Assembly (NCBI GenBank): GCA_965202585.1
Contig: OZ241826.1
Span: 32,550,001-32,614,000, forward strand
Direction of reading: 5' to 3'
From: Thalia democratica
Lineage: Eukaryota
Length of the DNA stretch: 64,000 nt
Position numbers and translations under genes: made by a program
Shown: piece by piece, positions 1-64,000 of the stretch
How positions within the stretch are numbered: the stretch's first letter is position 1
Layout: the number at the start of each line of letters is the position of its first letter
Notes under the pieces: generated by a model
Databases searched by the model: none
The model's input: the letters and a program-made list of their open reading frames with translations, nothing else
Told to the model about the DNA's origin: nothing

Positions 1-107
1 TATATTGTATTTTTTATACTTTAAATACAATAATGATATTTAAACACTTTTTAACTTTAACAATAAATAAATAAAAAATTATATGTAAAAATTAATGTAG
101 TTTAAAC

Positions 108-447
108 CAGGGTTACCATTTTACCAAGAAACCTGGAAAAATCTGGAGTTTGAATAAAAATCACTAAAAATAAACTTTAAAAACCTGGAGTTTTAGCAAT
201 TTTCACATGTTCATTAGTTAAATTTCGTATTAGCATATCTAGCATATAAATAAAAAATATTTGTCATCGTCAAACAATTTAAAGTAGCTTTATTGTATCT
301 TTTTAATGTTATTATTCAATTTAATACAGTTTCTTACCTTAATCATAACTTTAAACTGAAAATAAATTCATAAATGTGTACTTTCAATAACCTGGAAGAA
401 ATTTGAAAAATCTAGAAAAAGTTTTGAAATAACAAGTGGCATTCCTG
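108..447 (+). mobile_element. MITE family A (CAGGGTTGCCA-type TIR), internally deleted
   Basis: Ends CAGGGTTACCA / TGGCATTCCTG; ACCTGGAA subterminal repeats; 6-bp TSD TTAAAC on both sides. Confidence 0.85.
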
Positions 448-998
448 TTAAACTCAACTGTTTTAAAAAATATTTTAGGTACTTTATTTTTTATCACTCA
501 GTAAGAGCATTTTTACAATAGCTAAACAAGTAGATGCAACACACACAGTCCAGTTTAAATATTTTGAAAATTCTGGCTAACTCAGGCTTGATTATTTTTT
601 TTGTCAAAATACATAATAATTTGGATATTTTTTAGTTTTTGAACTTGATGACTATCAATTTGGTATTTCTACTCAATAAAGACTACTTTTCAGCTTTCTA
701 CCCACATCAATAATTTTATTTATTTTATTATCATAAACATAAGCTAGTTTTTACCTAAAAGTAAAGTAAAAATATGGTGTATATATTATATGTACTACAA
801 GCTGAGGTCCACTTACACAATTTAGATTTTAAAATACTAATAAATAATGTATAAAGTTCAGAGCTTTTCGTTATAAAACACATTCAAATTAGCATTACAG
901 TATCCTTTATCATTTACTATATCAATTTACTACTAAAATAAAACTTAATTACTTGATAAAAAACCTAGAAGTATATCAGAAAGTATGAGAAGCTTTTA

Positions 999-1399
999 CA
1001 GGGTTGTCAAAAAACATGGAATTCAATAATTAATCTAAGTATTTTGGATAAACCTGGATTTGAGAAGTTTTGAAAAATAACTGGAATTTTGAACAAAAAC
1101 CTAAAGAACCTGAAATTTTAAACAGTTTTTACTTGTTAAGCAATAGAATTTTGATTTTATACAAAATTTTTATTGTAGATATTAAAAACAAATTGTTAAT
1201 ATCAAAATTTTTTTTACTAAAAAACACATTAGAGTAGTTTACCAGTATCTTTTTATTATTTTTGTACTCTTCTAGACAGTTTTTTACCTTATACTTAGTT
1301 TAATAGTAAAAACAGTACCAAAAACTTCTATTTTAAAAATCTGGATGAGTTTTATAAAAAACTTTTAACAATCCTTCCTAAAAATCAGTATCCACCCTA
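999..1399 (+). mobile_element. MITE family A, degenerate
   Basis: Starts CAGGGTTGTCA; internal similarity to 11994-12397; decayed right end; no TSD. Confidence 0.7.
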
Positions 1400-1520
1400 A
1401 AAACTCATGCCAGCTCAGGATAGTTTAGGTTTGCTACACACAAGATAACTTTGTGTAACTCTGATAAAAAGAAACTCAATTTGATTCAGCAGTGTTGAAG
1501 AAAAACTCCTTCATTTAGAT

Positions 1521-1817
1521 CAGGGTTTCCCAAACTTTTTTGCAAATGGCCCCCTTTAAAGAAATTGAAAAAGTTCTGGCCACCTTAAACAAGATAACTC
1601 ATAAACTACAATAAAAAACACCAAAGACCTTTTTTTTCTGCTCTTCATCTTCAACTCAAGAATATCTAGTGTAAGTTTCAAGTTATGGGCTCATGCCCCC
1701 CCCCTGTGGCTCCTTTACTGCTCATGGTCCCTCCTCTTCCCCCTTTGCTGCTCTTGGCCCCCAAAGTATCTGTCATGGCCCCCTAGGGGGCCACTTGGCC
1801 CACTTTGGGAAACCCTG
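1521..1817 (+). mobile_element. hAT (Charlie-type) MITE
   Basis: CAGGGTTTCCCAAA / TTTGGGAAACCCTG TIRs; perfect 8-bp TSD ATTTAGAT. Confidence 0.93.
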
Positions 1818-3174
1818 ATTTAGATATTCATATTAACAGTTAAAAATCTGAAACAATAATAAGTGATTCTAGAAACACACATACATAATATAGACATTGA
1901 TATATAAAAAATTGAGCTACAGTTCAATTATTCTACAGGTATACCCTCATTCCCTACCTGAGCACAATTCCCACAAAATCAAATCCCACTAAAAACTTTA
2001 TTTTGTTTTATTCATTTAATTTTATTATTTACTTTCTTTTAATATCACTGTTACCCTAACCATTGCCTACGCTTAAGTAGGTACATTTTTTTGCTTATTC
2101 TTGTATTACTTTTCTTTTTATTATTTTATATTGATTGGGTTATAGTTGATTTAGGTACCACTGTAAGTTAATTACTGATTTGGTTTTGTTTTATATTGAA
2201 ATAGTATTTTTTGTCTGTTTGAAAAGTCAATTTTATAACTGCTTACAGTTTACTGAAATCTTTTACTGGAATAATTATATAACCAACTTAAAATATCTCA
2301 TTACAGTTTTCAGAATTATTGATTATGTAAAAAAATAAAATATTTAGCTTTAAACAAGTTTTTCTTCCTACTAAATAATTATTTAAACGAAGATAACTTA
2401 ATATAAATAAATGAAATATTAGATAATTTAGGCTAAAAGTTCTAGAGTATAGTGTAATATAATTTGCTAGTGATTTTTAAATCAGTGTTTAGAAATTAGC
2501 TGGCATAATGTCTGCTAAATATTGAATAATTTTGTAATGTCTGCTAACTCTAAAATAGTTTTTTATAAATATTTTACTTAAATTTTTTTTTTTTTAATAA
2601 CTTAAAACTATTACTGTATCTACTTTTGCTTATATAGTAATATTTTGAGAAAGTATCCTTTGAAATTTTTGGATGTCATATAAAAACCTTTAAGTCTCTT
2701 AATAAATAAATAGTTTAAGATAAAGAGAAAGAAATTTATTTATAATTAAACTGTTACTTAACTTTTTTTTGCTAAGTACTTGTTACCATAATCTATTGCA
2801 GTAAGGCCTATGTAATTACAATAAGTTAATTATCTTAGATAAATAAATAAATTTTAGTAAGCCATTAAGTATATACCACAGTTTTTAGAAATGAATTTGC
2901 TTTACTTTTGATTAAATTTTGGATTGCTATACATAGTTTATATTAGTAATGAAATTTCTAAATCAAGTATATTGAAAAACTAGCTTTAGTTTTTAATAAT
3001 TTAAGGTTTTTGAAAAAGTAAATGGGTTAATTAAGATTATGTAAATTATTGTGTACTAATAATTAATACTTCTTAAAATATTATCAAGTAGATAAGACTA
3101 GGTTAAGGCTATAGTTTAGGGGCTTAGTTATTTGTTTTTACATAAATTAATTTTATAATTAATTTTATTTAAAC

Positions 3175-3407
3175 CAGAGTTTTCCAAACTCTTTTTCAAA
3201 AGGGCCCATTTTTAAAAATAAAAAAGTTCTGGCCCCCTCCAACAATATTTCTCAAAAAACTACCATTAAATTGTTTGAAACTTTTTTTTTGTTCTTTGTC
3301 ATCAACTCCAAAATGTCTAGTGTAAGTTCAAACTATGACTTTATGGCCCTCCCCTTTACTGCACTTGGCCACCATGGGGGCCACTTGACCCAGTTTGGGA
3401 AACCCTG
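3175..3407 (+). mobile_element. hAT (Charlie-type) MITE, same family as 1521-1817
   Basis: Shared internal sequence (TCATCAACTC...TCTAGTGTAAG); TSD ATTTAAAC/ATTTTAAC (7/8). Confidence 0.9.
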
Positions 3408-3565
3408 ATTTTAACTGTCAAGAAATAGTCAGATTTAAAAACTATTTCTTTACAAAAATATATTGTGTGTAATTTTTTCACTTGTATTACAAACTTAAAT
3501 ACTTTATTTTTCAAATTTTTTTGAACTTGGTTTAGCACTAAGTTTTTCTCAAGGAGCTTTAAGTG

Positions 3566-4403
3566 CAGGGTTGCCACTTGGTCAGGAAATCAGGAAAAGT
3601 CAGGAAAAATTTTAAAAATGACAAAAGTCAGGAAAAGTCAGGTAAAAATGGGGGGTTTTGAAAAAAAGTCAGGAAAAGTCAGGAAATTTTATAAAATTAA
3701 AATAAAAATCAGATTTTGTCAGTTTGAATTTACAAAATTCCTTGTTTTTCAAAGCCTTCAAATGGTAAAAATTGATTAAAAATCCTTTAAAGTCAGAAAA
3801 AGATCCCAAATTTTCCTGGAAGTTAACAAAAATATTTAAATTTGTTTCCAATGCCTTCACCTGGTATAAATTAGTAAAATATCCTTTATAAAACTGCAAA
3901 AATTTTCTATTAACATATTGAACAAGTACCCTACTTGAACAAGCAGGTTTTGTAAGCTTTTTAGTATTGATAATCTGTAGCAAGGACACTTCCATAGTGA
4001 GACTGTGATATATACACAAAAATTGTAAAAGTTCCTTTTATGTCATTTGTTATATAGATACATTTATGCTAGGAAATGCTAAAAAATTGTGTCTTTTTTC
4101 AGACAAGCTGTGTTTATAAGGTGATAATACAAGTATTTTGCTGATTGAGCTGTTTATTACAAACATGAATCATACACAGATGGTTTAAGTGATGTACTGG
4201 AAGCTTGATAGAATTCAGCAAAAAACTGTTGTTTTGAATCTGTATCAAAATTAGATTGAAAGCTTTATATTGTTTTAAGTGTTAGATTATGTATTTTAGA
4301 ATAAGTTTGATTTAAGAGTATGATTTAGAAAAGTCAGGAAAATTTTGGTAAAAAGTCAGGAAAAGTCAGGAAATTTTTCTCAGCTTGATCAATGTCAACC
4401 ATG
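3566..4403 (+). mobile_element. MITE family B (same TIR type, GTCAGGAAAA subterminal repeats)
   Basis: CAGGGTTGCCA / TGTCAACCATG; AGTCAGGAAA arrays at both ends; 6-bp TSD TAAGTG on both sides. Confidence 0.88.
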
Positions 4404-7310
4404 TAAGTGCTTAAAATATAAAAAAGTTGTTCAAATTGAAAAAATAATTTAAACATTTTATTTAAATAATTTTATTTTAAGCATTGATGAACCTTTATAA
4501 ACTTAGTTTATAAGGAAGACTTAAGATTTAAAAAAATGTTTTCCCTCTAGAAACCAGTAATTGTTTTTTAACTAATGTAAAATATTAAGAAGAAAATTAA
4601 AAATTGTAAAATTTTACCTGTTTAAATTCAAGTATCTAAAGTCTTTTGGATTTTTTTTGATCTGAGAGAGTAGATGATTTTTAAAAGTCAATCTTACTTT
4701 TACACTGAGGTCATAGAGGTAGTCTACCTTGTTTTTTACAGTCTAATCTATTTTGTCAGTTTAATTCTAGCTAGACAAGTTGAATAATAATTTACTTTTG
4801 AGATATAAGTGACCAAAGTTTGTGTGTTCAATTACTTTTATATTGATGGAGTAATTAAAATTGACAATAAAATTACTTTTTAGTTAAATATCAATCTTGT
4901 TCTTTTTAAAACAAGTTCACTTCAATTGGTTACTGCAATTACTAAAAATATTTAATTTCTTATACTAACTGAAATGTTTTGTTTTTATTTTATTTGTAGT
5001 TATTTAGTATTCAAAAATTTGTAGCTTGTTCAAGCTTTTTAAGTGTTTTAGTGTTTTCAAAAAAACATAGTTCAAAAATTAGAAAAAATAAACATATTTC
5101 TAGTAAATTATTAAAATAGAAAATTGACAATGAAAATATTGAGGTCCGTATGTTTGTGTTAGATTTTTCCTACACTAACTGGCTATATTTCAAAAATTAC
5201 CTATATATAATTCTACATATTATGTTCTGCGAAAGTTATTTATATTACAAACAATTTTATTTCAAGGTTTTAGATAACATCAAACTTGATTATTTTGAAC
5301 GCTTTGATACCTTTGTTCCATTCATTTTTAATTAAGTTTTGAATATATTTTAAATTTGTTCAGCTTTATAATTTAATAAGTACTGGTTTAGTTACCATTG
5401 TAATCTTGATAAACAGTCTAACACACAGTCTTGTTACAGAGGTGAAAACATACCAGTTCAATCTAGAAAAAGAAGCTTAAACATGATCTCTAGAGTCTGC
5501 CTGAAGCTTTCAAAGTAAGATATAATTTTACTAAAATTACAACAAAGTTTTGCTTTTAAATTAAATTCGATCAAATTTTCACAATCATTTCTTTTTATGT
5601 AGTTTAAAAATTTAAGCATACTTTTATTTTCTTAATATTTAATTTTTAAACTAGAATAAATTTATTTTTTTAGCACAAAATAAGTTCACTAAAGCTTGAT
5701 TGACTTTTAATAATATTATTTGGTCTATCTGTATAAAAAAAATAATTTGTACAATAATTTTGATAGTAGTCTTACAGTAGTACTTTGATACCATGTCTTA
5801 TATATTGTACCGTTAAAGTGATAAAAAATGTTATAATTACTGTAAAGAATTTAAGTACACTTGGTTAAATAAACAGCAATATATGTTTAACTATTTTCAA
5901 ATAAAATTTGATTTATTTAGGTTAAACCTTAATATATAAAGTTTTGCTTATAAATACCAAAAAAATGGTGATGAATTAGTACAAAAAATTAATTTTAATT
6001 TTATTGTGTTACAGTTGCAGTTACTTTTAAGTGAACTCTGATGGTAGTTGTTCGAAATACCCTTGTACAACTATGTAAGTTAATATTTATAGTTAACTTA
6101 AACTTTTTTAAGTAATAGTATTCTTGCAGCAATGTTGTTAAGGGCATAGGGGGATCCACCTTATTTTGTAGAGTAGATCTTGTTTATGCTATCAAAAATT
6201 TTAACTGCTTAAGAGAATTCTAAGTAACTTTTGAGATATACCATGAAGTTAATGGGCAGGTTCCTAATGATTTAAATTAAAAACAGAAAAAAAAATTATT
6301 TAACTTAAAATACATCTTCATCTTCTTTTTTAATTAATTTAAGCTTTTCATAGTATAACCATTACAATTATCTAAATTTTTCATTGCTGAAATTAAAAAG
6401 AAATTTTTTAATAAAAATGTTGATATAAAAAAAATCTTTTTAATCTGAACTTTAACAATAATATTTTAGAATTTTAACATTCAAAGTTTTATAAACTATA
6501 TATAAAAATTTTTCTTAAAAATTGAGGTCTTTAGTTTAAAAAATAAGCAAGAAGAAAAACTTTTAGTGAACTCTGTTTCCTAGGAAATTGAGTATGAAAA
6601 GTTGCAATCCATCAGTTACACTAGAAACTTGTAAAGAAGTTAAGATAATTTCAAATTTAAATAAAAGTTTCACTTCTTTAAATTTTGGCCTTTAGTTTAT
6701 ACTTTAAGCTTTCATATAAGAGCCAATGTTATTTTTCGCAAATAGTGTTTGCCCCTTGTATGCCTTTTACAAATTTTTACTTAGATTGCTCAATTAAGCT
6801 AGCATATTTGAGAATTGATTTAAACTTTCCAAAAGTATTCATTTCTTAAATAACTTGTATAATTAAAAGTGTAATTTCTTTTTACAACAGCATAGTAATA
6901 ATTCACAACATTGCATCTTATTTAGAAAACTTTGTGTACTGTTTAAAAAGTTGCTAATTTTACCATTTTTTTTTCCTAGAATTTTAGTATTTTTGTTCTA
7001 CCCCTATTTTAATTTTTTATGTTTATTACTAATTAACGTATTTATTTTTTTGAGTGAACGAAAATGAATTGATAGATAATGTTATAACTTATAAATCTAA
7101 CTTATCAATAGCAGCCTTGCCTTATTTTTTGATAACCTTTTACAGTTAAAGGACATAAGGGGACATTATTTTAAAACTAACATTGCTCTTATTTTTAAGC
7201 TTAGAATATATGCTATAAGATTCTTAAAAAAAACAGTTAGCCTTTGGCTTACAACCAGTTTTATAAAAAAAATATTTTTTCTAAGGATTTCAAATTCTCA
7301 AGACAGAATA

Positions 7311-7353
7311 AGGTTACTCAAGACAGTTTTTTGACTGTCTTGAGTAGAAACCC
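7311..7353. repeat. Small hairpin, probably a collapsed MITE
   Basis: TACTCAAGACAGT-tttttg-ACTGTCTTGAGTA with AGG(G)TT/AACCCT ends. Confidence 0.6.
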
Positions 7354-8469
7354 TTGCCATTTATGTAAACATTTGCTTCCTGTAACATATATTTTCTTTA
7401 CTTATTTGTCATTTAAATAAAAAACATTTTGTGTTTACAAAAGTTTTATAGCATAAAATAACAAAAACTTAGAAAAATAATTTATAGGAGTAAAATAAGT
7501 ATATAAGTATTTTGGTATTTTGAATTTGGTTGTATATGTTTTTATTTAAAATAAGCTGTTTTGTCAAAAACTAAAAATACATATGTAATAAATTTAATTT
7601 AGTTGAATTTTCAGAAGAACCTTTTTTTAATTTGTTGTATTCTGAAATAAAATATTTATTATTACTTTAAAAGATATTTTATACCAAATTACAAAAATTT
7701 TAATTAGTATGAAATCTAAATAAATTAATTTACATAAGTTTTATAACAGTACATTTGTTAAAGAGAATGTACTGTTTTAAAAATTATGTAAATAACTTTA
7801 TTTATATTTATGATGATTTACAAATAGATAAACTTGATTTGTTTAAATCTTTTCCTAAACTCAATTGTTACAAAACAATTTGTTTTCCAATGCTAAAAAT
7901 TATAATCAGAATATAAAATAAATCACAAAAAAATTATAATAATAAAAAAGCATAAATCATTTAATGTAGGGGTGGATCACTTTTTAAATGTTACTAAAAA
8001 GCTTTTTAGGACTGTACTTTTTATTATAGAAATAAAAATGATTTGGCTATACAAATATTATTTCTATAAAAGAAGTAATATAATGAAGAAAAACAAAACT
8101 CGAAGTTGTAATGAGAGGATAATTAAACAAGCACTATAAGGTTTTAGGATTAGGTCTTTAGATCTTCACGATAGTTTATGTGTAAAACCTTAACAATTAC
8201 AAACTGTGGATTAAAAATACTGTAATAATAGCCAGTTGTGTAAGTCTTAATGTTTAAAAACTAATCTTATAATTTAAGGTCATTAGGGGTGGGGGTAAGC
8301 TATGTTTTTTACAAGTTAATTTTATTTTATAGAGTTATTTTTAGGCTTCAAGATGCTTTTTATCGTTTTAAAAAATTCGAATTATTTTTTGATATATGAC
8401 CAGTCAAAGTTGGGCCGCATAATAGGTCCCCTGTGGGAAGGGAAAACTAAACCAGCGAAAAAAGGCTAT

Positions 8470-8762
8470 TTTACTTAAAATCTATCTCCTCCTACATTTT
8501 TCAAGCAATCTTCTTCACACTTCTACAGTCTAATCGGTATACAATAACAAAAAACATACTTTGGACTTGAAAATTTTTTTGTAAAAATGTATTTTGTTTG
8601 TTTAAAAAGAGACTTTTTTCAATTTTTTTACATAAAATTTTTAATTTTTTAAATTATTAAAATTAATAAGTAACGTTTCTTCTTTTAGTATAAGGAACAT
8701 TTCCTGAAAATTTGAAGAAGATTGATTCAAAAATGAAGGAGGAGATAGATTTTTAGTGATTT
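8470..8762. repeat. Inverted repeat within a decayed DNA transposon
   Basis: AAATCTATCTCCTCCT...AATCTTCTTCA pairs with TGAAGAAGATT...AGGAGGAGATAGATTT. Related termini at about 6690-6780 and 8885-8970. Confidence 0.6.
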
Positions 8763-10727
8763 AAAAAATTTCCAAGAAAATTGACCCCGAAAAGTCTGTG
8801 TTCCATTCGTTTGTATCGGAAACCTTTTACAAAAAAATAAAATATATCAAATATTAAATGATATTTTTTAATTCAATAAAATCTGGCTTGTAGTTTGTAC
8901 TTAAAGCTTTCATATAAAAGCCAAAAATAGTTTTTGTAAAAAACGTGTTTTACCTCTCCTTATGGCCTTAATTAAACTTATAACCATCTAAATATTTTTA
9001 ATAAAATTATGGTTTGTACTTTAATTTATACTATTTTTAAATTGACTAAGTTATAGTTTGGTATTTATTGTTCATTTATTTTAGCCAATTATGCATTTTC
9101 CATAAGCATTGTTGATTTTATGTTTGAAAAAAAAAGTTTATCTTAAAAAGTAGATATGCTTATTTACTTATTGTAATTATTTATGTTTTATATTAATTAT
9201 TTAATAAAATATAAGCAGTTTAACAAACCCTTAAATGTTATTTTTTTTTAATGTTATATACTTTTTGAGGATGGAGGCGGTCATCCCTTAAGCAGATAGA
9301 TGTCTTTGATTTTTGCTGTTCTCAAAGACGCTTACTTACAGCTTTGTAAGTTTAGTTTGACATTTTTTTTATTGTTTCCTGATACCCATCATGCGAAGTT
9401 ATATTTTATAAGAACAAGATAGCTTTATACCTAAAAAAGTAGATCCATTTTTCAAAAAGTTTTAAACTTCTTTGAAAAGCTGGATATGTAATTTTTTTAT
9501 GGATTTTACAATATGATTTGGTACTTATTATAACGTGTTTTTAACTAAATTTTAAAAGTACATGAATTTATTATTTTTTATAAAAAAAACCTTTTTGTCC
9601 ATATATCAATGGTTTTGAAAATGCTTTGACATTTAACTTTGCCAAAACAAGCTAACTAATAATATGTTACCTTCAAATATTGGATCAATTAAAAAATGAC
9701 CCTGGTGTCATTATTTTTACTTAACTCAAACTTTTCTTGGTTGAATCAATTTCTTCAAAATTTTTCTAAAACTTTTGGCAACCCTGCTAACCTTTACTGA
9801 ACAGTTTGATAGAAGCTGTATACATTTATCATTTTGTTTGTTGATCATATGAAATTTTTTATCTATAAATGAAAATTGCACATTGAAAATTTATTGGAAT
9901 TTATTTATAGGAAAGTTTATTAGAACAATTTTAATGTTTTATAGTAATAATAAAAGTGGTTGTTACTATCATAAAAAAATTTCTGTTGTCTGTAACTAGT
10001 TTGTTCAAATAATCTTCATTATTTTAATAAAATAAATGCTCCTAACAAGAGTATAATGGTTAAATAATAAAAAACAGAAACTTTAAAATACATTTCAAGT
10101 TGTTAATCTGTAAAATATATTTTACATATGCTATATAGTTGTTAAGGTTTTAAAACAGTTTTGTTTCAAGAACTAAAAAGAACTTGACAAATTTTAAGTT
10201 TCTTTTAAAAGTTTGACTCTGTTAAACTATTCATATTATAATAGCAGCGAAACGCCATAAGTAAATATTTAGAAATAATATTAATAAGTAAAAGTATTTG
10301 CCTACAAAAACAGTTGTATATAAAACCAAATTCAAATAGGATGGAATAAAAGTTTGTACAACACTAAAAACAATTAAAAATACTTAATCGAATATAGTAT
10401 GAATATAAATTACTTGTATTTTTGAAGTATTTGGAAAGCTGAAGTACAATCATAAATTTTAAAACTTATTTTCTAAAAACCTTTTGCCCATTGTATAAGT
10501 TTTTAAATGAATTTTATTTTTGAACATTGTTTGTTTTTATATTAAAACACTGGTTGTACACTGTACAGGTAATTTTAATATAATTTTTTGAGTTTTTAAT
10601 AGTTTTTTTTTTAATTTGAAAAATGTATTATATCGGTTCTTCATTCTTACAATTGTTTAAATTTAATTTAAAATGTATACGCTAGAAATATAATGAATCA
10701 AAATTTTACTCGATTAACCTATGTTTT

Positions 10728-11447
10728 ATGCATCCTTATGTTGTATTAGTTGCAGTCATTCTGTTATTTTCTAATACAAATGCTAGTTTAAAACTGTTTC
10801 ATGTAAAAAATTGATATTACAGTTTTTATTAGCTCTACACATAAAAATGTATTTTTAGGTATAAAATAATATATAAAGTTTGTGTAATATTGCTTTTGTA
10901 AAATATCTCAATAACCGAAGTTTTTTTAAAAATATTGTTTTGATTTATTTAAATGAATATAATGTTATTCATGTTACCCATACTTTTTTGTTCAATATAG
11001 TACTTAATAATTTTTACAGAATGTGACAAACCCAGATGAATTTAAAGGAGTCAAACAGAAACGTTCCAGTTTTTACTGCGCAAGAATGTAATTAAAGTAG
11101 CATTTCTAAAATTTTAGCAAGTGTTTATTTTTCCTTGATTTTTTTTTCTTGTTGTTTTATAACCCTTAATCAATTTTTTTGCTTCCGGTTATTAATTTAT
11201 TAAAAGCAGAGCAGAATATTTTTCAAATTTGTGTATGTTATGTCAATATAATAATACTTTATCGTTTATAAAAACTTATTTATATTATATATATTTTTAG
11301 TTTTATGCAAAGATCAAAAGTGTTTTAGTAAGTAGTTCATATTAAATAACTCTTGACCATATAATTTGGTAGGTTCTAAGTGAAAAATACTTCTAATTTA
11401 GAGAATACTTGAATCCGTTAAGTTTTGTACCAGCCTTATATCGTTAA
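10728..11447 (+). CDS. Candidate 62-aa secreted peptide precursor, 3 exons
   Basis: Exons 10728-10802, 11020-11087 and 11402-11447 are phase-compatible: MHPYVVLVAVILLFSNTNA-SLKLFH|NVTNPDEFKGVKQKRSSFYCAR|IEYLNPLSFVPALYR*. It has a signal-peptide-like N-terminus and a KR site. The first donor (gtaaaa) is weak and there is an out-of-frame upstream ATG at 10693. Confidence 0.3.
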
Positions 11448-11863
11448 ATTTTGATTATTTTCTTGTATACGTCATTTCATTTATTAGTCATCGTTTTTGA
11501 GACATTTGACTGAAAGAAAATCCGTTGATTCAGTTGCTTAGGTTAGTTATGAAAAATGTTGTTTTTGTACTCCTATTTGAGTTGTACTGTAAGTAATTCA
11601 ATTAAAAAATACCGTTACACTGAGTCAAACTTGTACAAAACATTGGGTTTGGTGTTAAAAAATCCCCGTCAGTAAGATTTATATTAATTAATTGAGTAAT
11701 TTAAGTCCTACTACCAGGGATTTTTTAACATTAATCACAGTACTTGTACTAAGTCTGAGCTTATGCAATTAAATTATGTAAATCTGAGTAATATAGAAAT
11801 TACCGTGTTGTTTGGCAGGTGCCTGTAATTCAGCTATTAGAAGGCTTGAAATGGAAAATAGTA

Positions 11864-12970
11864 CAGTAACCTCTTGCATCTTTACGCACTCATGACATTA
11901 CGCACTCTCGCTTAGTTACGCATTTTAGAATTCTATTAAATTCAAAACCTACAATTTTTTATTTTTTTTTATTGCACAAATTTGGTTTATTGTCAGGGTT
12001 GCCACTTTACCTGGAAAAACCTGGAATTTGACAATTTAGGCTAAAATATCCTGGAAAAACCTGGAATTTGATAAATTTTGAAAAAAACCTGGAAATTTGA
12101 TCAAAAAACCTGGAATTTTTAATAACTTTAACATTTTCAGTTGTAAAATTTTGATTTGTCACAAAAAATCTATCATATAATTAAGATTTAATGTCATCAT
12201 AAAAATTTTTTTTTTATTAAAAAGCACATTTAAATTAACTTTATAGTATATTTTCAATGCTTTTATTCTATTTAACACAGTTTCTTTAATAGAAATTAAC
12301 TGAAAACTAAAAATGACCCAAAAATGTGTACTTTTAAAAACCTGGAAGAAATTTGTAAAATCTGAAAAAAAAATTGAAAAAATGAGTGGCAACCCTGATT
12401 GTATATTTTTAATTTAAAATATGTTTTTAAATGCTAACTCACCTCTCTATATCTTTAGACTTTGTAAACTTATGTTTCTTGAATAATTGATAAATATTTA
12501 GTTATACCTGGGTATATTATATCAGATTAAAGCACCAAATGCATATTTTTGTAAAAGGCTATAGAAATAAATTTTAGTATAGACACCACACCATTTCTTA
12601 ATTGTAAACAAATGCTTAAAAATAAACTGAATTTGCTAAGTAGAATAGAATGTAAATGTTAAGTACCAAATAAGTCACATACAGTTAAAGATAACATCTA
12701 CTTATTATTTAAATTAGTAAAATTTTTTACATATATTATTATTTTATATAGATTTAAATATTTTATATTTTAATATACGTATAATTTTTTCTTATTTTCA
12801 TAGATAAAGTAAAGCAATTGTTATAAATAGGAAAGTCCCCAGTCTGCTATTAACTAGAAGCATTATCAAAAAACAACCATTATAGTTAGTATATTTGGTA
12901 CCTCTCGTATCTTTACGATCTCTCATATCTTTACGCACTTTTTCTGTGGACACAAAGCGAGAGGTTACTG
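11864..12970. mobile_element. Tc1/pogo-like non-autonomous element
   Basis: TA|CAGTAACCTCT...GAGAGGTTACTG|TA; TTACGCAC subterminal repeats; contains a family A MITE. Confidence 0.75.
11994..12397 (+). mobile_element. MITE family A, full length, nested in a pogo-like element
   Basis: CAGGGTTGCCACT...AGTGGCAACCCTG TIRs; 5-bp flanking duplication ATTGT. Confidence 0.92.
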
Positions 12971-13506
12971 TATTGTAGTTAACTGATATTAAGTTACTTA
13001 TATTTTATTGAACCCATTATTTATTGATAACCTTTGCATAACAAATTAACGTTATAGAATCATGGAGTTAATTTAAATTTAAAATTCGTTGGTTTTGAAA
13101 TAAGATTTATACAGTTTAGTTTGTTTTTAAGAGTTCGTTTATTCCAAATAAAAGTCTTTTCTCGCTTTGACTTGATCTTTAACTATTTAACTCTCACCAA
13201 AAAATTAAATTGTAGTTATTTTGATAAAGCTTATTTAAATACGTGATCTGTCCGCTACAAAATTTATGCGTCTTTAAGTACTATTTTATTTTAAGTTTCA
13301 ATGATTAATTTTTTTTTTCGATTTATTTTAGTGTGCTTGGGTTGGGGTAAAATTCTAAACTGAAAATGATAGGTAAAATGGTGAGAAATTAATTTATATC
13401 TGATTAAAGTACTGCAGTAATTTTAATTTACCTCGTTTGCATATTTATACGAACGAAAAATTTCAAACTTTTCTGCTGCGACCGAACCGTCTTTTATAGG
13501 TTGAAT

Positions 13507-14039
13507 TAGGAGTGGGCAACGTACGGCCCACAGGGTGAAAATGACCGACCCCCGACCGTTTTTTAAAATTTAATGGGATCCGGCCCGCGATCAAAGTGAC
13601 TGAACCGCGAAGGGTCAATACCACATAATTTTCATAAAACTTTTTATATTACTTCTACAAAACAATAAAAATCTGACTTTATAACATGCTATAAAATTAC
13701 TTTATGAATTAATGTGTACTAATAAATACACCATTTTGTCCTAATATTTTGTGTTCTAACTTAATTGGAACATCTTTTAGCCAAATTATCCCAAGCAAAG
13801 TGTTTTTTCAAGTACGATATTTGTCAATTACAATGCCGACCGGCCTGATCCAAAAATTTTTTCAATTAAAATCCGACTGGATCAGGATCTCAACCTAAAA
13901 TTAGTAATCAGTTGGATTCGGATCTAAAAATTTCATACTTCGCCTCATCCGGTAAATCACTAATTCGAAATGCTCCGGCTCGCAAAAGACTTGGATTTTC
14001 CGGATCCGGCCCGTTGATTGAAAACGTTGCCCGTCCTTA
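13507..14039 (+). mobile_element. hAT (SPIN/Buster-like) non-autonomous element
   Basis: TAGGAGTGGGCAACG / CGTTGCCCGTCCTTA; TSD GGTTGAAT/GGTTTAAT (7/8); inverted relative of 26486-27290. Confidence 0.85.
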
Positions 14040-14412
14040 GGTTTAATGATACCCTTTTTCGGCGTAAATTCAAGTTTGATAATTTTCACATAAAGTATTT
14101 GTTGTATCCTAAATTTTTTTTTTTGGTGGAGCTGTAGTCGAAAAAACTTAAATGTCATGTTAATTATTGATAAGTTAATGCTATACATGCGTTTTATTTG
14201 TTTTTAAACGGGCCAATTCGAATCCAACAAAAACTCCTAAAATACAACAAGTGTAGTTTTACTTATTTTTTTCTTCTATATATGGTGTAGTATTTATTAA
14301 AAATTTTAATAACTTGTTAAAAATTTTAACCTAAAGGATGATTTTTGAGATTTCACTAAATACATTCAGCAATTTTATAGTCTATGGTTAATTTTTCCTT
14401 AGCCCAATACAA

Positions 14413-14756
14413 ATGGAGAAGAAAAGTAAGTGAACAGAATATTTTGTTATTGAAAAATCATATCCGTACTTGAAGCAGAACTTCAACAAAACCTCAGCGA
14501 CGGCTCTTTGACCGCAACCCTGTTTAAGTCAGGTTTTATGGTACCAGAGGCGTACGATATTGCCGAATTTTCTAACCGAGTCGAACTATCCGCTGGGACT
14601 GCTAAGTTTTTATTAGTAGTACCATCCGCGAAGGCATCTGACATTTATCTAATCCTTAATTTATCGGGTTCTCGCCGAATTAAGGCTCTCGCTCCATCGA
14701 AAAACTTCATCGACGGTACTTTCTTTTCCCGTGACGAGCCATACGCCCTCGTTTAA
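14413..14756 (+). CDS. Candidate hypothetical protein (~96 aa) in a GC-rich island
   Basis: Frame is open from 14454 to 14756. A possible first exon ATGGAGAAGAAAA|gtaagt (14413-14425) joins in phase at aag/cag acceptors 14475/14478, but the intron would be only 50-53 nt with a weak pyrimidine tract. Confidence 0.3.
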
Positions 14757-15046
14757 GATCCTTTCGGCTACAGAGAGTGGTTCCTTAGGTCATCGTCGCC
14801 GTGCTTATTTGTGTGTATTTTTGTGCAGTGTAATTTTAACAGGATGTCAGTAAATTTAACGCAACAATATTTTTCATTTAAACACAAGTCATCAAGTTTT
14901 AATCAACTACTTTATAATAAACCTAATTCTCTGCTAGTAACACTAAGTATAGCTGTAAGTTGTATTTTTGTGAAAATTAAATGTAAACGGCCGCTTATTT
15001 TCCGTAGTTCTTTCGTGTATATAAGCCATTTTAATTTTGTTTACCT

Positions 15047-15109
15047 AACGACTAAAAAGCGCTCAAAATGTTTGATCCTAGGACCTGGTAACGAAAGAAC
15101 TTTTTGGTT
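15047..15109 (+). repeat. Dispersed palindromic repeat core, copy 1 (others: 16281-16342 -, 19137-19200 -, 25518-25584 +, 47601-47664 +)
   Basis: Approximate consensus AACGA(A)nGCGCTCAAAATGTTTGGTCCTAGGACCTGGTGTACGAAAAAACCTTTCGGTT. Confidence 0.75.
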
Positions 15110-16902
15110 ACCGAGTCATACACGACTTGGATGCAGTTTACGTCGTTGTCCTGGGCTAAGGTATCAGAAGACAAAGTTATTAAAATTTCCATTGACAAAC
15201 TTAAACTGATAAGTTATCAAGCAAACATGTTTACTCTAGTACGTAACTTATTTTTATTCTTATAATGTTTTGAAATAACCAATTATCCTTCGTGTGTATC
15301 TGAAACCTTGTCAACAAACCAAGAGGCTTGTACTTTTTACTCTTAATAGTGAAAACCAACTTTACTAGTCGACGGGTAAGATCTAAGTGAACAACTATTT
15401 TAGAATTCGAAACTGCTACTTCTGAGCTTATTGATTTTAGAAATACTCATTGACTGACCAGTTAGTTGTCTAACTTTTTATTTTGGAAATGTTTAACAAA
15501 AAGACTGTTACAAGTATAGCTAAAATCTATCATCAGCGTAATTATCAAAAAAGTGTGTTGTCTGATTGTTTTCTGTTAACCTAGCTCAGTTAATTTTGTT
15601 TACATCTTATTTAACGTTTGACCTGAAAAAAAAAAAAAAGAACGCTTATAGTGCTAAGCTGTACAGAAGTTAATCAAAGTACTATTTTCCAAACTGCATT
15701 TTTAGATGGATCCAGTCTAATCTAAGTCTAAATGTAAAAAAAGTGTTTAAACCAAGTATTTAAAGGGAGGTTTTATTGTTTTTGATACTTTAAGTTAAAT
15801 AAAACCACACCTTTAAAGTACTGTAAGTTAAAAACAGTTGCTAACCTAATGGCAACAATGCGAAGTTATTTTGTTATGGTCTCGATAATGATCTTGGACT
15901 TCCTAAGTATGATAAATAACATGGTGATAATAAACAGTAGTATTTGACATACTCTTTACAATAAAAACTTGGATATCATTATTATTTTCAAACGATATTT
16001 TATAAGGGTAATTTTAGTTGTCCATCCCAATCGAGTCTTTAGTCTCATAATTTTTCTTTATTTTTGTTAGCTAATTTTAGGCTAACTTGGTAAATTATAC
16101 ACAGTTTTAAATAATTTAAAATTATAAACTTGGTTTTCAAAATAGAGGATTAATATATCTTTCAAGCTGTTTAACATCATGATAATATATTACTAATTTA
16201 ACTTTCGTTTTATTTATAAAGTACATACTTGTCGTGTACAAAGCATTAAACTGTATCCAAGTTGTCTAAGACTCGATCATCAAAACATTTTTTCGTATAC
16301 CAGGTCTGAAACCGATTATTTTGAGCGCTTTGTTTTGTCGTTCAATAAACAATATTCAACAGATTAACAAAGGCTTTTTATGCTAATACTCAAAAAAGCA
16401 TAACTGTTCCTTGAACTAAATAACATGAAAAGAAAACCTATCAATGGATATTTTGTCGACATGGTTGTAGAAGCTAAATCCTTAAGGCACCAAAACTAAA
16501 CATACTGTATTTTATAATGATTTACTCTAAATTTTCATGTGTGTTATTAAAATAAGGTGATTAATTAAAACGGTGAAAATAAGTTTTTAATAACTACCTG
16601 TAATAGTAACAATAATTTTATACTATTTTAATGAATTATAACTTCCTAAGGTTACTTAAGGTTAACTTATTGAAAGTAACTTTTGTCAAAAAATCTAATT
16701 AGTAGTTAGTTATCTGTTTTTTACAAGAATAAGTGGAGTTGTAAAAGACTACCAAAAAATACTTTTAAGTTCTTAAAAAAACCAGTGATAGATTAAATAC
16801 TTTTAAATGTTCATTGTACCCATCAAACTTATAGGCACAGTAGAAAAAACGCAAAAATTACAGGGCACACTTAAACAATAGTTATTTTACGTAGCTCCAG
16901 TA

Positions 16903-17252
16903 CAGGGGTCGGCGAACTGCGGCCCGCGGGCCAAATGCTGCTTTAAAAAGCAAAATCTGCGGCCTGCGATGTTTTTTAAAGCTCAAAGTATACACTTTCT
17001 AAAAAAGTAATAAGAAAAGTTTCTGTGATAAAAGCTTAAAACTAGGCTCTTAATTTAACAGTTAATCAATACTAGTGCTCTACTATTGCTAATTTCATCA
17101 CATTTTTGGCTTAAATTGGTATTTTTATGTTGATTACCACAAGTAATTCGAAATAACTGCGACCAGCAGAGGATTTGTTCATACTGTACAGCCCGCGAGC
17201 AATTTTTACTAGCGAATATTGCCCGCGACTCATAAAGGGCTGCCGACATCTG
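16903..17252 (+). mobile_element. hAT (Charlie-type) MITE
   Basis: CAGGGGTCGGCGAAC / GGCTGCCGACATCTG; TSD CTCCAGTA/CTCTAGTA (7/8). Confidence 0.88.
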
Positions 17253-19232
17253 CTCTAGTATATACCCTTATAAATTAAAACAAAAGCAGAACAGTTGAAG
17301 ATCATTAGTTTTTGTACATAAGTTGTTTTGATCAGTTTTACTAAGTTTTTTTGATAAGTATTTGTACACAACTAAAGCAACAAACTGTATGTAAGCTCCT
17401 ATAAAAAAACTTCTACTACAATATTAAAATTAATTTACGAGTGAAAAAACGTAAGTAGTTTATTTAAATTTAATTTAGTTTTTTTCGTTTATTGAAACCT
17501 TTTTAATTAAATGTTTTTAGTAATAAATCAAGTATGTTTTTGAAATTTACTATGCTTTCCTCATATGGTATATCTTTTAAAACTAGTTGTATTTTTTGTT
17601 TATCTTCTAAAAACATGAAGTTTGTTTTTACATATAACTGTTAGTTGTTTAAAGAAATCAGTAAATACTTTAACTGAAAAGCATTTTAAAAACTTGTTTG
17701 TTTTAATTAAACTGAGACACTTCAACAAAAACAATCCACGAATTTTTGCAGATTTACAGTTATTCCAATAAATAAGTTATAGCACACTTTTTTATCAAAA
17801 TTAGGTTGAAAAATTTCTAATTACTTTTGATCAAATCGTTTAATGTTTGGTTAAAGTAAAAGACTTTTGGGACTTATTTATGTCTGTGCTTTACATGATA
17901 TTTGTGTTTTTCTGTTGATAAAAACTTATTAGATATATTTTAATTTATCTTTATAGAAAATATAGAAGTGTGATAAATGACATTTAAAGCCGAAATTACT
18001 TGTTTTCTAAAGTTTCATCACTGAAGTTAATTAAAATTTTGCATATTTGTTGATTGACCCAACTTTTACTTCAAGAGGACCAGTTGTATACCTCAATAAA
18101 CTTAATACAGGTTTATCGGGTCTTTCAAATTTCAAAGCTTGTTTTTAGTTTAAATTTGCAGTTTAACAAAATATGAGAATGAACACATGTGTAATGTATA
18201 AAAATTATCAAGTTTGAAAAAAGTAGGTTATAAGCTTGTAATATAAGTTAATTGAGAAAGTTTTTTACTTTGGAAAGCTTTGGTTTTTACTTAGCATTCA
18301 TATCACTATACTATTTTACAGAAATGTCTTAAAACTTTTCTTAGATGATCCTACATACGAACAAATAAAAACGAAGTAAACTTTTGTAATGAGTGGCTTT
18401 TTTTTTTTGAAATATGTGCTTCTAAGTCTTTTGCTTTGTATAGAAGTTTGTGTATATTTACAGAAGCTAGTTACTAAGTTTGCTTTATAGTAATGAAAAA
18501 AATAATTAGCCTTATCTTTATATGACGCAGGCGATCATGCTTATTCATTTCATAGTTTTTTTTTCACTTTTTATGATTTTAAATTAATTTAACCTTACAA
18601 TATGAACTATTGACTAATTTAGGTGCTACTCAGAGTCAACTATTGGTCAAAACTTTTTTTTTTCCTGATCACTAAAGTTATAAATGTTTAAATTGCAGGT
18701 AAAGTTACACATTGTGAATGTTCACTTTAACCTTCATATAGTACTAATCGTAACATTTGAGATGTTTAGCTTACAATTTTTTTTATCTTAAATGAAATAA
18801 TGAAAGCTAAAGCGTTTGATGCACTAAAATTTTACAACCGATGTTTCTTTCATCCATCAAAACTACACCTAAAAAAAGAACTAAAAAGTTTAAACAGTAG
18901 AAATTGTTTTTGATATAACACTTATGTGTTTGTTATATTTTATTAACACAGTTTCATAAAGAAAAAATTACTACTACACACTTGTTTAAATTAATTGCAT
19001 CTATAAAAGTTTATTAAGTTTTAAGTAAGAACATTTTTAAACTTTGTATATGTATAAAAACTGTTGCAAAACGGACAAAATTTTTAGTTCAAACTCTTAA
19101 AAAGTGTACTTTAGATAACATGATTGAGCCAAATACAACCGAAAGGTTTTTTCGTACACCAGGTCCTTGGACCAAATATTTGAGCGCTTTTTTTTCGTTC
19201 GTTCGTTTAAAAAATTGATCGATAGGTAAGTT

Positions 19233-19649
19233 TAGGGGTGGGAATCAGTAAAATTTTCTGGTCTGTTACATAACTTTTCTACGAAAATAGTTAGTTCAGA
19301 ACAAACAGGTATGTGCATTGATATAACATCTTGTTCAAAAAAGTTATAAACAATGAACTTCAAACAACCAACAACAACAGCATCCGAGACAACCTACGAT
19401 CGGTTTCAACCTTGTTATTTATTGTTGAAGGCGCGAACATCTCAACTTTGTTGATGATGGCCGAAATAGATATTGGTAAAAAAAGTTATGAAATTACTTT
19501 AATACAATGGATTTTTGAAACTTACTTCAAGTAAAAACTGCCAGCTTTAGTAGATAGATTATCTAATGAAAAATAAATATAATTTTGTTTAACTTTATCA
19601 TTTTTTTAAACGTATTAAGACCTTCTGACTATAAAATTTCCCAGCCCTA
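19233..19649. mobile_element. Degenerate hAT-like element
   Basis: TAGGGGTGGGAAT / ATTTCCCAGCCCTA inverted termini; no TSD found. Confidence 0.5.
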
Positions 19650-20552
19650 GCTGGTAAAACAAATAAATTTTTGTTAACAGCGATTTCACAAATGTTTGCA
19701 TTGTATTAAACCTTTTCTACGAAAAATAACACAATTCATCCAACAAAATATTTAAGCAGCTAAGGTTCTGAATAATTAAGTAATTAAGCAACTAAAAGTA
19801 TTTTTAAGCTTGATGTTAAGTGACTGAATGAAGTGTTTATATGTTATTGAAATCTTAAAACGCTTCTTTATTTTTTTGTGTGTTATTCCAAGTACATTTA
19901 ACTCTATTTAAGTGCATTTGTATCTTTGAAAAAATATCAAATAATTTGAGCTCATACCAAATGATATTTTTTATTTATAGTTTTAAACTTTTTTATGTTA
20001 AAGTAAAAATATAAGTAATCATTCTTTCTACAAAATTAGTTTTTCAATATATATTAACTTTAATACGGACTATCTGTCAATAACTAAAAATTACTATGTT
20101 ATTTCTATTAGGCAATAAACTACAACTTAACTAGTAAGACGTTTTATTTCACTTAATTACTAGTTATAGAAGTTTTGCAGTAAATTATAAATGTGAAATA
20201 AATCAATTTGTAATAAAACCTCAATAAAAACTAAGTATTTTAAAACTACGTTTATTAACTAAATTGTACGAACTATTAACTTAAACAAAAGCAATCAAAG
20301 GCACAACAAACACTTAGTTAGCAATAAAAAAATTTCTATAACAATAACCTAAAACATAAGAAAACTCGATAAAGCCTTCACAAATGTAGTCAATCAAACT
20401 AAAGCGATTTTTTAACTAAATTGTACAATATAAATTGTTTAAAATTTACTAAACATAGCTTTAACTAAATCCATAAAATGCACAAAAACATAGTCAGTAA
20501 ATTTTGTATAAAATTAACTAAAACAATAGCCTAAACGAATTTAAACTTCACT

Positions 20553-20933
20553 TTACTTAACAAAGTGGTTTCCCCTAAACACGTTAACAACTACCTCCGG
20601 ATAAGAGTAGTTCGGGTTCGCTGATTTGTACACTTCAACGAATTCTTGCATAAACATGCCCCCATCGCCAGGTTCGGTAGCTGGAGGGATTATGAAGTGG
20701 AAGATGTCGTCCTTGTCACACGTGAAATCCTGAAGGTTCGTCAGAAAGTTCTTCTTCGGATACTGGATTATTGCATTTCTGCAAAAGCTGTCAAGCGTCC
20801 TCTGCTCGTTGTGAGCCATGCGCTCGTAGCAGTACAAGTGCGATCTCGGCCCCCGGAACGTCATCATTTCCAGGTCAAAGTCGTAGAAATTAAACTTGAC
20901 TTTGACCAAGGAACTTGTGAAAACAACGTTCAT
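20553..20933 (-). CDS. Hypothetical protein, 126 aa, single coding exon, unknown family
   Basis: ATG-to-TAA ORF in a markedly GC-richer island. Splice acceptor (actaaac...cattcttacag) lies 17 nt upstream of the ATG with an in-frame TAA between, implying a 5'UTR intron. AATAAA near 20251-20256. Confidence 0.6.
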   Translation of the reverse strand: MNVVFTSSLVKVKFNFYDFDLEMMTFRGPRSHLYCYERMAHNEQRTLDSFCRNAIIQYPKKNFLTNLQDFTCDKDDIFHFIIPPATEPGDGGMFMQEFVEVYKSANPNYSYPEVVVNVFRGNHFVK

Positions 20934-22618
20934 GATGATTTAACTAAACGCTGTAAGAATGTTTTAGTTTAGTAACTATTGATTACTTTAAGTTATATGT
21001 TAAAACCTAATTATGTTATCTATACTGGTTGTTTTTTACTGCATCTTTTTTCAAAGTATTCATAGATTTTTTTTTAAACTGTTTGTATTAAATTATTTAA
21101 TATAAAATATTGGGACAACTTCATAAGCTTCTTTTTAAATTAATACCTTAAATAAAATTTTGTCAAATTTAACAATAAAGAATACAAATTCAAATTTATA
21201 ACTTATTCCAATTATTTAGAATGGTCACAGCTTATTTAGATTTAACTAAAAATCATAATGTTTTTTTGTGTTATTAATGTTTGAAAACTTAAACTTGGTA
21301 TGAAGCTATGAAGATGTTGTAAATTTTTCTGAAAAAAGTTTATCATGTATAAAAAGTTTTAATCTAATTTACAAACTAGCTGTCTGGACGTCTACTGCTA
21401 AACACTTTTTTTAAATTTAAAAAGGCTAAGTCAAAGTGTTTAATTTGATTCTAAATTCATAACTAAACTGACAAAATTATTAAACTAGTTAGTTTATTAG
21501 ACAATTGTATAACATTAAAACTATTTATGCAAAAACATAGTTTTGACATAAGTAAAATAAATCTAAACACTTTAGCTCAATTGAAACAAACTTTAATTTA
21601 GAAATGTTTTCGTAGTTACTGTAACTACACACAATTATTATTTTTCAGTTTTAATTTAAGTTAAATAAACAAATTTCTTACATATTTTTAACTATTTTCA
21701 TAAATTTTCTAAACATAAAAATTTAACATATGAAAGGAGTAAAAAGTTTAGCATAATCTGAGTTTGAGTAAATACTGCAAAAACAATAAAATATAAAGTT
21801 AAGTGTGCTTTTTACTCATTTGTTAATTTAGTAGTGTTCGAAATATATTTTTAAAAATTTTAACACTTAATGTATAAACTGTAATGAATTATTACATACC
21901 TTTGCTTATAACTTCAGCTTTGTAAGTATAAAGTGATTTTAAACGAAATTACACTTTATGAGTTGAACTTACTGTAAAAAGCTTTAAATTTGATAACTTT
22001 TTTTTCTAGTAATTACAGGCAGACTTTTTTTATTAGGAGAAGCTACCTAAAAAGTTGAAATTTTTTAAGTATGACAAATAATTAAATGATTTTTACAAGT
22101 TATTAGTTTCAAATCAAATCAAAAATATTTCTAAAAGTTTTGAAACATAATAAAATATAAAAAAACCTGTTTAAACTTACAAAACATCTGAATTAAAGCA
22201 GAAGACAGTAAAAAACAATAACACTAGCTATAAAATATTTTTTGCATAAATGTAGATTAAGCTTATATATGTGAGCATTCTAAAAATTTTTTAAGTAAAA
22301 ATTAATCTGTCTTAAGTTTAAAAACTACAACTTACTAAGTATTAAAAGTTTGTTTTAACTAAAAGCTAGTAAAGTTAAATTTTGAATTCTACTGTTGTAT
22401 AATACAAACATAAAACTATCAAAATAAACAACTAAACAAAAACTCATTTAACAACTAATATATTTATGAATGAATCATAAAGTCTGCTATTATACATATT
22501 GTCAGATTAAAGTTACCCGTAGGCATTTACTGGAACGAGTAACAAAAAAAATGCTGCAATTTGTTTGGATAAAAGTGTTTTGGCTTAGTAAAAATTTGTT
22601 TTTAATTGAGTTGTGGAG

Positions 22619-22740
22619 CTTTTATACGGCTAAACACTTTATCGCTCGTATCTTCTCTCTTTCTTTTTCTTCTCGAATGAACCGCTTTACATGCGACACA
22701 GATTCATTCTATTGTGTAATTATTTATTGTTTGCATTTGC
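22619..22740 (-). promoter_or_regulatory. Candidate TATA promoter (TATAAAAG) with GATA and octamer-like motifs
   Basis: Minus strand has ATGCAAAC (22729-22736), GATAAAG (~22637-22643) and TATAAAAG (22619-22626), pointing toward the 20.9-kb ORF. Candidate donors near 22516 and 22530. Confidence 0.3.
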
Positions 22741-23105
22741 CGTGCAAAAACTTTTAATTAAGATACAACTTAAATAACATTTTCCTACAACTGTAAGTTT
22801 TCAGCTACAACTAATAAAATTGTATCACTTTGTTGTTAGTTTTTAAGCATGTATTTGACTAGATGTACATCAAGTTTGTGACTAGTTGATTTTGTAAAAA
22901 ACAAAGCTCTGAATGCTTTTTTACAATTTTATTCGTTATCGTTATTTGCTGTTATTTCCAGATTCAATGCACTAAAATATAAGTTTTAGAAGCGCTAGCT
23001 GTTCACAGATTACAATAACTAGCGATCTGCTTTTAAAATTTCATTAGTCCACAAGGCTGTAGCTAAAATGGAGACGGGTCAGTTTTACACTAAATATTAC
23101 TTTTT

Positions 23106-23388
23106 CACGTAGGGTTATTTTTGCACGAGTGACAATTTTGCAGGAGACCAAAAACACAGAACAATAACAATTATTAATGAAAATTACCGACCAAGAAGAT
23201 GGATTAGGGGTGGCAGTGATTGTAAAAACAAAAAACTATAAATAAAATACGATAAAAATGTTTAAAAATGAAATAAATATTAAAAGAAAAAACCGACCAA
23301 GGGTAAGAGTTAAAATAAATTAATAAACAACTAAAATTATAAATTTCAATCGTTTAAAAGTGTATTCGTGCAAAATAGTCCCTTCGAG
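23106..23388 (+). mobile_element. CAC-ended non-autonomous DNA transposon (CMC-like)
   Basis: CACGTAGGGTTATTTTTGCACGA / TCGTGCAAAATAGTCCCTTCGAG; internal CCGACCAAGGGTAAG repeats; shared with 53120-53596. Confidence 0.7.
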
Positions 23389-24777
23389 CGTTTTTTATGT
23401 GGTACTTACTATGTGGATGGTTGCTCATTTTTATTAACTTAGTCAGCAAGTTACTAGTCAGTAATCTATCCTTATATTTAAACACATACATAAATTTGTG
23501 TTAAAATTTATAAAAAAAATATCACGCACAGTTGTTGTAGCAAATTGATAGTTGTTTTCATTTCGAACTAATACAAACTAGTATTCTAAAATTTCGCGGT
23601 TTTATAACATTTTATAGCAATAAAACAAGCGTTTTTTAATAAATATTCTGACAAGATTATACGTATAGGTTTAGGTGTAACAAAGTATAAATATATATAT
23701 CATTGACAACCTCTAAGTTTACCAAAACTTAAAATATACAATATACTCGCAGGTACAAACGGAAAAACATCAGATTCAGCAAATTATCTAGTCGACCTCA
23801 AATTATTGAAAAACGACGAACTTTGATACGATAACTTGGTAAAGCAAAATTATTTTCAAAATTATTACTATTAGATATAAAGTTAACATATTTTTCTATG
23901 TGCTGAATAGGAATTTTAGATAATTTATTTGTTTTTCTGTTTAGTTAAACAAAAAATTGTATAGCGTAATGCAAAAATAGACGCTTTCAGTAAATACTTG
24001 ATAAAATTTGACTTGATTCACATTTCTATTGAACAAAGTTTGAAGTATATACATTATAACCAACCGACCTAAAATTATAAGGTTCTGACTTAAGATCAGT
24101 ATAACTACCTGTAATAGTGTTCTACCAATGTTAACTACGGCTATAACAATCTGACTAACTGGCATTGTGACTAACTGTCCTACTGGCGTTGTAGCCGTCT
24201 GACCAAGTATTATTATGAGGTGCAGGTCTGCTGTCGTTATAACTAAAAGGTCTATTAGGTTACGAGGGGTAAAAAACATTTTAGAGGAGCGAAAAAGGAA
24301 AAGTTAAATATTTTAATATCATTAATGCTCTACTGAAAACAGTAACTATGTGAATACTACTTAATAAAAACTTGTATTTAGCTTATAATAAAATGTTATA
24401 AGGTCTTTGTGGCAAATTCTATCTAAGTTAAAACACCCTAAGAGTAAGGACAGGTGGAGACAATGTCCTAACAACGTCATGATACGGTGGTATTTCTTGA
24501 TTAGTATTAGTTCCGTTATATAACTGGTTTTAGTTTAGTAGTTTGTTTATACATTTTTTTTGTTACAATATTAAACTAGTAACTATGATTATAAAAAGCT
24601 GATTTTTTATCGGACGATATATTAGGTTTATATATACGAAATAATATAAAACTATCGCATTATCATAATTTATAGTGTTTTAAATACTTTTAGGAAAATA
24701 ACGTTAAATAGTGTACCTAATTAGTTAAATATTTTTTAAGACGTCGGTTCTTCATTTTAAGTAACTTAGCCGTAAAC

Positions 24778-24955
24778 CAGTGCTTCTGAAATAGGGTTCC
24801 GCGACGCCTTTCAGGGGTTCCGCAAAGACTTTCGAAATTTAATTAATAACAATTATTTAATTGAAGATTTTATGTTAAATTAAAATTAGGGGTTCCGCGG
24901 AAAATTTGAACATTGGAAAAGGGTTCCGCCACTATAAAAAGGTTCAGAAGCACTG
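24778..24955 (+). mobile_element. Young 178-bp hAT MITE
   Basis: CAGTGCTTCTGAA / TTCAGAAGCACTG perfect TIR; perfect 8-bp TSD CCGTAAAC; GGGTTCCGC repeats. Confidence 0.95.
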
Positions 24956-26327
24956 CCGTAAACTATGTTATACTAAATTGAAGTCAGAACTCAAAAACCT
25001 ATGTTTAAAAACTTCAAAAAAAAAAAGAATTGAGCGTCATAAGTTTTTGAAACTTTGCAAACTTTCAAAACTATATCAAGCACTTACAGTATTGATAAAA
25101 ACACATACTTTCGGTTTACCAAAAACATATTTTATAAAAGCTCTAATTATTATATTTAAACAGTTGTAAAAATTTTAAATTAAATTTACAAAAGTTACCC
25201 TTGGAAACATTATACTCAACTTAAGCGATTTGCTTGATAGTAAAATCACAGAAAAGCCACGAATGGTAGAGATGATAAAAAATCTCAGAACAACTTGTAA
25301 AGTTCTGGTGATAATTAAAGTGAATGTTAGGTCACATATCAGAGTTTTCTTTATTATTTGAACAATAAATTATCATCAAAGCTGAATGATGTTTCAAAAC
25401 TTGGTTCTTTTTTAAATTCTTATTAAAAATAAATTTGTAACTCAAAAATTAATAAAGTAAAAAAGAAACACATATTTTATTCGTATACTTAAATTTCAAA
25501 AACTTTTATTGCTCAATAAGCGATAAAAAAAATCGCTCAAAAAGTTTGGTCTACGGATATAAAGTACAAAGGAACCTTTCGGTTATTGAGGTTTAGTCAT
25601 ATTTTTTATAACATTTTTACTGCAAACAAAAAAATACAACTCTAAATTCTGCTATAAATCTGTAGTTCCAATTATAACCATTTTACATAAATACAAAAAC
25701 AATTTTTTAATCTAAAACCGGCATAACTTAACTACAGCCTATGAAAAAGCATATAAAAGAGTTTTTTTAAATCATAAAAGTTAAAATATAGACTTAAATA
25801 TGATACTCTGCACAAAAATAAAATTTAAAATGATAAAATAATGAACTTATTTCTTTTTCTTATACACCAACGTGCTACATAAAAAAATCAATTAATACTT
25901 TGAAGATGTTTTTTTTCTGTAACCAAACTTATACGCTCTTAACAATTTAACTCTTACATTCAAAATATAATTTTAAATAGCTCTAGCATGATTAACAGAA
26001 AAATACTTATTTAGATAGCAAATTGATTGAAACACATTTTTCTGCAAGCATACTTAAACTAAAAGTTTTATACCATATACATATACTTGGAAAACTTTAA
26101 TTCTTTGTACTTTTGATTGTGTTACATTTACTATAATTTAACAAAAAGTTCTTTATATTGATAGATATATTGTTTGATGTTTTGTTTTTATGACAACTTT
26201 TGAAGACAAAGTTTAAAGAAACTTTTTTTTTATAAGCATTCAGGTTACTATATTTTTTAGAAAAAAAGAATATTATTTTTTAAGACTTTTCCACCCAAAA
26301 GAATTGTCACAGGCTACAATTTTCTCT

Positions 26328-26393
26328 TGGCGAACCGGATTCGACCTGCGAGCTGTACGTTGCCTAACTCGTGCCTAAAACTTAAACTAATTG
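26328..26393 (-). other. tRNA-derived SINE head or tRNA pseudogene
   Basis: Minus strand has an A-box-like TAGTTTAAGTTTTAGG and a B-box-like GGTCGAATCC followed by GGTTCGCCA; no intact cloverleaf. Confidence 0.35.
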
Positions 26394-26485
26394 AAAAAAG
26401 GAGTATTTTTATTTTAACCTGCTTTAAAAATAGTTGAAGTTTTTGTTTTCTATACCATGTTAGTATTGGTCTTGATACTTTAAAT

Positions 26486-27290
26486 TAGTGGTGGGCAACG
26501 TTTTTCAATCAACGGGCCAAATCCAGAAAAAAATAGTCCGTTGCGGGCTGGAGCATTTAGAATTAGTAATTTACCGGATCAAGTCGAATAATGACTTTTT
26601 AGATCCGAATCCGACTGTATACTAGCTTTAAGTCAAGATCCGGTCGGATTCTAATTTAAATAAAAGTTTCGGATCGAACCGGAACCTAATTTTATGGGTA
26701 TAGTTGATCACTTTTTTGAATCCTTTATATTCGTAAAACTTGCTCAAGTCTAACAAATTAAAAAGTATATTGAGACATGTCAGATGTTTATATAACTCCC
26801 TATAAAACGTTTATCGTTGCAAGGGGTAGAGTTTGAGACGGATGTTTTTTTACCTAAAAATATATTAATGTCTAAAATAAAATCTTTGTAATTAACTTTG
26901 ACTTTGTAATTAACAAAAGAACGTATACAAAATATTGTACTTAAAAAGACTTTGCTTGGGATAGTTCGACAAAAAGATGTTCCATCTAAGTTAGAATTAG
27001 AACAACACAAACATTATGACAAAATGGTGTACTTATTAGTACACATTAATTTATAAAGTCAATTTTTAGTATGTTTTACAAGTCAACTTCTTAAAATTCT
27101 GTTTTGTAAAAATATGATACAACGTTTTTTTTGTAATATTGACCCTTTGCGGGCCTGTAATTTCTCCAGCGGGCCGGTCATTTTCATTTTTTGGGCCGAA
27201 TCCCATTGAAGTTTAAAAAACGGTCGGGGGCCGGACATTTTTACTCTGCGGGCCGGATCCGGCCCGCGGGCCGTACGTTGCCCAGCCCTA
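26486..27290 (-). mobile_element. hAT (SPIN/Buster-like) element with possible transposase C-terminal remnant
   Basis: TAGTGGTGGGCAAC / GTTGCCCAGCCCTA; GGCCCGCGGGCCGGATCCGGCCCGC subterminal; TSD 6/8. The internal 26780-27010 frame weakly recalls the hAT dimerisation region. Confidence 0.8.
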
Positions 27291-28474
27291 TTTAAAATCA
27301 ATAAAAGGCGTTTAAAAGCGAATGGCATAAGTTAGCGCCAGCTAAGTTTTTAGTTAAAAACGACACTTTCGTTTCACAAGCAAAGTTAGTGTGTGTTGTT
27401 TCAATAACAACAAAAGGAGCTGAGTTTTTTTTTTGAAAAAGGTTGCCACTGAAATTTTATTACATCAACTTGTGCATTTAAGTAATGCATAATTCAATTT
27501 AAAGTAAGTATACTTAAGTTGGTAACAGTTCTATATTTTAAATAGCTTTAGTTTCTATAAAGTATAGTGATAACAAGTGCTACTTAATATGTGTATTTAA
27601 TTAGTCATTAAGTTTTTGAACCTAAAAGTTTTTCTAAAACTGTAAATAAATAACATGTATCATTTACTCATATAAAAGTGTTTTTAACAAACAGCTTAGA
27701 ACTCACAAAAATTTATGCTTTATAACTGTTGTTGCTAAGCAGAAAATATGCTGTAATTACATTTAAACTTGTTTTCTGGTTATAGCCTTGGTAACTAAGT
27801 CAGTGGTTTTCAAAAACGCTGTGTACAGTAAATTAATGAAAATAAATACTCTGCACATAAGGCAGTAAAAATCATACATTTTCATAAATTACTTTTTTTT
27901 ATGTTTTGAGTGTCTTAATATATAGATACCTTATTAGAAATCCTTAGTTTATGTATTAGTGAACATTTTTTTACTAGAAAAAACAAAATTAGCGTCATCT
28001 AAACAATATTTCTTTATTCTTGAAAAATTGTAGGTGTTAATTAAGTAATTTCTGTTCAAAATATTATGCATAAATGTACACGAAGACCTCTGACATAAGT
28101 TATATAATGAAAGGAACCCACAAAATCAGTGTTTTGGCTGCAAAAACTAAAACAACAAGTAAAAAGATTTTCTAAAGTAAAGGTTTTATATTCAACATTT
28201 AAAACGTTTAAATTATCTCATATAAAAGTTTGTAAATACAAACTAAGTTTATTTTTTAATTAAATAAGTTAATTTTATTTAATTCTATTATTTATTTAAT
28301 TTAAAAATAAGTTAATTTTTAGTTTAAAAAACGTGCATCTTGATTAAAAATTTACAAAGATAGCAATAGTAATAGATTATTAAAGTTATCAAAAGCTGAA
28401 CTTAACAGTTATAAAACACAACATCAACTTACAACTCTTTTGCCGATAGAGTATCTGTTTTGTTATTATTTAGC

Positions 28475-28644
28475 CTAGGGATCAGATAACATTTGATTAT
28501 CGGGAAATATTTTTTAAAATATAAGTTATATCGCAGGCCACAGAATATGTAGTTTTAGTTTAAAACTTTTAGTTTGGTGTTCAGATCAGCATGCTCACGA
28601 GCCACATATTTTACACTTAATAGGCTGAAGTTTGCAGATTCATG
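28475..28644. mobile_element. Highly decayed hAT-type MITE
   Basis: TAGGGATCAGATAAC...CGCAGGCCAC...CGAGCCAC...AGTTTGCAGATTCATG resembles the Charlie-type MITE layout. Confidence 0.4.
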
Positions 28645-29163
28645 TTATAGACTTACTTTCATGATACATACTTTCAGCAGCAATAGGAATGATTGTATTT
28701 AAAACTAACTAACTGTTTTATGAGTCATTTAAAGTATGTCGAACTATCTATGTTTTCACTTTAAGTTAAAAAAACATGTTTGCACTCACTATGTTTTAAT
28801 AAGGACAACTTAAATTTGAGAAAATTCAATTGTCTTTTACGACACTTCTGTGTAACTTTCTTTATATACCATAACTCTTAACTTACCTAAAAATTATGTA
28901 ATTGTAAAAAGCGGTTTTATTTTTGTAACTAAGTCTCATTAGAACTAAAAAAAATTGTCGGTTTTTAGACTTTCTTATATAAATAAGTTTCCTCTACAAC
29001 TTAGTTTATTCTATTTAACTTCAGAACATTTAAAGAGGTTTTTATCAAAATAGGTTTAACGGAAATGTAATTTATAAAAGATAAATAAATGTAAGATAAA
29101 GTTTTTTTTATCTTTTTCATAGACTTTAATAACAAAGTTTACAGTTTCTTAATAGAGTCAAGA

Positions 29164-30667
29164 TAGGGGTGGGCAAAGTTTTCAAACAGAGGACCGGATC
29201 TTGAAAATCTTAGTCTTTAGCAGGCCGGAGCATTTAGAATTAATGATTTACCGGATCCAGTGTCAGAATCTGACCTAATAAAGTCTTTAAAACCCGCATT
29301 AAGCCGGGTCCTAATTAGAAAATATTTTTTGGAGACATCTTCTCACTTTTTTTCATTAAGAATCGGACCCGGCGGGGTCTTAATTTTTTCAAAAAGATTC
29401 GTATCTGGCTGGGCACTAATTTTATATATATGTTAGATCACTACTTTAATCCATTGATTTAGAAAAAATTATAAAATATAACTGAGTTTAGCAACAAAAA
29501 TTATATAACAAAGTAGCTTTAAGAACAAAACAATCAATTTTTTTAATAAGATTTTTAAAGTCTAGAAAAATTTATGAATTATACATTATCAGTAATGACT
29601 GCAGATTGCTAACAGTAAGATTTGAACGTTGCTTACTTTTGTTTATGTTGATGGTCGAAAGTTTGTTCACAAATATATGTTGTATCAAACATAACAAATA
29701 ACATCATTTCCATTAGTGTCAACTTAAAAAACTATGTCTTCTTAAATAATGCATAAAATTTTTCAATTCTGTAAGTTTTGAATTTTTGTTTGAGAGTGTT
29801 GTTACACCGACCTTCATTGTCAAACCAAACTCATTATTAATTGAAACTGTGATACTAATGTATTTATCTATTGATATCACTGATTGTTCTGTATTTAAAA
29901 AAGTTGTAAAATGCTTCAAATTGTTTTTTGTGAGATGTTGGTAGAACATTTTTAATTTAACCTTAATCCTGTTACTAAAGACTACATTTCCTTAAAAAAT
30001 TACCGTTTTCTGTTTGCTTCAAATACCAAAGCAAACTTAATGTGAATACAAAATTTGTGAATCATTTTTTATGTTTGAATTAATAAAAGTTTTATACCTT
30101 TCTTTTACTTCTTAAAATTTTTGAATTTGCGGTTTTTGTCCAAAACACGTCTTAAAACATTACCCCTAATTTTTTAAAATATAAAATTGAGCAGTTGGGT
30201 TGAAAGTATTTATGAATTTTCTATTAAAAAATAACTTTATTAATACTTATGCAAACAACTCTTTTATTTTGAAAAGGACTTACGTCTTAAATTTATCCCT
30301 TGTTTATTAGTTTTATTTAAGTAGTAGATTCACAAACATGAGTATGTAAAACATTAACTTAAAATAAACATTTAGCTTGGAATAAATTGACAAAAGATAT
30401 TTCAAATGAGTTTGAACAAAATAAAGTAATAGGACAACTTGGTGTTTTATCATTACACAAAAAGTTATAAAATTATTTTTAAATACACCTTTAACGTTTA
30501 ACTCTTACAATTTTATTTTGTAAAATTGTTATACAGCAATGTTTACAATTTTTGTTCTATTGAATTGGTGGGCTAGTAATTTCACTCGCGGGCCGTTTTC
30601 ATTGAGAATTTAAAACCGTTCGAGGCCATTCATTTTAACTCCGCTGATCGTTTGTTGCCCACACACA
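29164..30667 (-). mobile_element. Older copy of the same hAT family with transposase remnant
   Basis: Left end TAGGGGTGGGCAAA matches 26486 onward; right end GTTGCCCACAC matches 27170-27290. The internal frame NNLKHFTTF...KYISITVSINNEF resembles Buster/GTF2IRD2-type transposase. Confidence 0.65.
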
Positions 30668-33043
30668 AACAAAACTAATTATATAATACTTTTTTTTTAA
30701 ATTGAAAAAGTTTGAAACAAGTGTTTTGTACATCAGTGTTATTATTTAGCATCCAGTCACTTTTTGCTAATTTATAAAGTTTTGGAAGAATACACCAGTT
30801 ACATAAAAGCTCAGCAACGTACAACTCAGAAACCAATTGACTATGATATTAACATTAAATCAAGTAGTGCAAAAAAGATACTGATCTCTTTTAATTGTAA
30901 TTTTAATTTAAACGATCTTTTAGTTTTATTTTTTCTTGTTAGAACCTTTATATTTTTATAGTACATTTTTAAAATATAACGCAGCCCGCGAAGAAATTTT
31001 TTATCAAGTTCTGTTTGAAAAAAAAAAGACTTTCTAATATTTCTGGCCCATTGACTAGAAAAGTCGCTAATCTATAACTTAAAATAAACATGAAACACAA
31101 ACTAATTACCTAAACAAAATGCCACTAAAGTTAAGTTAAACAAAATATATGTTCTTTTTTGTTATTTGGATAAATAACAACAAAAAATGAAACTTTTAGA
31201 CCTATATTGACATTAAGTAGTCAATAAAAACTAAATAGAATTCAACAGTTATCATAATTATGTATTAGTGAAAATTCTCAAAAACGTTTACTTACAAATA
31301 TAAGGTTACATAAAAGTCTAATTAAACACTTAAATTAACACAAGTAATGCTAACATCGACCAATCTTCTTAATACCAGATGTTTAGTACACAATCTTAAT
31401 AGTACTTATCAACGTTTTTCTACAATACTCTACAAAAAATTTATAAGTTTGTTTAGTATATTAATCAAGAATGGTTATTTTACGTTGTTTTTACATCACC
31501 GTTAGGACACTTCTTGATATTTAAAAAAAATGACTTGAAATCAAGAAAACTTACAAAAAGTGATAAAAACTACATAAAATTAAAACTAAGCAGTTCTTCA
31601 TATTTTTTTAAATCGTCTTAATTCCTGCACAATTAGCTTTCGTGATAACTGTCTTTAAACATCAAGCCAAAATCTTTAACGTCGCATTTTTCGGTGCATG
31701 CATTTTGTATTGGGTAGGTTTTCAGAAAATTGAATGGTGCCAAGGTAAAAGTCTTTTCAATTATTCTAAAATTTTGCACAAAGTTTTTTTTTGGTGTTTT
31801 GCCAAAATAATTTTTTTTTAGCTAAAAACTTTTAGAATCCCATACTTATAAGCACCCTAGTCACCATTACTAAGTATATATCAGCTGACATAACAACAAA
31901 ATGTATAAAACATGAATTTATCTATTTATAATTAAAATTTAAGATAATTTTTGCTAAACAAAAAGTTGTGAATAAGAGTTTTGGAAAGTTATCAGTATAA
32001 CTCTGGTATATTTTATTACAGTGTAAGTTGTTTAAGCTTCCTAATCATCTATGTCATAAAAGTATTATAAAATGCTGAGTAGACCTTAATTGGTTTTTTA
32101 ATGATGACAACGGTTACATGACAATTCAAATACGGACTATTCAAACTCCGACAGCTCAAATTCTGATAATGTAAGTTGTTAGAAAAATATTCAAGAGACC
32201 ATGTCTCAAAAGGTAATATATGTTTAAAAAAAAATTGTGTAGTTTTCATTTATATTTACAAGCTATTTTTTATTTATTGCAAAATCATAAACTATTTTTG
32301 AGATATTTAAAAATTACTATAATTTAAAGCTTATTTTATTTATATCTCTAGAAATATTTGAAACTTTTTCAAAACAAAAAAATATCTTCTAGATATAAAT
32401 AAGACCAACACTAATATTTTTTTTAATATCTGCATTACTTTTTGACTTGGTTTTCAAGAATTTGAGTTGACAGAATTTGAATTGTTTTAATTTAAATTTT
32501 AGTGCACCCGTTAACAGTATTTTGTTTTTTTGTACAAATGTGTTTATATGTATTTAACAAACAAAAAATAACTTAAATTAACCTTTTAAACAGTTTAATT
32601 TGGTTTCTAAACTTAAAGAAGTTAGGCAATCGGTAAATCAATTTGTGCAGTGTTGAGAGATTTGAATAGTTTATTGAAAGATTTTTTTACTGTGTTAGCT
32701 AATAGTGATACCTTGAATAAATTCTAAAACTAGCACAGCTTTTGTTTTGATATAACTTTAGATATCAAAACTATAAATACCTTTATTGGCTTTACTACAA
32801 ACAAATAAATCAAGTTATTATTTAATAAATTAAAGTAACGTGGAACAGATACACTCGTCCAAGACCACACCACGTTTCAACAAACCAAAAGCTGTAGTCT
32901 AATGAGGCAGTAAAACTTTCACCAACTCCGAAGTTTTAAGGTTAATTTAAAAATTATAAACATAAACATATATTAACCTTAAATGTGTCAATAATTTTTT
33001 AATAAGTTAGTTTTTTGTTAATATAGTACATATTATTGTTTAC

Positions 33044-33320
33044 GAGTGTGAAGTTAACTTGACCTCGTTTTTCAAGAATTTTTATAAAATGTTTAAACCT
33101 TGGACTTAATTATTTTCCCTATCTTAAAAGCTAGCTAACCATTTTTTTTTGTATTCTAGAGAACGGTCCTTTGCCTTTAACTTGAAAATCCATTGGATTG
33201 GTGTTTGGTATTTTTAATGGGGCCTCTTAGAAAAAATTGGGTTTTTTATGATTTTATTTATTTTATGAATTCGAGTAAAATTTAAAAATAAAAACAATTT
33301 TTCTTTTAAATCTTCTTATT
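33044..33320 (+). mobile_element. Partial left arm of the same foldback family
   Basis: GAGTGTGAAGTTAAC...GAGAACGGTCCTTTGCCTTTAA...AATGGGGCC matches 37982-38170. Confidence 0.7.
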
Positions 33321-34049
33321 AATATGTGAATTAACGGCTTTATTATTTTTTACTAACTGTCAATGTTTTGTACAATAAAGCCTTACTTCAATCTTTTACA
33401 ATCTGGCCATTTTTTTACTCAAACTCATAAAACAAACAAATTCATAAAAAAGCTAACTAAAGTTGTTACATTTTCTCTCATTTTGTCCTTCAACTGAAGC
33501 CCTTGCGAGGGGTTTCTATTACTATGTATTTTTTTGTTAAATGAACTTCAAAAATTTAAATACATGTGATTTCAAAAAATTAATCAAGCATTGCTTTATA
33601 CCATGAATTTTGTGAAAGATAAAAAATTTTAAAATGAAAAAAATTATATACAGCATTACTTCAAAACACAGTTGATTTATTAGTGTTAAATTACTCTAAT
33701 AAACTTTTCTCTGCGTCAGCTGCCGCTTTACTCATCATCCTCTGTACCGTTCTCTCTCACTTTGAAATGTCGCTGATACTGCTTTCCTATCCGTCTTGAC
33801 CAACCCTCTTATCACTGCATTCAAATGTCGTCGCTTATGCTCATGATTGAATCAGGTGCCGTGACTGGTCGTTTCATCTTCTACTACCTTGCTCTTAAAG
33901 GCAGTGTTTTCTGAAATTTAACTCACAGGTATTTTTTTTATCTGTGGTGCTCTCTGAAACAATTTTCACATAAATTTTCTCATCTGTGGTGCTCTCTAAC
34001 ACTTATTTCACTGGAATTTTCTTATCTTTGGTGCTTACTGTTATTCATT

Positions 34050-34949
34050 AAAGTTTATTGCAAACAAAATACAAAATAGAAGTACTTTTCGGACACGCTC
34101 TTCAGTATTTTTTCGTGTCAAAACAAGCTGAAATAATGATTAACTGATAAAAACTAATAAAACTAAGTATTTAAGAAAACAAATTAAATTTAACACAATA
34201 GTAGTAATTAACAAATTAAGGCAATCGTTTAATCAGAAATAATATAAATGTAACACAACTTTACTAATCAACTAATTTAAGTTCAACGAATTAAACAAAA
34301 TGGTCGAATAAACAAATTTCTTTTGTTTACAGAGCTCTGGCTTTAAGCTTAAAATGTATATAGCTTCTAAAGTTTTTAGGTGAAATTCATTACGAGCAAC
34401 TGATATTATTTTGAAGTTGTCCACTTTGTAGTTTTCGACACACTTAGGATTAGTAATCAGGTGTTGACCAATCGCTGAACTACTATTTAGTTTTTCCAAA
34501 TCATCAAATTTCTTTTCGTCGTTACATGACTTCATCTTGTTTAAAAGGTTTTTTGGTATATGTTGGTTAATTCTTGCAATCAAATTGTTACTCGTTCTAC
34601 CCACGTATGTTTTTTTACATAAACATACAAATTTGTAAATTACATTGCTGGTGTTTAGGGTGGGTAATTTATCTTTGTTTTTAATCTGAAACAGTTTATT
34701 GGTTGAGTATACTATTCGTAAATTAACAGATCTATAGCCATTTTCTACTATTTTCTTCAAATTATTATGCAAAACTGTATTCTGATTGTATGGCAACTTA
34801 AGGTATACCGGACACTTTTTTGGACCAAATTTTATTGACTTAAACCTTGTCTTTGTTTTTTGTATTGTGTTCTTTATTATGTCTAGAGGGTAACCTAAAG
34901 TCGCAAAGATTCTTTCCACATTTGATAATTCTGTTTCTAAATATTTTTC
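34050..34949 (-). mobile_element. 5'-truncated Penelope-like retroelement (PLE)
   Basis: Encodes the RT C-terminal region plus GIY-YIG endonuclease. Flanked by the 13-bp direct repeat ACTGTTATTCATT (34037-34049, 34950-34962). The 3' end has a hammerhead motif and an AATAAA. Confidence 0.88.
34073..34111 (-). ncRNA. Minimal type I hammerhead ribozyme motif
   Basis: Minus strand reads AAAATA-CTGAAGA-GCGTGTCC-GAAAAGTACTT-C-TATTTT. It has a 6-bp stem I, the CUGANGA and GAAA core, a palindromic stem III (AAGTACTT) and a UUC cleavage triplet. Stem II is only about 1 bp. Confidence 0.75.
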
Positions 34950-34961
34950 ACTGTTATTCAT
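34272..34961 (-). CDS. PLE RT-thumb/GIY-YIG endonuclease fragment, 229 aa, uninterrupted
   Basis: VIYKFVCLCKKTYVGRT...RINQH, SSAIGQHL and LEAIYI...KPELCKQ match the Penelope-type GIY-YIG layout. EL..VERIFATLGYP is typical of the PLE RT C-terminus. The first four codons come from the TSD. Confidence 0.8.
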   Translation of the reverse strand: MNNSEKYLETELSNVERIFATLGYPLDIIKNTIQKTKTRFKSIKFGPKKCPVYLKLPYNQNTVLHNNLKKIVENGYRSVNLRIVYSTNKLFQIKNKDKLPTLNTSNVIYKFVCLCKKTYVGRTSNNLIARINQHIPKNLLNKMKSCNDEKKFDDLEKLNSSSAIGQHLITNPKCVENYKVDNFKIISVARNEFHLKTLEAIYILSLKPELCKQKKFVYSTILFNSLNLN

Positions 34962-35940
34962 TTCACAGGAATTTTCTCATCTGTGGTGCTCTCTGATACT
35001 TATTTCTAGAAATGCCTTAATCTGTGGTGCTCTCTGACACATATTTAATAGGATTTTTCTCATCTGTGGTGTTTTCAGACACTTATTTCAGAAGACTTTT
35101 CTCATTGATCAAAGGGTTATGTGAGCAACACTAACTAAGAAAACATTGTTCAGATACCAACCATCAAAACTTGCAAAAAGCTTTTCAAGGTTAAGTTTAC
35201 AATTAAGACAATAAAAGATTGGTCAAAAATATGTTTGTTCAATTTAAATTCTAATTTTATCATCGTTCAGGTACATAACTATATTTTAATTTTATTTAAC
35301 TGATTTAAGTTTAATTAAAAAACTATCTAACAATAATTTAAAGAAATTTTTTTTTGTCATTCCAACAATAAAAAAAGATAAGATTAAGGTAAAACAAAGT
35401 TCCACAATGAACAAAAATGCATCAAAGTTTGTAAAAAAACAATAAAAATATATTTTTAAAATAAAACTTAGTTGCTAAAAAAAACTTTTTAAAAAGAATG
35501 AAAGTTACAAATGTTTTAACCCTGTAAAAATTGAAAATTTGTTAAAAAACTGATCTTAATGTTGCGCTCAATTTTTACAAAATATTAAACAAACAAATTA
35601 AAAGAATACAATCTTACTAAATGTTATAAAATAAAAAGTTTCTGCAGAACACTTAAGAATTTTTTTTTTAGTCGTTAGTAAAATGTTATTCTTATAAAAA
35701 ATGAGTTTTTATAAAACTAAAAAATCAAAGCTGCTCTTACCCTTATTCACTTTAAAAAACGTACAAAAATTTTAAAAATCGAAACATTTTCAACAAAATA
35801 TAAATAACTTTAAACTAACAAGAAAAAGATAGTCTCATTAAAAACTAAAATATTTTTCTAAATTAGAGACTGATTTTCTTTTAAACATTTGCTAAGAAAC
35901 CGAATTTAAGATGGTTAAAACCTACTAAACTGATATTCAT

Positions 35941-36630
35941 CTGAAAACTTTTTGAAAATAATTTGATTTTTGATGAGTTAATAATGAAACGCTCTGCATA
36001 ATTGAAACTACCATTTTCTCTCTCAGGTTGTTCGGTCTGTTTTCTCATTATTGATATCACATGAGTTTTTTTGTGAAATGAAAGCTTTTACATTTCTTCT
36101 TTCCGGTTGGCAAACTTTGGTATTTCCCTGTGTATTGAGGGTTGCCTTACATAAGCGAAAAGATTCTATATTACATCATACCTATTTTATTATTGACTTG
36201 ACCTCATTGTTCTCTGATTAGCCTGATCTTCCTGACTTACCTATCTAGTCAATTCAAGATTTTGAAGCTTGAATTGGTGAAGTTCTTTTTCTAGTAACTT
36301 AGATGCTTTCTAATTCCCCAACTTTTCATTTTAGAATTTTAGTTCTCTTGTTTATTCTTCAAAAGATTTAGTCAAGGGGTTGGAAACTCTTGTCCTATCT
36401 TGCTTTCAGCCTGAACTTCTAACTGTACTGTTGCCTTACTAATCTACCTCACTGGGATTTGGGACACTGACCCTATCTAGGTTGTTACCTGAAATTCTTA
36501 AAAACCTGTTGCCTGAATGATTTGCCATTGTTGCATTATTAACATTTCCTTAACTAGAAAGCTGGGTTACAAAATCTGAGTCACCAATTGTAACGGTAAT
36601 GGCCAGTCTTAAGGGACTACTTTTATACAT
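35941..36630 (-). pseudogene. Decayed ORF, ~230 codons in one frame, coiled-coil-like middle
   Basis: Starts ATG (MYKSSPLRLAIT...) and includes KLLEKELHQFKLQNLELTR. 12 in-frame stops between 36630 and 36001 (7 TAA, 4 TAG, 1 TGA). Confidence 0.4.
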
Positions 36631-37981
36631 AGACCTAATTTACTTTTTATAGAATTAAATACTATAGCTACAGAGTTACAAATAGTTTGATCTTTTTATT
36701 TAAATCAATAACAGCAATGGGAAACAACAATTTATAAACAATATATACAGAATAAGTGCAAAAACAGCATATATGAACAACTCAATAAAACAAAACATTA
36801 ACCGCAAATACACAAAAATGGCCTAAAACTAAAACAAAATTTAATAAGGGCAAACATGTTACAAAATAAGTATTTAGATCAAAACTTCTGAAACATCCTG
36901 AAGCCTTTTTTTTAATGAAACTTTGACATTCGAATTTAATAACAAATAATAGTTGAAGTCTTGTCAATTTTTTACTTTGATTGTAGTTAACAAAAGTTAG
37001 GATTGTTTACGTCAATATTTACTAACCTAACAATAAGAACTGCACATTTTCTTTGTAATTTTGAATTAAAATCTTTATATTTGTTAATTAAATTTATCTC
37101 CTTACTGACTTTTTTATTCAATTAACGTTTATTATTAAGTGTTTTAAGACTTTTTTCAAAATTTTAGTTTTTACAACTTAGAAATAATAAAGATTTTTAG
37201 TTTTAGTTTCTTTGACATCTCACCTGACGTGTTAATATAAACTGAATATAAAAAAGTTTTATATTTATTTAAATAGTTTTGTGAAATTTATTAATTCAAC
37301 AGACTTATAGCCTAAATTTATAAAATTGTAAAATATAAGATCTAATTTTTTAGCTTAAGCACCATGACTGGTATTTTTTGCAGCTTTTACATGTTTTTAT
37401 AAAAATGATTTTGTGCAAAGGTTTTGAGTTTTTGTTGTTTACAGACAAGAAAGTTAAATATTAATTGTTCTGTTTTAAGACATTATTTTTGGTTAAGCGT
37501 GTAGAACTTTTAAACTGAATCTGACTGTTGAAATAGTTTAAATTATATATTTTTCCACTGCTGAACAAAAACGTTTGCTTTTAATTGTTTATATACCATC
37601 AGTCGTAACTAAAAAATTAAAATTTTTTTTGTCATTAACTTTTTATTAATTTTCTGAAACAACGTAAGTTATTGTTACTACTAATCTTTATAAAAACTTA
37701 AAAGTAGTTAAGATTTACTCACTTATAAAAGTAATTAATAAAAACTGTAAAATAAATAAAAAACATAAAATGATAACTTTCGCATCCTTTTATTCAGGAA
37801 CTGCTTGTGGTTGACATGAATTCTGTTGAAGTAACACAATTAGAGGGCTAAACTCTGCTTAAAAATGTTGGTTGTAGGAATAACTTGTCACTGTATGATT
37901 ATTGATACAGATAAATAACTTATTTTCGGGTAAAACTGTGTTTTTATTGACACCAGAATATGGTTATAACGTTCTTTTAAT

Positions 37982-38871
37982 GAGCGTGAACTTAGCTTGT
38001 TAGCTGTTTTTGAAATTTTATAAAAATGTCCAAACTTAAGACCCAATTATGTCCTTTTCTTAGTAGCTAATTAAAAACTTTTTTTTTTATTCTGAAGAAC
38101 GGTCCTTTGTCTTTAATTAAAGAAGTTCTATTGAACTGGGGTTTGACTTTTTGAATGGGCCCCTTTAAATTTTTTTATTTTTTCTATTTTTTTATTTATA
38201 CAACCTTTTCTTAAAAATGATTATTTTTTTCAAAATTTTTTTCTTAAACATACTTATCAAAATGAGTTTAATGATGCATTAAACTTTTTTTTCAATTTTT
38301 TTTTATACCATAAGCCTGAATAAACTTTTCAAAAAAATTCCACTTTCGCAAGATTTTTGTTTTTCAGATACACAACCTTTTATGCAAAAATAAAATATTT
38401 TTTTAGTAATTTTTATTTTCAACAGACTTGTACAGTTATGTTTTGTGATGTTGTGATATTTTATGATGTTGGTTCTAAATCTGAAAAAAAAAATCATGCA
38501 AAATTGGAATTTTTCTGAAAAGTTTATTGAGGCTTATGGTATAAAAAAAAAAGAAAAAAAAAAGTTTATAGCATCATTTAACTCATTTAAATAAGTATGC
38601 TAAAAAAAATTTTAATGAAAAAAAAAACTAATATTTTTAAGAAAAGGTTGTATAAATAAAAAACTAAAAAAAAACACAAAATTTTTAAAGGGACCCCATT
38701 CAAAAAGTCAAACCCCAATTCAATGGATTTTTTTTTAAATTAAAGACAAAGGACCGTTCTTTAGAAAAAAATAAAAAAAAAATAGCTATTAAGATAAGGA
38801 CATAATTGGGTCTTAAATTTGGATATTTCTATAAAATTCCTTAAAAACGCTCTGAAGCTAACTTTAAGCTC
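37982..38871. mobile_element. Large foldback element, ~370-bp inverted arms, GAG...CTC termini (Sola/Mutator-like, unassigned)
   Basis: AAGACCCAATTATGTCC, GAACGGTCCTTTGTCTTTAAT and ATACCATAAGCC recur as reverse complements in 38490-38871. Confidence 0.85.
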
Positions 38872-39084
38872 GTCTTCTTTTATCTAATAACAAATACTTA
38901 TATACAAATGATTTTCAATATTGAATTTCAATTGAGCCTGCTCTAGAAACTCATTACAACTAAACACAAAACATTCTACAATTTTCTTTTTTAGATTGTC
39001 TGGGGCATGCACAATCATAAAGTATTAGTTATATCTTCCTTAGTTGCCTGCCCTTGCCCATTGTTTCACTGACAAAAACGAGTT

Positions 39085-39722
39085 TTAGAATTTTACTGGT
39101 CTCGGCCATGATGGGCTCAAACCTAAGATACAAGGCAACTTACTACCTTTGCCTTTTAGAAATTTAAAAAGACTGTAGAATATTCTATTCTCATCATAAG
39201 CTTCAACGAAGTCAATTATGTCATGACGAGGCCAGATTCTTTGAAGAAATTTAAACGTCTCGGTGTCATCAGTAATGCCATAAGCACAACACCTACCCTC
39301 AAAAAACCTTAATTCGATGACAGGGTTCCGTATGACCTCAATCTGGGAAAAAAAGTTTGCAGTTTGCTAGAGTTTTTGTTTCGAATTGCTGTTTTATGTA
39401 GTCCCTGTAGTTTGCGAAATGTTATATTAAAAGCTGCTGCTACAGTAACTTCTTTTACTTTTGGGTTTGTTTTGACCCTCATCTGACCTATTGTAAAGTG
39501 AATTTAGTTCCTTTTTTAAGGTGATTTTGTTTCATAAATATCTAGCTTGGGCTACTATTTTGTAAGTTCCTTTATCTCCAAGTCTTTCTCCTCTAGAAAA
39601 TTTTCATAATCTAAAGACTGCTTCTGTCTATTGGCCTGTACATTTTCATCAATAGTGTGCTGACTGTATATACTCAAATTATGAATGTTGATTCTAATGA
39701 CCCCTTATAGCTATTGAGTTAT
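39085..39722 (-). pseudogene. Decayed retrotransposon gag-like ORF (coiled coil, frameshift near 39350, then capsid-like segment)
   Basis: FLEEKDLEIKELTK** coiled-coil frame, then ELRFFEGRCCAYGITDDTETFKFLQRIWPRHDIIDFV...YSLFKFLK, which by eye resembles the Ty3/Gypsy gag motif (E.W/F...GI.DD..KF). Confidence 0.45.
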
Positions 39723-42700
39723 AAGTATCCGCTATGTTATTTTAATTAAGCTGTACCCCTGAGATCGTTTGTCTAACATTACCTTCTGTAACCTGTTGGT
39801 TAATAAAAGAAGAGTTTAGAATATTTTTACTGTGTTTGCTGACTAAATTTTTGAATGGTGTTTGGCTTATTTTCATGAATAGTGGGTAGATTTTTTTCAT
39901 TGATGGTGTATAACCCGATTTTATCTACTTCTCTTATATTTAGCTGTTTGTTGAAAATTGGTTGTTCTTACAAAAAGGACGCCATTATGAGAAAGCTCGC
40001 AATGACTATAACACGTAGTCTTGCGAGCTTTCTCATAAACGCTCAGGTGAACAAAAAATTTAACTCAAAACTTTCTCAAAACTTAAATTTAAGCAGTCAT
40101 TAAATGCAGTTTGATATCCTGTTACAAAGTGTTTAAAGGTAAACAGTATTTTTGATTTTGTTGGCTTAACTCTGTAGTTCGCTGCTAAGACCGATTTGAA
40201 AAACGAGCCGAATATGAATTGCATGGAAAAAAATCAGCCTTAAAGTTTTTCTCCTAAAATGGTTTTAAATGTGCCAATTATCACAAAAACATCCTAAGCA
40301 AAGTTTTAGACGCTTCGAAGAAAGCTTCACAGAGGCTTCTTTCGTTTTTTGTAAATTATAATATTTTTCAAAAAATTGAAAATTACCTCCGTAGAACTTT
40401 CTTCACAACGTCTTAAATTTTACAATGAGTTTATTTGTAGTTACTGCCATATATAAAACTACGTTTAACAATAAACTTAACGGTTCATTTTTAAACTTCT
40501 ATACACTCTACATTAAGCTTGTTTTCCGGAAGGGTCTTGGTAGCATTCTTTAGAGTTAAACTAACCCGGTTAATAAATTCTGTGACCTTTAAAAAAAAGT
40601 TAAGAACTACTTTAGAGGTTACCAGCAATAAAGTTTGAAAATCCGAAAACGATGGTTGCCAAAAAACATAGAAAACCCCGCAATGTTGAGCAGTTTTAAA
40701 AATTAATTAGAATTAGATATGATAATAAAAAAAAGTTATATATATAAATTTGTTAATACTGTTTACAAATTTTATATATTTTACTATAAAGAAAATAAAG
40801 TATCTTTTCAAGATTTATATTTTATTGAACATAGTGTTTTACCTTAAATTAGTTTTACTTAAAAAACAGACAGAAAAATGTTCCTTCAAAATCCTGGAAG
40901 AAATCAAAATACTTCTTTACAACCCCGAAAATATTATACCCTTTATCTTAAAAATGTTAAAGCTTTTTCATTCAAAATTATCTTAATATAAAAACAAATG
41001 CATTTTTAAAACAAAAGCTCTAATTACCACAACTTTTTTTAAATTCTAGTTTAAAATGAACTATTTATGGATCATTTAGAGCAGCGGTTCTTAACTTTTT
41101 TTTCATGTTTTACCCCTTTTTGGAAGTTTATCACCAAATTTACCCCAAAAAACGAAATAGTGACTATGACCCATTTTTTAAAAACTAAGTTTTATTCATG
41201 TTACTCGTATATTTAAAGAACTCTGTAAAATAATATACATGTATAATTGCTTTTATGACCCAGAATTAAGCACGTCTTAATGAAAAAAATAGGCATATAA
41301 ATGTGTTACTTAGTCTTTTATACTTAAACTTTGTTATAATTTCCATTTCACGTTTATTTTAAATTTTATTGCTTGTTTTCCCCCCAAAAAAAAATAGGTA
41401 ATATTGAGCCGGGATAAATATTACCGAAAATTTTTGATATATTGAAAAGTTTATAAGTCTTTTTATGTAGTAAAATTATTAGTTAGTTTTTTATGCTTGT
41501 TTGTACAACAAAAATACTAGTTGGTTTATAAAATTATTTTGATGTATGAAATTTATTTTTAAATTACTCACTAAAAGTCAATTGGATTTTTTAACGTAAT
41601 ATAAAAACTTTTTTTTTAGTTCAAACTTAAATTTTCAATATTATTCACATAATTTTTACTCTTAGAATTTTTTTTATTTCTGTTTAAGTTTCAAAAAAGA
41701 TACATGTAGAAAAAACTTTTAGTTACTGTAAGTAAACAATTTACTTCTATATGTTTTTTATAATAACGGTCTAATTAAAGTAAATTCAGAACGGAAGCTT
41801 TTTGTAGGGTCGTATAAGACATCTATAGTTGCCAAAATACAGTGTGCTTGTTGATATATATTGACTTTTTTTGTGACTAAAAAAGTAAACTTATGTACTT
41901 CTCAAGAGCTGTGTTTCCTGATTTCAAAACGTATAAAAAACTGTTTACTAAATTTTTTTTATTTACTTGTGCAAACCGTTTAAAAAAGACTTTGAGTAAC
42001 TTTTCAGTTAAAAAGAAGCAGAGTCTGATTTAATTTAGCTTATATAAATTTGAAAATATTTGAAGCAGAAAAAAATTACCTTTTTAAACGTGAGGAACAA
42101 TTATACCTGACAACTTTTAAAACTTTTCAAATTTTTCGGACACCAAAAAAGTTAAAAAAAACACGTTCTGCGTCTAACCCTTTTAAAGTCTAACTATAAT
42201 TTAAAACTTATATTGATTTATTCAGTTTATAACTTTTTATTAATTTAGATTTTATTATTCATAATTTAAACTTTTGTGAACTAAGAAGTCCTTAATGCTA
42301 TGTTCTCTTTCAATTAATTTACATGTGTCTAGTGTTACCTTTGATTGATAAAGTATATACGTATAAAATTTAGTATCTATAAATTTTAGAAAGCTTTATT
42401 TATAAAAACTCCATAAAAAAATAATAAGCAAAAGTTTGTAAATAAAATGAGAGTTTTTCTGGTTAGTTTAGCTATAAAAGTTTAAATTTTAACTATTTTA
42501 AATCCGATTATTTGTCAATTATATTGTCATCCAAGTAGTTTTAAAAAATGAAATTTTAAAAACTCAAACTTCAGAATCGATGTTTTCGGATACTTTTTGT
42601 TTTAGTTCAAGTATACTTTAGTTTACATATAGAGTAAGTTAAAAAAACAGTGAATTGTACAAAAAAAAAGATTTTATCGTACTACTAAAATAAATTCAAC

Positions 42701-44254
42701 CTTTAATGGTTAATTATTTAAAAAGTATGAATTAACAATTTAAAATTATTTAGGTATTTATATCTTAGCAATGCTATTTTAACCGTAAAGTACTAAAAAC
42801 ATAGTATTAGTAAAAATTATTGTTTCGCAAAATAACTCAGTAGTGTTATTATTTTTTTTTCCTTTTGAACTTTATCTTGTTTTATGTACACTTTTTATAC
42901 AAAAATGATGATACTGTTTGACATAAAAAGTTTTACAGGAAGAATTGCAGCAAACTTGGCAAAAAAGAACAAAAACACCGATTTCAAAGTTATGTATTAC
43001 AATACAACTTAAAAAACTTTTTATGCTAATAAATTTATCATCTTTTGGTTCAATTCGATTTTTATTTTTGAATTTCTTACTACGCTTTTTCTAAATTACA
43101 TAAAATTAACATTTTTTCACTTTTCTATTATGCAGATCGCTTTTATTACGTTTAGTTATACAGAAAAAAAAAAACATTAGTAGCTTTCAAACATTGAGTC
43201 TCGTTTTTTAAATATTTTCATTTTAATATTTTTATTTAGTACTAAAATTAACGCATTGTAAAGATTTAAATTAATAGTTGTAAATCTGGTAGATATAGTT
43301 TAAAACAGTATAATCTTAATTGTGTTAATGTCAAAATCATGATTTTGGAAACAAAATCTGTTTATAATGCCAAAAAATATTTTAAAAATAATAAAAATAT
43401 TGTTTTTGTTGTTGTTTTTTAAAATTAAATTTACAGAAGTATTAAAAACAGTTTATGTATAATAAGTTCCCTGCTTTTTTGTTCCATTTACTATAATGTA
43501 TTTTGTTGTTCTTAAATAAAGCCAAAATTAACTGCTTAATCATCAAAGTGGCTGTGTTATGTATAAAATTTTTAGCTAGAAAAGTAAAAATAAATGTTAC
43601 AAAAGTTTTTTTTTTATGTTGAATGAAACATATCTTTATGAACCTTCATATTTAAAAAAGTTGTACAAATTAAAACTTGTTTTGATTTAAGTAACATTTA
43701 TTTGATAAATGATAAATTTAGTTTATTTTGTATGAGTTTTGTGTTTTTGTTGTAACTTATGTATTGCAGTAAATCAGTAAAAACCAGTTTGTTTATTTGA
43801 AAATTATAATTTTTTTTAATCAATTTACAACATTATGTTTTCTGAGACATAAGCTGACTCACATGAATAGACCCTGTTTGATAAATTAATAGTTCTCCTC
43901 ATTTATAGTTTGAAGATTAATGAAAAAAACCTGGGTTGTTTATTTAATTTTGCAAAATTAAGGCTAGTTTTGATATTTTCTAAATCTCAGGTTAGATTAA
44001 AAAAAAAACTGAACTGCGATTTTATTAACTTTTTTTTTAATTATCAGGTGAATAGTTTTACTCAATTTTATTATTTTATACACTTAACCTAAACACCAGA
44101 GTTCAGACAGTCATGCTGGCATTTTCCTCAAAGATTAGGCCACCATGTTGTATTGTTTACAACCTACTTAAACTGCAATTGAATTTGAGATAATCTTTAT
44201 TTACATATTTTATCATATGTAAAAATCTGTTCTTTAAAAAATTTCTAAAAACAG

Positions 44255-44614
44255 CAGGGTTGCCACTTTATCTGTAAAACTGGAAAAACCTGGAATTTGA
44301 CAATTTAGGCTAAAATAACCTGGAAAAACCTAAAGTTTTTAATGATTTTAACATTTTTAGTTGTAAAATTTTGATTTGACACAAAAATTTTATCATATAA
44401 TTAAGATTTTTTTTTATCATGAAGATTTTTTTGTCAAAAAACACATTTAAAATTACTTTACAGTATCTTTTAAATATTTTTTTACTATATAACACATTTT
44501 CTTAACTAGAAATTAACTTAAAACTAAAAATAGACCCAAAAATGTGTACTTTTAAAAACCTAGAAGAAATGTGGAAAAATGGAAAAAAAAATAAAAAAAC
44601 GTGTGGCAATCCTG
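44255..44614 (+). mobile_element. MITE family A
   Basis: CAGGGTTGCCAC / GTGGCAATCCTG; 6-bp TSD AAACAG on both sides. Confidence 0.92.
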
Positions 44615-44792
44615 AAACAGTTAATTGTAACAGTTATAAAAAGAATTTAGTGTCATAATGTAACAAAGTTTCGTAGTTTTTAAACATATTTTTAAACCTG
44701 CATAACTATGCGTTTAATAATGTCGCCACATTTAGAGTCAAGACACTCAGGATAAGTTGAACTAGTTTAAACTTCTTTTAAAAAATTAAGTT

Positions 44793-45206
44793 CAGGGTCG
44801 TCACTTTACCTGGAAATCTAAAATTTGATAATTTAGGTAAAAAAAAAACCTTGTAAAACCTTGAACTTAAGAAAAAAAAAACTGGAAAAACCCGGAACTT
44901 TTAGCAAAAATCACTAAAAAACCTGAAATTTTACACAATATTTACATGTTATTTAGAAAGATTTAGATTTGACACAAAAAATCTACCATATAGATAAAAA
45001 CTATTTGTCATTATATATTTTTTTAATAAAAAAACACACGAGAAGTAGCTTAACAGTAACTTTTCAACATTTTATACTATCAAACACAGTTTTTTTACCT
45101 AAAGCTTAATTTTAAACTAAAAACAGACCCAAAATGTGTACTTTTTAAAATCTGGAGAAAATTTTGAAAACCTTTAAATATTTTTGAAAAACAGGTGGCA
45201 ACCCTG
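44793..45206 (+). mobile_element. MITE family A
   Basis: CAGGGTCGTCAC / GTGGCAACCCTG; internal similarity to other copies; TSD not preserved. Confidence 0.85.
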
Positions 45207-45673
45207 TCAACTTTTATTTGATTTCTTTTTTCTTTTTTGTTATCTAACTAAATCGCAGGCAATCAATTAATAGCCTTTTTATCTTAAAAAATGTACTTTC
45301 AATTAAGCCCTTGTTTTTATACATACAAACTTTGTTAACAGTGTTTTATCAGTTTATGGCTACAATATTTTTCTTTTAGTTTTACATAAACTAAGGTCAA
45401 CTCAGTTTTTTTCCCAAAAAGAGTGGCAACCCTGCTTCCAATCTGCTTGTATTTAATAGTACTAGCTGCATTAAACAGTCGCAAGTATGTATGGCATACT
45501 GTAAGTACAATCTTATTAGTTTTTGATATTTTGACTGATTTAAAAGTGTTTTATAAAACTTAATAACTGGTGTATTCACTTTATTTATTCTGATATTTTT
45601 TCAATTGAAATGTGTTTTAAATGAGTCTACAGCTACTTGTTTTTAAGTAAATTATGTACTTTTTATATATTTA

Positions 45674-45995
45674 CAGGGTTGCCAATTTACCTGGAATTTG
45701 ACAATTTAGCCAAAATAAACTTGGAAAAAACTGTAATTTTGAACAAAAATTACTTAAAAAACCTGGAATTTTAAACATATTTTACATGTTAAGTAAAAAT
45801 AATTTGATTTGATACAAAATATCTACTAGACAGATAATTTTTTTTTGTTGTCATCAAAAGTTTTTTTTTATAAAAAAAACACATTTAAAGTAGCTTCACA
45901 GTATCTTTTCAATGTTTTTATACTATTTAATTCAGTTTTTTCCTTAAGCTTAAGTTTAAACAAAAAATAGACCCAAAAACAAGTATTTAAAAAAC
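45674..45995 (+). mobile_element. MITE family A, right end missing
   Basis: Starts CAGGGTTGCCAA; homology ends near ...AAAAAACCTTGAA, followed by a foldback mini-element. Confidence 0.8.
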
Positions 45996-46030
45996 CTTGA
46001 ATAAATAATAACAATAAAATTTAAAAATAT

Positions 46031-46133
46031 CAGGGTCTTAACTGACTTTTGGCAAATTTTCCCCAGGTTTTCAAAATTTCTTTAAGGTTTTGAAAACCTG
46101 GAGAAAATTTGCCGAAAGTCAGTTGAAACCCTG
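46031..46133. mobile_element. 103-bp foldback mini-MITE with CAGGG termini
   Basis: Left arm CAGGGTCTTAACTGACTTTTGGCAAATTTTCCCCAGGTTTTCAAAA is nearly the reverse complement of the right arm TTTTGAAAACCTGGAGAAAATTTGCCGAAAGTCAGTTGAAACCCTG. Confidence 0.85.
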
Positions 46134-46559
46134 TTATTTATAAATATTCTTAATATTATTTTTATATCATGTAGCCTCAGTAATTAAATACATACTTTTT
46201 ATACGAATCAAAGTACAACTGTGAAAAATGACTGAGGTTTATTGAAGCAAAGTTTTTATTTTATATGTCGAACTACTAATTTTAACTGTCAATTTTTTTC
46301 TATATATGTTAGAGATCAATATGTTTATTCAATTGAGTTAGAGGCATCACATATTTTTGTACTAGTAAGAAAGTGTTTACTTTAAAAAGAAATAAACAAC
46401 TAATGTATAACTTATTTCTAAATTTCAAAATTCATGTATAAGTTTGAATTTTTTGAATTGATTTTTTTAAATTTAGTTCATTTGTATATCATATTGTGTT
46501 AAACTTGTGTTTTAATTTAAATTATGTTTTTGTATAGATATATATAATTTAAGTTAAAG

Positions 46560-46672
46560 TGTTAAATATAAGTTTATTTTCTTTTTCTCTTTTTGTGTGT
46601 CCTGTTCAAGTGGCTCAGGTTTTGATGCCTGAGTCCAACATTGCTGAATAAACAATATAATAATAATAATAA
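46560..46672 (+). mobile_element. LINE (CR1/L2-like) 3' end remnant
   Basis: Stem-loop CTCAGG-ttttgatg-CCTGAG followed by AATAAA and a (TAA)n tail. Confidence 0.55.
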
Positions 46673-49600
46673 ATTTGCCACTGCTTGTGATTACATAATT
46701 AGTTTTACATAAATTACTAAAAGTTTTTTACTCTAATAAGCTTATCAAGTAAAATTTTGTGAGTTTGTGAATATGAAGACATTTTGAAAAAATTCTACTT
46801 GACAAGATAAATAGGTTAAAAAATTCTAGTAATTTTTAGTAAAGATTTAAACTCTGTAACCCAAGATTATGACTTTTTTGTTAGGATAAATATAGTATAA
46901 CCTATAAAGAACTTTCTAAAATAACTTTTAAACTAAAATTATTATTATTGTTTAACTTAACTAATAAAGTTTTGTGAACATAAAGAGTAAAACCACTTCT
47001 TTTTATTAATATTGGAAAACACTGATCACGCTTATTAAAATTATATTGGTTTTCAAGCAATTATAATTCTTAAAAGTTTTATTGATTGTATACTTTATAA
47101 TCAGTCGTTGACCAAGAAAAAATCATTAACTTTCTCGTGATATATACATATAAGGTAACATACTTAGTTCTTATAATAATTTATAACATTTAAGTAATGT
47201 ATAAAGTTTTTAATTAACAGTTGTTATTGTTGTTAAAACCCACAGCTGTGAGTAAGTAAAAAAAACTCGGTAAAATGTTTACAATTCCACTAGCACTTAA
47301 ATTAAAAACTTTTTTGACTACTTTTTTTATTCTAATACGCCTTTTGAGCCTATTTATAATAAATAATTCCAATTGTTACTGTAAGATGTACCAGGAAAAA
47401 AAAGTTTTTATAAAAGTTAAGCAATAAGTTTCTGCGTGATTTTTTATTTTAAGATGTTAATACAGTTTTGGTGAGATAATATAAATTTAAACTTCAGTAC
47501 ACCGTTTTATATTTAGGTTTTTAATTTCTGTTAGCTAATTTTCACAAATTGTAATATCTGTTATTTAACTTAATTATCAAACTTTTTACTACAGTTTATT
47601 GAACGATAAAATAACGCTCAAGATGTTTGGTTCTAGGACCTGGTGCACAAAAAACCTTTCGGTTTAACAATGTCGTACACCACGGATACCTTTTAATGTC
47701 TTGCCCAGAACAAAGCTTTATTACAACATAATAACGCATAATGTTATCTTGTAAGTTTAATTAATTTTTGATGGTAAATAAATTTAAAAACAAATTGTTT
47801 ACATTCAGTACATTCTGTGCAAACTTCGCTAAAAATTGTTTTTTGTTTCTTCAGAACAAATACTACAGAAATACTAAACATACAATAATTACTATAAAAA
47901 GTCAGTTAGAATATAACTTGGTTGAGCTGATCAGGTGAGCCTATAAAAAGATGATATTATATTTTTTTTGTGGTTAATGATTATGATTTATTATACCTTT
48001 CTTGTTTAAAAATTGGTTGCTAAGTTACATTTTATTAAACTTATTGATATATTCACTGAAATTAATTGTCAGGAATAAAAAATATAAAATAAGTAGGTTT
48101 AAGTCATATGCTTTACTTTGTTCGAAAAGTGAATTCTTTTGTTTTTGTGATATAGTTTTTTTCTTAAGTCGTCTTTATATATTTTTTTAAATTCTACATA
48201 AATAAATGCTCTTCTTTTTCGTTATTATAATCAAAGCTTAACTTGTAATATTAAGAACTAACAGACTTTGTGAATATAGTTTACTTTGAGTATACTTAAG
48301 TTAGTTTATTCATATAGGCGCAAACAAATCAAGTAACCTACTATGATCTTTAAATAAATTAAAGCTTGAAATCAACTTAACTTAATACTAAGTTATGAAT
48401 TTTACTAATTGTGGAACAGCAGCTAAATCTTTTTTTACTTTTGACTTTATCGAACTATCATATCCTTAAAGTAAAATAAATAAATTGACTATTTGCAACT
48501 ATTATTTCTACAGTTAAAAAATAAAAAACTAAATCAGTTTTTATAAAACAAAACTTAAAACGTCAAGTTAAAAGATAATCAAGACTATATCTTATCTATC
48601 AACGAAAACATTGGCGAAAGTCTACATAGCCGAAACCTGGACTTTTGAATGCCGTGAGACAAGCTCAAGTTAACATAAGGTTTGATCATACCAATTCGAT
48701 CATCTGACCACAAGCCTTCGGTAGACTGGGACCGGTTTCATTTTTATTAGGACTAATCAGTCAGACACAACCGAAAAACTAACAGTCATCAATCTACAGA
48801 CAAGATTAACACTTTTATTAAGTTTTTGATGATGTGAACTATTAACTTCATGAGTTTTGTTTTAAAAAGATAATCAAGTTGTAGTTTATCATTACTTAAA
48901 TCTTTGCAGTAAAAAATATATTTTAGCCTTTTATTTCAAAACCTGGTTGTTTTTGCTGTAATTATCTGTTATTATTGAAGTAAAACTTTTAAAACTTTTT
49001 TAATTAAAGCAAGTATTGTTTTGCTATTTTCAAAATATGTTAGTTATCTATCTAAAAAATATCAATAGTATGATAGACTTTTACTTTATTTATATTTTTT
49101 ATATATTTATATTTAATACTTAAAACCTGTTGTAATTTTATATTTTGTAAAAAATTTAACAACGATTCAAAATAATTTAAACTTATTCAAATTATTCTTA
49201 AACTGTGTTATACAAAAAAAAATATTGATAAGAAACTTCAAGTTTTTTATTTTTTAAGTAAAAGGTTTAATAAAAATAACGTTTTTCAGATAAAAAATAG
49301 AAATTTTTAATACCAGATTCCAAAAGAAAATAAAAATCATTAGTAAGGATAAATTACTGTTTTTTTTTTGCAGAAATTTAGATTGTCTTAAGATTTATAT
49401 TTTTGTGAGTCATAGTTTTATTATTAAGTTTACCTGTTAAAAATTCTTTAGTGATTCATTACTATTTTGAAGAACACAATGTTATATCAAAAATTTCTAC
49501 ATTGTCAATATGTAATCAACTTTAATTTCACATTGATAAAAAACAAATTTACAATTTATATTTATTCAAAGGATTTGTTTTTAAAAAACGTATTATTTCA

Positions 49601-52600
49601 TAAATTTCTCATTTAAAGTACTAAGTTTAAACTTTGATTTTAAATATTTTAAAGTTGTTATTGTGTTTATGAAAATTAGAATTCTTTGGTTTTGCAATTT
49701 TACACAAGTCTATAGAATTCTAACTTAAAATTAAATTGCTTGAAAAAAGACTAATGATTCTTTAGATAATCATACTTTCATAAAAAAATAGCATCTACTT
49801 TTGTTATTTTCAGTATTTTATTTGTTTTAAACCTATTTGCTTTACTATTTTCAATAACCACTTTCAAAAACAAAAACAACTTAAGAATAAACAAGTAAAT
49901 GTTTAGTTTAAAATTTATAGCATACAAACGTTATATCTTATGTTTGCAGTTATTTTTACTACATCTTAAAAAAATAAAATCTTATATTTGTCATTGATAC
50001 TATAAAGGTAAATAAAAAAATATGGTTATAAATTTACAAAATATTATTTAAAACGTTGTGAAAACTTTGTTTTCATACAAACCTGTGTTGTAAACTAAAA
50101 AACTTTTTATTTTTAATACATAGTAATGCACAACCCTAAACAGCAGTTAATGCGTCTAAACAACTTTTGAGTAAATAAATAAATAACTTGGTAATTTAAT
50201 AAATTATAAATCAATAAAAACTTTTTTTTTAACAAAGTGAAACTAGTTAACTGTTATTTGCTAGTACTGAAGGAGGACGCAATGAAAGTTATGACATGAT
50301 CGAAAATTATAAAAGACAACATAAGAAAAAAAAGTTACAAACAAAGCTTTCAAATGCCAACAATATTTCTTTTTGGTGTTTTGTAAGTTTGTAGTTTGTT
50401 TTGTAATTGAATTGGTTTTTAAATATTTTTAGCGCATTGTTATTAAGATCTGAAAATAGAAATTTACAGTAAATAACATTTTATCTTAAACTTTTTTTTA
50501 AACTTTTAACAAAATATACTGTTTCACAAAGCTTACAGCATTTCTATGAAATTGTTTAAGGTTTTTAAAAACTTTATGTCTTTAAAACTGTTTGTTTTAT
50601 ATAAAGCTACTGTATAAAAAAATATATCTATATATTGTTTGTAAATAAAAAAAAACTAAATTTATTTTAAAGTATATCAATTTTAAACGTTGTTGTTTGA
50701 TTAAAAAATATCTGTTGTCTTGTATTTATGTTGATATTGTCATTTTCCAAAAGTAGTAAATTACATAACTCTCTAAATCTATCAATGTTTGTAGTATAGT
50801 TTTTACCGATATGAAGTTATAAATATATGTTGCTGAAAAACATATTACCTATATTTTTTTGTTCTTGTCAGGAAAGTTGTTAACTTCAGTTTTATGCAAT
50901 TATTTTCGCTAAAGTTTTAAATTTGTGTTCATAATGTTTTGTATGTCCTCTTGTCATTTTTAAAATGTAAACATAAAATTTTGACATTTAGAATAATAAA
51001 AAAATCCAATACATTTTTCAAACCTGCTGCAGATATAGGTATTTAAACGCTAAAGTAATCAAAAATTGCATTTTCAGCTTTAATTGCTTTAGTTTCTAGT
51101 CGGTTACTCAATAAATGTCTTTTAATAACTTATTACTATATAAAATATATATATTCATTGATCAATTATTTTTCTATTATTATTAGACTTTGATTAATAG
51201 AACTAAGATTAAATCATTACAACAAACTGTAGACAATTTTTTTAAAGTATTGTTTAGTTTAATGATGAACAATTATGTGTTTAGGTCATAACTAAAAACG
51301 TTTTTAGCCAATTCCTCCTTTAAAGAGTAGAAAATATTTTAATTGCTATAACTTTTTTAAATGCATAATTTATATTTTTTTTCTCTAATAATTATTCTTT
51401 CAAGTCGTTTACAGTTTTGATTTTTTACTTCAAACATTTTAAGTTTTTTCGAAACATAAACGTTGATAATTTAGAAAGTTATTTATGTGTAACTGTTACT
51501 TTTATCATAAACATTTTGTTTTAAACACTCTCATTGTATTTCATAATTTTAATTTTTTTAGTACTAAACACTAGGTTGATTTTTTAAGTTGTTTGTTTTA
51601 TTTTATATTATTTAAACTTTTTAATTTGTAGTATAGTATAAATTCAGAACTTATTTGTAACTATTAAACTAATTTACTTTTAATTTATTTATCTTTGCAA
51701 GAATATCGAGTCTTCAAGTCCTGACAAATCTTTATAGGAAAGCATTTCTAATGTTTCCAGTATGTCAAGTCGCAACAATATTAGGCGACGGAGTTAATTT
51801 TTGGGTCTTCAAGAACTGAACTGGTTCAACACTTCAACAAAAAGTATCCAACTTATTAGACCAACCAACAGGCTGAAACTTGCGCTTACGGTTTAATAGG
51901 ATAAATGTACATTTTAAGAGGTCTTTGCAGATTCAGCATTAATTTCGACCAAGATCGACCCCGCACTCGAAGAGTTTGGAGTCGAGTTTGAAAGTTAACC
52001 AATGAAATTTACGACCGATGCGCAACCAGGTGGTTGCTTTAGTTGTCAGAGGCAATAAACAAGGAAGTTAGGAAATTCATACGTGATAGACGGAATGTGG
52101 GAGGCGAGTCACGAGGACGTTCAGGGAAAATGTACGTTATGGTTATTGAAACAAGATAATAAAAAGGAAACAAAATAAGTTAACACAAAAGAACAAAATG
52201 TACATGATGGGTGGTTGCCCGGACAACTGCGAATTCTTCGACTGTTTCATCTAGCCATTACTATTTAACGGTTAAAAGTACGTCACGGCTAGAACGGACT
52301 GCTGTTTAATGGGGACGAAGAGAAACCGAACGAAGTTGGATTAAGAAATTAAATGCTTGCAGTGATTGGCTCTGAGTGCTATAATAAAAAGGTGAGCTGT
52401 TTATTTTCTTCTACGTATTATACTATTTATCAATGTAGCTTTTAAAAACATTTAAAATAGCCTTAATAGACAATTTTAGGTACTACAATCACTAAACACA
52501 AAATACACAAAATAATCTACCGTGCATAGTTATTAACAGTAACATTATTTTAAAATAAATCTATTACTTATCTTTATTCAATTTTAAACATTATTTTATA

Positions 52601-53119
52601 GCAAACTTTAGTATATTTTAATTTATTTAATACAAACAATATTTTTTTCGTATTAGTTTTCTAGAATAAATAAAAGTTACGAAGTTTCTAATTCTAAATG
52701 GTTTAATAAAAAGTTTATTTGTATGTCTATGTAACAAATACCATTTTTATGCACTTTGAAAACTTTTTGCAAGACTCTTTGATTTAAGAGGAAAGTTCAA
52801 TAATTTAAGTTGTTACACAGTTTCATAGTTATTTTTAAAACGGTCAGTAATGGATTCAAATATCGGTTTGAATCCATTACTGACCATTAATGCAACAATG
52901 GCGAGGCTTGTTTCGTCATCTACTAGAGGTTAGAGTTCGTGTATGCAAAAGTTTTAAAACAGTTAAAGTTTACGACCAGTGCGCAAACAACTGGTCGTCT
53001 TTAATATCAAAGGCGATAAGAGAGCTTAGGTGGCCATCAGAAACAAGTTACGTAGTTTAACTTACTTTACTACTATTGTGTGGACGGGAACGGGTCAAAA
53101 TTCTAAAAAGACAAAACTA

Positions 53120-53596
53120 CACGAGGGGACTAAATTGCACAAAGACTATTTTGCACGGAGGATCAATTTTGCACGAGAGTAAAAATAAAACAAAATAAAA
53201 TATATTAAAAAGAAAACTAGATAAAAAAATAAATATAAATTGATAAAACAAACAAAAAAATCTTACTGACCAAGGGCAAGGGGTAACAGTTAATAGTAAA
53301 AAGAAACTAATAAAAGTTAATATAAATAAAAACAAGAAGAAAATATAAATTAAGAAAAAAGAAAAAAAAAGCTACCGACCGAGGGTAAGGGTCAGGGGTA
53401 ACAGTAATAAAACAAAAATTAACTAAAAAAAAAGGTAACCGACGGAGGGTAAGGGTTAGAGGTAACAGGGATAATAAAAAAAAATAAAAAAACTAAAACT
53501 AAAACAGTTTAAAATATAAAAATAATTAAAAAGTTAAACTCGTGCAAAAATATCTCTGTGCAAAAATGTCTCCTCTTTCAAACTAGTCCCTTCCTA
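53120..53596 (+). mobile_element. Second copy of the CAC-ended family
   Basis: CACGAGGGGACTAAATTGCAC / CTAGTCCCTTC; TTTTGCAC subterminal repeats; three internal ACCGACC(A/G)AGGG...GGTAACAG repeats. Confidence 0.75.
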
Positions 53597-56500
53597 CTAT
53601 TATTATTGTGCTAATTTGACACCTACCCTGAGTGAAAAACTAATTTAAGAAGACTTCAAGTAAACTTATGTAATTTACAAAACAAGAATACAAATCCATA
53701 TGTTATTTTTTAATGCTGCTTATAAGTGATTTGAACAAAATTGCTTAAAAAAAATATATAAACTGAAATAAATAAGTGTTTGGAAATTATTTTACTAGGA
53801 ACTTGTATTAGTTTTAGTGTATGATTAAACAAAAGTATATATACATTTAAATACTGTTGGATGGTTTTAGTGTTTAAAATTACAATGTTTTACAGAAAAC
53901 TACTTAGTTTTAAAATTGTTTTGTTATAGTTGGAACTAGACTCTTTTTAACCTTTAAATTCTTTAATTTTTTTGTGATACTATGATTAAATTTACAAAAT
54001 TAAGACGTCAATAAAAAATATATTATGAACATTGTATAAGAGTTTATAAATAAAAAAATAAAATCTTAAAGTTAAGTCGGTTTAAGTAAAAATTAATACT
54101 AAAAGAAAGTATTTGTAAAGTTTCAATCTTTAGGTAAATAAATCATCTTTTTAATATCTAGATGACTTAACAGTTACATTGTTAAAAACTGTTAAGAAAG
54201 TCTTTTAACGTTATTGAAAAGTGTTAAATTCTTTAAAAAGTAGTACTTATGTATTTTGCGCGTTACCGTTTGAGATATTTATATTAAGTAAAAAAGTAAA
54301 GTAAGTAATATTGTTTCTAAGTGTTGTTTTAGAATAATAGTAGAGTGAAGGAACAGCTGCGGTATTAAAAACACTTAAGTTAAGTTTACAAAAAGAGTGA
54401 ATTCAGCTTTGACATATAATTAGAAATTAAAATTTTTAACTCAACGCTTAAACACAAAAGCTTAAAAAAATTTGACTTTGTTTGAGATGCAGATGAAAAT
54501 TTATGTATGTATATAAACATGTAAGAAGCTATCTTTATTGATCGTATTTATAGAATACTCTTTTTGGTATATTCAAAAATAAACAGGTTTCATTCAGATT
54601 TAGTTTTTAAGTATTTTTTGTTGTTTATCAATGTAGTTTAATTTTATTTGGAACCTCTAAAATTTTACAGAATTATTTTTCGGTTCATATGTTAAAAGAA
54701 AGCAAAAAAAATAAAAACACTTAAGACTCTGATTTGAAAACAAATAAATGTAATTTAATATTTTTAAAGAAACAGGGTTGTAACTCAGTTTTTTAAAAAT
54801 CACTTTATTTTCTCCTGTTAAAAAGAGATAGAATATTTTTTTTGAGAGTGTGCAAAAAAAAAAGTTGGAATCTTATTAAGTTTATTCGGTTTAGATATTA
54901 TTATAATGTAAAAAAATATGTACGAACTATAAGTTTTTGGTTGTTAGCTAGACAGTATACTTTTTCAATAGCAACTTTAAGTATAAAAAATAATTTAATA
55001 AATAACACTGTTAAAAATCCTACAAATTAAGCAGCCTTACTATAATTAAAGCTGTTGTATTTAGCATTCAAAAAATTTAAATGTTCAGTCAAACAGTTTA
55101 TGGCTAACACATAAATGTTTTCTCATTTTAAAAATGCGATATTTTGTTGACTTACTAGTTTTTAAAAGGTATTTTTTATCACGTGTAGTTTTAAAATTTT
55201 AAGAATTTTGTTGTTAAAAAAAGACCTAGTTACGTGCTTTCAAAATAACGTCAGTTTTTTATTTATTTTTTTCTAAACTTAATACTTTAAGTAAAAGTAT
55301 ATTGTTAACTGTAGAAACAAGTATTGAGCTCAAAGGCTGAACAATGTCAACTACTCACCAGAAAGCTTAAAATTTTGTTGTTGTGTTAATTCTTTTGGGA
55401 ATTACCGTTTTTTGTATATTTTTGTTTATTTGGGTTATTGACAAAGCTAGTTTTACATACTTTTTAACTTTTTTGTGCCTGATTTCTTTAAGATATTGTA
55501 AATATGATAGTAATATTAAAAATTTAATTATTAATTTAAAGAAAAAATTCATCTTAATATTTATTAGAAAAAAATAGAGTGATCAGCAAATGACTTAAAA
55601 AATTAGAAAGAACAATTTTTTAGGGCTTAATTTTCAAAAAGGTCTTAAAATATTTGTAAATTGTCATAGCGAAAAACTTTAATATTCTATATGGTTCAAC
55701 AAATGTGACAAGCAAACACCACTTTAAACAACTCAATCCAATACGGAATCAGTTCTACTTAATTTGTTTTGTATATATTTATATATGATACTTTAGCTAC
55801 TTTTGCATACATAACAGCACGGTTGCTTAACATTAAAAAGTATTTCATAGTGGTTTATTTTGCAAATACAGCTTATATTTATTTCATCAACAATAATGAT
55901 ATGTATTATAATATACTACTATAACTTACTATAACTATCATAACTTATCAGAATAGTTTAAAAGCTAAATCTAAAATATGGCTATTTTCGTTTAGAAAAT
56001 ACAGTTAGTCTTTCTAATACATCTAAATAAATGTTAGACTGATGTTAGTCTTTTTTGCAACACTATAATATCTTTAACTTTGAACAAGCAAAAATATTCA
56101 CAATTCTAGCTTTTAAAAGATTTTTTAAATGTTCAAATTTCAGAAACTATTTTCTTCTTTAAATTTTTTAAATATATTTAAATCAACTTATTTATTTAAA
56201 TTAACTATAATAACTGCAAATTAAGTATATCTTTGTATATAAAGCTGTTGTATTTAGCATTAATAAAGTTTTTTGATTTTTTTTGTTCTTAATTTAGTTT
56301 GGTTTATTTGTTTAAATACTTAGACTTGACATTTTTTGTTGTTTTTTAAAGTTGTTTAGACTGTTGCTAATTTTCTTAATGTTAGGTAAATTATTGTTCA
56401 ATAAACATTTTCTAAATCGCACTTGATATAAAAAATGCTTAAATGTTAATTTACAAATACTTAAATGAAATCATGCTAAGTCGACTATAAAAAGAACAAG

Positions 56501-57550
56501 AATAATATTTTTGGTAAAAGAATGAATTATTTTATTTAATTTTTAACAGAGCTGTGTATTTATTACAATTTAACTCAGATTTTATACAGTTTATAAAAAA
56601 AAATTAGACTTTGAGTTAAATGTTGAGTACTTTAATGTATTGATAAAATATTTAAAAAAGTCAGTTAAGTCAATATCTTTTTTCAAACTAATACATTTCT
56701 ATTTTCCAGTTAATTTAAAATATTATTGCTAGCTGTTTAAATTCATTAAAGTTTAGAAATATTTTACTTTTAATTAGGAGTAGGTTTACTATTTTTTTTT
56801 TGTTTTGTTGTTTTTGTTTAATTTACTTGTCAAAAATGTATTTTAACTTTTTTAAAAGAGGTTTATGGAAGTCTTTCAAAAAAATATTTAAAGCCTATTA
56901 TTTCTACTTTTTATATATTGTACTGATTTAAAAGTTCTTTTAAAATATTTTTGTCTTTAATGGATATACATTTTCAGCTCACATGCGTTTTAAGAAATTA
57001 AAAACAGTTAAACAAAAGTAATGTTACAGGTTTTAACAACTACTAACAATACTATTTAAAACTGTAAAATTTTGCCGTAGTCAAGTAGTTAAGAACTATA
57101 AAGTAACGTGAACATTAAGTACATAACACTCATAACTTATTACATAGTTTTTAAGCACATAAGTATAGTTTAAAATAAGTAAATAAAAACATCTTTAAAG
57201 TCTTCGAAAAACAATACTTTAATACTTCCTTGTTTATGTAAAGTTATTTGGGTAGTTTAATATTTTGTAGTTTTATACTTGAGAAATAATAAATGATACA
57301 CAACTTTAGAAAATTTAAATTTTACTAACCATTACTCAATGAATTTAAAGTAAAAACTGTATAGTATACTTTTAAACTAAATACCTTAAAACGCAACTAA
57401 AAAAATGTTTAAAGGGAAATACATACATTTGAAATGTACTCAGACAAGATGTATTTAGTTTTTTTCTTTTCAAACAAAGTTTATTTAATCAAAATTTATT
57501 TTTTAATTAACTAATTTGTTTTATTAAAAATATACAGATACGTAACAAAC

Positions 57551-60500
57551 ATGAATCTGCTAAATGTGCAGCAAAAACAACTCTCAAAACCGTATACTTC
57601 AAGTAAATACCATGCATCACCAAGTTTACTTTCTCCAAACCAATGCGTAAGTTTATGTCTGAATGATAGTTTTAAAATTTTTAAAGATAAAACAATTTAA
57701 ATTACGGTTGAAGGTTATAATTAATGGTACATTTAACTCACATTTAGTTTCAAACAGAAGCTTCATTTTTTGGTTTTTAAAATTATTAAAGTATACTTCA
57801 ATTTAATTTAGAAAAACCAGAGTATAGAAAATTTATTTATATTTGCCTTTTTAGCCACCCAATATCAGTTCTTCAACTTTGAATCCTGAAGACAAATGCA
57901 GCCAATGTGTTGCTGCCAATGTGTTTTTAAACTACAATGAAAGTTTCCAACAGCAACAAGCCTACCCTGAACATCAAAGCAATCTGATGCAACCGCAACC
58001 ACATCCACACTTTCAACAGCAACCAATATTACCGCAAGCTGCGCTACCATGTCAGTGTGATGGAATGAAACAACATCAACTAGTTGCCCAGCAGACACCA
58101 GAAGATGACTTTGTGCAACACACCCAACTACCACACCAACTACAAGTACAATATCAACATCTACCACAGGTTCAAACACATGTGCTGGAGAAACCAGAAG
58201 GTGGTTTTGCTGAAGTGCAACCGTATACACAACTTCTACCACAAGTTCAAGAACATGATCAGCTACAAAGTGAACGTTTTGCTGCTAGTAGCAGTGATCA
58301 GATTCAAGATTTTAACGCTCAACAGTCTAGAAAGTATAATGAGAAGCATAACAACTACGTTGCATTGATAAACGCAGGTTAGTTTTTTTAATTAGTTTGA
58401 CAATTTTTGTTTAAGAAATTAAATTATAACGGTGTACAAAAACTATAACATAGAATAGCTATTTTTATATGACGTTTTATGAACTTAAAATTTACATTTT
58501 ATTTTAGATAGGCCGAATGACACTTCTCAACTAAACAACAAAAAGACGAGGTTAGTTAGTTTAAAATTTAAACAAGAATTAGTTATTAACCACGGCTTTA
58601 TTGAATTATCATGAAAGGGTTTTAAAAATAATGTTTTCAGAAAGAGGACTACTTTCAACCGGTATGCCTTACAGTATCTGGAAAGCAGATTTGCAGTACA
58701 TCCAAACCCCAGAAGTTATAATCTAAAACAAATAGCTGAAGACTTAGGGTATACAGAAACTATTGTTAAGGTCTCTTTTTTTTTTGATAAGCTCATATTG
58801 TATGGTTAATGTTAATTAAACGTTGATTTAGAATTTTTGCTATATAAAAAGTAAACTTTATGACTTTTTCCCAAAATTTGAATAATACACATTACTTTAT
58901 TCGGAAAAGTTAAAGGGTTTTATAACTAAAATATAACATTTCTTTTAAAACAAATCTCTATTAAATTTGTTACTTTATAAACTTTATGATTTTCTGTGAT
59001 ATTTACTTACGTATTTTTTATACCTTCTACCTTTTGAAAATTATTTTAAACACTTATAACTAACTAAAACGAGAACAAATTTCTATATAATTTAAGCTAG
59101 GATGATGTTTAAGTTATTTCTTTTAAAGTAAGTTAGACTTTATTTCCTTCTAAAAGTTTTTTTATATTTTAATATGTTTTTTTATAGACCTGGTTTAACA
59201 ATAGGAATGCAAAAAGGAGAAGATTAGAGAAAGAACGAAGAGAAGGTGAATAATTTTTAATAAAATGTTAAGCAATAACATTAATTAAAACAAACTGTTA
59301 ATAACTCCAATTTTATTTTAAAATTCTTAGTATTAACGAAGCTGATAAAACTAAAAATAAACAATGCGTAAACTACCCAAAACTTTAATATATTTAAAGC
59401 AAGTATTTTTTCTACATACAACCAAAAACAAAATATATACAAAATGTATTGCTTTACAGCTGGTCTACAAAATACCGCAGTCAACCATTTTTTCTCTCAA
59501 GCTCATCAAATGGTAGTTTGTTTTTTATGTAAAAATTTATATTTTGTAATATTTTTGTGTGTTTAAGTTTTGTTTTTTTCATTTTAAATCGTTTGTTCAC
59601 TATCTATTTTCTTAGGCTCTACCACAAAATACTTACATTCGAAATAGTTCAGTTGAAAGAAATCATCAGGTAATTTTGTTTAAAACTTGCTTTATTTTTC
59701 ATTTTCTTTTGAAACAGTTTACACGTTTTACTTTACCTGTTTTCGAAAAAAAACATAATATTTTTCACTTTAGGCTGCACTAGATGCGATGTTGTTGCCT
59801 GCAAAAAATACAGCTGAAATCACAAGCAACTTAGCTAACGAAGCAGATGATAGGTATGTTTAAGTACATTATAATATCTGCGTCAATTAATTTTTTGTGA
59901 AATTTTAAAGCTTTCCAATATTCATTTAAGCTTTTTAAAACTATCCTTGCGTAAAGTTTTATAAAGAGTACTGAAAAAAATTAGAACATGAAGTAGTAAT
60001 TACTAGTTTTAACATGGATTTTGTTTGCTTTATGTTTTTAAAAGTTTTATATGTACAGTAATCAAGAAGCTTCCTCGCAAAACTTGTTGACATTTGAAAA
60101 CTTGCTTGGAATCGACAAAATTGTAAGTTGATAATTTTAATTTTCAATTATTTTTTTAAATAAAATTAATGGTTTAATAGTTTTAGCTAAATATCTAAAT
60201 AGTAGTTATACTTGAAGTTTGGATTAATTTTCATAATCGATCAAAGTTACTTTTACTTTCTACCATAGCTATGTCTTTTTTCAAATTACTATCTCAAAAC
60301 TTTAGGATACGCTAGATACGAAATTACATGAAAGTAATAACACATCTGAAATCTCTAACACCTTTGCTCAGAAAAAACGTACAAGGTAGATTCAAGTTAA
60401 ATTTGATGCTTATATTTAATGTTATATATATGTTAGATTTAATAAATTTATTATATTTATGGCATATAAAATGTTTTTTTATGTTATAGCTCAAATGTAT

Positions 60501-61570
60501 AAATAAACTGGTGTATGGTGTTTTTTACTCCATACATCAGTTTAAACGGAATAATATTTAATAATTAATAAATAAATTAACAGTTTATATTTTTACTTGT
60601 TTAGTTTTAGTTGATATATCCACAGTAATCAAGAAGTGCTTTTTAACATTGAAAGTGATGAAACTGCAAAGACGCCCTCGGGATTTATTCAAGAAGATTC
60701 ATTCACTGCTGAATACTTACTAGGCATTGTAAGTTTTGTGTTATAGTTTGATTGTTTTTATATCAGATTTACTCAAACCAAAGTTTTAATCGTTTTGAAT
60801 TAATACTTATATGCTAGATAGCAGGTGTAATAAAAAATAATAAATAAAGGATTAATTTAAAATAAAAAATAATTAAAAAATAAATAATGTAATAAAAAAA
60901 TAAAAAAGTAATAATAAAAATTTATTAATTTAGTTAAATAAAAACCGGTTTATAAAAAAGTTGAAAAACATATATTTCAACTTACAATGTTTAGGATACT
61001 GATGTTCATAATGAAGTTGGAAATCAGAACGAGCTTCATAATTCAACTGGCAGCAACAAAAGTAACTTTAACATTGAACAAGGGAAGATCACTGAAGGAA
61101 GTGATGATTCTGAACAAGCGGAAATAACTGATAAAAGTAAGCTAAAATTTAAAAACAAGAAACAAAAGAAGAATTAAGGCTAAGGAATCAGAAATTAGGG
61201 TGTAATAAAAAAAGACCCATTTACGAAAATTAAATATGCTTTTTATGTTATTAGACAAAACAACTTCAAATGTTGTATTATTTCAATATAAAAATGTTGT
61301 ACGTTTTGTTCTATAATTTTGAAAAATTAATAGCTATATATTAAACATTTTTTTAAGCTGCATTTGAAAATTTTTATCTAGGAATTACTTCACACAGATT
61401 TGTTTTCTGCAAATGAATCACCTACAAGTCTGCATACTTCCACAGAACTCGATAAAAGCGATACGGACTCTTTTAAAGAGATGATAGCACAGGCTGCGGA
61501 AAGTGTGCGGAATTCGCCTACATTTAATTTTGACATCAGCACCATTGACTTCAGTGACCTCAAGTGGTGA
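57551..61570 (+). CDS. Divergent homeodomain transcription factor, 14 coding exons, about 552 aa (Q/P/H-rich N-terminus, homeodomain, acidic S/T/N-rich C-terminus)
   Basis: Manual model with GT-AG introns and consistent phases: 57551-57646, 57855-58377, 58508-58550, 58641-58770, 59188-59245, 59460-59512, 59616-59669, 59774-59853, 60059-60122, 60306-60385, 60626-60728, 60995-61136, 61255-61298, 61382-61570 (1659 nt, ends ...IDFSDLKW-TGA). An acceptor at 57537 indicates an unidentified upstream exon. The 61255-61298 mini-exon is least certain; an alternative acceptor cacacag near 61397 also restores frame. Confidence 0.85.
58543..59229 (+). other. Homeobox split over three exons: KTRKRTTFNRYALQYLESRFAVHPNPRSYNLKQIAEDLGYTETIVK|TWFNNRNAKRRRLE
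   Basis: Conserved homeodomain positions R5, F8, L16, F20, W48, F49 and N51 are in register. Phase-0 intron lies between codons 46 and 47 (58771-59187). Confidence 0.93.
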
Positions 61571-64000
61571 CTGTTTTTGTTCGTATGAGCTGTTTTACAG
61601 AACTATTAGAAAAACTAACTCTAAATTAAACTTTATAGAGTTAATGTGTGCTCCTAAAATGGACAAAAAAGATAAATGTTTAAAGTTATAATTTTGCTTT
61701 TATTATTACTGGCTTAGAAAAATTTAGAATTTTGTTAAAATTTAAAATCTCATTTCAGTTTTTTTAGTTTTGCTGTTCTGATGATAACGATTAAAAGTTT
61801 AAAAAAATTTTGATCAAGATAAGTTGATTGTGTTAGTAATTTAGAAAACTTCTGGTTAGAATAATATTCAAGAAAATTGTATGATGAAATATCAATAGAA
61901 ACATTTAGACTATTTTAACTTGAAATCTTCTGGTCCCTTTTAGTTTCTTATCTATGTGTTTTTATTATTTTGGTTTTAACAAAAGTATATCGTTGTAAAT
62001 TGATTGTTGCTGTTTAGTAAAGTTATATTTTTTAGTAAATTTGTCGTTTAGGTAAGAAATAAACACTGCGAATTATTGTGAATTTTGTTATATAGACAAG
62101 TATACAGTTAAATGATATATAAAAAGTAAAAATTAATATTTTAAATTAAATATTGTTCTAGTATAATATTTAAAATAAATACCAGTAAAAATCAAACCTC
62201 TCGTCGTTACTATTTTTAAAATAAATTTAATCACTATAACGACTTAAAAAAAAATTTAATTAAATATTTAGGTGTTTAATAACTAAAATAAACACATTTC
62301 TAAAACTTTTTTTGTTGAAAATAACAGTTATTTAACAACTAAAATTTTAAGCATTTATTAACGCAAGAATAAAGTTTGTTTGTAAGGATATTTTAATTTT
62401 TTTTTTGTACTTGTGTGCGTTTTATCACCACTAACTTAGAAACGTATATTTTAGCCACAAGTATTTTTTACCTTTTCTTGACATAATAAAATAAATAAGT
62501 TCTAAAAGTAGTCATACAAGAAAAGATTGTAAGAATCGAACAAAATGCTTTAACTTTAGTGCAAACATACTGTAAGGTTTTTTAAAATTTTTATAATAAA
62601 AGTAAAGTTTAAGGTTTAAGATGTTTTAGCTACACAAAAAACGTTTCAGTTATCAATAAAATCCTCTAATATAGACAAATTTAAACAATTAAAAACATTA
62701 TGGAGTTTCAAAAAATCTTGTTTTTAAGAGCTTATGTTGGATAAAGTTAGGAAAAATTTAGAATGTTCTAGATACTAATTGCATAAAAAAATTTGTTTTG
62801 TAGTTTTAGATATATTTAGCTCAATTGTTTAACAAAATTAACCTGTGTTGAGTTTCTACTAACATTTATTTAAGTAATTTATGTTTAAAATAAGTATTTA
62901 GATATGTAATTTTAGTGTTTGAAAATGGTATTTTTATGTAAAACTCAATATTTATTTTACTAAAATAAATTTAAGAGTAATGTTTATCTAATAAAGGGCT
63001 GACCTGAGATTGATAATTTTAACTTTCAGAGACTTTTGTTGAATTTAGTTAAAAAATTGGAAGCAGTATGAATATTAAAGAATATTAACATATACATGAG
63101 CAGCTACATTACAAATAAAATATAAACATGTTTTTTTATATCTAGACGTATAAAACTTTTTTAAAAATGTTTAAAGGACCGCAACTCAAAAAGTAATAAA
63201 TATAAAAAAATATAAAAATAAGAAGAGCAAAAAAAACAGTTTAAGAGGAAATTTAATTTGTTTTTACGCAAATTATTTTTGTAAGCATTTAAAACAGATT
63301 TTACTTTACAACAATATATAAAAATTGATGTTTTTATCTTTTACATTTTTTAATAGTTTTATAAGGACGATTTAGGCTGCATTTCGATCTAAACAATCAG
63401 TTCTTAACTTACATAATGCTTAACTGTACCATTTGAACTATGATAAAGTATTTATTTTTATGTCAGTTATAGCACATAGTGTGTGAGGTTAAAAACTTGT
63501 TGCTGAAGAAAATTAAACATTGGCTGATTAATGATATGTCTTTCACTAAATCTAATGACAAATCATGTATATTTTCATGTTTTACATGTCATGCCAAAAT
63601 ACTTTTTTTGCAGAGGTTAAAATGATTTTAAAGAAAAAAGAACGTCAAAATTGTATCATAAAGTTTTTTTGACGGGTGTTAAGTTTAAGGCTTGCTTTAG
63701 CTGTTCAATTGACTAAAACATTATCCTACAGATTTCTCATTTTGAAGTGTTTTAACAAAATTTGTCACAGACAACTGAGATCTAGAACAATAAACCTAAT
63801 AAAATGTACAAACTTTTTTCTGTTGAGTTTTAGATAAATCGTTAACTTTTCTATAAATTGGTAAAGTTTTTGCGTGAGTTAATAATTTTTTGAAAAACCA
63901 TTGATAAAATTGATGCACCCGCTAGCTAAGTTTCTATTTTTAACTCAGTCTTTGACTTTTTACTGTTTCCTACAGCAATACTAATAAGTTAATAAAAAGT

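Follow-up and report, generated by a model that had tools for sequence, protein, structure and literature searches.

In homeodomain structures, residue 50 reads two bases 3' of the core and R53 holds a backbone phosphate, and the DNA specificity of these domains is usually attributed to a few residues that show very little natural variation. The homeodomain classes that come closest to the locus reported here differ in what accompanies or marks the domain. POU-class proteins have a POU-specific domain N-terminal to the homeodomain and a cysteine at position 50, LIM-class proteins carry two N-terminal LIM domains, and PRD-like genes (such as ALX4 and aristaless), for which a homeodomain-only layout is possible, are recognized by the signature Y25-P26-D27, R44-V45-Q46-V47 and W56. 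Here we analyzed a 64,000-nt stretch of the genome of Thalia democratica (hereafter the window, on chromosome C1), in which a gene with an unusual recognition helix had been noticed. In our reading, to which we assign a probability of roughly 60%, this gene is intact and spliced, has the homeodomain as its sole recognizable domain, and belongs to a small and lineage-restricted group of homeobox genes that could not be placed in any known family; neither a POU-specific domain nor LIM domains are found in the family.

The predicted gene lies on the forward strand. When its five exons are spliced, with introns that have GT..AG ends in every case, an open frame of 283 codons is obtained. Putative exon 1 (57551..57646), taken from sequence reading and a splice model, comprises 32 codons, from an ATG start to a phase-0 donor (GTAAGT); it is the least certain exon, as neither a relative nor RNA confirms its start. 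Exon 2 (57855..58377; 523 nt, 174 codons) is a low-complexity region rich in Q/P/H/L. It is the longest open frame of an AT-rich region (GC content of 0.39 vs. a background of 0.22), its sequence is unique in the genome, and glutamine makes up 40 of the 218 residues preceding the homeodomain. A search of exons 1 and 2 gave no Pfam match; the first-pass annotation had described the 174-codon exon as Q/P/H-rich and without a POU-specific domain. Exon 2 is likely to encode an activation or disordered region. Exon 3 (58508..58550; 43 nt), defined by AG/GT boundaries and frame continuity, encodes DRPNDTSQLNNKKT and the first two bases of the R3 codon, and the N-terminal arm of the homeodomain begins here. 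Homeodomain positions 3-46, which span helices 1 and 2 and the first part of helix 3, are encoded by exon 4 (58641..58770), and positions 47-60 plus 5 codons by exon 5 (59188..59245; TWFNNRNAKRRRLEKERRE), which ends at a phase-1 donor (G/GTGAAT) and is the only helix-3 exon within the window. Exons 4 and 5 are separated by a phase-0 intron located precisely between K46 and T47.

The homeodomain corresponds to codons 219-278 and consists of 60 residues, which align without gaps to reference homeodomains (KTRKRTTFNRYALQYLESRFAVHPNPRSYNLKQIAEDLGYTETIVK followed by TWFNNRNAKRRRLE). Exon 4 alone matches the Pfam Homeodomain profile (PF00046) with E-values of 6e-8 to 1.5e-8 (32.8-34.8 bits, the cut-off being 22.9 bits), and all five family members match this profile. 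Helix 3 reads TWFNNRNAKRRR, with W48, F49, N50, N51, R52, N53, A54 and K55, so that a basic residue is present at position 55; exon 5 carries T47, N50, N51, N53, A54 and K55. The five-exon open frame, the Pfam match and the reading of helix 3 all support the earlier proposal of a real homeodomain bearing N50/N53. Both residues are atypical, as had also been suggested: in a sample of 42 further homeodomains of this genome, position 50 is occupied by Q in 28, K in 9, C in 3, S in 1, G in 1 and N in none, and position 53 is R in all 40 that could be read there. No mention of N50 or R53 variants was found in the papers on homeodomain specificity that were consulted. The look-alikes retrieved from the ESM Atlas are described only as 'homeodomain' (scores of 0.77-0.78). 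A scan of JGI metagenomes with the back-translated pattern TWFNNRNAK gave one match, a 12-residue open stretch without homeodomain context, which was rejected as a chance hit.

Four intact members of the family are present in the genome: the window copy, two genes on contig C7 (C7:11529329-11529460 and C7:11614021-11614143) and one on C1260 (C1260:4796-4924), the last of which has a single extra residue in its homeodomain. A degenerate fragment of the family is located 150 kb from the window gene (C1:32763107-32763202). In the five members that were checked, as well as in a sixth sequence, L065, a phase-0 intron is present at 46/47 and exon 5 runs for 55-58 nt up to a phase-1 donor. Outside this genome, where exon 4 or exon F (see below) was used singly as the query, relatives were found only in marine-metagenome contigs of ENA, two of which belong to study PRJEB4352. 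When 1.84 billion representative proteins were searched exhaustively with phmmer, one close relative was returned, which is metagenomic (P0001, 73% identical to exon 4) and bears out the lineage restriction proposed in the first-pass annotation. The exon 4 open frame, used as query in a word-indexed protein search, yielded no candidates in the range of 35-112 aa, and a JGI metagenome scan with the family alignment detected no relative. The metagenomic sequence L066 shows ~89% DNA identity to the window gene, introns included, and the intron of another relative, L011, can hardly be aligned with that of the window gene; L011 could be either a paralogue or the orthologue of a distantly related species. 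N50/N53 had been regarded as a trait of the family, which is contradicted by the relatives, whose residues at positions 50 and 53 are Q50/K53, Q50/R53, T50/R53 and M50/R53. Judged by this distribution, N50/N53 is derived and private to the window copy, in which the ancestral Q50 and R53 have been replaced.

Phylogenetic analysis, profile comparison and intron positions bear on the class to which the family belongs. The family forms a clade with support of 97/86, within which the window copy groups with L011 (98/92), and an 86/84 branch separates it from the PRD and ANTP side. In the best tree, which was computed without three POU loci, about twenty other homeodomains of the genome and any confirmed POU6 sequence, the sister group is formed by the three sampled POU homeodomains of this genome, at a support of 85/38. 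AU tests do not reject PRD (p=0.157), Lhx2/9, ZFHX or ANTP as the sister group instead. Several positions among the classes are compatible with these results. The three-residue insertion between helices 1 and 2 that characterizes the 63-residue TALE homeodomains is not found.

A POU6-type relationship had been suggested from motif resemblance, and the family could accordingly have descended from a POU-class gene of the POU6 type after loss of the POU-specific domain. The resemblance itself stands: POU6F1 and the family have in common the unusual A12, P24-x-P26 and L38-x-Y40, and among solved structures the family profile matches POU6F1 (PDB 3d1n) best (E=1.8e-3), in addition to the sister position of the POU homeodomains in the best tree. 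However, this likeness, although real, is not discriminating, because LHX9 (5.6e-3) and ALX4 (6.2e-3) lie within about threefold of POU6F1 and are equivalent to it on the family profile; with the window sequence alone, LHX9 is the best match (5e-5) and POU6F1 reaches only 0.08. The introns of the three sampled POU homeodomains, moreover, are at 22/23 or 23/24 and not at 46/47, and the C50 of the POU class, which the POU homeodomains of this genome also have, occurs in no family member, position 50 being N, Q, M or T. All seven genomic matches of the Pfam Pou profile (PF00157) lie outside the window chromosome and C7, which confirms the earlier statement that a POU-specific exon does not accompany the gene. 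The genome's own POU6 orthologue, if there is one, lies outside the sample. Taken together with the low second support value and the AU tests, these data make a POU6 origin quite unlikely.

The 46/47 intron had been taken as typical of PRD-class genes. Its position was confirmed, and it is shared with PRD-like genes, including Otx, Gsc and Alx-like of this genome, but it is not exclusive to that class, since in this genome it also occurs in Evx, in Lhx2/9 and in a single ZFHX homeodomain. The PRD signature residues are mostly absent from the family. As for Lhx2/9, the window copy and human LHX9 (PDB 2dmq) or Lhx2/9 have in common, besides this phase-0 intron, F20-x-x-x-x-N-P, LKQxA and A54, and after the close relative the best named matches of exon 4 are Lhx2/9-type fragments (P0003 and P0007). 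These features, along with the first rank of LHX9 for the window sequence, would fit a LIM-class derivative that is devoid of its LIM domains. The true Lhx2/9 of the genome (C6:54565070, with LIM exons at C6:54567812 and 54568155), however, is only 27% identical over exon 4 (27-35% for the Lhx2/9 group overall) and is not paired with the family in the tree, and LHX9 is not the best structure for the family profile. Pfam LIM (PF00412) has 75 matches in the genome; on C1 the closest one lies at a distance of 17 Mb, and the family members on C7 and C1260 have no match in their vicinity. We therefore consider a LIM-class derivation very improbable, and retain the reading of a small homeobox family that could not be assigned to a known one.

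Downstream of exon 5, two kinds of candidate exons may complete the gene, all on the forward strand. Five candidate cassette exons, A (59784-59853), B (60059-60122), C (60306-60385), D (60626-60728) and E (60995-61136), each form part of an open phase chain with AG/GT boundaries; they total 459 nt (153 codons), are stop-free when chained, and encode an acidic, S/T/N-rich sequence. A resembles C and B resembles D, suggesting an internal duplication. Exons D and E are also open in L066, where their splice sites are kept and dN/dS values (0.79 for D and 0.55 for E) indicate weak constraint. Exons A-E could be included in the transcript. The gene is probably completed by a conserved terminal exon, F (61398..61570), with 57 codons and a stop, ending in SPTFNFDISTIDFSDLKW. 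Its acceptor (acag/AT) is in phase 1 and therefore fits the exon 5 donor. Exon 5 to A and exon 5 to F are both candidate splice joins. Exon F is 79% identical to its counterpart P0010/L066, with the same stop, in-frame indels and a dN/dS of 0.18. The terminal exons of both C7 paralogues have the same acceptor form, and their similarity to exon F is weak (a score reached by 6 of 1000 shuffles; hhalign P=0.009, probability 4.5%); tblastx detected no conserved C-terminal exon that the window gene would have in common with the C7 paralogues. Exons A-F have no match in Pfam. The strongest-looking acceptor of this region is at 59773, and its use would end the protein after 15 further codons.

Between the window copy and L011, the homeodomain shows a dN of 0.19 and a dS of 1.17 (ratio of 0.16), from which it is evidently under purifying selection. 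Within the sample, allelic differences in exon 4 consist of two synonymous changes and L13I, a conservative change. The allelic differences of exon 2 (4 synonymous vs. 8 non-synonymous) and of exons A-F (3 vs. 8) indicate that the regions flanking the homeodomain are weakly constrained and near neutral within the sample. At positions 47-58, dN is 0.237 for window/L011 vs. 0.034 for C7b/L065, so the recognition helix appears to change faster on the window branch than on the C7b branch, albeit on small counts (6 vs. 1 substitutions). The C7b paralogue carries Q50/R53.

The faster helix and the near-neutral flanks are also what might be seen if the window copy were a duplicate in decay or under relaxed constraint, or if its homeodomain had given up DNA binding and used protein contacts in the manner of HOPX. 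The loss of R53, invariant in the other homeodomains sampled, and of Q50, a determinant of specificity, agrees with such a fate, as does the degenerate fragment 150 kb away. A search of sequencing runs for the gene likewise matched two DNA runs only, from one sample, with no RNA run among the matches; contigs of both run across the exon-intron borders and contain no splice joints, and those spanning exon 5 have no difference listed there, the runs possibly sharing the sample of the assembly. Decay is, on the other hand, difficult to reconcile with a frame that stays open over five to eleven exons with canonical splice sites throughout, with the constraint on the homeodomain, and with a terminal exon that is likewise constrained and has in-frame indels only against a relative ~10% divergent in DNA. 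The docking residues R3, R5, W48, F49, N51, R52 and K55 are all kept. A decaying or non-binding copy is thus unlikely in our view, and the intact family member remains the preferred reading, in which the gene would presumably be expressed.

If so, a disordered N-terminus rich in Q/P/H would be followed by a canonical homeodomain of 60 residues and by an acidic C-terminus rich in Ser/Thr, the last made of terminal exon F with or without the five cassette exons. Such a layout is that of a sequence-specific transcription factor. Because the core docking residues are kept, binding to a TAAT-like core would be expected. Residue 50 reads the 3' bases and R53 holds the phosphate, and from the changes at both positions we infer a relaxed or shifted 3' specificity and a lower intrinsic affinity, the latter perhaps partly offset by the run K55-R56-R57-R58. 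Since R53 is invariant elsewhere in the sample, a copy that lacks it could just as well bind DNA weakly or not at all. The altered DNA specificity that the first-pass annotation proposed for the family would apply to the window copy alone.

A further and more tentative reading, which we regard as possible but doubtful, is that these genes represent a young homeobox lineage, confined to one pelagic marine animal group, with position 50 (N, M, Q, T) diversifying under selection and with a T47/N50/N53 copy whose site is unlike that of any characterized natural homeodomain. If this were true, the window copy would provide a natural experiment in the evolution of homeodomain specificity. Under any of these readings, the family presents one scaffold in Q50/R53, Q50/K53, T50/R53, M50/R53 and N50/N53 versions among closely related genes, and a comparison of binding across them could measure the effects of natural changes, replacement of the near-invariant R53 among them. 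The weight of the finding is limited in that N50/N53 comes from one predicted gene of one genome. Mammalian Obox, Rhox and ETCHbox genes are small, lineage-restricted groups in which the scaffold is kept and the DNA-reading residues vary between copies. They usually form tandem arrays, whereas the four members described here are dispersed or loosely linked, and they have no sequence relationship to the family; the likeness is one of behaviour, with position 50 occupied here by N, M, Q, Q and T.

The homeobox gene at 57551-59245 is real and probably functional, and belongs to a small homeobox family that could not be assigned to a known one. Its splice model comprises five forward-strand exons, at 57551-57646 (exon 1), 57855-58377 (exon 2, 174 codons, rich in Q, L and P), 58508-58550 (exon 3), 58641-58770 (exon 4, with a Pfam Homeodomain match) and 59188-59245 (exon 5), which join into an open frame of 283 codons with GT..AG ends at every intron. 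The homeodomain occupies codons 219-278 (60 residues, ungapped), and exon 4 alone passes the Pfam Homeodomain threshold (E=6e-8). A phase-0 intron between exons 4 and 5 falls exactly at K46|T47, and helix 3, TWFNNRNAKRRR, contains T47, W48, F49, N50, N51, R52, N53, A54 and K55; no other helix-3 exon was found in the 64-kb window. The first-pass annotation had described this gene accurately in every checkable detail. Elsewhere in the window, a 600-base patch at 51800-52400, located 5 kb upstream of the homeobox gene, stands out by its GC content of 40% (background 22%). It is unique in the genome, has neither a long open frame nor an Rfam match, and might serve the homeobox gene as a promoter, first non-coding exon or regulatory element. 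A 229-codon open frame with a GIY-YIG-like motif (YVGRTSNNLIARINQH) lies on the minus strand at 34272-34961.

The asparagines at positions 50 and 53 had been called atypical, and the counts agree. Among 42 other homeodomains of the same genome, collected from Pfam Homeodomain matches and rebuilt across introns, position 50 is Q in 28, K in nine, C in three, and S and G in one each, and R53 is present in 40 of the 40 with a readable position 53. N50 and N53 are therefore outliers in this genome, as among homeodomains in general. The Pfam scan of the genome gave 870 homeodomain candidates. Two large tandem arrays (contig C4, 36.17-36.71 Mb; contig C6, 69.82-70.24 Mb) each hold at least a dozen near-identical Islet-type LIM-homeobox genes, with alternating LIM and Homeodomain matches and a homeodomain containing RVIRVWFQNKRCKDKK, and further LIM arrays were seen on contigs C7 (43.2-43.5 Mb) and C10 (8.46-8.54 Mb). 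Long open frames (470-1383 aa) that lack introns, each with at least two very divergent homeodomains (helix 3, e.g., WFYSRRF, WFANRRD and WFGDKRAG), were observed at C7:50.9-51.8 Mb, C6:73.43-73.45 Mb and on the small contigs C99 and C604.

Exon 4 and, in a second round, a three-sequence profile were used as queries against the genome and identified three paralogues: C7a at C7:11529329-11529460 (helix 3 VWFQNRKTKKRK, Q50/K53), C7b at C7:11614021-11614143 (IWFQNRRCKKRK, Q50/R53) and one at C1260:4796-4924 (LWFTNRRRKENV, T50/R53, in a 61-residue domain). A degenerate piece (TRFNNFAFAYIESSFSKEIF...) on the minus strand at C1:32763107-32763202, 150 kb beyond the window, has unreadable residues 50 and 53, and no helix-3 exon can be recognised near it; this piece is probably a dead duplicate from the family. 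Outside the genome, all relatives come from marine metagenomes. An exhaustive phmmer search with exon 4 against 1.84 billion cluster representatives gave seven matches, among which the sole close relative (P0001, 73% identical to exon 4) derives from an 811-base ENA metagenome contig, L011. This contig also includes exon 5, TWFMNRRAKKRI, and hence has M50 and R53. A profile search of a word-indexed protein collection added C7b-type sequences on marine-metagenome contigs (P0008 and P0009), two of these contigs being from study PRJEB4352; in one of the C7b-type contigs, L065, helix 3 is VWFQNRRCKKRKIEG. Among these sequences, the N50/N53 recognition helix is private to the window gene. In each of the five members checked, a phase-0 intron falls at 46/47 and exon 5 has a phase-1 GT donor after 55-58 nt, and L065 agrees in both features. 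This shared arrangement is strong evidence for common descent and for at least one further downstream exon.

Between the window gene and L011, exons 4 and 5 give dN 0.19 and dS 1.17 (ratio 0.16); DNA identity is 75% in the exons, and the intron scarcely aligns (62% vs 55% for shuffled sequence). The homeodomains of C7b and L065 have a dN/dS of 0.25. DNA run X2 contains a second haplotype, with two synonymous differences and L13I in exon 4 and 4 synonymous plus 8 non-synonymous differences in exon 2. Together, these values indicate that the homeodomain is constrained and its flanks far less so. A search of sequencing runs for the gene matched no RNA run. In exon 4, dN is 0.159 for window/L011 and 0.099 for C7b/L065, and at positions 47-58 it is 0.237 and 0.034, respectively; thus, in the branch with the window gene, the recognition helix is changing relatively faster, on a count of only 6 vs 1 substitutions.

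Given the conserved phase-1 donor of exon 5, further coding sequence is expected beyond this exon. Downstream on the forward strand are five open, AG/GT-bounded candidate exons, A (59784-59853), B (60059-60122), C (60306-60385), D (60626-60728) and E (60995-61136), and an open candidate F (61398-61570) with an acceptor AG and a terminal stop. Exons A-E total 459 nt, so that joining exon 5 directly to F (340 aa) or through A to E (493 aa) keeps the frame. A counterpart of exon F (P0010) lies on metagenome contig L066, which is about 89% identical in DNA to 60591-62104, introns included, and keeps all splice sites. Exon F has a dN/dS of 0.18 against L066 with in-frame indels only, and exons D and E have 0.79 and 0.55. 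About 1.4 kb downstream, C7a and C7b each have one terminal exon, whose acceptor has the form acag|AT as in exon F; the similarity of these exons to F is weak (score reached by 6 of 1000 shuffles; hhalign P=0.009, probability only 4.5%). Exon F is the probable last exon, and A-E are possibly cassette exons. A resembles C (each from 80-nt exon blocks) and B resembles D, both of which start (S)NQE and have an LLGI motif close to the end, which looks like internal duplication of a two-exon unit (59784-60728). As L066 is by far the closer of the two contigs to the genome, L011 may represent either a paralogue or the orthologue of a more distant species.

In homeodomains, residue 50 reads the two bases on the 3' side of the core, R53 contacts a phosphate of the backbone, and residue 47 touches the fourth base of the core. 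The window protein would dock on a TAAT-type core through the retained R3 and R5 (minor groove), W48, F49, N51, R52 and K55. The N50 side chain is shorter than that of Gln or Lys and N53 would make no salt bridge, so the 3' preference is predicted to be relaxed or shifted and the intrinsic affinity to be lower; the K55-R58 basic run may offset the affinity loss in part. The Q-rich N-terminus and acidic C-terminus would fit an activator role. The published homeodomain specificity work examined for such variants does not cover N50 or N53, and the gene may be of interest as a natural specificity variant.

The reported absence of a POU-specific domain was borne out. A scan of the whole 802 Mb genome with Pfam Pou (PF00157) gave seven matches, none of them on C1 (window at 32.55-32.61 Mb), and Pfam matches nothing in exons 1 and 2 or in candidate exons A-F. 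LIM matches 75 places, the closest on C1 at 49.8 Mb. One POU gene (C9:55538000-55544000) carries, upstream of the intact homeodomain exon, a truncated second copy of its start (NPRPSSELLTSTAE, then a stop). The proposed POU6 resemblance is real, but no stronger than that to Lhx2/9 or Alx. Among solved structures, the window gene's sequence by itself matches LHX9 best (E=5e-5), followed by Pit-1 (0.03), POU6F1 (0.08) and aristaless (0.09). A five-member profile ranks POU6F1 first (1.8e-3), then an unnamed homeobox protein (4e-3), LHX9 (5.6e-3) and ALX4 (6.2e-3), scores that offer no real discrimination among POU6F1, LHX9 and ALX4. A maximum-likelihood tree of 51 homeodomains, with class labels from our own reading of signature residues, recovers ANTP (100/99), SINE (98/90) and POU (100/97). 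The family forms a clade (97/86; window plus L011, 98/92). A branch with 86/84 support places this clade with LIM, ZFHX and POU, and support for POU as its sister group is only 85/38. AU tests did not reject a sister relationship with PRD (p=0.157), Lhx2/9 (0.286), ZFHX_c (0.249) or ANTP (0.16); SINE was rejected (0.008). The 46/47 intron, previously taken as PRD-typical, does occur in every sampled PRD gene of the genome with a second exon found, but also in Evx, Lhx2/9 and one ZFHX homeodomain. From these comparisons, we conclude that the family is distinct and could not be assigned to a known family or class. Within the same genome, Lhx2/9 has adjoining LIM exons and only 27% identity to the window gene over exon 4, and the three sampled POU homeodomains have their intron at 22/23 or 23/24, whereas that of the window gene is at 46/47.
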